DNA from: Mobula hypostoma
Taxonomy: Eukaryota
Direction of reading: 5' to 3'
Length of the DNA stretch: 64,000 nucleotides
Assembly (NCBI RefSeq): GCF_963921235.1
Contig: NC_086097.1
Span: 89,530,001 to 89,594,000 of the forward strand
Shown: piece after piece, positions 1 through 64,000 of the stretch
How the letters are laid out: every line of letters starts with the position of its first letter
How positions within the stretch are numbered: the stretch's first letter is position 1
Program-made: the position numbers and the translations under genes
Notes under the pieces: model-generated
Told to the model about the DNA's origin: nothing
Database searches by the model: none
The model's input: the letters and a program-made list of their open reading frames with translations, nothing else

Positions 1-1067
1 GATAGGTGAGACCTGAAGGGGAAAGATGAAGTAAAGAACTGGAAAGTTGATTGATGAAAGAGATCGAAGGCTATGGAAGAAAGAAAAGAGGGGAGGAGCA
101 CCTGAGGTAGGTGATGGGCAGGGAAGGAGATAAGGTGAGAGGAAAAAGGGGATGGGGGTCATTACCAGAAATTCAAGAAATTGAAATTCATGCCTTCAGG
201 TTGGAGGCTACCCAAATGGAATATAAAGTGTTGTTCCTCCAATCTAAGTGTGGTCTTCTTCATGACAATAGAGGAGGCCATGGGTAGACAAATCAGAACA
301 AGAATGGGAAGTGGAATTAAAATGGGTAGCCACTGGGAGATCCCACTTTTTCTGGTGGGCGGAGCGTAGGTGCTCGGCAAAATGGTCTCCCAATCTACGT
401 TGGGCCTCACCGATATATGGGAGGCCATACCGGGAGCACCGCTCACAGTAAATGACCCCAACAGACTCGCAGGTGAAGTGTCACCCCACCTGGAGGATTG
501 TTTAGGGCCCTGAATGGTAGTGAGGGAGGAAGTGTAGGGGGCAGGTGTAGCACTTGTTCCGCTTGCAAGGATAAGTGACAGGAGATCAGTGGAGAGGGAA
601 AAATGGAGAAGGGAATCATGTAAGAAGAGATCCCTGTGGAAAGCAGAAAGTGGAGGGGAGGGAGGAGGAGGGAAAGACGTGCTTGGTGGTGGGATCCTGT
701 TGGAGATGGTGGAAGTTTCAAAGAGTTATAAGTTATGTGCTGGGCACAGAGGCTGGTGGGGTAGTGGGTGAGGACAAGAGGAACCCTATCCCTAGTAGGG
801 TGGTGGGAGGATGGGGTAAGGCCAGACCCAATGTGAAATGGAAGAGAAGCAGTTGAGGGCAGCGTTGATGGTGGAGGAAAGGAAGCTCCTTTCTTTGGAG
901 AAAGAGAACATCTCCTTTGTTCTAAAACGAAAAGCCTCATCCTGACAGCAGATGTGGCAGGGATGGAGGAATTGAGAGAAGGTGATGGTGTTTTCACAAG
1001 TAACAGGGTGGGTAGAGGTATAGTCCAGGTAGCTGTGAGAGACCGTGGGTTTATAATAGATATCAGT
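1..1067 (-). mobile_element. Penelope-like retroelement (PLE) 3' part: RT C-terminal region + GIY-YIG endonuclease, degenerate; runs off window start
   Basis: Minus strand reads DIYYKPTVSHSYLDYTSTHP..., RDRVPLVLTHYP and ...RLEEQHFIFHLGSLQPEGMNFNFLNFW* (ORFs 443..997, 162..461). Homologous to the + strand copy at 39637-40395. Confidence 0.85.
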
Positions 1068-1068
1068 G

Positions 1069-4000
1069 AATGCTATATACTACAACCATTCATTCCATAA
1101 TCTTACATATATGTGAAATTAATGAAATAGTCTATAACTGAAAGGAGCTGATTGATCCTTATTGATCCTTCAATATAAGGATTACAACCACTAATTTTCA
1201 GGAAAGAAGTCGCCCTTCAACCCATATCATATTGTAAAAAATGCCAGAACTAGCATAAGTTTCGAATCCAATAACTATGTAAACGTATTATAATATATAT
1301 AATTCTTCCCAGGTGTTAACTAGCCAGCATTACTAATAGCCCTTTTAAGTTCATACAATGTAGATTTAATATCCAAGCAGGAGGTGGGACATTCTTCTTT
1401 CTTAGAATCTGAAAATTGCTCACCAAAACTATTTCTCTATAAGACCTCGTTTCTTTACTTATATTGGCCGAACTATGGCATGTGTTTTTGCTAATAATTC
1501 TGCTTTTTCAGAGTCAGTAACTGCAACTTTCTCCCCACCATACAAAACTGGCATTGCATCAAATTTTTTCACTTCCCCAATTTTCTGTATCGTGCCCCAA
1601 ATTTCCGCTACCTGGATCTCTTTCCCAGTACGAATGCAGTACGATCTCAAATAGATTTTTTTCGCCTTTCTCACTACTTTTTTAAACTATGGCTTGAGCT
1701 CTTTTACATTCTATGAAAGACGAATAGGGGTAACACTGCTTAACTTTCTTAAAAGCTTTATTCTGCTCCTTCACTGCTCTGTTATATTTCATCGATCCAG
1801 CAGGGAGCAGCTCTCCTTTTATTATCTCCCAGTGATCTGGGAATTGATTCCTTAGCTATTGAGTTGAGCACAGAACACCAGGTATTATTATGTAACTTGA
1901 TATTCTTCAAAACCAAATGATCAGGAAATCTACTTACACATAAATCATCAAATATATCCCAATTTGTCTTTTTAAAATTCCATCTGGGGATATGAGAGCC
2001 TTTCCTCTGATACAGATCTAGTCCCATGGTACAGATAATGGGGACATGATCACTTCCCACTGTTGTATCATTTTACACCTTGCAGTTACACACACTTACA
2101 ATCCCTTGGTATCAACGTAAGGTTTATAGCAGAAACAGTGTCGTTAAATAGATTTATCCTTGTACTCCTACCATCATTCAAGCACACCAAACACTTTTCC
2201 TCCCGACAGTCTTCCACCATTGTCTCATTCACATTTGTGACACTACAACCCCACATAGTACTGTGAGTATTAAAATCTCCATGCTATATGACCTTATTTT
2301 TCCAATTTCCACCCACACATTCTGATCTATCAGGTGTTAACCTTTCGCAAAAGTTATCAAAATTTATTATCTGTACTTTACTACTCTTTCTCCAAACTTC
2401 AACCGCAATTACCTCACAAACAACTCCAATTTCCACAACCCTATGTGTTATCCTGTTTCTGACAAAGGTAGCTACTCCATTACCCATTTTCCAATTGCGT
2501 CTTATATTAACATAACCTTGTATCTTAAAATATAGACTAGATTTCAACAGGTTTCCTGTACGTATATCATCAGCTGTATTCAGTAAATCTTTAATAAATT
2601 TCTTAAACTTTTAACCATTTGCTAACGGGCTTCTATCATTCCATTGTAAGATTAGAGAAACCATTAACAACCATCCTTTGAAGTCTGAATGTTATTTACT
2701 CCTCTGTGTAAAGCATCATTAATAACTTCTAGAGCTAAGTCTTTTATCTCTGGATGTTTCTTGACAATTTTCAATGTAATTTTATTTTTTCTGTCCTACT
2801 TTTAGTTTGTGCTGTACAATCTACCAAAGCTACCATGAAAGTGACAAACTTTAAAGTTTATCAACAATCAGAGAATCAATCCTTTGTTAAACAATCATTC
2901 ACTTTACACATTTTCTTTAAACTATCCGTATTTTGGATATTAATAGATCCTATTGATACTCTTCTGTACTTTCTGCAGAACCTCTGCATTTGATATATCC
3001 ATTTCCAGCTGAACATGTTGCACTTCCACAGCTTTCTTATATACAGGACACCCTGCACAAACAGAGCTATGTTCTCCTCCGTAGTTGCTACTATGGCCTG
3101 TTCTTCATCAAGTTATGGTATTGTTGCACTGTTGTAACTACATGTTATAATTATGTGGTTTTGTTAGTTTTTTCAGTCTTGGTCTGTCCTGTGTTTCTGT
3201 GATATCACACCAGAGGAATATTGTATCATTTCTTAATGCATGCATTACTAAATGACAATAAAAGAGGACTGCGTGTCCTTATAATCTAATCTAATCTGAC
3301 CTAATCTAATGCCTTCACCACATTTGCCATTATCATGTTCTCCACCACATCTACCACACCACTTTCTACCTTTACAAACAGCTGTTACATGGCAAACTTC
3401 TGGCATTGAAAACATCTCAGAAGGGCACATGGACTTGAACATATAACTCATTATCTAAATTAAACCAGTCCAGCAAAATTTCTTTTCCATCAAATTTAAT
3501 CAACACTAGTAAGCTACCTGTTCTTACTCCACCATGAAGCCCTTTTAAACATTTAGCATCCACAACTTTTCCCCAAACTGGATTATTTTTAACTAGGTCC
3601 GTGGATACATCTAGAGGCACACCAGAGATTACTCCTCAAGGCTACTGTTGTTCAATATGATTCCTTGATGTTACTTACCTTCCTCCCACTGCTTTAAACC
3701 CCATTTGCTTACTGTCTTTACAAAGTACTAAGACTGCTCCATCTCTTAAAGGTTTTGTGCCCAGAATATCTCCTAATGATTTTTTTTCAAATCCTTAGTT
3801 AATCTACTTAGACTGATATCAGAAATAGATCCACATTCAAGACTCAACAAAACCTTACATTCTTTCTTCCTTCCTTCTTTTATTTAGGTCCACTCTACAG
3901 CCTTCAGTACTACAATCCTCGATTTGCTGCTTAATTTTCCTTTTCCCAGAAACCTGCCAATCACCTTCCTCTATACAACTCCTATTATCCAATTTCACCT

Positions 4001-4283
4001 TCCGTCCGCTACTCTTGTCTTCTCCAAAACTACTGTCATCTTTACCTTCCCTTTGCTGTGTGAGGGCAACTCGAAAGGCACACTCAGCCCTTTGCTCCAA
4101 CCCTCGTTCTCCAACCAGCTCCACCGGACCCTAGCCATGTATACAGCTTCGGAATCCGCTCTCCATACAGAGACATTCTCTTCATTTAACAAACTCACTA
4201 CTCTCCAGTTTATTTGTAACCCATTACCCTCTAATTTATCTCTAACCAATGAATTTTTTACTCCCAGTGCAGACCCAATCAAC
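1069..4283 (-). mobile_element. I-group (Nimb-like) LINE remnant: gag-like zinc-knuckle ORF1 plus APE and start of RT
   Basis: ORF1 pieces HVTAVCKGRKWCGRCGGEHDNGKC, GGEHSSVCAGCPVYKKAVEVQ, FVTFMVALVDCTAQTKSRTEKIK. ORF2 start MVSLILQWN (ATG 2664). APE motifs GDFNTHSTMWG and MGSDHVPI. Many stops and frameshifts. Confidence 0.75.
3091..3309 (+). mobile_element. Retroposed 3' tail inserted in the Nimb ORF1 (same family as 18519-19216)
   Basis: Ends aataaaagaggact...(aatct)n. Its reverse complement matches ~18520-18725. It splits two zinc knuckles. Confidence 0.75.
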
Positions 4284-4289
4284 TAATCA

Positions 4290-4410
4290 TTCACTCTCCA
4301 ATGTACTCCAACGTCCATCGAGAGCATCCTGACTGGCAGTGTCATTGCCTGGTACAGGAACTGTACTACCCTCAAACGTAGGGCACTGCAGAGAGGTGGG
4401 GACATCCACT
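4290..4410 (+). mobile_element. Rex1/Babar-type LINE C-terminal fragment
   Basis: Translates SIESILTGSVIAWYRNCTTLKRRALQR, similar to the C-termini of other Rex-type copies here. Confidence 0.65.
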
Positions 4411-4520
4411 CTACGTACAGCAGTTGAATTAGAATTTGACCATTTTCAAAGGATGAATGGCAGTCCAGTTTGAAAGCAAAATTCTGCAGGTGCTGGAAAT
4501 CTGAGATTAAAGTGTAGGAA

Positions 4521-4649
4521 TGCCTGACGAAGGGTCTCTGCCCAAAACGTTGACTGTGCCTCTTCCTATAGATGCTGCCTGGCCTGCTGCGTTCACCAGC
4601 AATTTTTATGTGTGTTGCTTGAAATCTCAGCATCTGCAGATTTCCTCAC
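4521..4649 (+). mobile_element. PLE terminal-repeat (pLTR) unit with degenerate hammerhead motif, nested in an older inverted pLTR-like relic (~4471-4735)
   Basis: 7-bp TSD GTAGGAA (4514-4520 / 4650-4656). Begins tgcCTGACGAagggtctctgcccAAAAcgttgac. Matches 40266-40390. Confidence 0.8.
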
Positions 4650-4924
4650 GTAGGAACTACTTATCTGGTCAGGCAGTATCTGCAATGTGTAGAGAGAAAC
4701 ACTGAATATTACAGCTCACTGACATCTTCAGACCTCTAGGCGAGTTGATGGAACAATTGGCAGATCAGATAAATGATGGATCATTTAAAAAAAGGATCTG
4801 GAAAGTATATGAAATTATATATTTGAGACTATTTCTAGTTCAATTGTAGTAGGCTAGATGGCCTTCTTATCTGCTGTGATTTCACTTTTAGCTTCACGTG
4901 TTCTCCTTTGTCCCTTATGAACTG

Positions 4925-5075
4925 GGTTTTCCCCAGAGATGTTAAGAAGGGACATGCGAGAGGTAGATTAAAATTATCTTGTAGAAATAGAGTGCAAATA
5001 ATTTTGCCTTTATCGGAGGTGGATAAAACTAGAGGATACAGATTTAGCGTAAGGAACAAGAGATATAGAGGGGAT
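4925..5075 (+). mobile_element. Old CR1 ORF2 C-terminal fragment
   Basis: ...DKTRGYRFSVRNKRYRGD resembles the CR1 TRGH..K motif seen in ORF 44676..45218. Confidence 0.55.
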
Positions 5076-5625
5076 GCTCTGTTTCCATGCTGTATGCCTC
5101 TTTGACAATCCTTAGGTTACCATGTGAGATGTTTCTGCAGTTTGAGTTTTTGACACTAGATGGTGATGTTGCCTTTATTGACAAAGTGCATTAATGTGAG
5201 GTGTACCTTGTTAAATACAACGGCATGAAACTTCGGGGTATCAAATTTGTCTTGCGCAGCAGTACAAAATGAGCTATTGCACATCAGCCAGCCGTTTTAC
5301 ACCCCATCTGATTTTGATCCCAAGACAAAGTTAAACCTCATTGTGTCAATTAGATTTATCCCTGAGTCAACATTACTGAAGAAACATTGTCTAACTTTGT
5401 TGTTGTAGGACAAACCAGCTCCTGTATTTTCAATGGTACAGCAGTAATTCCATTGCAAGCATACTTTGCTGACAATAACGAACATCTAGAGTACTCCGAG
5501 TTCATGAATGATGCTATATTCTTTCTTGGAATCTGGAGAAAGTCACTGAAAAGTCAAAATGACATACCAGGACATTACTGAGGGAATGCTACAGAGTTTT
5601 AGATGACAGTGTCAGCCCAATGATG

Positions 5626-5920
5626 GAGTCATGGAATCATAGAAACTTGGAATGAGGCGCTCTGGCCAACCAATCCACACTGATTATCAAACACCCATTG
5701 TTACTCTAATCTTATCCTAGTCCCATTGCATTGCCCTAATATTCTCGTCAACTTTCCCCCGATTCCATTATTCACCTAGGGACAACTTTGCAGTGGCTGA
5801 TTAGTCTACCAAGCTACACATCACTGGGATGTGGGAGGAGATCCACACAGTCACAGGGAGAACGTGCAAATTCCACATGGACAGCAACCGAGATCAGGGT
5901 CGGACCTGGTTTGCTGGAAG
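5626..5920 (-). mobile_element. V-SINE (HE1-like) relic with CR1-type tail
   Basis: gggatgtgggaggagatccacacagtcacagggagaacgtgcaaattccaca is the reverse of the V-domain core. Confidence 0.6.
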
Positions 5921-6049
5921 TGGGACTGAGTCTGGATGCAACAAAGTTGCTCCAAGCCCAGTCGATCTTGTAAAGTTCTCTTCACAAATATTTGGGCACT
6001 GGCGTGGCCCGATTAGTCGAGTAACAGTTGTTGACCTCATAATGTCATA

Positions 6050-8360
6050 TCTTGCAGAACATGTGGATGATTTCTCCATCATGATCCTTGGGTACAGGTG
6101 CTGGTAGTACAGTGGTAGACAAATAGTTAGAGGTAGATCTGGAAATTCTTAGCATTGACTGGTGGTATCAGGCCAAACCCCCCAGGCATTAAAATCTACT
6201 TTTGATTGTCATCAATCTCGGTTGATTAATTGGAAGCGGTATTGGATATGGCAAGCCTACAGGACTGTGGAATTATAATGCCACTAGCTTGGTAGTACAA
6301 TCAGTGGCTGAGTCCTGAAGGACATAGCTTCTAGATTTGGTCTGTGAATGAACCAATACATAAACTTCCTGGAGCCCATTCTCAACCATCTACTTGTGAA
6401 TAACTCTCCAGAACAGCAGTAGTAGAAATGACCTTGTGGTGACATAGTCTCAGCTTCACCTTGAGGATTTCCTCCATCACTGCAAATGTGCTAATTGGGA
6501 TAGACTCAGAACTGATCTGGCAACTTAAAACTGGACAACCAAGGGACTGCGTGGAGCACCACTAAGAGCAGGGATGTCTACCACCACAATCTGCGACCTC
6601 AGGGCCTAGCAGACACCTTACTCCACTTGTACTGTAAACCCTGGTTTAGCGAAGAATGCAGAAGTTCATGCTGGGTAGAGCACCAAACCTGGCACTGAGG
6701 TGCCACCCTTGTAGGACATGCAATGGATGGTGTAAAGTGATCATACAACCAGTGGATCAGATCAAAGCTTTGTAGTCCTGTCACATCAGGTCCAGAATGG
6801 TGGTGGACAATTAAATGGGAGGAAGCTCCCAGATGATACCCATCCTCAGTGCTGTCAGGCCCAACACTCGAGGGCTGATGGCAAGACTGAAGTGTTTAAA
6901 ACCACAATCAGTTGGAAATGCCGCCTGGATGATCCACATCTGCTTTCTCCTGAGATCCCCCACCGTTATAGCAGCTGTTCTTCAGCCACATAGATTCACT
7001 TCACATGACTGTCAAGCGTGCTGGGAAGTATTCTGGAGTTATGTGAATATAGCAGCTATTAATTCAAACAAGAACCAGTCTTCAGTTCTTATTGCAAATG
7101 GAAAAAGATCAGAAATCTTGCAATTAGCCTTCATTTTTTTGTAAAATTGCAAACAGTAAATTGAAGTTACGAGCACAGGTTCTTCCACAAACTGAGAGGT
7201 TGCATATGCATCAGTTTTGCATTAAGACAATGGGGTTGTGTTAATTGTCCTGCATTAACTACGGTTTTAAGGAAGTTGCACCATTATGTAAGTTTAGGGA
7301 AGTGTCCCAGCCAAGGTATTTGTATATTCAGAGGTGTCTCCCACTGTAAATATGCAATTCAAAGGAAGCGTTGTCAACCCAAAATATTGAAGTAATTGAT
7401 GACGTCATTGTAACTATTGAAACTGTATGAAATGGTAAATGGTACCATTTATTGAAATGGTAACCTGCTGTTACCATTGATCTTAAGGGTATAAAAAATG
7501 TGATTGATGTACTTTTAGCTTGTGAGCCTCTACCAAGACAGTCTCCAGAATGTTGCCTGTTTGTTGTGCTGAATAAAGACTTCCATATCACCAGCTTTAG
7601 TGTCTCTCCAGTGACTTCGATCACAGACACAACAAGAGCATTGGAAACCACAAAGGCTATGAAGGTGAACAATGTATCTGCTGTAGTATTGAAGAGCCAT
7701 GCTCCAGGTTTAGCTAGGTCTCAAGATAAACTGTCCCATTGTAATCTACCTGACAATGTGAAATATTGTCTCAGAACTAAACAGGACAAATCCCATCTGG
7801 CTAATTATAGCCCCATCACCAGCAAAGTACATTGTGCTATCGATGGTCCTATCAAGTGGCACTACTCAACAATAATCGCCTTGCTAATAGCTACAGTATA
7901 TAAAGTTTAGCTGGTTTTCAATTAGAGACTTCTTCATAGCTGTAGTCCCAACAGGAACCAATGAGCTGATTTATAGATATGAGGTGAGAGTACTTATCTT
8001 TGACCTCAAGCCAAAATTTACCCGATAGCGATACCAAGGAACTCCAATGAAACTGAAATCAGCAGGCATCAAAGGGAAAACACTCCAGTGGCTGGAGTCA
8101 GGACTTGCCCAAAGGAAAATAGTTTTGGTCATTGGCGATCAAAGCCCATGCCCTGGGATATCACTGTAGGATTTCCTTGCTGTATTGGCCTAAGCCCAAT
8201 CAGTTTTAGCTGTTTTCACCATGAGGTCAGAGCTGAGGATGTCCACTGAATAGTGCACAATGCTCAATTCTATTCACAACCCCCCAGCACATACAGTAAA
8301 ACAGCCCCTGCCCGCTTCCTCAAGATTCAGGCATGAGCTTATAAGCGGCAGGACAAGAAC
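6050..8360 (+). mobile_element. Old CR1-group LINE ORF2 relic, interrupted about 7010-7625
   Basis: KPWFSEECR; gaatggtggtggacaattaaa (EWWWTIK); ALETTKAMKVNNVSAVVLKSHAPGLA and KQDKSHLANYSPIT in ORF 7500..7910 correspond to RT-proximal motifs. Confidence 0.6.
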
Positions 8361-11300
8361 AAGGACCCACCCACCTGGGAGGAGTGAGGAGTGAGGAGTG
8401 AGAATCCTTCAGGACAGAAGGAGCCCATTTACTGTTCTGGCTGCTTTATCCAAATAGTCCAACCTCCTGTTTTCTCTCATAGTGCTCCAGGCTTTTAAAA
8501 TATTTACCCAATTCTTTTTCAAAGTTACAATTAATTCTGCTTTCACCAGCTAAACAGTGGACTGAAGACTGTAACAACTTTTTGCATCAATAAAGATTCT
8601 CCTTATCACCCTCCTGCCAGGAGAAGCATGTGTTAACACTGTTGCACTGTATTTTAAATGTCATGGAAGCATACTTGCAGGTAGTTTCTGTTGATTGATC
8701 GTGGTGATTACGAAGCTTGTTCGAATTTGATTGGGCTATAACTCCCCACTTTTGCTTCTGCTGCTTTGATCCTGTTTTCTCTGATCTCGAGGAATGTTTC
8801 TAGCAATGGAACTTCCTGGGAAGACTTCTTTATGTAAACAATCTCTTTAGGATGGACTTCTGGAATCTGTCCATGTCAATACCTGCCTGGTTGTTGAGTG
8901 AAGGTGTTACCGTCGATTGTCTGTTATGTAGCCTTTAGTGTTCAGCAGCCAGCTATTATTTCCTGTTTTTCTCACTCAAACAATGGTGGGAAAGGCTTCC
9001 CTCTGTGACTAGGCCTGGAGGTTAGTTGGAACAAAGAGGAAAAAGTTCTCCCATTGTCTGCAATTTGATAACTGTATTCTTTTCCTCTTTCTTAAAATTA
9101 CTTTTAGATTATAAAAATCTATGGGTCTGGAAATTGTGTCAGTGGACACTGTGAACTCAAAGCCACATAATCCCAGGAATTCCACCTTCCAGGCTATGTA
9201 TGTATCTCCAGAAATTAAAGGCAAATTCCCATAATGAGAAAACAATTGTAGGGACATTTAAATAAAAATGCTTTAAAAATTTTTTTTAATGCTATTTTAA
9301 TTCACTGTAAAATTAAAAGTGACTTTATGGAAGGACATCAAATCACCCAAATGAGTGGGAGAACAGGGCCAGTTGCAGGGCGCTGATGATGGCAGCAGGT
9401 CATATGGTAAAACCTCCAGGATTTGTCCTATCAAGTATCTTTTGTTGATGGCAAACCCTTTTGTCCTGAGTGCAACCCCCCCACCACCAACCCAATCACA
9501 TCCCTTCCTAATTTCCCAGTTTATTCACATTCCAGTCCCCCAAGTTCCCCAACCCAGTCACATCCCCACTTCCCAAACCCTTGTCAATCAACATCCATTT
9601 ATACCTCTCACCCATTCAGTCGGCTCTCTGGCCCTGTCAAAGCCCCAATCTTAATCACACTCCTATCTCCCTTCCCTCCAACTCAATAGCATCCAAATTA
9701 AAATCAATTTTGAATATGCCTTCAGGTACCAATGGGGCTTCGTTTAAAAGAACTCCTCTGGGCGGGGTGCTGTGACGGATAGGTGAGCCAAGATACCAGA
9801 ATCCTATGGGTGGTTGCTGAGGAAGGGGTGGATGAACCCAGATAGTAGGTTCCTAAGGGTGGGATGCTCAGGGCCGGGTGTTTAGAAAGGGATGGGTGAG
9901 TTCAGGCAGCAGGGGCTCTGTAAGGATGGGGGAACAAGTGAGGCAAGAAGCACAAGCCCAGCTGGCAAAAGCCACATGGATATAAAATCTACATTTATAA
10001 AATCTGAGCCCTTCTGAATGGACCTGGATCCAATTTAAAATGTATTAATCTTCTCCACCTAAGGCAATGGAAACTTTCATTGTGCAATAAAAACACTAAG
10101 TACTAGAAACACAGACCAGGTCAGATGGTGTCCATTGTGTGGGGAAAACAGAGTTATTTGGAAAACAGTTCAAGAGGTAACAGGTTTTGAGCAAATGCAG
10201 AAGTGAGGAATGAGTTAGGGGAGGAGAAGGTGGTGAAAAGGTGACAGGAAGAAGGGATAACATCAGAAAGGAAAAGATGGACTGATGCAAAAACAAATGG
10301 CTAACAATGAAATATGAGCTGGGTCCAGAATAGGAGTCAATGGAAAAAGCTGAGTCATGAAGGGGAATGTTTGTCTGAAGAAATGAGGGGAGTGGTTATG
10401 ATATGAAACTTTAAGCTCAGATGAGATGATTTTCCATGGTTCATGATAATCCTGTCACACGTATCCTCATAACTTAGCCATTTAGCATCCGGGTATGTTC
10501 TGCTGAACGCAGTCCAAGCCAAATAGGTCCTTCCTGTGGTAGGATGCATAGAAATTAACGTAGTACTCCAGCTGGTGTCTGATCTGGGCCATATTTCCTC
10601 TATGTATTTATGTTAACCTTAAAGGGAATCGCTGCTCTTTGTGACACCTCTGATAGCATACAAGAGGAAGAAAAGGTTGACTCATTTCCCCTTTACTGGC
10701 ATGGCATGTACAGTTTCTAGGTGGGTGCAAAAGATGATCTAATTCCTCTAAGTAGTTGTTAGATGGTACGTTGTAGGCAGCAAGAGTGCTAAACCACTTT
10801 ACTCGAGTTTGATGAGAGAAGCATCCTAAGGGAAACTGGTTTCAAATAACCATAGGGAAGCCAAGGCCCTTTCTTCAGTTCCACAGCCGACGAATTAATA
10901 GAGAAAAAAAAAAGAGATTTCTTTCCAAATGAAAAGCAGTCCATCATTCACTTCCAATCCTCCCCGTGCCCCAGCAGAGCTTTCCGTACATTCAGCAATT
11001 TTATTAATCAAAAGATTACTTTAAATCGTTACGAGGCTCTTCAGTGTGATGCGGTTGGACAGTGTCCAATGCAACAGGTGAAAGCAATGAATCACCAGTA
11101 CTTTGGAGAAGAGATCTTGCCAAGTCGAGATAGAGAGCAGCTGGTTCCTTTGGAACAGTCATGTTGCTGCCAGTTGTCTCTTTAAACTGCCACACCTTTT
11201 AATAGGATATGTAATTGATAGCAAGTAATGTGTTGAAGGCTGGGATCTAACCCAGGGTTTCAGATGATTCATATACAGAGTAATGGATACCTGTGAGTGA

Positions 11301-11989
11301 GTTCCAGACTAAAACTTAATGGAGCAATTCAGATTTCTTGTATATGGAAAAGTGGGTAACTTGTATGTGCAGAGATTCCTGTGCCTCCAGAAGGGTGGTG
11401 CAGTGGCTGGGTTCAAATGAACTCAGGGATAACATGTAACTGCCACAGGCAAAAGGTGCCTCCCAATATCCTTGCCCCTATGCCAGCACAGGTGGTCATC
11501 AGCCATAGGCAAAAAAGCTGTGCCCGGGACTTTTGGAGCGTGGATTTGGAGAGGTAAAGGTGTGTTAGGAAGTGGAGGACTGATTGATGGTATTGGGGTT
11601 GGATTGAGAGCAGAAAGGGTTGGCTGTTAACTGGCATTTGGTTGTGGGGAATGCATTCACTTGGGTTTAGAAGTAACTCAGGGAGGAGACTAGCCTGGAA
11701 TATAGCCTGTAATTGGATTGCAAGGGAACCTTATTCAATAAAAGAAAAACTGAAAACGGTCAGGGAGCATTCTTGATGTGGCTACCTCCAGAAAGACAGA
11801 CAGATTCTGACACTCGCTACACTAAGCAATGGTGCTTCATGACAGAGTGCAGTTAGTCACACAATGCAATCCCGAGAGCAGTAAGCTTTAAATCGCTGCT
11901 TTGCTGTTATTGATGAATATTACAATGCTCCTTTGGTCAACATCTTCTGGATAGAACAAGAAACCATATATTTCACTTATTTTATGTCT

Positions 11990-12650
11990 TCTGTGTTTGT
12001 TTTTCATCTTGAATGTGATTCTGGAACTGTTGGAGCCTGTGAATTCCAGTTTGGAGATCATTTGGGTGTTCCAGCTCTCTACAGTCTCCGAGGGGATTCC
12101 GGGAAGCAGAGGCAGTGTGTGTGACCTCGTAGTGAGAAGGCTGCAAGCCATTGTTCAACTCCATTTTGACAATTAAGACTTCCATTGTTCACTGATTAAA
12201 GCGATAAGGGAGATTGAAACATCCAGGTGAATGTGGACAGTGATTGCCGGCTACCTGCCTTTTTAATGCTGGGGGATTGCCCTGCTGCTAGAGAAGGGAG
12301 ACCGCCGTCTTATTGCTGGTAAGATTGCTCTGCTACTGAGAGGGAGAATGTTGCCCAGGTTTTCTGCAATTTGGATGTGGTCTTGTACTGTGGACTTCTT
12401 TTTCCAGTTTTATAGCTTTATTGTATTCTGTGTTTTTCACCCGATCTTTCTTCTTTTTGTTGTGTGTAGACAAGGGGAATTTGGGAATTAGTGTGCCCGT
12501 TCCATTTTTGTTCATTTTTTTGTGTGGTGAGGAGGGATTTGGGGGTTGATGATCAAGCTTCCATTCTTTTCTTTCTTGATTTCGTGGCTATCTAGAGAAG
12601 AAAAATTTCAGAGATGTATACTTTGATAGTAAATGAACTTTTGAACCTTT
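11990..12650 (+). mobile_element. Non-autonomous retroposon with shared 3' tail
   Basis: T/G-rich 3' region ending ...gatagtaaatgaacttttgaacctttg. The same tail occurs at 17207, 20450, 38520, 59358 and 62280. 5' boundary uncertain. Confidence 0.55.
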
Positions 12651-13461
12651 GTGCATGAATGTTCTGTATTTGGATGTGGGAAGCAGCCAGTGAAAGATTG
12701 CCTTGTTTATGGTAGGGGAGGGGATGGTGATGATCATATATCGAAGCGGGGGAATCAAGGGTGCTAACACATTGTGATGGGAACTGGGGGTTGGAGGAGA
12801 GGGTGGATGAAATCACACACCAGGGAGTATATTGCTGGTCAGGTTGTTGAGAAAGATATGTAATAGAGTGGGTGGCTTCCAAAGCATAAAGTCCAGCACT
12901 GTGCTGGGAGGGCAATACAGTTGCAGGATGGGATCTCCAGGACAATGTTGTCCTTATGCCCTCTTTATGCTGCAAAAAGAATATTGAGGGGAAATGACTG
13001 ATCCCATACATCTCTTAGTCAAAATTCATTTCAGGAGTGCAAGGATGATTGGTGCCAAAAATATCTGACTGCTTTTATAAAGTAATACAAAATGACCCAG
13101 AAATGTCCCAACGAAGAATCAAGTTTTATTTGTGTCACCACAGAGAAGAAACAATATCATGCAATTGAGTTACCAAGAAAATAAGTTTTACACTGGAACT
13201 TATTTGAGGATTTTGTAATCTTTATTTGCTGATACTTGGATGGCTTACATACGAACTAATAGATATTGCGAGTCAATCATAAGCTAGGATCTAATTAAAG
13301 TTCAGATAACTTAAGCACAGTAAAATGGATATCTGGAAGTCAATACAAGATTGAAATCTAATTGATGGATTTGACTTGTCATTATGTAGATTGATGGCTA
13401 TTCAGAAATGTTTTACAGATAGTAATCTATTAAAGTTTATAAATGCTTTACATATATTGTA

Positions 13462-13989
13462 CACTCAGTAGCCACTTTAATATATACACCTGTTAATTAA
13501 TGAAAATATGTAATTGGCCAATCATGTGGCAGCAACTCAATGCATAAAAGCATACAGACATGGCCAAGAGGTTTGGTAGTTGTTCAGACCAAAAATCAGA
13601 ATGGGGTGGCAACGTGATCTAAGTGACTTTGATTGTGGGATAATAGTTGCTGCATGATGGGTGGTTTGAGTATCTCAGAAATTGTTGATTTAGTGGCTTT
13701 TTCACACATCACACTTTAGATTTGCAGAGAATGGTGTAAAGAACAAAAAAAAATCCAGTGAGAGGCAGTTCTGTGGATGAAAATGCCTTGTTAATGAGAG
13801 AGGGCAGAGGAGAATGACCATTCTGTTACAAGCTGACAGGAAGGTGACGTTAGCTCAAATAACCATGCGTTACCACAGTGGTGTGCAGAAGAGCATCTCT
13901 AGACGCATAACATATCGAACATTGAAGAGGATGAGCTGCAGCAGCAGAAAACCAGGAACGTAATTTCACTGGCTACCTTATTAGGCACA
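13462..13989 (+). mobile_element. Tc1 DNA transposon 5' relic (TIR + transposase HTH N-terminus)
   Basis: TA (13460-61) then cactcagtagccacttt. Degenerate MG..RDLSDFDCGIIVAA...LSISEIVDL...SSERQFCG*KCLVNERGQRRM..L.QADRKVT.AQITMRY...QKSIS...TLKRMSCSSRKP. Confidence 0.85.
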
Positions 13990-14909
13990 AGACAGAGATT
14001 CAAATGGTTCATGTACACAGGAATGTGTTACAGGCTTAGAATGAAGTGTAACCTTATTGAAGGTAATTGAACATGGTCTAACTAGAGAACAGTGGCTTCC
14101 TGATAATCTGATCAGTTAACAGACATTCTGAGGATAGTTTAAGCCTATTATTTAATTGCAGTTCAGCTTGTTTATTTATAGATTAACAGATATTTCAAAT
14201 GGACAATGATCTGGAAACTAAGCAAGGGGTTCATATGGCTTATGAGCAGAATAGAGGAGAAATCCAGATCAGAATCTGAACGATGTGGTGAGATTTGATT
14301 CAAAAGTTTTATATATAAGCATTCAATACCTAGGAACAATGTATAAATCACATTAAGCAAAGAGTTCTAAGCACATACATTTTTCTAGGCTGAAATATAT
14401 TCAAGGAGTTAAAGAGATTTCATACATAGGAATATAGATATGTAATCAGTTCCTTGCTGGAATCTAAGTGAGGGATTCTAATTATTAACTTGCAGAATAA
14501 TGGGCACCAGGATGTGACTTACAGCCTGAAATTTAATTGATGGATTTAGTTGGTCTTTAATTTGATGGATGCCTTCTCAGGAGTCAGCAAGATGTCGGCC
14601 TCTAATGGTAGGTTTCAGATGGCTAAGTATAGGTTAATGGTTACCTGGGGGTCATTTGCTAGCTTGTGCCTGCGATTCAGAAGCAGGTTTACAGGCATTA
14701 GATTACTGTATATCACATATCATTCTAGTGTTATGTTGGTTGTTCATTTACACAGCAAATAATTGGATGCAATATAGAAAGTCATGACCCTTCTAACAAT
14801 GTCAGCTGCAGAGTAGCAAACAGCCTCCCCAGTGACACCCAGAGCACTGAGCTCTTACTCAGGTCATCATTTGGTTATTTCAGCAATGTACCTTTGTCTT
14901 AAACAGTTA

Positions 14910-16425
14910 TCTTTGGTTCCCTGGCCGGTGGGTCTGTCCCTCTTCACATCAAGTGTATCAGACTGAAACAGACTGGTCAGAAGCTTGGTGCCCTCTTTGA
15001 ACCTGAGCTGAGCTATCAATTCAATACCCCCTCAACATCAAGACTGTCTACTTCTGCCACAGTAATATTGCCCATCCAACATGTCTGTTCATACTTGTTA
15101 AAGTTATAATTATGGCTTTATAGTTTCTAGGGTTTAACCCCCCCCTTGTTCAGATAATCAGCTTCTCAAATTTCTCCATCCATAAACAAAATCAAGCTTC
15201 AAGTAGAGCTTATTGTCAGCTGCACAAAGACATGTATACACAGATGCAGTGAAAACTTACTGGCAGCAGCATCAGAGGTACATATCATCATATAAGCAGC
15301 ATTTAGAAGAAAACATGAACATAAATTATACACAATTATCACAAGAACTAATGTAATTAGAATAAAAAAGTCAGTTTTGGTGCGAAGTGATCAAAGTGGT
15401 CATAAGGATGGTAAACTGTAGTGATGATGGTTATGCCAGCTGGTTTAAGGACTGCAGGTTGATGGCTGAACCTGGTGGTGTTGGACCTCATGCTTTTGTA
15501 CCTCCTTCCTGATGGTAGCTGTGATGGCGTGGCCCGGATTGTGCGGATCTTTGGTGTTGGATGGTGCCTTCCGGAGGCAGCACCTCTTGTAGATACTACC
15601 GATCCTGAGGAGGGGTGTGCCCATGATGTGTGGTCCAAGCCCACTAATCCCTGCTGCTTCTTACCTTCCTGCACATCTGAGTTGACATGCCAGACCGTGA
15701 TGCAACCAGTTGGAATAAATTCAAGAGTATGTCTGTAGAAGTTCATTAAAGTGTTCGGTGACAAGCCAAATCTCCCTAAATTCCCAAGAATATAGAGATG
15801 CCAGTGTATCTTCATTGTGATTACATCAATGTGCTGAGCCCAGGATGGACCATCCATTAGACATTGCTAAGGTTTCCATCAGTCAGGGTCAGCCATGGAT
15901 TGGCTATCTAGACACACAAGCTAAAGCAGTATAATATGGAGAGCAAGCTGTTGACCCCAAAGGAATGGTAGAGACTGATTACCACTTCCAACTATAATGA
16001 ACTTAAAGAACCAATTATACATTAACACATCTAAAATTCTACCAGGCACTAAATCTGATATCCCGTTACCCTTAGTTGGATTGGAATCAAAGACTCCCTA
16101 ACACTCTAATCTTTTTCTGCCCAACCCTCTTAGCTGTCTGTGATCCCTCAATATCGGTATATTGTCATCCCCAACTTTCACCGTCCCTAGCAGAGGTCAC
16201 ATGCCTTTAGCTATCTAGTCCTACTGTCTGAATGGTCAGTCTACTTGCATCTGTGTACTGTCTTGTCACTACCTCTCCACTTCTTTATATCCTCCAACAA
16301 AATCCTCTGTAAAACCAAACCTTTTTGACCATGAGTTTGATCACCTGATCTCATTTGTATTTAGTGTTAAATTATTCCTGATGTTGAGATGTCTGTGGTA
16401 TAGATGGGTAAGTTGTTGTTGTCAC
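14910..16425 (+). mobile_element. Old L2 LINE 3' relic, split by younger insertions
   Basis: RT-end-like sequence at 14960-15075 (KLGALFEPELS...KTVYF) and an L2-type 3' end ending gtaagttgttgttgt. Confidence 0.5.
15189..15855 (-). mobile_element. Rex1/Babar LINE 3' fragment
   Basis: ORF 15357..15857: WAQHID...LYILGNLGRFGLSPNTLMNFYRHTLEFIPTGCITVW...LPSGRRYKSMRSNTTRF. Confidence 0.8.
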
Positions 16426-17206
16426 AATGAATGATAACAATTAATTAATAAACAACTAAATTTGCAAGAATCACATCTGTTAACATTCAAACAAAGTGGG
16501 TTCAGGTTGGGAATAGAGAAAAAAATGCTCGAAACAAATGGGCCACGTTCTCTGATTTCAAACTTGAGTAACAAAATTTTTTCTTCCAGGTTTCATATCT
16601 CTAAACTGTGCAATAAATATGATACATTACTACCTGGCAAGATCTTAAGCCACTCCATTGAATAGATATTGTATAGTTGGAATTATTGTATTATGCTGTC
16701 CCCAGTAGCACTTCTTTCTTTAAGAAGGTATTTCTGTGGGTGAGTCACTTCATAAGCTTTGAGTTTGGAGCTACTTTAAAACCCGAGCTGTGTACCTGCT
16801 TCTTGGTAACACCCTTCAACCTGGAAATGGTTTTACCATGAGATAACCCAATGTTTCTTACATCCTTTCTTAACATTTATTTAACAACATTTTAACTACA
16901 TCATTAAATACACCAGAGTCCATATTCCAACAGCAATTGAGTCTCCATGCAGCTTAAATCACTTCTTAAAGAGTTCCCATACTGTCAGAATAAATACAGG
17001 GTGGCCTGTAACCAGTAAGTCCTTCTCAGGCCTGATCCGACTTTCACTGAAACAACGCTGATAATAAAAAGTAATCTTAGCCACTGATATCTCCCAAGAG
17101 ATATTTGAAGGCCATTAGAAGTTAATTTAAGCTTTACACACTGAGATCTATTCTCATTGTCTAGTGCAATAAGATTTCTGTCCTACTCAGAGCGTCTTCA
17201 GTTGCC

Positions 17207-17955
17207 ATCATTCAAGAAAGTTCAAAGTACATTTATTATCAAAATATGTATACATTATACATCCTTGAGATTCATCTCCTTGTAGGCAGCCACAAAACAA
17301 GAAACTGACAAGAACCCATAAAAAATCCAACAAATACCCAATGTGCAGAGACAGAGAGAGAAAAAAACAAATTTTGCAAACGATAGAAGCAAGCAAACAG
17401 CATTCGGAACACAAGTGAGTCCATAGACACGAAGCCTGGAGCAGGCCCCAGCCTCAGCCTCAGCCTCAGTTCAGCGGAGAGCAGAGCAGCGAGCAGACCT
17501 GGCTCAGTCCTTGCCTCAGGTCCCGACAGCCTGCCTTTTCAATCCATCTGGTCTGACATTTAAGTCATCCAAATATCAGGTCATTCCTTGAACTAGAACC
17601 CAGAACCCAGGCCCTGTCACATCGGTACTCTCTGTGCCTGGAGCCCACCTCCACAGTTTGGCCCGTACCTGAGCTTTCCAAGTTAGCCCGGCACTTCGAT
17701 CAATCAAAACCTTCGCTCTTGGTCCATGGCTCCGAAACTCCTCCGCTTGACTTTTCTCCGCTCCACTTGCTCCAGTTCCAACACTGCCTTGAATATACCT
17801 CGAGTTCACTCTGACCACTTCTCCTCGAACACACCTCGACCTCACTGACACCCGCATGCCTCAACCCTCGAGCCAGCCTCGACTTCACTTGCTGCTTCAC
17901 TGTTTGCGTTGATTGTTTGCAGAAAGAGTGTTATCAATGAAGTATTTAGTTATAA
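17207..17955 (-). mobile_element. Non-autonomous retroposon with shared 3' tail
   Basis: Tail ttcaaagtacatttattatcaaa on the + strand. CpG-retaining non-coding body with short internal repeats. Confidence 0.6.
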
Positions 17956-18354
17956 AGAACAGTCCCTCTTCTGCATCTTATCCAGATAATGTAAGATCCA
18001 AATAGATCCTTAGCTTCCAAATGCTATGTTGATGCCCAAGGAGGAGATACATCTGTGATCTCTGCTTCCATCAGTATTTCTACTTTTGGCTTCTTGCTGA
18101 AACAGATTCTGCACTACTGACTCTCACTGAGCTCTAGATATTTTTTTTCCTTTCATTTCCACCCCCTCCAAACACACTTGCAAGCACATCGAGCTTCTGT
18201 TTCTCGTTGAGTGTACAACTTTCTCTCTAGCTTGCTGGGTGCACAGCCACAAAAGATCAATACATTTTTCTCTTCAAGGACAGTAATTTTGTGTTTTTTC
18301 CATTCTTTGAAATGTTCAAATTCAGTGACCTCTCTATCTCTGCCATCGCAAAGA

Positions 18355-20040
18355 GGTTAACATGGAATACAGAGCAGTACAGCAGAAGAACAGACCACTT
18401 GGCCCTCTTGGGTTAGGTAGGGGGAGTTGCTGGGCATCTCGGCTCGCTGGGCTGGAAGGGCGTGTTCGGCACTGTATCTCTAAATAATAAATAAATAATT
18501 GTTGTTGCTGAACTAATCTTAGATTAGATTACAAGAACTCTCAGTCCTCTTTTATTGTCATTTAGAAATGCATGCATGCATTAAGAAATGATACAATGTT
18601 TCTCTGGAGTGATATCACAGAAAACAGGACAGACCAAAGACTAACACTGACAGAACCACATAATTATAACATATAGTTACAGCAGTGCAAAGCAATACCA
18701 TAATTTGATGAAGAACAAACCATGGGCACGGTAAATAAAATCTCAAAAGTCCTGAGTCCGTCGACTCCTGAGTCCCCGATAGCGGCGGCAAAAGGGAGAA
18801 ACTCCCTGCCATAAACCTTCAGGCACCGTCAACTTGCCGATGCCTTGGAAGCAGTCGACCACAGCCGACACTGAGTCCATCTATCCGAAAACTTCGAGCT
18901 TCCGACCACCCTCTCTGATACAGCCTCCTGAGCGCCATCCTCTGCCGAGCGCCTTCGACCTCACCCGGCTGCTGAAACACACAAAGCTGAGGATTTCGGG
19001 CCTTCTGCTCCGGAGATTCTGGTTATCACACAGTAGCAGCGGTAACGAAGCGGGCATTTCAGAAGTTTTCCAGATGTTCCTCCGTACTCTCATGTCTATC
19101 TCCATCAAATCAGGATTGTGCACGGTCCCCTACTTGACAGGTAACAGACATCACCACCGAAGTGGCCGCGCTCTTTGCTGTCACACCGCCATCTTCTCCT
19201 CTTCCATTTTAACTCAGTAATTAAACTCTTAAACAAAACGAATCCCTCTGCCTACACAATGTCCGCATCTCTTCATTCTCTGTGCATTCACATGCTTATC
19301 CAAGAACCTCTTAAACACTGCTATTGTATCAGCCTGAAGCTCCTTCCAGGCACCCACAACTCCGTATTTAAAAAGAAACTTATCGTGCATATTTCCTTTG
19401 AACTTAAGCCCACTCTTAAATATGTGTCTTCTATTATGAGGCACTTCAACCTGGGAGAAAGGTACTGGCTACCTTCTCTATCTATGCCTTTCTAAATCTA
19501 ATAAACTTATATCAGATCTCCCCTCAGCCTTTGCCGCTCTAGAGAAAACACCCTAGGTTTGTCCAGCCTCTCCTTATAGCACATACCCTCTAATCCAGAC
19601 GACATTCTGGTAAACTCCTCTAAAGTCTCCATAACCTTATCATAATGGGGCAATTAGAACTGAGTGCAATGCTCCAAATGCAGCCTAACCAGAGTTTTAT
19701 AAAGCTGTGGCTTATCTTCCTGAGTTCTACTCTAAAACTCAGTGCCTTGAGTAATGAAAACTAACATATTATTTGCCTTCTATTCCACCCGGTCAACCCG
19801 TCAGCCACATTCTGTGAGCTACGGACTTAGAACTTGAGATCCCTCTGTACATCAGCACTCTGAAGGATCCTGCCATTAACTGTGTACTGTACATTTGACC
19901 TTCCAAAGTTCAAAACCTCAAACTTGGTCAGATTAAAATCTATCTACCATCTCCCTGCCTGTATCTGCAACTGATCTATATCCCCACCATGCCCTTTGGA
20001 AATCTTCTGCATTATCCACAATGCCTCCAATCTACGAACT
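18355..20040 (-). mobile_element. CR1 3' portion with two nested inserts (18408-18500 SINE tail; 18519-19216)
   Basis: Tail aacatggaatacagagcagtacagca...; ORF 19229..19444 VVGAWKEL...TIAVFKRFLDKHVN. Confidence 0.8.
18519..19216 (-). mobile_element. ~700 bp non-autonomous retroposon: AAGATGGCG head, CpG-rich body, (AATCT)n tail
   Basis: Minus strand starts ...gagaagatggcggtg. 3' tail with AATAAA matches 3091-3309. No credible ORF. Confidence 0.7.
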
Positions 20041-20109
20041 TTGTATACGCTGCTAATCATTGGGTTATATCTATCCGTTATCCATTCACATGGTCATTGG
20101 CAGCCCATT

Positions 20110-20520
20110 CTAGCAGATGACGCCACAGCTGTGGTCTCACTTTCAGGGACTCTGCAGTTCATGTGTTTTTATGTTACTTCTTATTTTTTGTTTTTACGTG
20201 ATTTGATCGAGGGGCTTCAACTCTGATCTGACTCTGCAGCTGCGGCCTGCAGCCACTGAGCCCCTTGACCAGATTCACTCAGATCAGAGGCTCCGTGGCT
20301 GTGGACTCACTTTCGGGGATTCTGTGATTAATGTCATTTGTTTGCTTTTTATTGTTTGCACCATCAGTTGGTTTCTCACACATTGGGTGTTTGGTGGTCT
20401 TGTGTTCGGTTTTTATTTAAACAGGTCCTATTGTGCTTCCTTGTTTTGAGGCTGCCTGTAAAAAGAGAAATCTCAAGATTGGATACTGTCTGCATACTTA
20501 GACAATAAATGTACAGTACA
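20110..20520 (+). mobile_element. Non-autonomous retroposon with shared 3' tail
   Basis: Internal repeat gctgtgg(t/a)ctcactttc(a/g)ggga twice. Tail ...ggctgcctgtaaaaagagaaatctcaag...gacaataaatgtac. Confidence 0.55.
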
Positions 20521-21138
20521 GATTCCAAACCCATCTCTGTTAAGCTTCATCATTTTGTCTTCTATCTGCTCCACTTCTTGTCAGCATCAGCTGTCCAGAC
20601 AAAACCACACGAAGTCAATGCACTGTATGTTCAAAGCCCTTCTCTCACCATGTTACATCATGCTGCAGCCCGTGCTGTCCTTCCTTTAAATAATGTACAG
20701 TACTTGTTAGTAATGACGTGGGTGTAAGTGAATCTTGTCACAAGATCACTCTTGAGTTATTCAGAAGCCTGGGATCTGGTTGTCTCTTACCTTGGCAGTG
20801 CTTGCTAACCTGGAAACGCTTGATGCTTTAAATGCTTAGATGGTGCTAAATGTTGTAATGTCTCTTACAGAGAGAGTCAACATGCAAATTCAATGCACTT
20901 CCACTGGAATGCTGCCAAGTACAGGTGTCTCCTGCTTTTCAAACGTTCGCATTATGAAACCTCACTCTCACGAAAGACCTACATTAGTTATCTGTTTTCG
21001 CTAACAGAAGGTGTTTTCACTGTTGTGAAAAAAGGCAGCGCGCGATAAAAAAATCAGCGCGCGCCCCGAGCAGCCACTCTCCCCTGGATTTGGAACGGCA
21101 TTGCTTAAACACGTGCCTGTGAGCATCCGTTAGCAAGA

Positions 21139-21662
21139 TGTTAAGGATCCGGCCTGAACACTGGGTCGAAGGGCCTCTGCTGGTAGCTCTGGATCAGGAC
21201 AGTCTTTAATTTCTGTTTTCTTTCACCTGGCCACGTGGGTACTGGCCCAGCTCCTTTCCTTTTTTGGACTTCCTCCAATTACCTGCTTGTCTCCTCATTT
21301 GCACCCACTTGTTTCTAATTTTCACTCACTACTCTGTCCATTTAAACCCTGCCTTGACTAGCATTCTCTGCCAATTTGTCCCAGTTCTGACCTGTGTCGT
21401 TCCAGCCTGTCACTGTGACTTCTGCCAACTGATTTTGCCTGATTCTGTGTTTTGGACTTTGCCTGCTCTTGGACCCAATTTTTGCCTGTGTGCTCTGGAT
21501 TGTCTGCCCTCGCCTGACTGCCTTTCCTGGTAAGACCTCTGCCTGCCACTTTGGATTTGTGCCTGCCTTCTGTTTTTGAAAGACTGTTGGCTTTGTGCTC
21601 CCTAATAATCCTGGTGAAATAGTATTCATTGGTCTGCACTTGAGTCCCGCCGAAACCCGACG
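21139..21662 (+). mobile_element. Solo LTR (probably Gypsy-type) inserted at the Tigger transposase start
   Basis: Starts TGTTAAGG and ends ...cccgacg. Flanked by caaga (21134-38) / caagg (21663-67). Removing it restores gcaagATGagttctaagg. Pyrimidine-rich, LTR-like body. Confidence 0.7.
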
Positions 21663-22240
21663 CAAGGTGAGTTCTAAGGTATCGGAAAAGCCTGAAAGAG
21701 CTTGCAAGGGGGTTACACTTAGCGTAAAACTAGACATAATTAAGCGTTTTGATCGTGGTGAATGAAGTAAGGACAAAGTGAATTTGGCTTGTGGAAGTTG
21801 ACGAAGATGATGTTGAAGAGCTTTTGGCATCTCATGACCACGAACTGATAGATGAAGAGCTGATGCAATTGGAAGAGGAAAGGATAACAATTGAAACTGA
21901 ATGCAGTAGCGAACGGACTGAAAGTGAAGTCGTCCAGGAACTGAACATGAAGCAACTGTGTGAGATTTTTGCTGCAGTGATAAAGTACGACTTTAATTTT
22001 GAAAGGGTACGTCGGTTTAGGGCATATTTGCAGGATGGTTTGAGTGCTTACAAAGAACTGTATGATCTAAAAATGCGCGAGGCTAAGCAGTCAAGCAAGC
22101 CTTCCGCATCAGCCACAATAGACGATGAACCTCCACCTTCGACATCGAGGCAGGCAGACATAGAAGAAGATGACCTGCCTGCCCTGATTGACGATGAGAT
22201 GACACCCCAGTGTCCCACCATCCCAATCCCCGGGCCGCCG

Positions 22241-22537
22241 ACTGATACCGATCCGCGAAGAATGCAGGGGTACAGCGGTAGCTAGGACGCACCCAGCACA
22301 TCTTTAAGAAAAAATGCCGAAGTAAACAAGCTAATTAATTAGGTGCCACCTGATACGTAAGTGTTGGCCCAGATCAGAGGCGATTGCCGATTGTGTCGCC
22401 TCTGATCTGGGTCGACATTTATGTGCCTGGTGGCACCTAATTAATTAGCTTCTTTGTTTCGGCTTTTTTCTTAAAGATGTGCTGGGTGTGTCCCGGCTAC
22501 CGCTGTACCCCTGCATTCTTCGCGGATCGGTATCAGT
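22241..22537. repeat. Long inverted repeat (fold-back), ~142 bp arms, 12 nt loop
   Basis: The outer 42 bp (actgataccgatccgcgaagaatgcaggggtacagcggtagc) are perfectly complementary to 22496-22537. Loop 22384-22395. Confidence 0.95.
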
Positions 22538-23077
22538 TCGCTGCCCAGAGGGTAGGGGCCACTATACCACCCCAACCTGCGACGACTCAGCCTAACACAC
22601 CATCATCAGTGTGCTCGGCGTTGTCCCAATTCCGGTAAGTGATACTACACTGTACATACATTATTTCTACTTTATATCGGCTGTGTATCTTTATGTTATT
22701 TGGTATGATTTGGCAGCTTCATAGCTCAAAGGTTACTGGAGAACGCTTGCGCTGTGTTTCTGCCGAAAGCGCTTGCATGAGATTTTCGCTACGGAGAACA
22801 GTGCGGCAAAGATTGTGGAAAAGTATTTCTACTTTATACAGGCTGTGTATTTATCATATCATTCCTGCTTTTACGATATGTTACTGTTATTTTAGGTTTT
22901 ATGTGTTATTTGGCATGATTTAGTATGTTATTTTTGGGTCTGCGAACGCTCACAAAGTTTTCCCATATAAATAAATGGTAATTGCTTCTTCGCTTTACGA
23001 CATTCCGGCTTATGAACCGTTTCCTAGGAACGCTCTACCTTCGGATGGCGGGGGAAACCTGTATAGTCAGAAGCAGA

Positions 23078-23510
23078 AAAAAATAATAAATACTTTATTG
23101 ATCCCGAGTAGGAAATTCTTTTGTTACAACAGCAACATTTAAAAACACACTTAGCAGTGTGCAGACTTAACCAATAATAAAGTACAGGATAATAATATAC
23201 AAAACAATAATGTAGCAATGTGCAATAATTTGAAATAATGTTCAAAATTATAAAACAGAGACTGTTGTACTAAGATGTGTGTTCTCCTGTTACACAGAGA
23301 AGCTGTTGCATATGCGTACTGCATCTTTGTGACAGTGGAGCTGAATGAGTCCATTCAAAAGGGTGCTTCGCTGCTTATTCTGTAGGTCATGGAGAGGATG
23401 TGGCAGAATGTCCATAATGAATAGCAGTTTGTTTAGGAACCTCCTCTCCACCAGTAACTCAAGAGTCCACATTGTAGCCAAGGATGGAGCCAGCCTTTTT
23501 TAAAAGACAG
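23078..23510 (-). mobile_element. Rex1/Babar 3' end, same subfamily as 51423-54777
   Basis: LVERRFLNKLLFIMDILPHPLHDLQNKQRST matches ORF 54373..54849. Tail aataaagtatttattatt. Confidence 0.85.
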
Positions 23511-24494
23511 TTTACCTGAGCAACTGGAGGAAAAATTCCCTTTAAATCGCCAAAAAAGCCATGTTTGGAAACACTCTGCATTTCGTGGATGAAAATGTGT
23601 ATCCAAGTCTTAGACGGTACACAAATATTATATCTAAACAGATCAGATAAGGTAAGTATAACTGCTGATTTAACCACATGCAAGCTATCTTTCTTTTACT
23701 GTCAGACCAAATCTATTTCGTCAGATCATCTCTACTACCCACTTCCATTCCCACAGCAAACAGGATTCAGTTTGTAGGCATTTTGCCAATTCCCCATTCG
23801 TGTGTCCATCACATTCATTCACATCAGTTCTAACATAATATGATGCCTGATTCTTACAATCACCTGTCCAAATACACTGTATCCACTGGGGCAACACTTA
23901 ACCTTCACATACACAAATCCATTTGTTTACCTCTTGCAGGGAAAGAGAGCTTAAAGTCCAATGAACAGGATGAGAACACAAATATTCTGGCTCACTGATG
24001 CAGAGGCTCTGCAGGTCAATGGCATATTTGCAGATCATCAATCAGCGAGCTGGTGACAGATCTGCAAACAACTCTGAGGCACACATGCTGACCTTGTTCA
24101 TCAATGACCATACAATGAGCACGCTCAGTGTGGTGATAGTTATGACTGCCACAAATTAATCAAATCCCATTCTTTGTCTTCCAGGTTCTTCACGCAAAAG
24201 ACAAGTGCAGCAGGGTATACATAAGGATGATTCGCTTTTAGAGAAATCTGTTCCATTTTGTGGAAGTACTGTCACAGGACATACATTCAGGGACCAACTC
24301 AATCTCTTGAGCTTTGGCCAAGCAGGTACAAATTTGGGTAGATGGATTCACTAGTGGATGGTAGTGCAGGGATTGTAGGAAAATTTGGTGTGAGTGAAGT
24401 GGTCATCTTCTTGGAACTTGAAGGACGATTCCCAAGTAAGTCTGTGCAGCTCATAAAGAGGAGATAGTTGCACCTTAAAAAAAACAAGGTGATA

Positions 24495-24742
24495 AGTTTA
24501 GAAGAATGAGAGGGGGTCCCTTTGAAACCTACCAAATATTAAAGGGCTTGGATAGAGTGAACGTGGAAAGAATGTTTCCAATAGTGGGAGAGTCTAGGAC
24601 AAGAGGGCACAGCCACAGAACAGAAGGACTTCCCTTTAGAATAGAGATATAGAAGAATTTTTTTAGCCAGAGGGAGGTGAATTTGTGGAAGTCATAGCCA
24701 CAGACAGCTGTGGTGGCCAAGTCATTGGCTATATTTAAAGCA
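24495..24742 (+). mobile_element. CR1 ORF2 C-terminal fragment
   Basis: ETYQILKGLDRVNVERMFPIVGESRTRGHSHR...FFSQREVNLW. Confidence 0.8.
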
Positions 24743-25012
24743 GGGATGGTACAGTAGCATAGTGGTTAGCACAATGCTTTACAGCACAGGCGACCTGGGT
24801 TCATTTCCCGCCACTGCCTGTAAGGAGTTTGTATGTTCTCCCCGTAACCATGTGCGTTTCCTCTGGGTGCTCCGGTTTCTTTCCACCGCTCGAGGATATA
24901 GTGGTTGGTAGGTTAATTGGACATTGTAAATTGTCCCATGATTAGGCTAGGGTTAAATGGGGGTTGCCGGGCGGTTCGGTTTGAAGGGTCCTATTCTGTG
25001 CTGTATCTCAAT
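24743..25012 (+). mobile_element. tRNA-headed V-SINE (HE1-like), near full length
   Basis: Pol III A box TAGCATAGTGG and B box GGTTCATTTCC. V-domain ggagtttgtatgttctcccc...gggtgctccggtttc. CR1-like tail ctattctgtgctgtatctc. Confidence 0.85.
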
Positions 25013-27070
25013 ACGTCCTTGTGCAAATGGATCCTTGATTTCCTGACTTCCAGACCCCAGTCAGTTTGGATTAGCAACAACATCTCCTCCACAACAACCA
25101 TCAGCACAGCTGCACCACAAGGCTGTGTGCTTAGCCCCCCTGCTCTATCCGCTTTACACTTATGACTGTGAGGCTGAGCACAGCTCCAACGCCATACTCA
25201 AGCTTGCTGGCGACACCACTGTTGTTGGCCAAATCAAAGGTGGTGACAAATCAGCATATTGAATCAGAATCAGGTTTAATCTCACTGACATATGCTATAT
25301 ATTAATTTAATTAAATAAGTGGTGCAAAAAGAGAAGAAAATAGTGAGGTAGTGTTCATTGGTTCATTGTCATTTCAGAGATCTGATGACGGAGGGGAAGA
25401 AGCTGTTCCTGAAACATTGACTGTGTGTCTTCAGTCTCCTGTGCCTCCTCTCTGATAGTAGCAATGAGAAGAGGGAATGTCCTGGCTGATGGGGGTGGGG
25501 TCACTCAGGATGGATGCTGCCTTTTTGAGACATTACCTTTTGAAGGTGTCCGGGATGCTGGGGAGGTTATTGCCCATGATGGAGCTGGCTGAGTTTACGA
25601 CTTTTTCCGAGCCTGTGCAGTAGCCCCTCCATAGCTATCAGTGATACAACCCGTCAGAGTACTCTGCATGGCGCATCTGTAGAAATTCCTGAGAGTCTTT
25701 GGAGACGTATTGATTTTCCCCAAATTCCTAACGAACTATAGCCACTGTCATGCCTTCTTTGTAATTGCGTCAATATGTTGGGCCCCGGATAGATCATCGG
25801 AGATGTTGATACCCAGGAACTTGAAACTGTTTAGCCTTTCCATTTCTGATCCATTGATGAGGATAGGTGTGTGTTTCCCCAACTTCTCCTTCCTGAAGTC
25901 CATAATCAATTCCTTGATCTTACTGACATTGAGTTAAAGTTGTTGCCACACCACTCAAGCAGCTGATCTTCCTGTATGCCTCCTCATCCCCATCTGAAAT
26001 TCTGCCGTGAGGATTCTGTATGATTGTTGCCCTTTTGAAGCAGGTGGAAACATCCGACTGCAGCAGTGAGAGATTGAAGATGTCCTTAAACCTTACCAGT
26101 CTTGAATGCCACAGACCCAGACCTCAGCAGACTACAAATCTCCTGCTTCATCCATGGTTTATGGTTCAGGTATGTCTGATACGTTCTCAAAGTCACACAC
26201 TCATCCACACAGGTCTTGTGGAAGTCGGTGACAATTGTGGCATATTCATTCAAACTCAAAGATAAGCCCCTGAATATTGAAAATCTGGCTGAATGGAGGC
26301 ACAACAATGACCTCTCAATCAACATCAGCAAAACCAAAGATCTGATTATTGACTAGAGGAGGAGGAAACTGGAGGTCCGTGACCCTTTCCTCATCAGGGG
26401 ATCAGAGACAGAAAGAGTCATTAACATTAAATTCCTCAGCGTTATCACCTCAGGAGATCTGTCCTAGGTACGGTATGTAACTGCCATTACAAAGAAGGCG
26501 TGGCAGCACCTCTACTGCTTTAGAAGTTTGTGCAGGTTTGGCATGTCATCTAAGGCTTTGACAAACTTTTATAGGTATATATTGGACAATATCCTCACTG
26601 ATTGCATCACAGCTTGGTATATAAACACCAGTGGCCTACTTTTACATCACAGGCAAAGCCCTCCCCATTATTGAGCACATCTACAAGGAGCGCTGTTGCA
26701 GGAATGCATCATCAAGAACACCAACATTTAGGCCGTGCTTTCTTCTTGCTGCTGCCATCAGGAAGGAGTTACAGGTGCCTTCGATCCCACACCACCAGGC
26801 TCAGGAACAGTTATCACCCCTCAACCATCAGGCTCCTGAATCATTGTGGATAACTTCGTCCAACCCAACACTGAACTGATTCCACGAACTATAGACTGTT
26901 TTAAGGACTCTACAACTCATTTTCTCAATATTTATTATTTATTTATTGTTACTATTTTACCTTTTTTTTGGATTTGCATAATTTGTTGTCTTTTGCACAT
27001 TGGTTGTTTGTCCGTCTTTGTGTGCAGTTTTTCACTGGTTCCATTGTGTTTCTTTGTATTTACTGTGAAT
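25013..27070 (+). mobile_element. Rex1/Babar RT-to-3' end, containing an inverted, internally deleted Rex-type insertion (~25260-26265, minus)
   Basis: [17 protein letters not shown]...APQGCVLSP; resumes ~26272 (NIENLAEW...NISKTK); LLPSGRSYRCLRSHTTRLRNSY. The nested copy has a (gattct)n tail and NHKPWMKQEI. Confidence 0.8.
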
Positions 27071-28063
27071 TTCTCCATGATTTTTTTCCATGGATGTTCA
27101 AGCTTCTTCTCACATCCTAAAGACATGTAGGTTGGTCAGTTAATTGGCTATGGTAAATTTCTCCCAGTGAGTGGCAGAAGCTGTGGGAGTCAGAGAGTAC
27201 TAAAACTCTGAAACAGGCTTTTCTGCTCACACCGACTAAAATGCCCATCCAAGCTAGTCCCATTTGTCCATGTTTGTCACATGTCCCTCTAAAGCTTTCA
27301 AATCCATTAATCTATTTAATATGGAGAGAGTGGGTTATAGGGGAAATCAGGGGGCAATGGGATGGCTCTGAGAGCTAGAACTGGCTCGATAGGCCAAAAT
27401 GTGCTTGTTCTCTGATGTAAGAGAATATGGAAAATAAAAGAGGTTTTCCTAGTCCCTGGTCTTTATATCACTTCGTTACAATGTCTCTTAGAAATGAAGG
27501 AAGTTTCTGCTTGCAAACTTGCTCAGGGCTAGCACTGTCTGGACGTGAGGGAGTTGGCTGAGGGGATCAATAGTGGTTCCTCAACCCTTCGATTATCCAT
27601 TTCAGATTCATGACTGGTGGATGGAATCGTGATGTTTTGAAGAACAATCTGCTTCAAGTGAACCATGCTGTGGTATAATCATTGAACCTTTCATGGCAGT
27701 CACTCCAACTGTGTGTAATGTCATATGGAGTTGCTCTATTGCCCATATGGTTATTGTATTTCACAAAAGTTCTATCGCTTGACTATAATGGCATAGTTCT
27801 GAATTTCAGGTGTTTCTCTGCATTAGTTTTCAGGCTGTTCTTGGCTTTGTCACACCTACTTAGAAGTTGATCATCTCATGGGATATCCCTGGTAGACATT
27901 TGCACTTGGGCTGTGCAGAAAGAAGCATGGCTGTTGGTGTATCTGTCATTGTGTATAACATTGCTCTATTAAAACTTACAAAGTTCTGGCTCCCATGACT
28001 TTACTTCTGTACGAGCAGTGCAAATGACTCCCATTAGTCTTCACATTAATCTCCCTGCTTCAC

Positions 28064-28098
28064 CATTGGCCTGTGGCCAATGAGGTGTGGTTTTGCAA
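28064..28098. promoter_or_regulatory. Candidate cis-element cluster: full NFI palindrome plus RUNX motif
   Basis: TTGGC-ctgtg-GCCAA at 28066-28080 and TGTGGTT at 28086-28092, in non-repeat-looking DNA. Motif match only. Confidence 0.3.
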
Positions 28099-28419
28099 AG
28101 TGTGAAACCCAAGTCATTTGCAGACTTCCTGAAATTATCTCTGCCGAATATCAGTCCCTCATCTGTCCTCGCTACCTGTGGTACACTAACCGGTGCATAG
28201 GTACAATCAAGTTTTCAGAGAGTGACTTTTATGGAAGTAGAATTTCTACAACAGGAAATCAGCTGATCATAGGCAATCAACAGTTAATGATCATTGGAGA
28301 GTAGTTCTATGAAATAATGTACCAGCTCCTTGAGGTTGCTTGATATGCTAGATGTACAGTAATTTTTAATTAAGCAATTTCTTTCTGGGACTGTACCTTC
28401 TCCCTAAATAAATATATAT

Positions 28420-30095
28420 AATTTATTTATTTAGAAATACAAAGTAGAACAAGCTGTTCTGGCCGAACGAGCCACACCACCCAACAACCCACCGATTCAA
28501 CGCTAGCCTAATCACAGGTCAATTGACAATGGATAGATAGATAATTTATTCATCCCAAAGGAAATTACAGTGTCGCAACAGCATTACAAATGCACAGATA
28601 TAAATATTAAAAGAGAAGTAGAAAGAGTAAAAATAAGTTATCACAAACAGGTTATCACAAATAGTCTACCAGGAGGGAGTCACCACTTCCCCAGCTATAG
28701 GTTGGCTCATTATAGAGCAAATGGCCGAGGGTAAGAATGACCTTATACAGCGCTCTTTGGAGCAGTGCAGTCTATTACTAAACGTGCTCCTCTGTTCAGC
28801 CAAGGCAGCATGCAGAGGGTGAGAAACATTGTCCAAAATTGCCAGGATTTTCCATAAGGTCGTTTGTTCTACCACAGCCCCCATTGTGTCCAGTTTGACT
28901 CCTATAACAGAGCCAGCCTTTCTAATCAGTCTATTGAGCTTGTTGGCATCACCCATGTTGATGTCATCGGCCCAGCACACCACCGCATAAAAGATTGCAC
29001 AGCTAACAACAGACTGGTAGAACATGTGAAGGAGAGGCCTGCGTACTCCAAAGGACCTCAGTCTCCTCAGGAAGTAGAGGTGACTCTGGCCCTTCTTGTA
29101 CACAACCTCTGTGTTGGTGCTTCACTCAAGTCTGTCATCCATATGCATCCCCAGGTTCTTGTATGTCCTCAACACATCCACATCCTCACCATCAATAGTA
29201 ATAGCGAGCAATGCAGGCCTAGTCTCCCTAAACTCCATCACCATTTTCTTTGTCTAACTAATGTTGAGCTGCAGATGATTCAGCTTGCACCATTTGACAA
29301 AATCCTCCACCTGAGCCTGGTATTCATCCCCCTGTCCTCCGTTTATACACCCAACTATTGCTGAATCATCAGAAAATCTCTGCAGATGACATGACTCAGT
29401 GTTGTATCTAAAGTTCGAGGTATACAGGGTAAACAGGCAGGGAGGCAATTCAGTTCCCTGTGGGACCCCAGTGCTGCTTATAGCCATGTCTGACACGCAG
29501 CTCTGAAGTCGCACAGCTCTGAAGTCTGCCAGTCAGGTAGTCCATTGCCCTGGATACAATGGAAGTGCCAATTTGCTTTGAACGGAGCTTTTCCCCAGTA
29601 ATGAGGTCTGTTTGGTATTGAAGGCACTTGAGAAATTAAAAAACATGATCCTCATAGTGTTGCCCTGCTTATCCAAATGGGAGCGTTCTCTGTTCAGCAG
29701 GTAGATGACAGCATCGTCAACTCCAATGTGCTCCTGGTAGGCAAACTGCAGGGGGTTGAGGGCTGATCTGACCAGAGGTCGGAGGTGATCCAGGACCAGC
29801 CTCTCTAGGATATTCATGATGTGTGAGGTCAGGGCCACTGGACGGTTGTCATTCAAGACTTTCGGTTGGCCCTCCTTGGGTACTGGGACCACACATGATG
29901 ATTTCCACACAGTCGGGACCCTTTCCAGGCTGAGACTCTGATTGAAAATGCGCTGGAGAACCCCACACAGTTACTCAGCATACAATGACCAATTAACCTA
30001 TTAACTGGTATGTCTTTAGACTGTGGGAGGAAACCGCTGCACCCAAAGGAAACCTGGGCATATCACTGGAGGATGTACAAACTCCTCAGAGGGGA
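28420..30095 (-). mobile_element. V-SINE split by a Rex1/Babar insertion
   Basis: Tail at 28420-28531 and V-domain at 29988-30095 (gactgtgggaggaaaccgctgcaccc...tacaaactcc). Confidence 0.75.
28532..29981 (-). mobile_element. 5'-truncated Rex1/Babar LINE (RT + C-terminus)
   Basis: TSD ACAATG (28526-31 / 29982-87) and (TATC)n tail. WKSSCVVPVPK...RPVALTSHIM; GVPQGT...QRFSDDSAIVG; LYFLRRLRSF. Confidence 0.9.
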
Positions 30096-31092
30096 AGCCA
30101 GTTCAATATGTTCCTCAACTTATTAGTGTTTTGCGTTCTTGGAAATTATTTTGATGAGCTAAATTTTGTGACTAGTAAAAGATGAAATGCAGTGTGGTAC
30201 ACTGTTTATTATGGTGGAAAACTATTTTGTAAATCAAAGGCACAAACCCTAAAGTGTTAATGGAATAAGAAAATGTAAAAAAAAGCATGCTGGTAAATTG
30301 AGGAACTCGGGTGATTGATTTTCATAATTCCTTGACAACCTATATGACTAATGTTATAGCATACATAATAATAGAACAATTACTTCCTTGCACAGGATCT
30401 AAGGTGCAGATTCATCACAAACTTTCTGCAGATGTTGCAGTGTAATTGAAAATGTTCCTTCATTTCATCTGGGAGGCAAGGTGGCTGAATTGGTGGAGAT
30501 TCTTCCTGGCTATCTAGCCAGCCAACTTCTGACTGTCTGTGTCAATATCTAGGACTTGTTTCCACTTTTGTGACTGCATTACACAGGGATGGAAAAAGAT
30601 CTTGTCTTATTGTAGCTTTGGTTTTCTGTTGTGACACTGATTTGAGCACAGGCTGCCAAGTGACATTTCCTTTATGGCTGCCTGGGTCAATTGTATGTGA
30701 CGGTGACACAAAATTAACATCCCTGGCTATTGCCAAGTTCCAAATGACAAAATGCAAATAAACTGCAAAATGTGCTCTGACCAAGGAATCATTCTATGTG
30801 GTGGTATGATAATTATACTGAGGAAGCAGAGCAAGACAGGAGTAAATGAGAGACTCTCAGGCAGAATGAATGGTAAGTGGCACAGGCTAACTACTCCAAA
30901 AAGTACAAAATCAATTATATACGATCCTATCCCATACATTGTTGAATACTCTCAGTCTCTAACTGAATGAACCCGTTTTTGAACACAGAACATAGAGCAT
31001 AGGAAAAGGTAATTTTGGCCTACAGTGTCAGTGCTGACCACAATGCCAAATTAAACGAAATCTCTTCTCCCTGCACACAAACTATATCCCTC

Positions 31093-31301
31093 ACAACCAC
31101 AAAGTAATCTGCAGATGCTGGGGTCAAAGCAACCCTCACAACACGCTGGAGGAACTCAGCAGGTTGGGCAGCATCTGTGGAAAAAGATCGGTCGACATTT
31201 CGGGGGGGTGACCTGACGAAGGGTTCCGGCCCGAAACGTCGACCGATCTTTTTCCACGGATGCTGCCCGACCTGCTGAGTTCCTCCAGCGTGTTGTGAGT
31301 G
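31093..31301. mobile_element. 209 bp inverted pLTR pair (PLE-derived) with 14-bp TSD
   Basis: TSD AAACTATATCCCTC (31079-92 / 31302-15). 70-bp arms at 31135-31204 and 31230-31299 with 3 mismatches, all at CpG. Confidence 0.9.
31206..31245 (+). ncRNA. Minimal type I hammerhead ribozyme motif (PLE-type)
   Basis: CUGACGA (31213-19), an extra A, stem II GGG-uuccgg-CCC, GAAA, loopless palindromic stem III (ACGU), cleavage triplet GUC (31238-40). Stem I is imperfect in this copy. Confidence 0.7.
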
Positions 31302-31530
31302 AAACTATATCCCTCCATTGTCTGCATATTCGTGTGTCTATCTAACAAGATCTTAAACCCACTATCATAACTGTTTCCATTACTTCCCATGGCAGCTCGT
31401 TCTAGGCACCTACCACTCTCTGTCCTGCTTATCTCCTTTACACTTTCCCCCACTCACCTTAAAAGCGTGTCTTCCTAGTCCGTGTCCTTTCGATCCTGGG
31501 AAACAAATTCTGACGGTCTATTCTATCTGC

Positions 31531-31890
31531 CAGGTGGCAGGGTGGAGATATGTCTTTACTGAAGGCGTTCATTTCTTCTGCGAGCCTACAGGTTTCCCTT
31601 GGGAAAGGTGTGGCCCGTGATTGGGGTCACAGGAAGCCATGAGAGCAGATAGTGGATGTCCACACGAGCAGCTGGTGCACATCACAAGTCTTGATTATGC
31701 GACCACTGATGCCAGGCAGACAATCTCTGAAGAGTATTGATAATGGCTGGGGTCACCTATCCTGTAAGGACACTGCCCAGAAGAAGACAATGGCAAAGAA
31801 CTTCTGCAGAAGAAGTTGCTAAGAACAATCATGGTCAACAACCATGGACAATGATCAGCTACGTCATAAGACACAACACATATGATGAAG
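31531..31890 (+). mobile_element. RTE-related non-autonomous retroposon
   Basis: gaagaagacaatggcaaagaacttctg...gctaagaacaatcatgg resembles the Bov-A/Sauria-SINE-type RTE-derived segment. Ends with a tgatgaa-type short-repeat tail. Confidence 0.5.
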
Positions 31891-31909
31891 ACTCTATGTA
31901 TGCTTTACC

Positions 31910-33985
31910 TTAAGATCATAAGATATAGGAGCAGAATCAGGCCAGTTAGCCCATCGAGTCTGCTCTGCCGTTTCCTCATGGGTGATCCATTCCCCTCTCA
32001 GCACCAATCTCTTGCCTTCTCCCTGTATCCCTTCATGCCCTGACCAATCAGGAATCTATCAACTTCTGTCTTAAATATACCCAATGACTTGGCTTCCACA
32101 GCTGCCTCTGGCAACAAATTCCACAGATTGACCATTCTCTGGCTAAAGAAATTCCTTCTCATCTCCATTCTAATGGACATTCCTATATTCTGAGGCTGTG
32201 TCCTCTGGTCTAAGACTCTATTATCACAGGAAACAGCCTTTCCATATCCACTCTATCGAGGCCTTTCAACATTCGATAGGTTTCAATGAGATCCCCCATC
32301 ATTCTTTTGAATTCCAGTGAGTACAGGCCCAGAGCCATCAAATGCTCCTCATATGATAATTATCTCAATCCTGGAATCATTTTTGTGAATCTCCTTTGAA
32401 CCCTCTCCAATGTCCTTTCTGAGTTAAAGGGCCCAAAAACTTCTTACCATGCTACAAGCGAAGCCTCACAAGTGCCTTATAAAGCCCCAGCATTACGTCT
32501 TTGTTTTTTATATTCTAGTCCTCTGGAAATGAATGCTAACATCACATTTGCCTTCCTTACCACTGACTCAATCTGTAAATTAACCTTTAGGGAATCCTGC
32601 ATGAGGACTCCCAAGTCCCTTTGCACCTCAGCTTTTTGAATTTTCTCACCATTTAGAAAATAGTCTATGCTTTTATTTCTTCTACCAAAGTTCATGAGCT
32701 TACCCTACCCAACACTGTATTCCATCTGCCACTTCTTTGCCCATTCTCTTAATCAGTATAAGTCCTTCCGTAGCCTCACCAGTTCCTCAACAGTGCCTCC
32801 ACCAGTGTTTGTGTCATTCACAAACTTGGCCATAAAGCTATCAATTCCATCATTCAAATCATTGACATATAATGTGAAAAGAAGCAGTCCCAACACAGAC
32901 ACCACTAGTCACCGGCAGCCAGCTAGAAAAGGTTCCCTTTATTCCCACACTCTGCCTCCTGCCAAGTAGACAATCCATTTTATTGTCTGCCCTGTAATAC
33001 CATGAGCCCTTAACTGTTAAACAGTCTCATGTGTGGCACTTTGCCAAGGTCTTCTGTAAATCCAAGTACACAATATCCACCAATTCCCTTTTGTCTATCC
33101 TGCTTGTTATTTCTTCAAAGAATTCCAACAGATTTGTCAGGCAAGATTTTCCTTTAAGAAAATCATGCTGACTTCAAGCTATTTTATCGTGTGCCTCCAA
33201 GTACCCCAGAATCACATCCTTAACAATTGACTCTAACATCTTCCCAGCCACTGAGGTCACACTAACTGTCCTATAGATTCCTTTCTTCTGCCTCTCTCCC
33301 TTCTTGAAGAATGGAGTGACATTTGCAATTTTCCAGTCCTCCAGAACCATGCCAGAATCCATTGATCTTGAAAGATGATAACTAATGCCTCTATAATCTT
33401 TTCAGCAACCTCTGTTAGAACGCTGAGGTGTAGACTGTCTGGTCCAGGTGACTTATCTACCTTCAGACCTTTCAGTTTCCCCAGCACCTTCTCCCCAGTA
33501 ACAGCAACTTAACTCACTTCTGACCCTGACCCTCTTGAACTTCCAACGTACTGTTCATGTCTTCCACAGTAAAGACTGATGCAAAATACTTATTCAGTTC
33601 ATCCGGCATTTCCTTGTCCCCCGTTACTACCTCTCCAGCAAAGTACCTTCCTGACTCTATGTTCAGTGTCCTGACCAATAGAGGAAAGCATGTCATATAC
33701 CTTCTTTACCACCCTATGTACTTGCATGGCCACTTTCTGCAAGCTGTGGACTTGGACCCCTAAAGCCCAAGGTGCTGCTAAAGGTCCTGTCATTAACTGT
33801 ATACTTTCCCCTTGCATTAGACCTCCCAAAGTGCAATACTTAACACTTGCTCAGATTAAACTCCATCTGCCATTTCTCCACCCTTATCTGTAACAAATCT
33901 ATATTCTGCTGTATATTTCACATCCCTCTACACTCTCCACCAATCTTCTTTAAATTTACTAACCCACCCATCTATGTTATGTCTA
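31910..33985 (-). mobile_element. CR1 ORF2 (RT to 3' end) plus an adjoining second CR1 fragment from ~33640
   Basis: KSPGPDSLH, EDWKIANVTPFFKKG, QRDLGVLMQDSLKVN, FFSQRMVNLWNLLP. Tail taagatcataagatatagg. Confidence 0.9.
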
Positions 33986-33989
33986 TGTG

Positions 33990-34530
33990 CAGTACTATGC
34001 AAAAATCTTAGGCATATATACTGCATGTAGCTAGGGTGTCTAAAACTTTTGCACAATACTGGAGTTATTTTATGTATTGGACTGTACTGCTGCTGAAAAA
34101 AAAACAAATTTCATGACATATGTGAATGATGATAAAGCTGATTCTGATCTGAGTCTCTACTGAGGACTGTGAGTCAGAAAGGGGCAGGGAGAGGACAATC
34201 ATGATTAGGGAAAGGGAGTGGGAAGCACCAGAGGGACATTCTGTAAAGATCAATAAACCAATTGTTTGGAATCAAGTGACATTGCCTGATGTCTCAGGGC
34301 TGGGTCTGTCTGCACCAGCACTACCACCCCTCCTGCCTCTGCCATGTCTTCTCTGCCACCTGTCCCACAGCCCTCCTGTGGCACTGCCCTCACCTTTCCC
34401 AGCATCCCTTTGCTTCTGCCAGATTTGCAAACTTGCTCTCTGCTCCATGTTGACAGTTACAGTACTGTGCAAAAGCCTTGGGCACCTTAAATACATATGT
34501 GTGCGTGCCTAAGCCTTTTCAGCAGTTCTG
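33990..34530. mobile_element. Composite non-autonomous Tc1-type element bounded by two palindromic mini-MITEs
   Basis: Four copies of a CAGTACTGTGCAAAAG.CTTAGGCA-type TIR: 33990-34014 / 34037-34061 and 34460-34485 / 34505-34530. The interior holds a LINE 3' tail and other non-coding DNA. Confidence 0.75.
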
Positions 34531-34534
34531 CATC

Positions 34535-35385
34535 TTTTGCTGGATGTATCACATGTGGTTATGAGTCAGTGTACAGGAGTGAGATGGTGATGTGGATAGT
34601 TGAGCAGTGCTGCAACAACAACTTGTTCAACATCTGTAAATCTAAAGAGCTGATTGTCGACTGCAGAAAGGGGAAAGATGGTGAACATGTAGCAATCTAC
34701 AATGGTGGATCATTTTTAAATGTCTGAGCTTTAACATATTGTACGACAGGTCTGGCTCATAGATATAAACAAAGGAAGGCTCACCATCATCCTTACTTTC
34801 TTAGGAGTTTAAAGAGTTTCAATGTGTCACCAAATACCATAACAAATTCCTACAGCTGTACTGTTGTAGTCTGACTGGTTGCTTCACTCTCTAGTATGGC
34901 AAGTCAAATGCACAGGAAGGTAAGAAGCTGCAAGGAGTAGTTAACTTAGAACACCCCTCCACACAATTGGTCATATTTACAAGGGAGTGTTGCATCAAAA
35001 AGGTAACATCCATCCTCACTATCTGGGCCATCCTATCTTCTCGTGGCCACCACTGGACAAGAGGGACAAAAGCCTCCAGTCCCCACACCACCAAGTTCAA
35101 GACCAGCTACGTCTCTTCAACCATTCTCTTCTTGAACCCGCTGGCACAATTACCTCAAACTCGCAACACCACAACCACTTGGCACGACAACAGACTTTGT
35201 TTGGATTTGTTCTAATCGTGTTCTTTCTTGTTCAAAAATCATGTTTAATTGGCGTTGAATCGATGTTTTTCTTAGATGATACCATGTGCCTGTGATGCTG
35301 CCACAAGTTAAGCTTTTCATTGCACCTGTGCACACACATATTCATGAATATAACAATAAACTCAACTTTGACCTTGACTATGACT
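34535..35385 (+). mobile_element. Rex1/Babar 3' fragment
   Basis: EQCCNNNLFNICKSKELIVDCRK; HTTKFKTSY; tail aataaactcaactttgaccttgac. Confidence 0.75.
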
Positions 35386-35454
35386 GTATTTTGGCAAACG
35401 TTCTCTTCAGAACTGGCACACTACAAATGAGGGATGACTGAAGTGTCACCCTAA

Positions 35455-35710
35455 CCCTTTGATGAGATGTTAGATCAAGATATTCAAGTGAGAAATAACA
35501 ATCCTGTGCGCTATGTATAGAGCTGAGAGGTCCCCAGCATCCTGACCAACCTTCCTCCTGCAGCCAACATTAACAGAAACAAAGTGAACTGCACTCATCA
35601 TGCTTAATTACATAGGACTTTTACAGTGCGGCAATCGCTTTCTGAACTTGCTTACATAAGAGCACTTCATTTCAAATTGTGTGAAGTGCTTTTTGACATC
35701 TCCAAGGAAT
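35455..35710 (+). mobile_element. Ancient Deu-domain SINE relic (SacSINE1/AmnSINE-like)
   Basis: gatgagatgttag...tccccagcatcctgaccaac...ccaacattaacagaaac...tgtgaagtgcttt resembles the Deu domain, recognised from memory. Related pieces at ~50940-51040 and ~62410-62490. Confidence 0.45.
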
Positions 35711-37924
35711 CCCAAAAGTAAGAGAAAGTCTAAGTCGCTAAGTTCAATTCATCTCCCAACTATGAAATTGTACTGAGCTGCAATACGATCCATTATCTCC
35801 AGAAAGGAGAGACAGGCAGGGTGTTTATCCTGGCTTCTCTCTGTGTGCACTGGGTACATTCCATCACTAGCTCTCGCCTCATGCCTATACAAACATACTT
35901 ATGTTAGGTCTCTTGATAGGTAAGCAAACAGTCCCATTCAGCAAAGTCTAATTGAGTTGGCCAGTTAAAGGCATTGATGGCCCTGGTTGGTATTACGTGC
36001 TTTTGCTTTTAACATCTGCACATGTAATCATCTGTGAGTGAAATTCGGGAAGATCAATGTCAAAATCTAAATTAAAAGCTATTTTCACAGGGATATACTC
36101 ATGTTGGAAAATGTCATCTGCCTATTTACACAAGAATATCTGTGCATTGACAGTGATCACATCTCTGTTTGCACAGAAATACACAAATTGACTTTGTTCG
36201 CCTCCATTTATGGTACTACAATTAGCCAGTTCTTAATGGACTTGGGATCAGATAATACTGACATTTGTTTTACAATTCAGTCTATGTCATTGGGCTCAGC
36301 ACTTGCAGCACCAGGATCAGCCAGTGAACGCAAGACCCCAGTTTCTTAGGGTGTGTATACAATTTCAGTGAGAGTAGGTAGGTCAGGTGATCTCCTGTCC
36401 TGACCAATGAAATCAACGAATCTTGCGATGGTCGGGGCATCATGGGTTCTTCGATGTGGTTGGCATGTCCAATGAGTGGCATGCGGTATGTTCCTAGACT
36501 TCATGAAAGTATCAGGTGAATGGCAAATCCAGCATTAGAGTCATAAAGTCATAGAAAAGTACAGCAGAGAAAGAGGCTCTCCTGCTCACCTAGTCCGTTC
36601 TGAACCATTTAAACTGTTACTTCCATTGATCTGCACTGGGACCATAGCCCTCCATAGCCCTGCCATCCATGTACTTATCCAAAACTTCACTTAAATGCTG
36701 AAATGAAGCTCGCTTGCACCACTTGTGCTGGCAGCTCGTTCCACATTCTTATGGCCCTCTGAATGAAGTTTCCCCTCACGTTTCCCTTAAACCTTTCACC
36801 TTTCACTCTTAACCCGTGAGCTCTAGTTGTAGTCCCACCCAACTTCAGTGGAAAAAACCTGCTTACTTTTATCCTATCTACACCCCACTAGTTTTGTATA
36901 CCTCTATCAAAATTCCCCTCAATCTTCTATGTTCCAAAGAATAAAGTCCTAACCTATTCAATCCTTCCCTTAAACTCAGGTCCTCCAGACCTGGTAAAAT
37001 CCTTGTAAACTTTCTCTGTACTCTTTCAACCTTATTTGCATCTTTCCTGTAAGTAAGTGACCAAAACTACCCACAATACTCCAAGTTAGGCCTCAGGAAC
37101 ATCTTATACAACTTCAACATAATGTCCCATATCCTGTACTCAATACTTTGATTTCTGAAGGCCAATCTGCTGAAAGCTTTCTTTATGACTCTTTCTACCT
37201 GTGCAACCACTTCAAATGAATTATGCAACTGTATTTCTCGATCCCTTTACTCTACTGCACTCCTCGGTGCCTTGCTGTTCACTGTATATGACCTACCTTA
37301 ATTGGTCCTATCAAAGTGCAACAACTTGAACTTGCCGGCATTAAGTTCCATCTGTCGTGTTTCAGCCCATTTTTTCCAGCTGGTTCAGATCCTGCCACAA
37401 GCTCTGATAGTCTTCCTCACTGTCCACTACACCCCCAAGCCTGGTGTCATCTGTAAATTTGCTGATCCAGTTAACCACATTATCACCCAGATCGCTGATC
37501 TGGACAACAAACAACAATGGACCTAGCACCGATCCCTGCGGCACTCCACTATTCACAAGCCTTCATTCAGAGAGGCAACCATCTACTATCGCTCTCTGGC
37601 TTCTCCCGTGAAGCCAAAGTCTAATGCAATTTACTACCTCACCTTGAATGCCGAGCGACTGAACCATCTTGATCAACCTCCCATGTGGGACCTTGTCAAA
37701 TGTCTTACTAAAGTCCATGTAGACAACATCCACTGCCTTGCCTTCATGAACTTTCCTGGTACCTTCCTTGAAAAACTCTATAAGATTGGTTAGAAACGAC
37801 CTATCATGTACAAAGCCTTGCTGACTAAGCCTACTCAGTCCATATCCATCCAATACTCATATTTCAGTGCCTTAGAATACCTTCCAATAACTTTCCCACT
37901 ACTGATGTCAGGCTCACCGGCCTT

Positions 37925-38600
37925 CATAGAAGGACTAAGTTTGATTCTGACAAAGGATGTTTCTAAATTCTAAGATTTGTGTGATTATTAGACTGTAGTT
38001 TATGTTGCTTTCCTTCAGTTTTCTATGTTTTCCTTCTTGCTGCCAATTGATGGGCTGGGGTACTGGGCGGGCGATTGTGTTGGTTATTGTGAGATGGAGG
38101 GACTGGGGATTTTGGGTTTGATTTTCTTGTTGGTATTTCTCTGTGTGGGTGATCTGTTAGTTTTTGTGCATAAGAGAGGGGGTGGGGGGGTTGATGCTAT
38201 TGTTGCAGTTCTTTTCTGTGGGGGGTTGGGGTTTGATGATATTTTTGCTGATTTTTTGGGAGGAAGGGGATCAAGGATTTGACATTATTGTCGCTGTGTT
38301 TTTTTGCTAGGAGGGGGTTGTCTGCTTGATATTATCGCTTTTTTTTTGCGAGTGAGGGGGTTGGTGGTTCGGGGTTTGATGTTCCAGCTGCTGTTTTCCA
38401 TGTGGGCAGTCTGTTAGCTTTTGTGCGAGGGAAAGGGTGGGTGTTTGGGGGTTTGTGAGTTTTGTTTCTTTTTCCTTTCCGTGCAGGGAGGAAGTTGATG
38501 TCTTTTCTCTTTTCTGTATTTCATGGCTTTCTGAAGACGAATATCAGGTTGGTATTGTACATGCATATTTGACAATAAATTAACCTTTGAACTTTTGAAC
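37925..38600 (+). mobile_element. G/T-rich non-autonomous retroposon with shared 3' tail, inserted in CR1
   Basis: Ends ...ttgacaataaattaacctttgaacttttgaac. 3' part resembles 12450-12650. Confidence 0.6.
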
Positions 38601-39636
38601 ATTAGCTGTTGTCCAATCCTTAGATACTCAACTGTGGCCAAGGATAATTTAAGTACCTCTGCTAGGGCCCTTACAATTTTTGCATTTGCCTCCCACAGGG
38701 TGTGAGGCAATACCTTGTCAGGCCCTGGGATTTATCCACCCTAATTTGCCTCAAGATAGCAAATACCTCCTCCTCTGTAATCTGTATAGAGTCCATGACC
38801 ATGCTGCTGCTTTGCCTCACTTCTATAGACACTGGTCCATCTTCCAAGAAAATACAGATGCAACAAATCCATTTAAGATTTCTCTCATCTCTTTTGGCTC
38901 CATGCATAGGTTGCCATTTGGATCTTCAAGAGGACCAATTTTGTAGCTTGCAATCCTTTTGCTCTCAACATATCTGTAGAATCCCTCAGGATTCTCCTTC
39001 ACCTTGTCTACTAGGGCAACCTTATGCCTTCTTTTAGCCCTCCTGATGTATTTCTTAAATGTTCTCTTGCATTTCTTATACTCTATAAGCACCTCATTTG
39101 TCCCTATCTGCCTGTACCTGATTGCATATCCTTTTTTCTCTTAACCAGGGCCTCAATATCTCTTGAAAACCAAATTCCCCTTAGCCTATTGTCTTTACTT
39201 CTTATTCTGACAGGCAAGTATAAGCTTTGTACTCTCAAAATTTCCCTTTTGAAGACCTCCCACTTACCAAGTATACCTTTGCCAGATAATAGCATATCCC
39301 AATCCATACCTGCCAGATTCTTTCTGATATCATTTAAAAATTGACCTTTCTCCTATTTAGAATCTCACGCTGTGGACCAGACCTATCTTTTTGCATGTTT
39401 ACTTTGAAATTAATGGCATAATGATCACAAGATGTGAAGTGTTCCCTTAAATTCTGCCATCTGCCCTGTCCACATCCTAAAGGCAGATTAAGTATTGCAC
39501 ACTCTCTCATTGGGACTTCTACGTACTGATTAAGGAAACTTTCCTGAACACATTTGACAAACTCATCCAATCTAGTCCTTTTACAGCATGGGATAGAGTT
39601 CAATATATGGAAGGATAAAATCACCTACTATAACAA

Positions 39637-40395
39637 GTGAGGCGACACTTCACCTGTGAGTCGGCTGGGGTGATATACTGCATCCGGTGCTCCTGATGTG
39701 GCCTTCTATATATTGGCGAGACCCGACGCAGACTGGGAGACCGCTTTGCTGAACACCTACGCTCTGTCCGCCAGGGAAAGCAGGATCTCCCAATAGCCAC
39801 ACATTTTAATTCCACATCCCATTCCCATTCTGATATGTCTATCCACGGTCTCCTCTACTGTAAAGATGAAGCCACACTCAGGTTGGAGGAACAACACCTT
39901 ATATTCCGTCTGGGTAGTCTCCAACCTGATGGCATGAACATCGACTTCTCTAACTTCCGCTAATGCCCCTCCTCCCCCTCGTACCCCATCCGTTATTTAT
40001 TTATATATACACATTCTTTCTCTCTCTCTCCTTTTTCTCCCTCTGTTCCTCTGACTATACCCCTTGCCCATCCTCTGGGTTTTTTTCCCCCTCCCCCTTT
40101 TCCTTCTCTCTGGGCCTCCTGTCCCATGATCCTCTCATATCCCCTTTGCCAACCACCTGTCCAGCTCTTGGCTCCATCCCTCCCCCTCCTGTCTCCTCCT
40201 ATCATTTTGGATCTCCCCTCCCCCTCCCACTTTCAAATCTCTTACTAACTTTTCCTTCAGTTAGTCCTGACGAAGGGTCTTGACCCAAAATGTCAACTGT
40301 ACCTCTTCCTAGAGATGCTGCCTGGCCTGCTGTGTTCACCAGCAACTTTGATGTGTGTTGCTTGAATTTCCAGCATCTGCAGAATTCCTCGTGTT
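39637..40395 (+). mobile_element. 5'-truncated PLE: GIY-YIG domain + pyrimidine tract + pLTR with decayed hammerhead
   Basis: FTCESAGVIYCIRCS*CGLLYIGETRRRLGDRFAEHLRSVR...RLEEQHLIFRLGSLQPDGMNIDFSNFR*. Near-perfect TSD tactataacaa / tattataacaa (39626-36 / 40396-406). Confidence 0.92.
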
Positions 40396-41930
40396 TATTA
40401 TAACAACCTTATGTTTTTTGCACCAGTCTGTGATCCCTCTACAAATTTGTTCCACTAAATCCTGCAGACTGTTTAGTGTTCTATTATATAGCTCTTTTAA
40501 CGTGTTCATATCTTTCTTATTCCTCAGTTCCACCCATTCGCCTCACTAGACAAGTTCTCCAGTCTGTCCTGACAGAGTACTGTTGTGACATTTGCCCTGA
40601 GTAGTCACACCACTCCTCTCCCTACAGTCTCTCCCGTTTTGTTGCGCCTAAAACAATGGAACCCTACAATGTTGAGCTGCTGGTCCTGCCCCTCCTGCAA
40701 CCAAGTCTCACTAATGGCTACAATATCATAATTCCACTTGTAGATCCATGCTCCGTGCTAATTTGTCTTTTCTACGATACTTCTTGCATTGAAATAAATG
40801 CAGCTAATGAGATTATTTGCACCATGCTCAACCTTTTGTTTAAGACTTTGTCTGAGGTCTTAACAATATTTGTCTCCACACCCTCTCCACTAACTGTTCT
40901 GACACTCTGGTTCCCATCCCTCTCCAGTTCAGGTGCAAACTGTCTCTTCTGTACAAGTCACACCTTTCCGGGAAGAGAGTCCAATGACTCAATAACCTGA
41001 CACCCTCCCTTCTACACCAGCTACCAAACCATGTGTTAAACTGTATGATCTTCCTATTTTTGGCCTCACTAGGATGTGAGATGGGTAGCAATTCTGAGAT
41101 CACAACCCAGGAAGTCCTGTCCTTTAACTTAGCACCTAACTCCCTGAACTCATTTTGCAGAACCTCGTCACTCATCCTACCCATATCATTGTTACCTACA
41201 TGGACCATGACTTCTGGCTGTTCACCTGAGGTATCCCGGACCCTGGCACCTGGGAGGCAACATACCATCCGGGAATCTCATTCGCACCCACAGAACCTTC
41301 TGTCCACTCCCCTAACTAATGATTCCACCATCAGCACAGGCGTACCTCTTCTCCCACATTCTCTTCTAAGTCTCTAAGGCAGGCTCAGTGCTAGAGAGCC
41401 GAACACTGTGACTCTCCTCTGTTAGGTCATCCCTCTCTGACAGTATCCATAGTAATATACTTGTTGTTGAGGGGGATGGCTCCAGGGGTACTCTGCACTG
41501 GCTCCTTAACCCCTTTCCCCTTCCTGACTGTCACCTAGTCTCTTGTGTCCTGCACACTGGGTGTAATTACTTCTCTCAGCCTTTAGAGAGACCCAGATTT
41601 CATCCATTTCCAGCTCTAACTCTTTAACGCAGAGTGTTAGAAACTGCAGCCGGACACACTTTTCACAGACATAGTCATTGGGGACACTGGGACACTTCCC
41701 ACATCCTGCAAAGGGAGCATTTAACTATCTTGCCTGCCGTCCCTACTGTTCTAACTGAACAAACATAAAGAAGGAAAACAATAGATAAACTGGGGGGAGA
41801 AAAACTACCTACAGCTTTTCTACCTTCTTTCACTCAAGTCTCTCCTTGCTGAAGCCTTGAAGAGATAAAGCTTCAAGTAACCACTCTAACACTGTCCACT
41901 CCAGCGATGGCTGCTCTGCTTGCTCCTGCC

Positions 41931-42070
41931 TGTTTTTATATGTTCTTGCCAATCAATCTCAATTGCTGATTGGCCACTGGTCAAAACACTAAACTTCCAT
42001 GACTTGCTCCCTCAATCGGCAAACCTGATTGAGCTACGTTTTCTCACGGTTCTGATTGCTGATTGGCTGC
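41931..42070 (-). promoter_or_regulatory. Candidate TATA + duplicated CCAAT promoter at the CR1 5' end
   Basis: Minus-strand TATAAA at 41935-40. Repeat attgctgattggc (minus strand GCCAATCAGCAAT) at 41962-74 and 42055-67, oriented toward CR1 ORF1. Confidence 0.4.
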
Positions 42071-42119
42071 TGCTCAAAATCTTTGGCTCAACGGGTGCAA
42101 GTGACTCATGGATTTCTTT

Positions 42120-42308
42120 GTCATAGATTCATACAACATGGAAACAGGTCCTTCATCGTAACTCATCCATGATGACGAAGATGTCCATCTGACCTAGCCC
42201 TATTTGTCCATGTTTGGCCCATGTCCCTCTATACCTTTCCTATCCATATATCTGTACACGTGTCTTTTATATGTTGTTATTGTAACTGCCTCAACCACTT
42301 CCTCTGGA
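42120..42308 (-). mobile_element. CR1 3' tail fragment
   Basis: gtcatagattcatacaacatggaaacagg...cctctatacctttcctatccat...gcctcaaccacttcctctgg. Confidence 0.7.
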
Positions 42309-44072
42309 ACTAAGATTAAAACAATCCAAGAGCTCTGCCATGTTTTTCCCTTTCCCTGGATTATCCAGCCTAGGAAAATAAAGAGAGAGAGGTGGAATAA
42401 GATTAATGGAGGAAATCACTTGGGAACTAGCAAGGACAAAGTGGGTGACCTTTTCTGTGTGTTGGATGTTTATCATAAGAACTAAGGTTATTCAAGGCTT
42501 AGCCCAAACTCTCATTATTCTCTGTTTTTACATGCTTGCAGCAAATGATACTCAGCCAGACTATCACCCCTCTTGTTTTCAAATGTTTTTGTTGTGAAGC
42601 AACATCAGTTTAACCACAACCGACAATGTCCTAAAGTACAATGTTTCTTTTTTCTTTTCTTTCTTATAACAACATAATGAAAATCAAATGAATGAATGTA
42701 TAGTAAACAAGCAAAAAGCAAAGGAAACCCTACCACCCCGTCTCCTTTCCCCTTCCCAGCCCTCCCCTCCCCTCACCCCTCCCGTATGTGCTGTTTAGGT
42801 CCTACCGCACCCACCCCCCCCCCGCCACACTTAGTTCAGCTGTCGGTCTCTTCTAAATACAACAGTAATGGTTGCCAGATTTTTTCAAATTCCTTGAGTC
42901 TGTCCCTGATAACATATCTTATCCTTTCTAGATGCAGAGTATCCATTAATACAGCCAGCCATTGTCTGAGTGATGGAGTTTCCTCCTTTTTCCAGAACAT
43001 CAGTATGAGTTTCTTTCCATTAGGTCAGGAGTTGTTGCTGGGTAGCCTGGAATTTATTTGACCTCGCAGAAGTTCCAAAAATTATTAAAATGGGATCTGG
43101 TATTATCTGAACCTTTAGTACCTTCGATAGGACCTCAAATATTTGCTTCCAATACTCTTGCGTCCTGGGACATAAAGCATAACTATGTAACACATTTGCC
43201 TCCGAGGACTTGAATTTCTCACACATTGGGGACACCTCTGGGAATATTTTATGAATCCTTATTTTTGAGTAATGTAGTCTATGTTGGATCTTATATTGTG
43301 TTAAACAATGCCTGGCATTGATGGAACAGAAGTTAACATACTCCAAAGCCTCATTCCATACAACCTCCTCTTTCTCTGTACCCAACTCCTTTTGCCACTC
43401 TTTTTAAATATTATCCTTTGTTGTATAACACTTGTTTTGTATGGCATCATACAGGTAGGCAATGATGTGTTCTGTCCCTAAACATGATCTTAAATGATCA
43501 TCTAATTTATTAGGTTCTGCCGTCTCAAAACCAGAAAGGTGTGATCTTATACAGTGTCTTAGCTGGAGATACCTGAAAAAATGACTCTTTCGCAATCCGA
43601 ATTTGTCCTGGAGCTGCCGAAATGACGCAAAAATCCCTTGTATGTATAAGTCTCCAATGCTGCGTATCCCCAATTCTCGCCATGCATCAAAGGCCCCACC
43701 TATACATGAGGGGGATAAGAGGGGTTTGCTGATATAGGTACAAGAAAAGATAATGTTCTGAGTTTCAAATGCTTCCCCATTTGCCTCCACATCTGTATGG
43801 TGCTATGGATAATGGGATTGCCTCTATAACAGGCTTTATTTACCTGAATAGGGGACATAATGATTGCCCCTATGGAATATGGTAGGCAATCCTTACACTT
43901 TATCTCCAACCATCCGGGAAGTACAACTGTATCATCTATCCAGTATGCTATACTGTATAGCTAACGTTAGCAGCCCAGTAATAAAAAATAAAGTTAGGTA
44001 GTGCCAGCCCCCCACTAGTCTTATTCTTGCAGAGATGTTCTTTCCTAATTTGATGGGCTTTATAATTCCATA

Positions 44073-47000
44073 TGTAGGCCCCCGGCCAGCCTCAGGGTCA
44101 CTCGGCTTGCTGTCGTCTAGGGAAACAGCCCACGGCCCCGCCAAACTGGGTAATTACTTTGTGTGGATGCTGTGTGATGTACCCCACCCAGCCCAAATAA
44201 CAGACAATACACCAGATATGATTAAATGATTTACAGTTTATAGATATTACTGGAACTATATAATTAATAGAGAATAAAATATAAAAGGAAAATAAAAGGC
44301 GCCACACTTATCAAAGTTCAATCTCTTCGTGCACAAACAGTTGGAGCTCAGGACCCTTCTTCTTCACCCTGCGACCCCTCGGACCACCTCAACCGGCTGC
44401 CTGGGACCAACAACGGTGGTCGACCAGACGCTCCACACGAGTCCTCTCTTCGCTGAACGCCCTGCTCGGGGTCCGACCCCGTTAGCGGACTCACAGCACC
44501 TGGACCATCCTCTGTCTCTCTCTCCCACCTTCTGCCCCAAAACCCCGCGCATACAATATCTTCAGATACACCAAAAACATAACAACTATCCCAATTGAAC
44601 ATAGAACATAGAACATAGAATATAGAATAGTACAGCACAGTACAGGCCCTTTGGCCCACAATGTTGTGCCGACCCTCAAACACTGCCTCCCATATAAGCC
44701 CCCACCTTAAATTCCTCCATATACCTGTCTAGTAGTCTCTTAAACTTCACTAGTGAATCTGCCTCCACCACTGACTCAGGCAGTGCATTCCATGCACCAA
44801 CCACTCTCTGAGTAAAAATCCTTACTCTAATATCCCCCTTGAACTTCTCACCCCTTACCTTAAAGCCATGTCCTCTTGTATTGAACAGTGGTGCCCTGGG
44901 GAAAAGGCACTGGCTATCCACTCTATCTATTCCTCTTATTATCTTGTACACCTCTATCATGTCTTCTCTCATCCTCCTTCTCTCCAAAGAGTAAAGCCCT
45001 AGCTCCCTTAATCTCTGATCATAATGCATACTCTCTAAACCAGGCAGCATCCTGGTAAATCTCCTCTGTACCCTTTCCAATGCTTCCACATCCTTCCTAT
45101 AGTGAGGTGACCAGAACTGGACACAATACTCCAAGTGTGGCCTAAACAGAGTTTTATAGAGCTGCATCATTACATCGCGAATCTTAAACTCTATCCCTCG
45201 ACTTATGAAAGCTAACACCCATAAGCTTTCTTAACTATCCTATCCACCTGTGAGGCAACTTTCAGGGATCTGTGGACATATACCTCCAGATCCCTCTGCT
45301 CCTCCACACTACCAAGTATCCTGCCATTTACTTTGTACTCTGCCTTGGAGTTTGTCCTTCCAAAGTGTACCACTTCACACTTCTCTAGGTTGAATTCCAT
45401 CTGCCACTTCTCAGCCCACTTCTGCATCCTATCAATGTCTCTCTGCAATCTTTGACAATCCTCTACACTATCTACAAGACCACCAACCTTTGTGTCGTCT
45501 GCAAACTTGCCAACCCACCCTTCTACCTCCACATCCAGGTCGTTAATAAAAATCACAAAAAGTAGAGGTCCCAGAACCGATCCTTGTCGGACACCACTAG
45601 TCACAATCCTCCAATATGAATGTACTCCCTCCACCACGACTCTCTGCCTTCTGCAGGCAAGCCAATTCTGAATCCACCTGGCCAAACTTCCCTGGATCCC
45701 ATGCCTTCTGACTTTCTGAATAAGCCTACCGTGTGGAACCTTGTCAAATGCCTTACAGTGGATATGATCCATGTAGATCACATCCACTGCACTACCCTCA
45801 TCTATATGCCTGGTCACCTCCTCAAAGAACTCTATCAGGTTTGTTAGACACGATCTGCCCTTCACAAAGACATGCTGACTGTTCCTGATCAGACCATGAT
45901 TCTCTAAATGCCCATAGATCCTATCTCTAAGAATCTTTTCCAACAGCTTTCCCACCACAGATGTAAGGTTCACTGGTCTATAATTACCTGGACTAAGCCT
46001 ACTACCTTTTTTGAACAAGGGGACAACATTTGCCTCTCTCCAATCCTCCGGTACCATTCCCGTGGACAACGAGGACATAAAGATCCTAGCCAGAGTCTCA
46101 GCAATCTCTTCCCTTGCCTTGTGGAGCAGCCTGGGGAATATTCCATCAGGCCCCAGGGTCTTATCTATCCAAATTTATTTTAACAACTCCAACACCTCCT
46201 CCCCTTTAATATCAACATGCTCCAGAACATCAACCTCACACATATTGTCCTCACCGTCATCAAGTTCCCTCTCATTGGTGAATACCGAAGAGAAGTATTC
46301 ATTGAGGACCTCGCTGACTTCCGCAGCCTCCAGGCACATCTTCCCACCTTTATCTCTAATCGGTCCTACCTTCACTCCTGTCATCCTTTTTTTCTTCACA
46401 TAATTGAAGAATTCCTTGGGGTTTTCCTTTACCCTACTCGCCAAGGCCTTCTCATGCCCCCTTCTTGATCTTCTCAGCCCCTTCTTAAGCTCCTTTCTTG
46501 CTTCCCTGTATTCCTCAATAGACCCATCTTATCCTTGCTTCCTAAACCTCATGTATGCTGCCTTCTTCCACCTGACTAGATTTTCCACCTCACTTGTAAC
46601 CCATGGTTCCTTCACCCTACCATTCTTTATCTTCCTTACCAGGACAAAATTATCCCTAATGTCCTGCAAGAGATCTCTAAACATTGACCACATGTCCATA
46701 GTATATTTCCCTGCAAAAACATCATCCCAATTCACACCCGCAAGTTCTAGCCTTATAGCCTCATAATTTGCCCTTCCCCAATTAAAAATTTTCCTGTCCT
46801 CTCTGATTCTATCCTTTTCCATGATAATGCTAAAGGCCAGGGAGTGGTGGTCACTGTCCCCCAGATGCTCACCCACTGAGAGATCTGTGACCTGACCCAG
46901 TTCATTACCTAGTACTAGATCTAGTATGGCATTCCCCCAGTCAGCCTGTCCACATACTGTGACAGGAATCCATCCTGGACACACTTAACAAACTCTGCCC

Positions 47001-47687
47001 CATCTAAACCCTTGGAACTAATCAGGTGCCAATCAATATTAGGGAAGTTAAAGTCACCCATGATAACAACCTTGTTATTTTTGCACCTTTCCAAAATCTG
47101 CCTCCCAATCTGCTCCTCTGTATCTCTGCTGCTACCAGGGGGCCTATAGAATACCCCCAATAGAGTAACTGCTCCCTTCCTGTTCCTAACTTCCACCCAT
47201 ACTGACTCAAAAGAGGATCCTGCTACATTGCCCACCCTTTCTGTAGCTGTAATAGTATCCCTGACCAGTAATGCCACCCCTCCTCCCCTTTTTCCACCCT
47301 CTCTATCCCTTTTAAAGCACTGAAATCCAGGAATATTGAGAATCCATTCCTGCCCTGGTGCCAGCCAAGTCTCTGTAATGGCCACTACATCATAATTCCA
47401 TGTCTGTATCCAAGCTCTCAGTTCATCACCTTTGTTCCTGATGCTTCTTGCATTGAGGTACACACATTTCAGCCCTTCTACCTTACTACCTTTACACCGT
47501 TTATTCTGCTTCTCTTTCGTCAATTGGTTCGTAAAATCTTCTTATCACAGTCTAACCCAAAACAAGCTGCTAGCGCAAGACCTTTCTCAGCGTTTAACAT
47601 AACAAAGAAGCATTCCCAAGTATAACATAACAAAGCAGCCATTTTAATTAGCCTACGCAGTAACATAAAAGACGAAACCCCCTTACA
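44073..47687. mobile_element. Solo LTR (~686 bp once the nested CR1 is removed), 4-bp TSD
   Basis: TGTAGG...CCTTACA termini; TSD CATA (44069-72 / 47688-91). Confidence 0.88.
44598..47520 (-). mobile_element. Young CR1 LINE with nearly complete ORF2 (APE + RT), a few frameshifts
   Basis: TSD CAATTG (44592-97 / 47521-26) and (CTATGTT)n-type tail. LNARSIRNK, VAITETW, GDFNFP, GDSDH, QGSVLGP, KFADDTK, RPHLEYCVQFWSP, TRGH. Confidence 0.95.
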
Positions 47688-50409
47688 CATATAAAAGGTA
47701 GAATTTTCGAATCTAACCCTTTAAAAATGGTTTTAGTAAGATAGAGGGGCAGGTTCTGAAATAGATAGAGCAGTTGGAGAAGAAAGATAATCTTGACTGC
47801 ATTTACTCTACCCACTAAAGAAATTGGGAGAGTCTTCCAAAATTCTATTTTCTTTTTAATCTTTTCAATTAGAGGGATAAAATTTGCTTCAAATAGAGAA
47901 CTGTACATTTTGGTTATTATAATTCCAAGGTAAGTAAACTTCTCAAGGGTTATTTTGAAAGGAAATTGTTTAAGCCCCTCCTGTTTTTCTACTCGGACCG
48001 GGAATAATTCACTTTTCCCCCAATTAATCTTACGCGCTGAGAAAGTGCCAAATAAATTGACTATTTCCAGCAAAACTGGAATAGTAATATATGGTTTTGT
48101 TACAAACAACAAAATATCATCCGCATAAAGGGAAATTTTGTTGACAGTATATTCTGTATTGTACCCATAAATTTCGGGGTGAGAACGTATAGTCTCCACC
48201 AGTGGTTCCAGGGCCAACCCCATCAGTAAGGGACTTAATGTACAACCCTGTCTTGTGCCCCTGTGCAAACTGAATGGTTCTGAGAGGGTCTGATTAGTTA
48301 GTATTTTAGCACTAGAGTTACTGTACAGTAAGACTATCACCTCTCTTGAACCTTTTAGATTGCCACTAAAACTATTTATCTAATCAGCTGAGCAGAAATG
48401 GTTTTACAACTGAATATCCAAAAGACCAAAGCACCTCCCATTGATTCTTCTCTCCATCTCTGTTCCTGTGTACTCACTCCACTTTTTTTCCTTGACGACT
48501 GTCTGAAACTGAACCAGAACAACAACACTTGACTCGGAGATGAGATTAGATCATGTATCTGTGTCCTCATGGGACTGTCCACTTCCATCCTTGTAAGGTT
48601 GCCCAACTTTGACCTTGTTGCTGAAATCCACTCCCACCCCTTTCCACATCTAACAAAAGCAGTTCAGACTCATTGCTGGCTGTCCTCTATAGGTCCTGGT
48701 ATCATCCAAAACTTTGCAGGCCCAGTCCTAGCTTGCTCCATCCAGTTCATCTTTGTGGTTGGCAAATCGACTTCCAGCAATGTGATACAGTGGTGGTAAA
48801 ATTCTCACTTTTGTTTTCAAATCCCTTTGTCATCTCTCTCTATCTCTGTCTCCTCCGTCATTCTTACCATCTTCTGAGGTATCAACATTCTGGATGCTGT
48901 TCAACTCTGTTTAGAGATGGCTCTTGTGCACCCTAAATTCTGCACAATACTTCCTTAAAGTGTTCTCCCTTTTGCACCTTCCATTCCTTCTGTTAAGGAT
49001 GTCCTCAACACTTAACTCTTCATCACCTTGACTCTAAGATCTCCTTGTGGTTCATTATCATATTTGGTAATTGGTTTATTATTATCACACGTACAGTGAG
49101 AAGCTTTGATTTGCATTCCATCCAGACAAATCATTCCAAATATAAGTGCATCAGGTTAGTATAAAAGAAGAAAATAATAAGCAAATGTACAAAATAGTAT
49201 TATGACTACAATGAAAGTGCAGGGCAGGTAGGCTTGATAGGTAAAGGGGTTAATGGTTACAGGGAGAATGTGGGCAAATGGGGTTGGAAAAAATCAGCCT
49301 TGATTGAATGGTGGAGCAGACTCAATGGGCCAAGTGACTTATCTCTGCCCCATATACGTCATTGTCTTCTGGTCTTTTGGCTGATAAGGTGCAAGGACCA
49401 TGTAGACGGTAAGATCAAGAGATCATCTTTATCAATCAAGAGGCCCAATCAATGACTTAGAAGCTGTCCTTGAGATTGGTGGCATGAATTTTCAAGCATT
49501 TGCATTTTTGCCCTATGGAAGGGGGAGAAGAGGGAATGACCAGGATGAGAAGGGTATTTTATTCCATTATATTCATTTTATTTTGATAATTTTCCCTTGG
49601 AGTTTATTAAAACACAATATAGGTTCAAGCTCTGGATGTGCTAATAAATAATCTAGTTATTTTCAAAGAGAAAGTTTTGCACACTGAGAGAAATATTCCT
49701 CAATTAAAGCCAAACAACAAATCATTAGAAGTGTGTTGGATTGTGCTTGAAGTGTTTGAATGGCCAAAACCTGCTTATTTTTGGGGTTAAACTTCCTCAC
49801 ATGTATCACTATCTTGCAGAGTATACAGTATCTGGCTCAGATTTAGTGAATCAGCCTGAGGCTTACTTGGGTGGGAAAATAGGCAACAGTTGCTCGCTCT
49901 CATCAGAAACAGCATGCATGGCTCATTTGGCAATTTGGACTCTATGTCCTGGGCTCTTAGTCGATCAATCACACCTTAAGTGCTCTAGGATGACTTCCAG
50001 AACACTGCCCTTTGTCAGAAGCCATTAATTCTCTCCCTCTAACCATAATTTTAAATGTTCATCTATTGCCAGCTCCCTGTAACTATGTCCCAAGTTTTCC
50101 ATAATAATTTAAATGATGTGTGCACATTCCTGGGCATAAAGTCAAAAGCAGTAAGATTTGCTCATTCTGCATCATAATCTGTACAATATATCAGATCTGT
50201 AGAAGAAACTAGGAGACTGCAAAGAGGCAATGTAAAACATTCTTCCCTTGTTCCCTCCCTATCCGTGATGGCTTGCCAATAGCTCAAATGCTGTTAAGCA
50301 TCTGCTTGTGTTGCTCCTTATAGAGGAAAGTTAAATTATTTTGTCCAGAATTATGCAGGGAGCCAGTTTGATTACATGATCTTGCTTCAAGGTCATTTGA
50401 GAGCAAACC

Positions 50410-50730
50410 AAAGATCTTCCTCCTTGGTCACTTTAGGTTCCCTGGTCCTAAATTCCTCATTTTCACCAGGGTTATCCGGTCCCTATGCTATTCTATCCCC
50501 CAGCAGAAAGGCCTTAAAGCAGTCCACTTCTTTCTAGACAACAGACCTAACAAATTCCCTTCCACCACCACACTCCACCATCTGGCAGAACTAGTCCTCA
50601 CTCTCAATAATTTCTCTTTTAAGGTCTCATCAGCTGTTTATTCCTCCCCATGGATGCTGCCTAACCTGCTGAGTTCTTCCAGTTATTTTTGTCTGTTGCT
50701 CTGGATTTCCAGCAGAATCTCCCATGTTTA
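50410..50730 (+). mobile_element. PLE RT fragment joined to a pLTR relic
   Basis: SIPQQKGLKAVHFFLDNRPNKFPSTTTLHHLAELVLTLNNFSF, then ggatgctgcctaacctgctgagttcttccag. Confidence 0.75.
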
Positions 50731-51422
50731 TTCCTCCTCCTTGTGTGACCTTACACCAAACTTTCATCTCCACCTTGCACACTTGATCCTCTTGTACCTT
50801 ATTGTATTTGTGTTGCCAAACCATATGCCAGTCTTCTCGTCTTTTTCCTTTAGCTTTTTGCTTGTGATTCTTTTTCTATCCCTCTTTTAATGTCTGCTTC
50901 AGCTGGTTTGATAGTTCAGGACATGCTCCGAGGGTTTGATCATAACACCTAGGCCAATGTATCAACATAGTACTGAAGGGTCCAGTGTTAGTTGGAGGTA
51001 CCATCCTTTTGATGGAGTAGCAAACCAAGGTCCATTTGCTTAATAAAAAGGAAGAACTTGCAGTTGTTGAAGATTATAGCTGGGATGGAAATGATGAATC
51101 ATCTTTTTTGGTTTGTCTTTGCATAATTCGAGAATGTAAGAAGTGACTAATCATTATAATCATTCTTGTGACAAAGGGAATTCTTTCCACCCAAAGTAAG
51201 ATTGAAGTCTGGAACTCAAAGCCTGAAAGGATGGTGGGAGCATAACTCCTATTTTCTTCCCACGGAGGGGGTTGGTTAATCTCTGGAATTCTCTACCCCA
51301 GAAATTTGTGGAGGCAGGATTACTAGAGTCTAATGGCATTCCTACCCTTGGCCATTAGACTTTAAGTCAACCTATTGCCAGGGAAGTGATGACCACATCC
51401 TGTTAGATTGTCTGAGGTAAAT

Positions 51423-54400
51423 CCAAGATGGTGTCATGCTAGTGACAGCTGTTTCAGTAGCTCTTGTGTTTTTACTGCTTTTCATATCATTTTATGTTAT
51501 TTTTATGTTTTCTTGTGTGTCATTCTGAATTATTTTGTGCTTAGACCATTTGTGATGGCTATCTTGTATTTGAAGTGAAGGTTGAGTGAAGATTGTGTTC
51601 AATTTCAGAGACAAGCTGATCGAGCTATGCAAGCCGACGCTACTGCCCAGAGTGTCACCCGAGATCCCACGGGAGCATAGGAGGTGACACCGAAGCTGCA
51701 GGGCCAGAGCGAAGGTTAAGTCCAAGAGGAGGACATATAAACCTTCTACCCCCACCATCAGCACGGGAAACATGAGGTCCTTGGGAAATAAGGTGGACGA
51801 GATTGGTGCACTGATTAAGACGAAGAGGGAATACCAGGAGTGCACTGTTCTGTGCTTAACTGAGACCTGGCTACTCATGTACTTTCCGGACCATTGTGCC
51901 TCCATACCCGGCTTCAAGACTGTCTAAGCAGACAGATACGTTACATTGAGTGGTAAGAAGATGGGAGGAGGGATTGTAGTGTTCGTGAACAAAATGTGGT
52001 GTAATCCTGGACATGTTACTGTAAAGGAACATTTATGTAGCCCTGACATCGAGCTTTTAGGCATTGGGATACAATCATATTATTTGCCTCAGGAATTCTC
52101 AGCTGCTGTTTTAGTTGTTGTTTGCACTCAGCCGTCGGCTGACGTGAATGTAGCGTGCAATGTTATTCTTTCAACCATTGCTAGAATACAAACTCAATAT
52201 CCCAATGCTTTTGTGCCTGTTAATGGGGATTTTAATCATGTTTCTCTCAAGGCAACAGTACTAACTTTTCATCAATATGTCAGCTGCCCCACACGGGACA
52301 ACAGAACACTGGACCTTCTGTATGGAAATGTGAAAGATGCATACACTGCCACTGCCCTTCCCCTATTTGGCAGATCTGATCACAACCCGGTCCTGCCAGC
52401 ACCCAGGTACGTGCCTCTAGTCCAGCGGCAGCCTGTGTCAACAAGGATTGTAAGGAGGTGGACTCTGGATGTTCATGAGGCACTGTAGGAATGCTTGGAG
52501 AGGACAGACTGGAATGTGTTATGTGAGCCACACAGGAGGACATTAACAAGATGACTGATTGTATCACAGAAAAAATGCTGAAGGAACTTAGTAGGCCAGG
52601 CAGCATCTATGGAAAATAGTTGATGTTTTGTGCTGAGACCCTTCGTCAAGCCTGCAGAGTTCCTCCAATATTTTGTGTGTGTTGCTTGGATTTCCAGCAT
52701 CTGCAGGTTTTCTCTTGTTTGGGAGACTACGTCAAATTCAGGACTGTACGCTGCTTCCCCAACAACAAGCCCTGGATCATCAGTGACCTGAAAGAACTTC
52801 TGAATAACAAGAAGGAAGCCTTGAGGTCTGGGATAGATTAGAGGCGAGTTCAGGGTGAACTGAGGGGAAAGCTGAGGGAGTGCAAAGAATCCTACAAGAG
52901 GAAGCTGGAGTACAAGCTCCAGCAGAATAGCAGAAGGGACGTGTGGTCGGGCATGAAGCTTCAAGGTTGGGGAAAGGAAGATTGAGGGCTGCCTGCAGAG
53001 GGCCAGCGAATTGAACTTGTTTTTCAACAGGTTCAGCATGAGACCTCCTGCTGTCCCCCTCCTCCACTTGCCCAACCTGACACCCTGCCTGTCCCCGAAG
53101 CCTTCTCCCTCCACCCCTCTGGTGAGTGCTTGTGTTCCAAACCCCCCCAGCTTTGGAGTATCCTGCCTCCATGGGGATGACCACCCTCCCCTGACAGTGA
53201 CTGCAGGTCAGGTTAAGAGACAGCTGGAGAGACTACATCGAGGCAAGGCTACTGGACCAGACACTATCAGCCCCAGGGTACTGAAGGGCAATCCAGCTGT
53301 CTGGTATTTTGAAGCACCTTTACAATCTGAGTCTAAGTCAGGAAAAGATACTGGTGTTATGGAAGACTTCCTGGTTGGTTCCTGTACCCACGAAGGCAAC
53401 TCCATCTGAAGTTAGTGACTACAGACCAATTGCCCCCACATCTCACATGATGGAAGTGCTAGAGAGGTTGGTCCTGACTTACCTTAGACCACAGGTGAGA
53501 TCTTCATTGGACCCTCTACAGTTTGCCTCCCAACCTCATGTGGGAGTGGATGATGCCGTCATCTCCCTGTTGCAGAGAGCTCACTCCCACCTGGATGATG
53601 CTGGTGGCATTGTGAGAATCATACTTCTTGGTTTCTCTAGTGCCTTCAATACAATCCAGCCACTTCTTCTCAGCGAGAAGCTGCAAAAAATGAGCGTAGA
53701 CAAATCCACTATCTCCTGGATTACTGACTACCTGACAGATAGACCCCAGTTTGTGTGGCTGGGTAGTTCTCTGTCTGAGATGGTGCTGAGTGACACTGGA
53801 GCCCCACAAGGGACTGTCATGTCTCCGTTTCTGTTCACACGGTACACCTCAGACTTTCAGTACAAATCTGAGTTTTGTCACTTGCAGAAGTTCTCTGGTG
53901 ACTTTGTGGTGGTTGGATGTATCAGAGATGGGCAGGAGTCAGAGTTCAGAGGACTGGTGGACAAGTTTGTGGAGTGGTGCAGGAGGAATCACCTGCTCTT
54001 GAATGTGGCCAAAACCAGGAAGATGGTGATTGATTTTAAGAGGAAGAGGACAGTGACGAATCCTGTATACATTCTGGGGGAAGAAGTTGTGGTGGAGGAG
54101 GAGGGTGTTCACCTCAACAACAGACTTGACTGGAAGACCAACACCAAGGCTGTTTACATGAAGGGGATGAGCAGACTCTATTTTCTAAGAAAGCTGAGAC
54201 TCTTCAACGTGTGCAGCAGGTTGTTGAAGATCTTTTTCCAGTCTGTGTAGCAAGTACAGTCTTTGTGGCTTTATGCTGGGGGAGCAGCCAGTGCTGATGA
54301 TGCAAAAAAACTAAATAAACTCATCAAAGAGGCTGGATCCATCCTTGGCTACAACCTGGACTTTTTGAGTTAGTGGTGGAGAGGAGGTTACTGAACAAAC

Positions 54401-54777
54401 TATTATCCATTATGGACAATCTGGCACATCTTCTCCATGACCTGCTGAATAAGCAGCAGAGCACCCTTTTGTACAGACTCATTCAGCTCTGCTGTCACGA
54501 GGATTGTTATAGAAAATCTTTCCTACCAAATGCAATAAGCATATACAACGGTTCATCCCTGTGCGACAGGAGAACACACATTTTAGTAAATAGTCTCTGT
54601 TTTATTATTTCATGCATTATTATTGCACAGTATTGCACATTGGTAAATTATTATTGTGTATATTATTATTCTGTATTTTATTATTTGTTAAGTCAGCACA
54701 CTGCTACGTGTGTTTTTAAATGTTGCTGCTGGAACAAAAGAATTTCCCACTTGGGGTCAATAAAGTACTTATTATTT
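51423..54777 (+). mobile_element. Near-full-length Rex1/Babar LINE (single APE-RT ORF, disrupted)
   Basis: 5' ccAAGATGG head. GNMRSLGNKVDE, LCLTETWL, GDFNH, TLDLLY, GRSDHN, FPNNKPWI. RT ORF 53309..54250 with GAPQGT and a mutated FSGD active site. AATAAA tail. Confidence 0.92.
52571..52723. mobile_element. Inverted pLTR pair (PLE-derived) inserted in the Rex LINE
   Basis: A minus arm ending gagacccttcgtcaag (reverse of cttgacgaagggtctc) is followed by a plus arm. Removing it restores actgattgtatcacagactac (TDCITDY). Confidence 0.8.
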
Positions 54778-54911
54778 TTTAAATTCTTTCTTATTTCTCT
54801 TCTAATATGTGTATATTTGTGCATCTGTGCACTTGTAATGCTACTATGACACTGTAATTTCCTTTGGGATCAATAATGTATCTATCCATCTATCTACTGT
54901 ATCTGTCTATT
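54778..54911 (+). mobile_element. Second Rex-type 3' tail ((TATC)n subfamily) directly after the first
   Basis: Reverse complement matches ~28532-28640. Confidence 0.75.
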
Positions 54912-56339
54912 TCAAAGAGGAAATCAGTGTTGTTGAAAGTTCAGAGGATTGAGGGTACAGTAAGGGGTCTGGGGCAGATCAGCCATGATCCTATTGAGTG
55001 GCATTTGTCAAGGAAAGTGTTAACAATTGACCTACAGACCACAATAGGTTAAGGACTGAAATTACCACCATTCTAAAGGTACCAGCAATGGTGATTATAG
55101 GGAGAGGGAGAGAGAACAAGTTAGTGGATGTCTCATTTGGGGCATGTGGGTTCCTCATCCACCAGTGCTCATCCAAGTACTGTTTGAATTACAAGGACAC
55201 AAAACAATATTTTTGAATATAGTGAGGTTAGCATGATCAGATGAGACAGATGACTTTAGACTGAAGGCTGTCAGTAAATTGGTGTTTCCTTCATCTCATA
55301 TTTCAATTAGAAAATTGTAGAACTTTACAGCAGAGAAGGAATCTATTTGGCTTATCACCTCCACCCCTGACAAAAATGGAGCTGTTTAAGTGCTTTTCTC
55401 CCTATTTAGCTCAAAGGGATCATTTAGATTGGCAATATCTTTCCTGATTTTATTTCTGTCCACGCACCCTATGATTAGACTTTGAGGATCATTTCCATAA
55501 TATTACCTACCATAGATGTTAAACTCACTACCCCATTCTCTCCTGGACCACCATTGCTTCCTTTAAAAGAAGGAAAATAGAAACAGTACTTGTCTAAAGT
55601 CTACAGGCAAGTCTTCAGTGTCAGTCATTTTTAGTGCCTTCACGCCAGAGTTTCTGCACTATTCCCCTTTGTCATCTATGTATCTTATTGAGATATACTC
55701 ACCACAAGTTGACACACATAGAAATGTGAACAGCCCTGCTCAAATCTGCAAAAGGCTCTGGAACCCTTTTCAAGTCAGATTAAAGTTGCACATCTTTCCA
55801 GATGGAAATATGAGTCAAAGGCCAATTAGTTATGTTTGTGAGGCAGCCTCTATGTTGTAGTTCTCACACCTACACTTCCACACACTTCCAGCATTCCCAT
55901 TTTATCATTCAGTTTCTTCTAAAAATCAAAGCAAATTCTTAACATATCACTTGCCATGTTTGATTGAAATATTAAGAGCCCTATTGGAATTGAATTCATA
56001 CTTACTTCTTGCCATTTCCTTTCATGGCAGTAACTTTTTTTGTCAACCTCTTAGTGAACTACAGTTCAAGATTTTCAATCCACATTCCTTCGGACTGAAC
56101 AACATGCAGATTTGTCGGTAAATCTGGATCATAGATTCATGATCCTTTTATGTACCTAATGTAATTTTAAATTATTTAACCCAAATTAAAAACTCTATAC
56201 AAATATATAGAACTCATAAAAGCATTTGTTGTATTTATTTATTGTATTAATTAATAGGGGTAAATAGTTCTTGAAGTACCAGTTTGGATTTCCCAATGTT
56301 CTTATAATATGGGTATTAGAATTGGATATCTTCCAGTGT

Positions 56340-56780
56340 ATTTGGAAGTTCCCTCCATGAACTCTGTCTACACTTGTCACTATCTCACTAACATAATCAA
56401 AGACACCACCCACCCCAGACATTTTCCCTTCTCCTCCCTCCCATCGAGCAGAAGGTACAAAAGCCTGAAAGCGTGTATCATCAGGCTCAAGGACAGCTTC
56501 TGTCCTGCTGTTGTAAGAGTATTGTATGATCCTATAGTGCAGTAAGGTAGACTGCTGACCCCACAATCTACCTTGTTATGGGTTTGTACCTTTTTGTTTG
56601 CTTGCACTGCATCTTCCCCTGTAAATGCCACACTTTATTCCGCATTCCCTTGTACTGTACTACCTCAATGCACTGTTGTAATGAAATGACCTACATCAAT
56701 GGAATACAGAACAAAGACTTTTACTGTACCTCCATATGTTCGGTCCATGTGATAATAATAAACCAACTTTATCAATTTAC
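56340..56780 (+). mobile_element. Rex1/Babar-type 3' fragment
   Basis: NIIKDTTHPRHFPFSSLPSSRRYKSLKACIIRLKDSFCP. Confidence 0.75.
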
Positions 56781-57825
56781 GAAATTATGTTACCAACCAG
56801 GCAGGTATGCCTTTAACCACAGTATATTTGCTAGAATTAGTACACATTGATCCATTTCCTTTCATACGTTGATGTTTTCCATAGGCACTCTTTGACCCAT
56901 TGCATTCAGAATTGCCTCTTTGAAAGAAATCTACAGTTCCTCCTCTTGCTTGGGTTGTCATAAGTGGAATGTGATCACATTAGAGCCTCACCCATACTTA
57001 CGCTGGAGATTTGATCAGCCCTATTAATCAAATCCGGGACTTGTTTACAAATTGATTCATGAAATGGTCTTCCATGAACTCTAGCAATCTCTTTTGTCTT
57101 ATCAATAGATGCATTATTGTCCCAGTCTAAATTGAAATCTCCATTTGTGTGTGGTTGGTCTCTCACCAGTCGCCGAGTTTATCTCTTCCCTTAGTTCCAG
57201 ATCAAGCCTTTCACCCTGGACTGTCTGCAGCACATCCCTTGTAAGAGATTACATCTGTTAGCATCTATTAATTCTGCCCAAAGAGATCCTACGTCTGCCC
57301 TCTTCTTTTGTATGTCCTTTCTCACCTGTGCTTCAGTATTGAAGTTCATTTACTGTATTGCGACATTACTTCCTTCCCTGAACAATATATGTCTTTTCAA
57401 ATAGGGTTTCCATTGATTGTAGCCATTCAACCCTAAGATGACCAATCTGTCAACTCCTGCAATACACTCTATTCAAGTCTTATTTGACATACTTCTTACA
57501 TTAATGAAAGCGCAGGTTCCAGCTTTCTATTTACGTTATCAATATTTTTACATTTTTTAAAATATCCTCACTATTAGAAAAAGATTAATTAAACATTGAC
57601 GTACAATTTCACTGGAATGCTTCGGAGTTTGTCCTATCAACTTGGACAATCTACTGTTACTTTTCAAAACCACTTACATCTCAGTTTAAACACTGTGTTA
57701 CCTCCCTGAAAGTAATTCCATATCCGTCAATGCCCATGCCCGTCTCTGGGTTCCTACCTTCCAAATAGTGAACATCAATGACATCAAAAGGAGGAAGAGA
57801 GCTTTTTGATAGAAGGAGATTGAGA

Positions 57826-58100
57826 GACAAACACAAAAAACGCTGGAGGAACTCTGGAGGGAAATAAACCTTCAACTTTTCAGGCCGAGACCCTTCGTTA
57901 GGACTAGCAAGGAAGGGGAGAGAAACCAGAATAAGAAGGAGGTGGAGGGGAAGGAGTGCAAGCTGGCAGGGGATAGGTGAGACCAGGTGAGGCGGAAGGT
58001 GGGTGGGGTGAAAAGCTCTAAGGTGATAGGTGGAAGAGGCAAAGGGCTGAAAAAGAAGGAATCTGATAGGGGGAGGACAGTGGACCATGGAATAAAGGGA
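57826..58100 (-). mobile_element. PLE 3' UTR/pLTR fragment with mutated hammerhead
   Basis: Minus strand tagtcCTAACGAagggtctcggcctGAAAagttga. The purine tract resembles window positions 1-90. Confidence 0.75.
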
Positions 58101-58621
58101 AACATTAGAAACATCCAATTTCTAAATGGTCCATGAACCCATGAACCATTATTCCTTATTCCTCCTTCGGACTATTTATCTATTGATCTATTTAGTGTAA
58201 CACAGTAGGTTTTAATGTCTTTCACTGTACTGCTGCCACAAAACAACAAATTTCATGACATATGTCAGACATAATAAACCTGATTCTGATGTCACAAGAT
58301 AGCTTTTTCTTTTCTCTTTCAGTCTTTATTGTTTGCAGTCAATAACTTGTATCTGTCATTGCATACAATCATTGTCACAGAGCAATGGGATTTCCACATG
58401 GATCTCCCAGAGTCACAGCTGGCTAAAAACATTTAAATAAATAAAATGGCATAGACTCCATTGATACTTACATAAATAATATTTGGCGACACAGAGGAAC
58501 TGTAGAAGATATAGAAGCAAAATGTGCTGATTTCTCCTAGTGTCCTGAATGTTGCAGTAAAATGGAACTCTCACTCTCTGATGCTCTTCATGTCTGAGTC
58601 TAGAAGGCAAAGGAGAGAGGC

Positions 58622-58760
58622 TCACACAAAAAAAGTGCTGGTGGTCAGGCAGCAACTATGGAGGGGAATAAACAGTCGCTGTTTCAGGCCGAGACTTGCT
58701 TATTCCCCTCCATAGATGCTGCCTGACCTGCTGAGTTGTTCTAGTATTTTGTGTGTGTTA
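58622..58760. mobile_element. Degenerate inverted pLTR pair
   Basis: cacacaaaa...ggtcaggcagcaactatggaggggaataa pairs with ttattcccctccatagatgctgcctgacc...ttttgtgtg. Confidence 0.7.
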
Positions 58761-58944
58761 ACACTTTCTATTGTGTTGAAGTGCTATACAATCACCAGAG
58801 TATTTCTGAATAAAGCCATTGTTATTCTGACAAAGGGACTTTGACTTAAAACATTAAATCTGTTTCTCTTTCTACAGATGCTGCTTGCCCCATGGACCTG
58901 TCGGTTAATGGTAAGTGTCTATGGCATAACAAAAAGTTTGGTCC

Positions 58945-59298
58945 CTGTGCTAGCGTTTAGAAAAATGAAAAGTCATCTCATTGAAAAACATAAATTATTA
59001 TGGGTTTGACAGGGTAGACGTAAAGCTCCTGTTTCCCAGGCCTAGTGTGCATAGAACCAGGAGTCACAGTCTCAAAATAAGGGGATGGCCTTTCAGGGCA
59101 AGGATGAAAAGAAGTTTCTTCTGCTCAAGGGCAGTTCTTCTTTGGAGGCCCAGTCACTGAGTATATTGAAGATAAAGATTGATCTGTTAAAGGGTAAAGG
59201 TTAGTATAGGAAAGGTAAAAGGTCAGTCATGATCTAACTGAATGACAGAGTCAGTTCAGAAGGCCAAATAGCTCACTCCTGCTTCTCTTATGTTCTTA
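58945..59298 (+). mobile_element. Old CR1 3' fragment
   Basis: RTRSHSLKIRG; 3' end ggccaaatagctcactcctgcttct...tatgttctta. Confidence 0.65.
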
Positions 59299-59357
59299 CG
59301 CAACAGCAATCATTGCTGGGCATTCTCGGACCTTTTAGGGAAACAAAGCATACTATA

Positions 59358-60190
59358 TCAAAGATTCAAAGTACATTTAATATCAAAGTGTGTGTACAGA
59401 ATATACCTGTGAGATTCGCCCTCCTGCAGGCAGCCACAAAACGAAGCAACACCATGGGACCTGTTCAAGAGAACATCAAACAACAATGCACGAAAAAAGA
59501 ACAAATTGCACAAGTGGCAAATAGCACATCGAAACATCAAACCGGGGGTCCAGTAGTATTCATTTTAGTTCAGCTCAGCACTGCTCCACTAGCCCACTCT
59601 TCAATGTCTCAATTGGAGAGAAGCAATGGAGTCGATCATGGGCTTGCACCCTTGACACTTCAATCAGAGAGAAGCAATGGAGTCGATCATGGGCTTGCAC
59701 CCTTGACACCTCAATCGGAGAGAAGCAACGGAGTTCACCATGGGTTTGCATCCTCGACATCTCAATCGGAGAGAAGCAATGGAGCTGATCATGGGCTTGC
59801 ACCCTTGACACTTCAATCAGAGAGAAGCAACGGAGTTCACCATGGGCTTGTACCCTCAACACCTCAATTGGAGAGAAGCAATGGAGTTCACCATGGGCTT
59901 TCACCTTCGGCGCCTCAATCAGAGAGATGCAAAGGAGTCGATCTTGGGCTTTCACCGTCAACACCTTAATCAAAGAGAAGCAATGGAGTCGATCATGTGC
60001 TTGTACCCTTGACACCTCAATCAGAGAGAAGCAATGGAGTTGATCATGGGCTTGCACCCTTGACACTTCAATCAGAGAGAAACAATGTTCACCATGGGCT
60101 TGCACCCTGTCTCCAGGCCTCCAGGCCACACACTCCCCTCCAAACCTCTCCAAACTCGCTCAGAGATAGCAAAGTGCCATATCGATGAAG
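59358..60190 (-). mobile_element. Non-autonomous retroposon with shared 3' tail, carrying a VNTR
   Basis: Tail tcaaagattcaaagtacatttaatatcaaag on the + strand, homologous to ~17215-17410. Confidence 0.6.
59607..60108. repeat. 51-bp minisatellite, ~10 copies
   Basis: Unit starts at 59609, 59660, 59711 ... 60068 (exact 51-nt period). Consensus ~tcaatcagagagaagcaatggagtcgatcatgggcttgcacccttgacacc. Confidence 0.97.
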
Positions 60191-61469
60191 TTCCTAATTT
60201 ATTGAGACTAGATAAATCTTCTGTATCCTTACAGTAACAGCAATCCATATTTTCATAGTAGCACCAACATAGTTAAGCCAAAGGCACATCACAGGACCAA
60301 TAATAATACCAAATATCTTGTTTTTATGAGACCAAGGTTGTTTTAAGAAGCGGATTAAAGAAAATAAGCATGATAGAAAAGCAAGGATGTTTAGCCAGGA
60401 AAATCCATGATTTCAGACCCAGAGATGCGAAGGCAATTCTGGGTCAATTTGTTTATAGAGTGAGAAACAGGATGACCGAGTACTCAGACAGTTCTACACT
60501 GGAGGAGATTGGAAAGAGATTTGGAAGTAAGAATGTGAATGTGTAAAATCACTCCATCCTACTAACACCACACTTACTTTACCATGTTCCACTCGGAATT
60601 AGCATGACTCTGCCCAAACTAACTTCACAAAGACGACCTGCTGAGAGTGCAGATCTCTACCCACTCATTTAAAGCCATAAAATCCACCTAAAAAAAACCC
60701 TTTGATGTACTATCCTACACTCCCAGTAATCTATCAATAGGCAAGATGGAGCTCCTTCTTGATTCAGTGATTTAGCAGCCACTGGCGGAATAAAAGCTTA
60801 TTCAACAACTTCCTGAACTGTATCCGCTGGTCGTAGATCTTGAAAGGCTTTTCTCTGAATATAACACAACTGCAGGATATAGGTAAACCTGGGAACACAA
60901 CAGGAAGTCCTATGTCTGGGCACTAAAGGACACTGGGAGTCACAAAATGGACTACAATGACTCAGTGGACACATTGATAAAAGGGCATATAATTACAGAA
61001 TTGGCAGTGGTAGTAACTAATTCTTCGCCTTCCATTGTACAAAACCTGTACTCAGAGGATTCAGGCATTGTGATGACCAGCACAAGCTTCCTGCCCTTGA
61101 ATTCCTACGGGGAAACTGCAGTAACAATGATTCGCAAGCCATCCATCTATTCGTGTAATTTCAGGTTTGGCAAAATGAGATGCTTGTCTTGCCAGCTATT
61201 TGGTGTTGACGTTGTGTGCTGTTTTGTTCTTGCACTCTCTGAGATTGCCCCTTAGCCCAGTAATGATAACAGATGTATTTATTTGTCACCATAGCCTAAT
61301 AAAATGCAGTTCACCACAGCACTAGCAAGCAACATTAAGCCATATAAGTGGCATAAAACTTGGTTCAAAGAGGTCGGTTTAGGGAAGGACTTAGTGAGGA
61401 GTGGGAAGTAAAGAGATGGAGTAATTTTCCCAGGAGATTCCAGAGCTAGGATAAAGCCAGTCTTTGTCC

Positions 61470-61830
61470 TAGGGTGGGGAAATCCCAAACTCAAGGACAC
61501 ATATTTCAGGTGAGAGGGACCTGTGGGGACAGTTTTTCACTGAGTGGGGTGGGTATATAAATTGGGCTACCAGAAGAAGCTGCGATATGGGTACTATTAC
61601 AATGTTTAAAAGACACTTAGACAGGTACATGGATAGAAAAGGTTTAGAGCAAGGGTTCCCAGTGTGAGGTCCACAGACCCCTCGGTTAATGGTAAGGCTG
61701 GATGACATTGAAAAGGTTGGGAACCCCTGGTTTAGAGAGAGATGCAGAAAATGGGATCACCCTAGTGGGACATCATTGAGGAGGTAGTCTGAATGGCCTG
61801 TTTCCATGTTGTACGACTTTGTGACTCTAT
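61470..61830 (+). mobile_element. CR1 3' end hosting a hAT MITE
   Basis: atgtttaaaagacacttagacaggtacatggatag (FKRHLDRYMD); tail ggcctgtttccatgttgtacgactttgtgactctat. Confidence 0.75.
61650..61729. mobile_element. 80 bp hAT (Charlie-like) MITE
   Basis: TIRs caagggttccca / tgggaacccctg. Perfect 8-bp TSD GTTTAGAG (61642-49 / 61730-37). Confidence 0.88.
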
Positions 61831-62687
61831 CTTTGAGGGATTGAAATTTGCCTCACTCTGTCACACACTCTTCCCTATTCTGAATATTTCCTTTGTCATT
61901 CCCATCTTCACACACACCTCTCTACTACTTAAAAATAACCCATTATTTCATGGACTGGAAATATTAACTGCATCTCTGCCCATAGATGTGCTGAGTACTT
62001 CCAGCATTTTCTGTACTTGTAATTTCCAATATCTCTGTTTTGCTGCTTTTTGAAGTCTCCCATTTGTAGACTCAGACTTAATCTGGCCGGGTTGCTTAGC
62101 CATTTCAGCAGGCAGTCACAAATCAGCCATTGGTGAGGTTCCCAGGAATACCAGCTGGAGTGAGGGTGAGCAGATTTTTAAAATGTTTTAAAAAAATCTG
62201 TTTAAAAAACATTATTTATTTATTTATTTTGTTGCCGGGGGGGGGGGGGGTGGATTTTTGCATGGTTCCTTGGTTCTTTGTTTTGCGGCTGTCTGTTGGT
62301 AAGATGTATCTCAGATGTTGTACACTACATCCATACTTCGATAATAAATGCACTCTGAATCTCCTGTGATGGGACTCGTTACGATTATCTGTACGGTATC
62401 ATGCAGCTTTTTATGGGCGCTTGATTTAAGCAAGTTAGCTGCTGCATTTCCTACATTACAGCAGTGATGGCAAGCTCTATTGGCTGTGAATAATTAACCG
62501 CTCAGTCAATCCTCATCATACCTGGATGAATTGTTAAGCTGTTCTCCCAAGTCCTCTGGCAAATTATTCAGTTGTATCGAAAAGATAGGCTACTCCTCTA
62601 CCACTCATTAACTTTATCCAGGGCAAGTATGATGATGGGGGAAAAACCTGACCTAACTAGTAACCACCATGTCCAGAAAATAAAATA

Positions 62688-62772
62688 CTGTGTGTGTATG
62701 TGGTGTGCTTGTACACGTGTGGTTGTATGTATATACGTGTGTATGTGTATGCGTTTGTGTTTGTGTGTGAGT
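62688..62772. repeat. Degenerate (TG)n microsatellite
   Basis: tgtgtgtgtatgtggtgtgc...gtgtgtgagtg. Confidence 0.8.
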
Positions 62773-63319
62773 GCGAGAGACCGAAACTGGAACATTGGTT
62801 TAATGCAGAAGTCAGGTAGCAGCGTAAAAGTAATAAAGCAGCCACTTGTAGTTTATAGCCCACAGCGCCAATAATTGCTCAGTGACCTTGTCTGCCATTT
62901 GTTTTCTCTCCATTAGCTTGACCCCTTGTGAACCTCCTGAGAGGCCTTTACTTTTCCAAAAAAACACACATTGTGCAACATCAGTCTTTGAGAGCAAAAG
63001 GACATCAGTCGGTCTTGGTCTTGATAGCACGTTGTGTACACTGGTTTTCAATTCCCAGGGTTAAAGGTCAGAGAGCCAAAGTGCCTTGTCTGGAGTCTCC
63101 TCTTTGCTGGCATTTCACTCAGACTAGCCTGTGATCTATCATCCATTGTATGGTCCCAATCCGCTGGATTCCCACCCTCATGTTCACAGATTGCCTCTGC
63201 ATCTCCTGCGGCTTAATGACATTCTAAATATCAGCAGTTCTCCAGTTCTAGCTTTATCCCCGATTTCCTTCATTCCCCACCAGATGAACTGCATTTGAAT
63301 GTCCAGGCCCTAACTTCTG

Positions 63320-63520
63320 AACCTTCGCCTGCCTCACTGCCCTTCTCCTCCTCAGCCCCCTCCTTTCACCCCTCTCCCCCTCCCCTCAACACTCACCCTT
63401 TCACCACTCACCCATCTCCACTCTTTCCTCTCCCCTCTCTCCTCACCCCTCACTCCTCACCCCTCACCCCTCACCCCTCACCCCTTGCAACCTCCCATCT
63501 TTCCACCGTTTCTCTCCTCA
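63320..63520. repeat. C/T-rich low-complexity tract with (CACCCCT)n
   Basis: ctcacccctcactcctcacccctcacccctcacccctcacccct. Confidence 0.8.
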
Positions 63521-63614
63521 CTTACATTGCTCTTTTAAACCTATTAATTCAACTAAGATTTAGATCAGCTGTCCTAATTAAAAAAATAAACCCTGGCATT
63601 AACCTCAATGGGCT

Positions 63615-63900
63615 GTAACTGAAGCTTGATTAGACCGCAGTTGGAAAACTGGGCAACACTCTGCTTGCTTTATTATAACAAAGATAGTGAGTGGCTGAAA
63701 AATGTCCACATGTTTAACACAAATAACAGCTTTATTCTCTAGAGAAGTGAAAGCTGACAAATGACTTTGAAGTTCTTGAAGTAATGGAAGTCTTTCACTA
63801 GCTGGACATGGAGAAGATATTTTGATTTGGAGGAAGATCCTAAACTCAGGGGGTTAAGACTATACAACAGTTAACAATATCCTTGGGGGAGCTCCGCAGA
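63615..63900 (+). mobile_element. Very old CR1 C-terminal relic
   Basis: LIRPQLENWATLCLLYYNKDSEWLKNVH aligns with [28 protein letters not shown]. Confidence 0.5.
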
Positions 63901-64000
63901 AACCTCTGACACAGATATCAGACTGAAACTGGAGTACACTTGAACAAAAGTACAGTAAGTAACACACAGGTACTTGATTATGCATGCTAGGGAGAAGAAT

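What the first reader, a model, noticed from the sequence alone, without database searches (positions are those of the whole stretch)
31093..31301. Intact minimal hammerhead ribozyme inside a 209-bp TSD-flanked hairpin element
Seen: a 14-bp TSD, two 70-bp inverted arms differing only by 3 CpG transitions, and a complete hammerhead core (CUGACGA-A-GGG/CCC-GAAA-C-GUC). It is the only intact core among the related copies here. Known: Penelope-like elements carry minimal type I hammerheads in their pLTRs; a loopless palindromic helix III implies cleavage as a dimer. Inference: this is a protein-free, ribozyme-bearing mini-retroelement (retrozyme-like) mobilised in trans by a PLE. The antisense arm covers the 3' half of the ribozyme from stem II onward, so hairpin and ribozyme folds should be mutually exclusive. 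Stem I is weak in this copy.
Basis: partly seen in the sequence, partly recalled or inferred. Interest (0 to 1): 0.75.

Follow-up and report, generated by a model that had tools for sequence, protein, structure and literature searches.

The report
Twin-primed stub of a Penelope retrotransposon
This 209-base DNA hairpin is a real but ordinary stub of a very abundant Penelope-like jumping gene, not a self-copying ribozyme element; it was likely built at insertion by two separately started DNA copies joined head to head, which would explain a puzzling feature of this element class.

Summary
The 14-bp duplication, 70-bp arms (three CpG transitions) and minimal hammerhead core are all there. The 'protein-free retrozyme' reading is not supported. 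Both arms are the 3' end of a Neptune/Nematis-type Penelope-like element (RT plus GIY-YIG), with 10,978 exact arm-end matches in this genome. In 90 insertions taken in positional order, arm lengths run from about 40 bp to 2 kb. 37 of 38 two-ended pairs have one tail-bearing and one tail-less end, and junctions vary from copy to copy. Here the arms (+21..+130 and +3..+91) are not nested, so neither can be a fold-back copy of the other. Two primings at the two cut target strands are the best explanation. Arm 5' ends pile up at the hammerhead's front edge (24 vs 3.8 expected), not at its cut site, so the template was uncleaved; an RNA 5' end there is likely but unproven. This copy has lost most of stem I and is probably inactive. 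The architecture is published; twin priming was not found in my searches. The scan noted the same thing before, on other DNA of this genome and in other genomes.

The parts
31079..31092 (.). left target-site duplication, 14 bp
   Evidence: exact repeat; single in uninterrupted relatives of the flanking repeat
31095..31204 (-). long arm: parent positions +21..+130 (0 = A of AGTCC at the front of the hammerhead), antisense; inferred cDNA from the distal start site
   Evidence: 91% to a parent copy over 110 nt
31095..31134 (-). PLE 'tail', about 40 nt, present on this arm only
   Evidence: tail continues into leader and ORF in near-full-length copies L268, L270, L272
31205..31211 (.). 7-nt junction filler GGGGTGA, matching neither arm
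   Evidence: gap 7; not seen in the other 57 short hairpins listed there
31212..31301 (+). short arm: parent positions +3..+91, sense; inferred cDNA from the proximal start site
   Evidence: 98% to a parent copy over 90 nt
31213..31240 (+). minimal type I hammerhead core: CUGACGA-A, stem II 31221-31232, GAAA, CG palindrome (helix III), UC; predicted cut after 31240; stem I reduced to C31212-G31241
   Evidence: sequence; pattern as in PMC4209133; no Rfam hit
31135..31299 (.). 70-bp hairpin stem formed by the overlap of the two arms, 25-nt loop
31302..31315 (.). right target-site duplication, 14 bp

Best explanation
The element is a head-to-head pair of 5'-truncated 3' ends of a Penelope-like retrotransposon, likely made once, at insertion, by twin priming on the parent's uncleaved RNA. 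Shown: both arms are parent sequence, one ends at the tail (+130) and one about 40 nt earlier (+91), they are not nested, and a 14-bp duplication flanks them. Inferred: the RT-endonuclease cuts both target strands about 14 nt apart; each 3' end primes reverse transcription at one of the two internal start sites that bracket the tail; both cDNAs end near the front of the hammerhead and are joined by microhomology or filler. Less certain (about 0.5): they end there because the RNA begins there, i.e. priming was on the 5' copy of the repeat and RT ran off the end. The hammerhead is a passenger and is predicted to be inactive in this copy.
For: Parent: 24 or more of 30 exact-core loci continue upstream into shared sequence that encodes RT motifs, a CX2-5CxxC linker and GIY-YIG. 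L092 has the same ends with 2 kb of ORF inside. Positional sample of 90 insertions: 44 have an inverted partner; of the 38 where both arms reach the 3' end, 37 are long+short (p 1.4e-10 against 0.5). TSD >=9 bp in 32 of 38 pairs, mode 13-15, vs 2 of 38 in a shifted control. 55 of 58 short hairpins are long+short by automated call, and the tail-less arm reaches further 5' in 41, the tail arm in 14, tie in 3; this is the opposite of what fold-back of one cDNA needs. Recurrent junctions sit on 1-3 nt overlaps, and three classes occur in both polarities. A 5-A/5-T run variant is shared by both arms in 9 of the 10 copies that have it on the left arm and in none of the other 20 (read by eye). 5' ends: 24 of 128 arms at -3..+9 vs 3.8 expected, none at +30..+34 around the cut site. 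In vitro, an anole PLE extends both target strands, starts RT at two sites flanking the tail, uses uncleaved RNA and needs RNA beyond the start sites (PMC11167929, main text read).
Against: No intermediate was observed; the mechanism is read from finished insertions. No untemplated-G (cap) signature: G precedes 7 of 28 solo copies starting at +1 and 7 of 17 truncated copies starting at 0. The edge is a ramp, not a wall: about 34 truncated copies still start at -1 under a narrower filter. Same-template evidence from substitutions is mixed: within vs between pairs 0.090 vs 0.102 at all sites (1 of 2000 shuffles) but no difference at non-CpG sites (706 of 2000); 14 vs 7.8 shared alleles in the short set (84 of 5000). 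Arm-to-arm gene conversion could also give sharing. One junction class has 8 members by eye, all of one polarity. 46 of 90 insertions show no partner and only 18 of 45 of these have a TSD >=9 bp, so not every insertion follows this path. No transcript-end data could be had.
Confidence: 0.75

Rival explanations
1. A non-autonomous, retrozyme-like hairpin family that is transcribed and re-inserted in trans by the PLE.
For: Constant outer ends in the 30 best matches. Some junctions recur, the largest class 8 of 58 with one polarity. 18 of 90 insertions are short two-arm hairpins. pLTR sequences can act in trans in rotifers (PMC3846280, passages), and retrozymes derive from pLTRs (bioRxiv 2026.07.22.740005, main text).
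Against: 42 junction classes in 58; continuous length series up to 2 kb; same-junction copies share 0.27 derived alleles per pair vs 0.28 for all pairs (2682 of 5000 shuffles, low power if a donor were unmutated). No tandem array. Copies end at the RT start sites and lack the downstream leader. A -157 kcal/mol hairpin blocks the ribozyme. Only 19 of 58 short hairpins keep core plus stem I.
Confidence: 0.07
2. Self-priming: one cDNA (or an antisense template) folds back at a small palindrome in the hammerhead and copies itself; the endonuclease then trims one arm, leaving the tail on one side.
For: Proposed in PMC3846280 (self-priming on an antisense template) and PMC8557442 (tail from EN-mediated resolution), passages read. 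Junctions use short complementary words of the hammerhead. It also explains arms sharing variants.
Against: Fold-back of a sense-templated cDNA needs the tail arm to reach furthest 5'; in this copy and in 41 of 58 the tail-less arm does. Both end sites also occur on solo copies (26 long, 20 short of 46), as expected of start sites. Some partners are little more than the tail (L075, L116, L151).
Confidence: 0.13
3. Twin priming is right, but the pile-up at the hammerhead's front edge is an RT barrier (protein bound on the ribozyme, or the long pyrimidine tract just upstream) or a splice-related end, not the transcript start.
For: No cap-G excess. AG|TCC follows a long pyrimidine tract like a 3' splice site, and the fly Penelope intron ends at helix I (PMC4209133). 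About 4,420 matches run through the edge.
Against: One candidate spliced junction gave 0 matches. Many solo copies have the TSD within 0-4 nt of +1 with no exon between. A TTTATAG box near -30 and a CAGT initiator-like word sit at the edge (consensus recalled). The stop rate just upstream (-20..-4) is low, 2 events.
Confidence: 0.3

Closest known systems
Insertion unit of endonuclease-positive Penelope-like elements: inverted 5'-truncated copy, one-sided 30-40 bp tail, TSD (PMC8557442 Fig. 2 legend and passages; PMC3846280 passages)
   Same: Head-to-head inverted arms, tail on one end, TSD, hammerhead in the pLTR, parent with RT, CX2-5CxxC linker and C-terminal GIY-YIG.
   Different: This is the shortest end of the series, with no ORF sequence. 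Those papers ascribe the inversion to self-priming and the tail to endonuclease resolution; the non-nested long+short arms here point to two primings.
Anolis Poseidon PAc in vitro (PMC11167929, main text read; supplements not seen)
   Same: Two RT start sites bracketing the tail, both strands cut and extended, uncleaved RNA as template, no ends at the hammerhead cut site.
   Different: Different clade. The main text does not link the two start sites to inverted pairs, or report a pile-up of 5' ends at the hammerhead edge.
Minimal hammerheads of metazoan PLEs (PMC4209133, results and discussion read)
   Same: Core, extra nucleotide after position 9, G-C base of stem II, loopless palindromic helix III; motifs found close together on opposite strands and ascribed to truncated PLEs.
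   Different: Stem II is 4 bp here; stem I is truncated to one pair in this copy.
Metazoan non-LTR retrozymes (PMC7229834 passages; bioRxiv 2026.07.22.740005 main text)
   Same: Small, non-coding, PLE-related, type I hammerhead, long TSD.
   Different: Retrozymes are direct tandem repeats with a hammerhead in each unit, giving circular RNAs. This is an inverted monomer with one blocked, truncated motif.
L1 twin priming (recalled; only search listings seen)
   Same: Both cut strands prime, giving an inversion with microhomology at the junction.
   Different: In L1 the two cDNAs cover adjacent parts of the RNA; here they overlap by about 70 nt and start at two fixed sites.

Membership tests
EN+ Penelope-like element, Neptune/Nematis type (parent) | single ORF with RT and C-terminal GIY-YIG endonuclease | tested here: met
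   RT motifs and GIY-YIG-like end in parent-family copies; GIY-YIG E 4e-4, just under the Pfam cut-off, in a sister-family copy; 603 homologues with RT/GIY-YIG domains; frames of 1,039 aa or more in 11 of 12 sister-family loci. No complete frame in 20 loci of the element's own family.
EN+ Penelope-like element, Neptune/Nematis type (parent) | CX2-5CxxC linker between RT and EN | tested here: met
   CKRKCYTC in own family, CKRNKCYTC in sister family; criterion from PMC8557442
EN+ Penelope-like element, Neptune/Nematis type (parent) | RT phylogeny separating Neptune from Nematis | not tested
EN+ Penelope-like element, Neptune/Nematis type (parent) | partial-tandem pLTRs with hammerhead, inverted truncated copy, one-sided tail, TSD | tested here: met
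Minimal type I hammerhead | conserved core, stem II, palindromic helix III | tested here: met
   the 29-nt front is identical between the two families except three stem II/loop changes that keep pairing
Minimal type I hammerhead | stem I of 4-5 bp | tested here: not met
   one pair in this copy; three pairs (GUC/GAC) in the parent family, four in the sister family
Minimal type I hammerhead | self-cleavage as dimer or with protein | not testable with these tools
   needs an in vitro assay; genomic arms show no ends at the cut site
Non-LTR retrozyme | direct tandem repeats with a hammerhead in each unit | tested here: not met
   single inverted monomer; no tandem array here
Non-LTR retrozyme | self-replicating unit of constant structure | tested here: not met
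   variable junctions and lengths; no shared mutations within junction classes
Non-LTR retrozyme | unit-length linear and circular RNA | tested here: inconclusive
   only assembled contigs of uncertain RNA status were available

The most novel reading that the evidence does not exclude
These hairpins are integrated 'strong-stop' products of Penelope: a dimeric RT-endonuclease primes both cut strands at two start sites in the 5' copy of the repeat, both cDNAs run to the transcript start at the hammerhead's front edge, and are joined. The hammerhead-plus-tail segment would act like a retroviral R region, and the inverted repeat, the one-sided tail and the TSD would all come from one step.
Probability: 0.45. 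Interest if true: 0.62.

Novelty: new member of a known kind. Interest (0 to 1): 0.36.

Why it matters
As an element it is ordinary: one of thousands of dead stubs, best annotated as a PLE end rather than as a MITE, miRNA hairpin or retrozyme. Its value is as a record of mechanism. How PLEs form their inverted repeats and one-sided tails is called unresolved in PMC8557442. The long+short rule, the non-nested arms and the pile-up at the hammerhead edge give exact predictions for an in vitro system that already exists, and this genome holds a sister family with open 1,043-codon frames at 96-100% identity that could supply the enzyme.

Tried and rejected
Rfam: no hammerhead match; sub-threshold miRNA hits (mir-1791 44 bits vs 75; mir-3192 29 vs 80) reflect the hairpin. 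Ribozyme-cut template: rejected, no arm starts at +30..+34 and both arms here span the cut site. Cap-G test: no excess. One candidate spliced junction: 0 matches; other donors not tested. Left-arm CpA excess in the 30 best matches is query bias; it is not evident in the pattern-based list. The constrained fold was mis-indexed and is replaced. RNA: 24 runs listed, none holding half the words; 4 were laid, all contigs with RNA status guessed; 791-2,111 records per run lie on the element's end but show no start, end or strand. Literature searches for twin priming or strong-stop in PLEs and for shark or ray PLE hairpins listed no paper on it; only listings were seen, and the library lacks most subscription papers. 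Supplements of PMC11167929 (Fig. S2) were not opened and may bear on novelty. Rows dropped: one search merged 100 arm matches into 90 insertions; 6 of 44 pairs were left out of the long+short count because the partner does not reach the 3' end; 1 solo at a locus edge was left out of the TSD count. Partners shorter than about 30 nt are missed, so some 'solos' are pairs (e.g. L080). In one search the automated end call mislabels this copy as long+long, and mutations inflate the 42 junction classes; L331 and L332 are one duplicated locus.

Full report
Positions such as +21 count along the parent element, with 0 at the A of AGTCC just before the hammerhead core.

Observation. The sequence shows an exact 14-bp duplication at 31079-31092 and 31302-31315 and 70-nt arms at 31135-31204 and 31230-31299. 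The arms differ at three CpG transitions, all on the left. The RNA hairpin is far beyond chance (z -19.7). The hammerhead core runs 31213-31240 with a 4-bp stem II and a loopless CG palindrome as helix III. Rfam does not detect it; the pattern matches the minimal hammerhead described for metazoan PLEs (PMC4209133, results and discussion read). Within the window it is the only intact core; the copies at 4520 and 40263 have AAAA for GAAA. The target lies in an older repeat whose three weak relatives carry the site once.

What it belongs to. The genome G000 (3.48 Gb) gave 40 scored matches covering nearly the whole element, from 1,378 candidates. In the 30 fetched, outer ends are constant but the loop differs from copy to copy. 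An exact 40-nt core with stem I occurs 344 times, and most of the 30 sampled continue upstream into a shared pyrimidine-rich 3' UTR. Further upstream lie RT motifs, a CKRKCYTC linker and a GIY-YIG-like end. A sister-family frame hits GIY-YIG weakly and has 603 homologues, the nearest named ones from rays and sharks. The linker places the parent in the Neptune/Nematis type (PMC8557442 passages). Locus L092 has the same inverted tail-bearing arm with 2 kb of ORF inside. In three near-full-length copies the tail runs on into a 35-nt leader and an ATG, so the hammerhead and tail are both the start and the end of the tandem unit. None of 20 own-family loci has a complete frame. The sister family has frames of 1,039 aa or more in 11 of 12 loci, at 96-100% identity.

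Family anatomy. A 25-nt arm-end pattern has 10,978 matches. The first 100, from the first 20 Mb of C1, resolve into 90 insertions. 44 have an inverted partner. Arm 5' ends range from about -1,900 to +96. Where both arms reach the 3' end, 37 of 38 pair a tail-bearing end (about +130) with a tail-less end (about +90); 32 of 38 have a TSD of 9 bp or more against 2 in a shifted control. Solo copies end at either site (26 long, 20 short). All 58 short-loop hairpins found by a tight pattern were examined: 55 long+short by automated call, 42 junction classes, recurrent classes on 1-3 nt overlaps, three of them in both polarities. Same-junction copies share no more derived alleles than random pairs, though the test is weak if a donor was unmutated, and one class has 8 members of one polarity.

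Mechanism. In this copy the long arm covers +21..+130 and the short arm +3..+91, with 7 nt of filler. Neither interval contains the other, so one cDNA folding back cannot give both. The tail-less arm reaches further 5' in 41 of 58 short hairpins, and in 19 of 25 hairpins with one long and one short end whose arm starts at +1, across both families. An anole PLE in vitro cuts and extends both strands, starts RT at two sites bracketing the tail, uses uncleaved RNA and needs RNA beyond those sites (PMC11167929, main text read). I infer twin priming: each cut strand primes at one site and the two cDNAs are joined. Evidence that both arms come from one template is strong for a run-length variant (9 of 10, by eye) and mixed for substitutions.

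Why so short. 24 of 128 arms start at -3..+9 against 3.8 expected; none starts at +30..+34, so the ribozyme cut does not set the end. Genome-wide, 262 matches start at +1 (28 of 30 sampled truncated), 264 at 0 (17 of 30), 35 at -1 (29 of 30), and 4,420 run through. The filters differ; my rough correction with assumed base frequencies gives about 435 at +1 against 50-100 at -1. The sister family has 3,149 matches starting at +1 (27 of 30 sampled truncated). A TTTATAG box near -30 and a CAGT word at the edge resemble TATA and initiator (consensus recalled; a similar pair is described in rotifer pLTRs, PMC3846280 passages). That suggests run-off from the transcript start after priming in the 5' copy. 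Against it, there is no cap-G excess, the edge is a ramp, and fly Penelope has its intron end, not its start, at helix I (PMC4209133; PMC2377424 passages). A barrier remains a live rival. RNA runs held only contigs and could not decide.

The ribozyme. Truncation at +3 leaves one pair of stem I. Freeing the core from the hairpin costs about 22 kcal/mol. Published minimal hammerheads do not cut as monomers (PMC4209133), and the anole one needs its protein (PMC11167929). This copy is predicted to be inactive; the parent motif is probably functional in full-length tandem RNA.

Comparison and novelty. The architecture is the published insertion unit of endonuclease-bearing PLEs (PMC8557442 and PMC3846280, passages). 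It fails the defining tests for a non-LTR retrozyme (PMC7229834 passages; bioRxiv 2026.07.22.740005 main text). Twin priming in PLEs did not appear in my searches. I reached this reading; earlier scan notes read afterwards say much the same for other loci of this genome and other genomes. They are unchecked AI notes and add no independent support. One of them reports stops at the cut site in another genome, which I do not see here.

Verdict. Real, a new member of a known kind, not a replicating mini-element. Interest 0.36, carried by the testable mechanism rather than by the element.

Noticed in passing
L222-L233 (e.g. G000:C5:59183500-59190000; L228 tandem): A young sister PLE family with 3.5-kb units, 1,043-codon stop-to-stop frames and 96-100% identity; L228 holds a head-to-tail array with three hammerheads; L225 has the long+short inverted layout at full length.
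   Followed up: partly
window 4480-4650, 40263-40397, 50642-50703, 52577-52720, 57830-57956, 58610-58759: Six older relatives of the hammerhead-tail end (71-85% identity), some hairpin-shaped, all with broken or missing cores; PLE ORF fragments at 161-1068, 39634-39980 and 50437-50620.
   Followed up: partly
parent positions -270..+2 (e.g. L094 6580-6853): The 3' UTR is a long pyrimidine tract ending in CAG|TCC, like a strong splice acceptor. Host gene models among the homologues (P0001, P0005) contain PLE ORF sequence, suggesting exonisation. One spliced junction tested gave 0 matches.
   Followed up: partly
L075, L116, L151, L337, L339: Partners that are little more than the 40-nt tail, as if the distal cDNA stopped on reaching the proximal start site.
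   Followed up: no
parent positions -36..-23: A smaller cluster of 9 arm 5' ends around the TTTATAG box, about twice the background rate; unexplained.
   Followed up: no
window 31155-31278: Sub-threshold Rfam match to mir-1791 (44 bits, E 4.6e-8) with visible sequence likeness in the stem; possibly chance for a long hairpin, possibly a miRNA derived from an old PLE hairpin. A paper search listed two unrelated papers.
   Followed up: partly
window 59608-60108: Tandem array of 9.9 copies of a 51-bp unit (17 codons), open on both strands.
   Followed up: no
window 21782-22285 (+): Acidic 167-aa frame that recalls the C-terminal part of Tigger/pogo-type transposases (recalled, not searched).
   Followed up: no
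L331 and L332 (G000:C157 and C184): Two loci identical over 481 bases including flanks: a duplicated segment or haplotig, not two insertions.
   Followed up: yes
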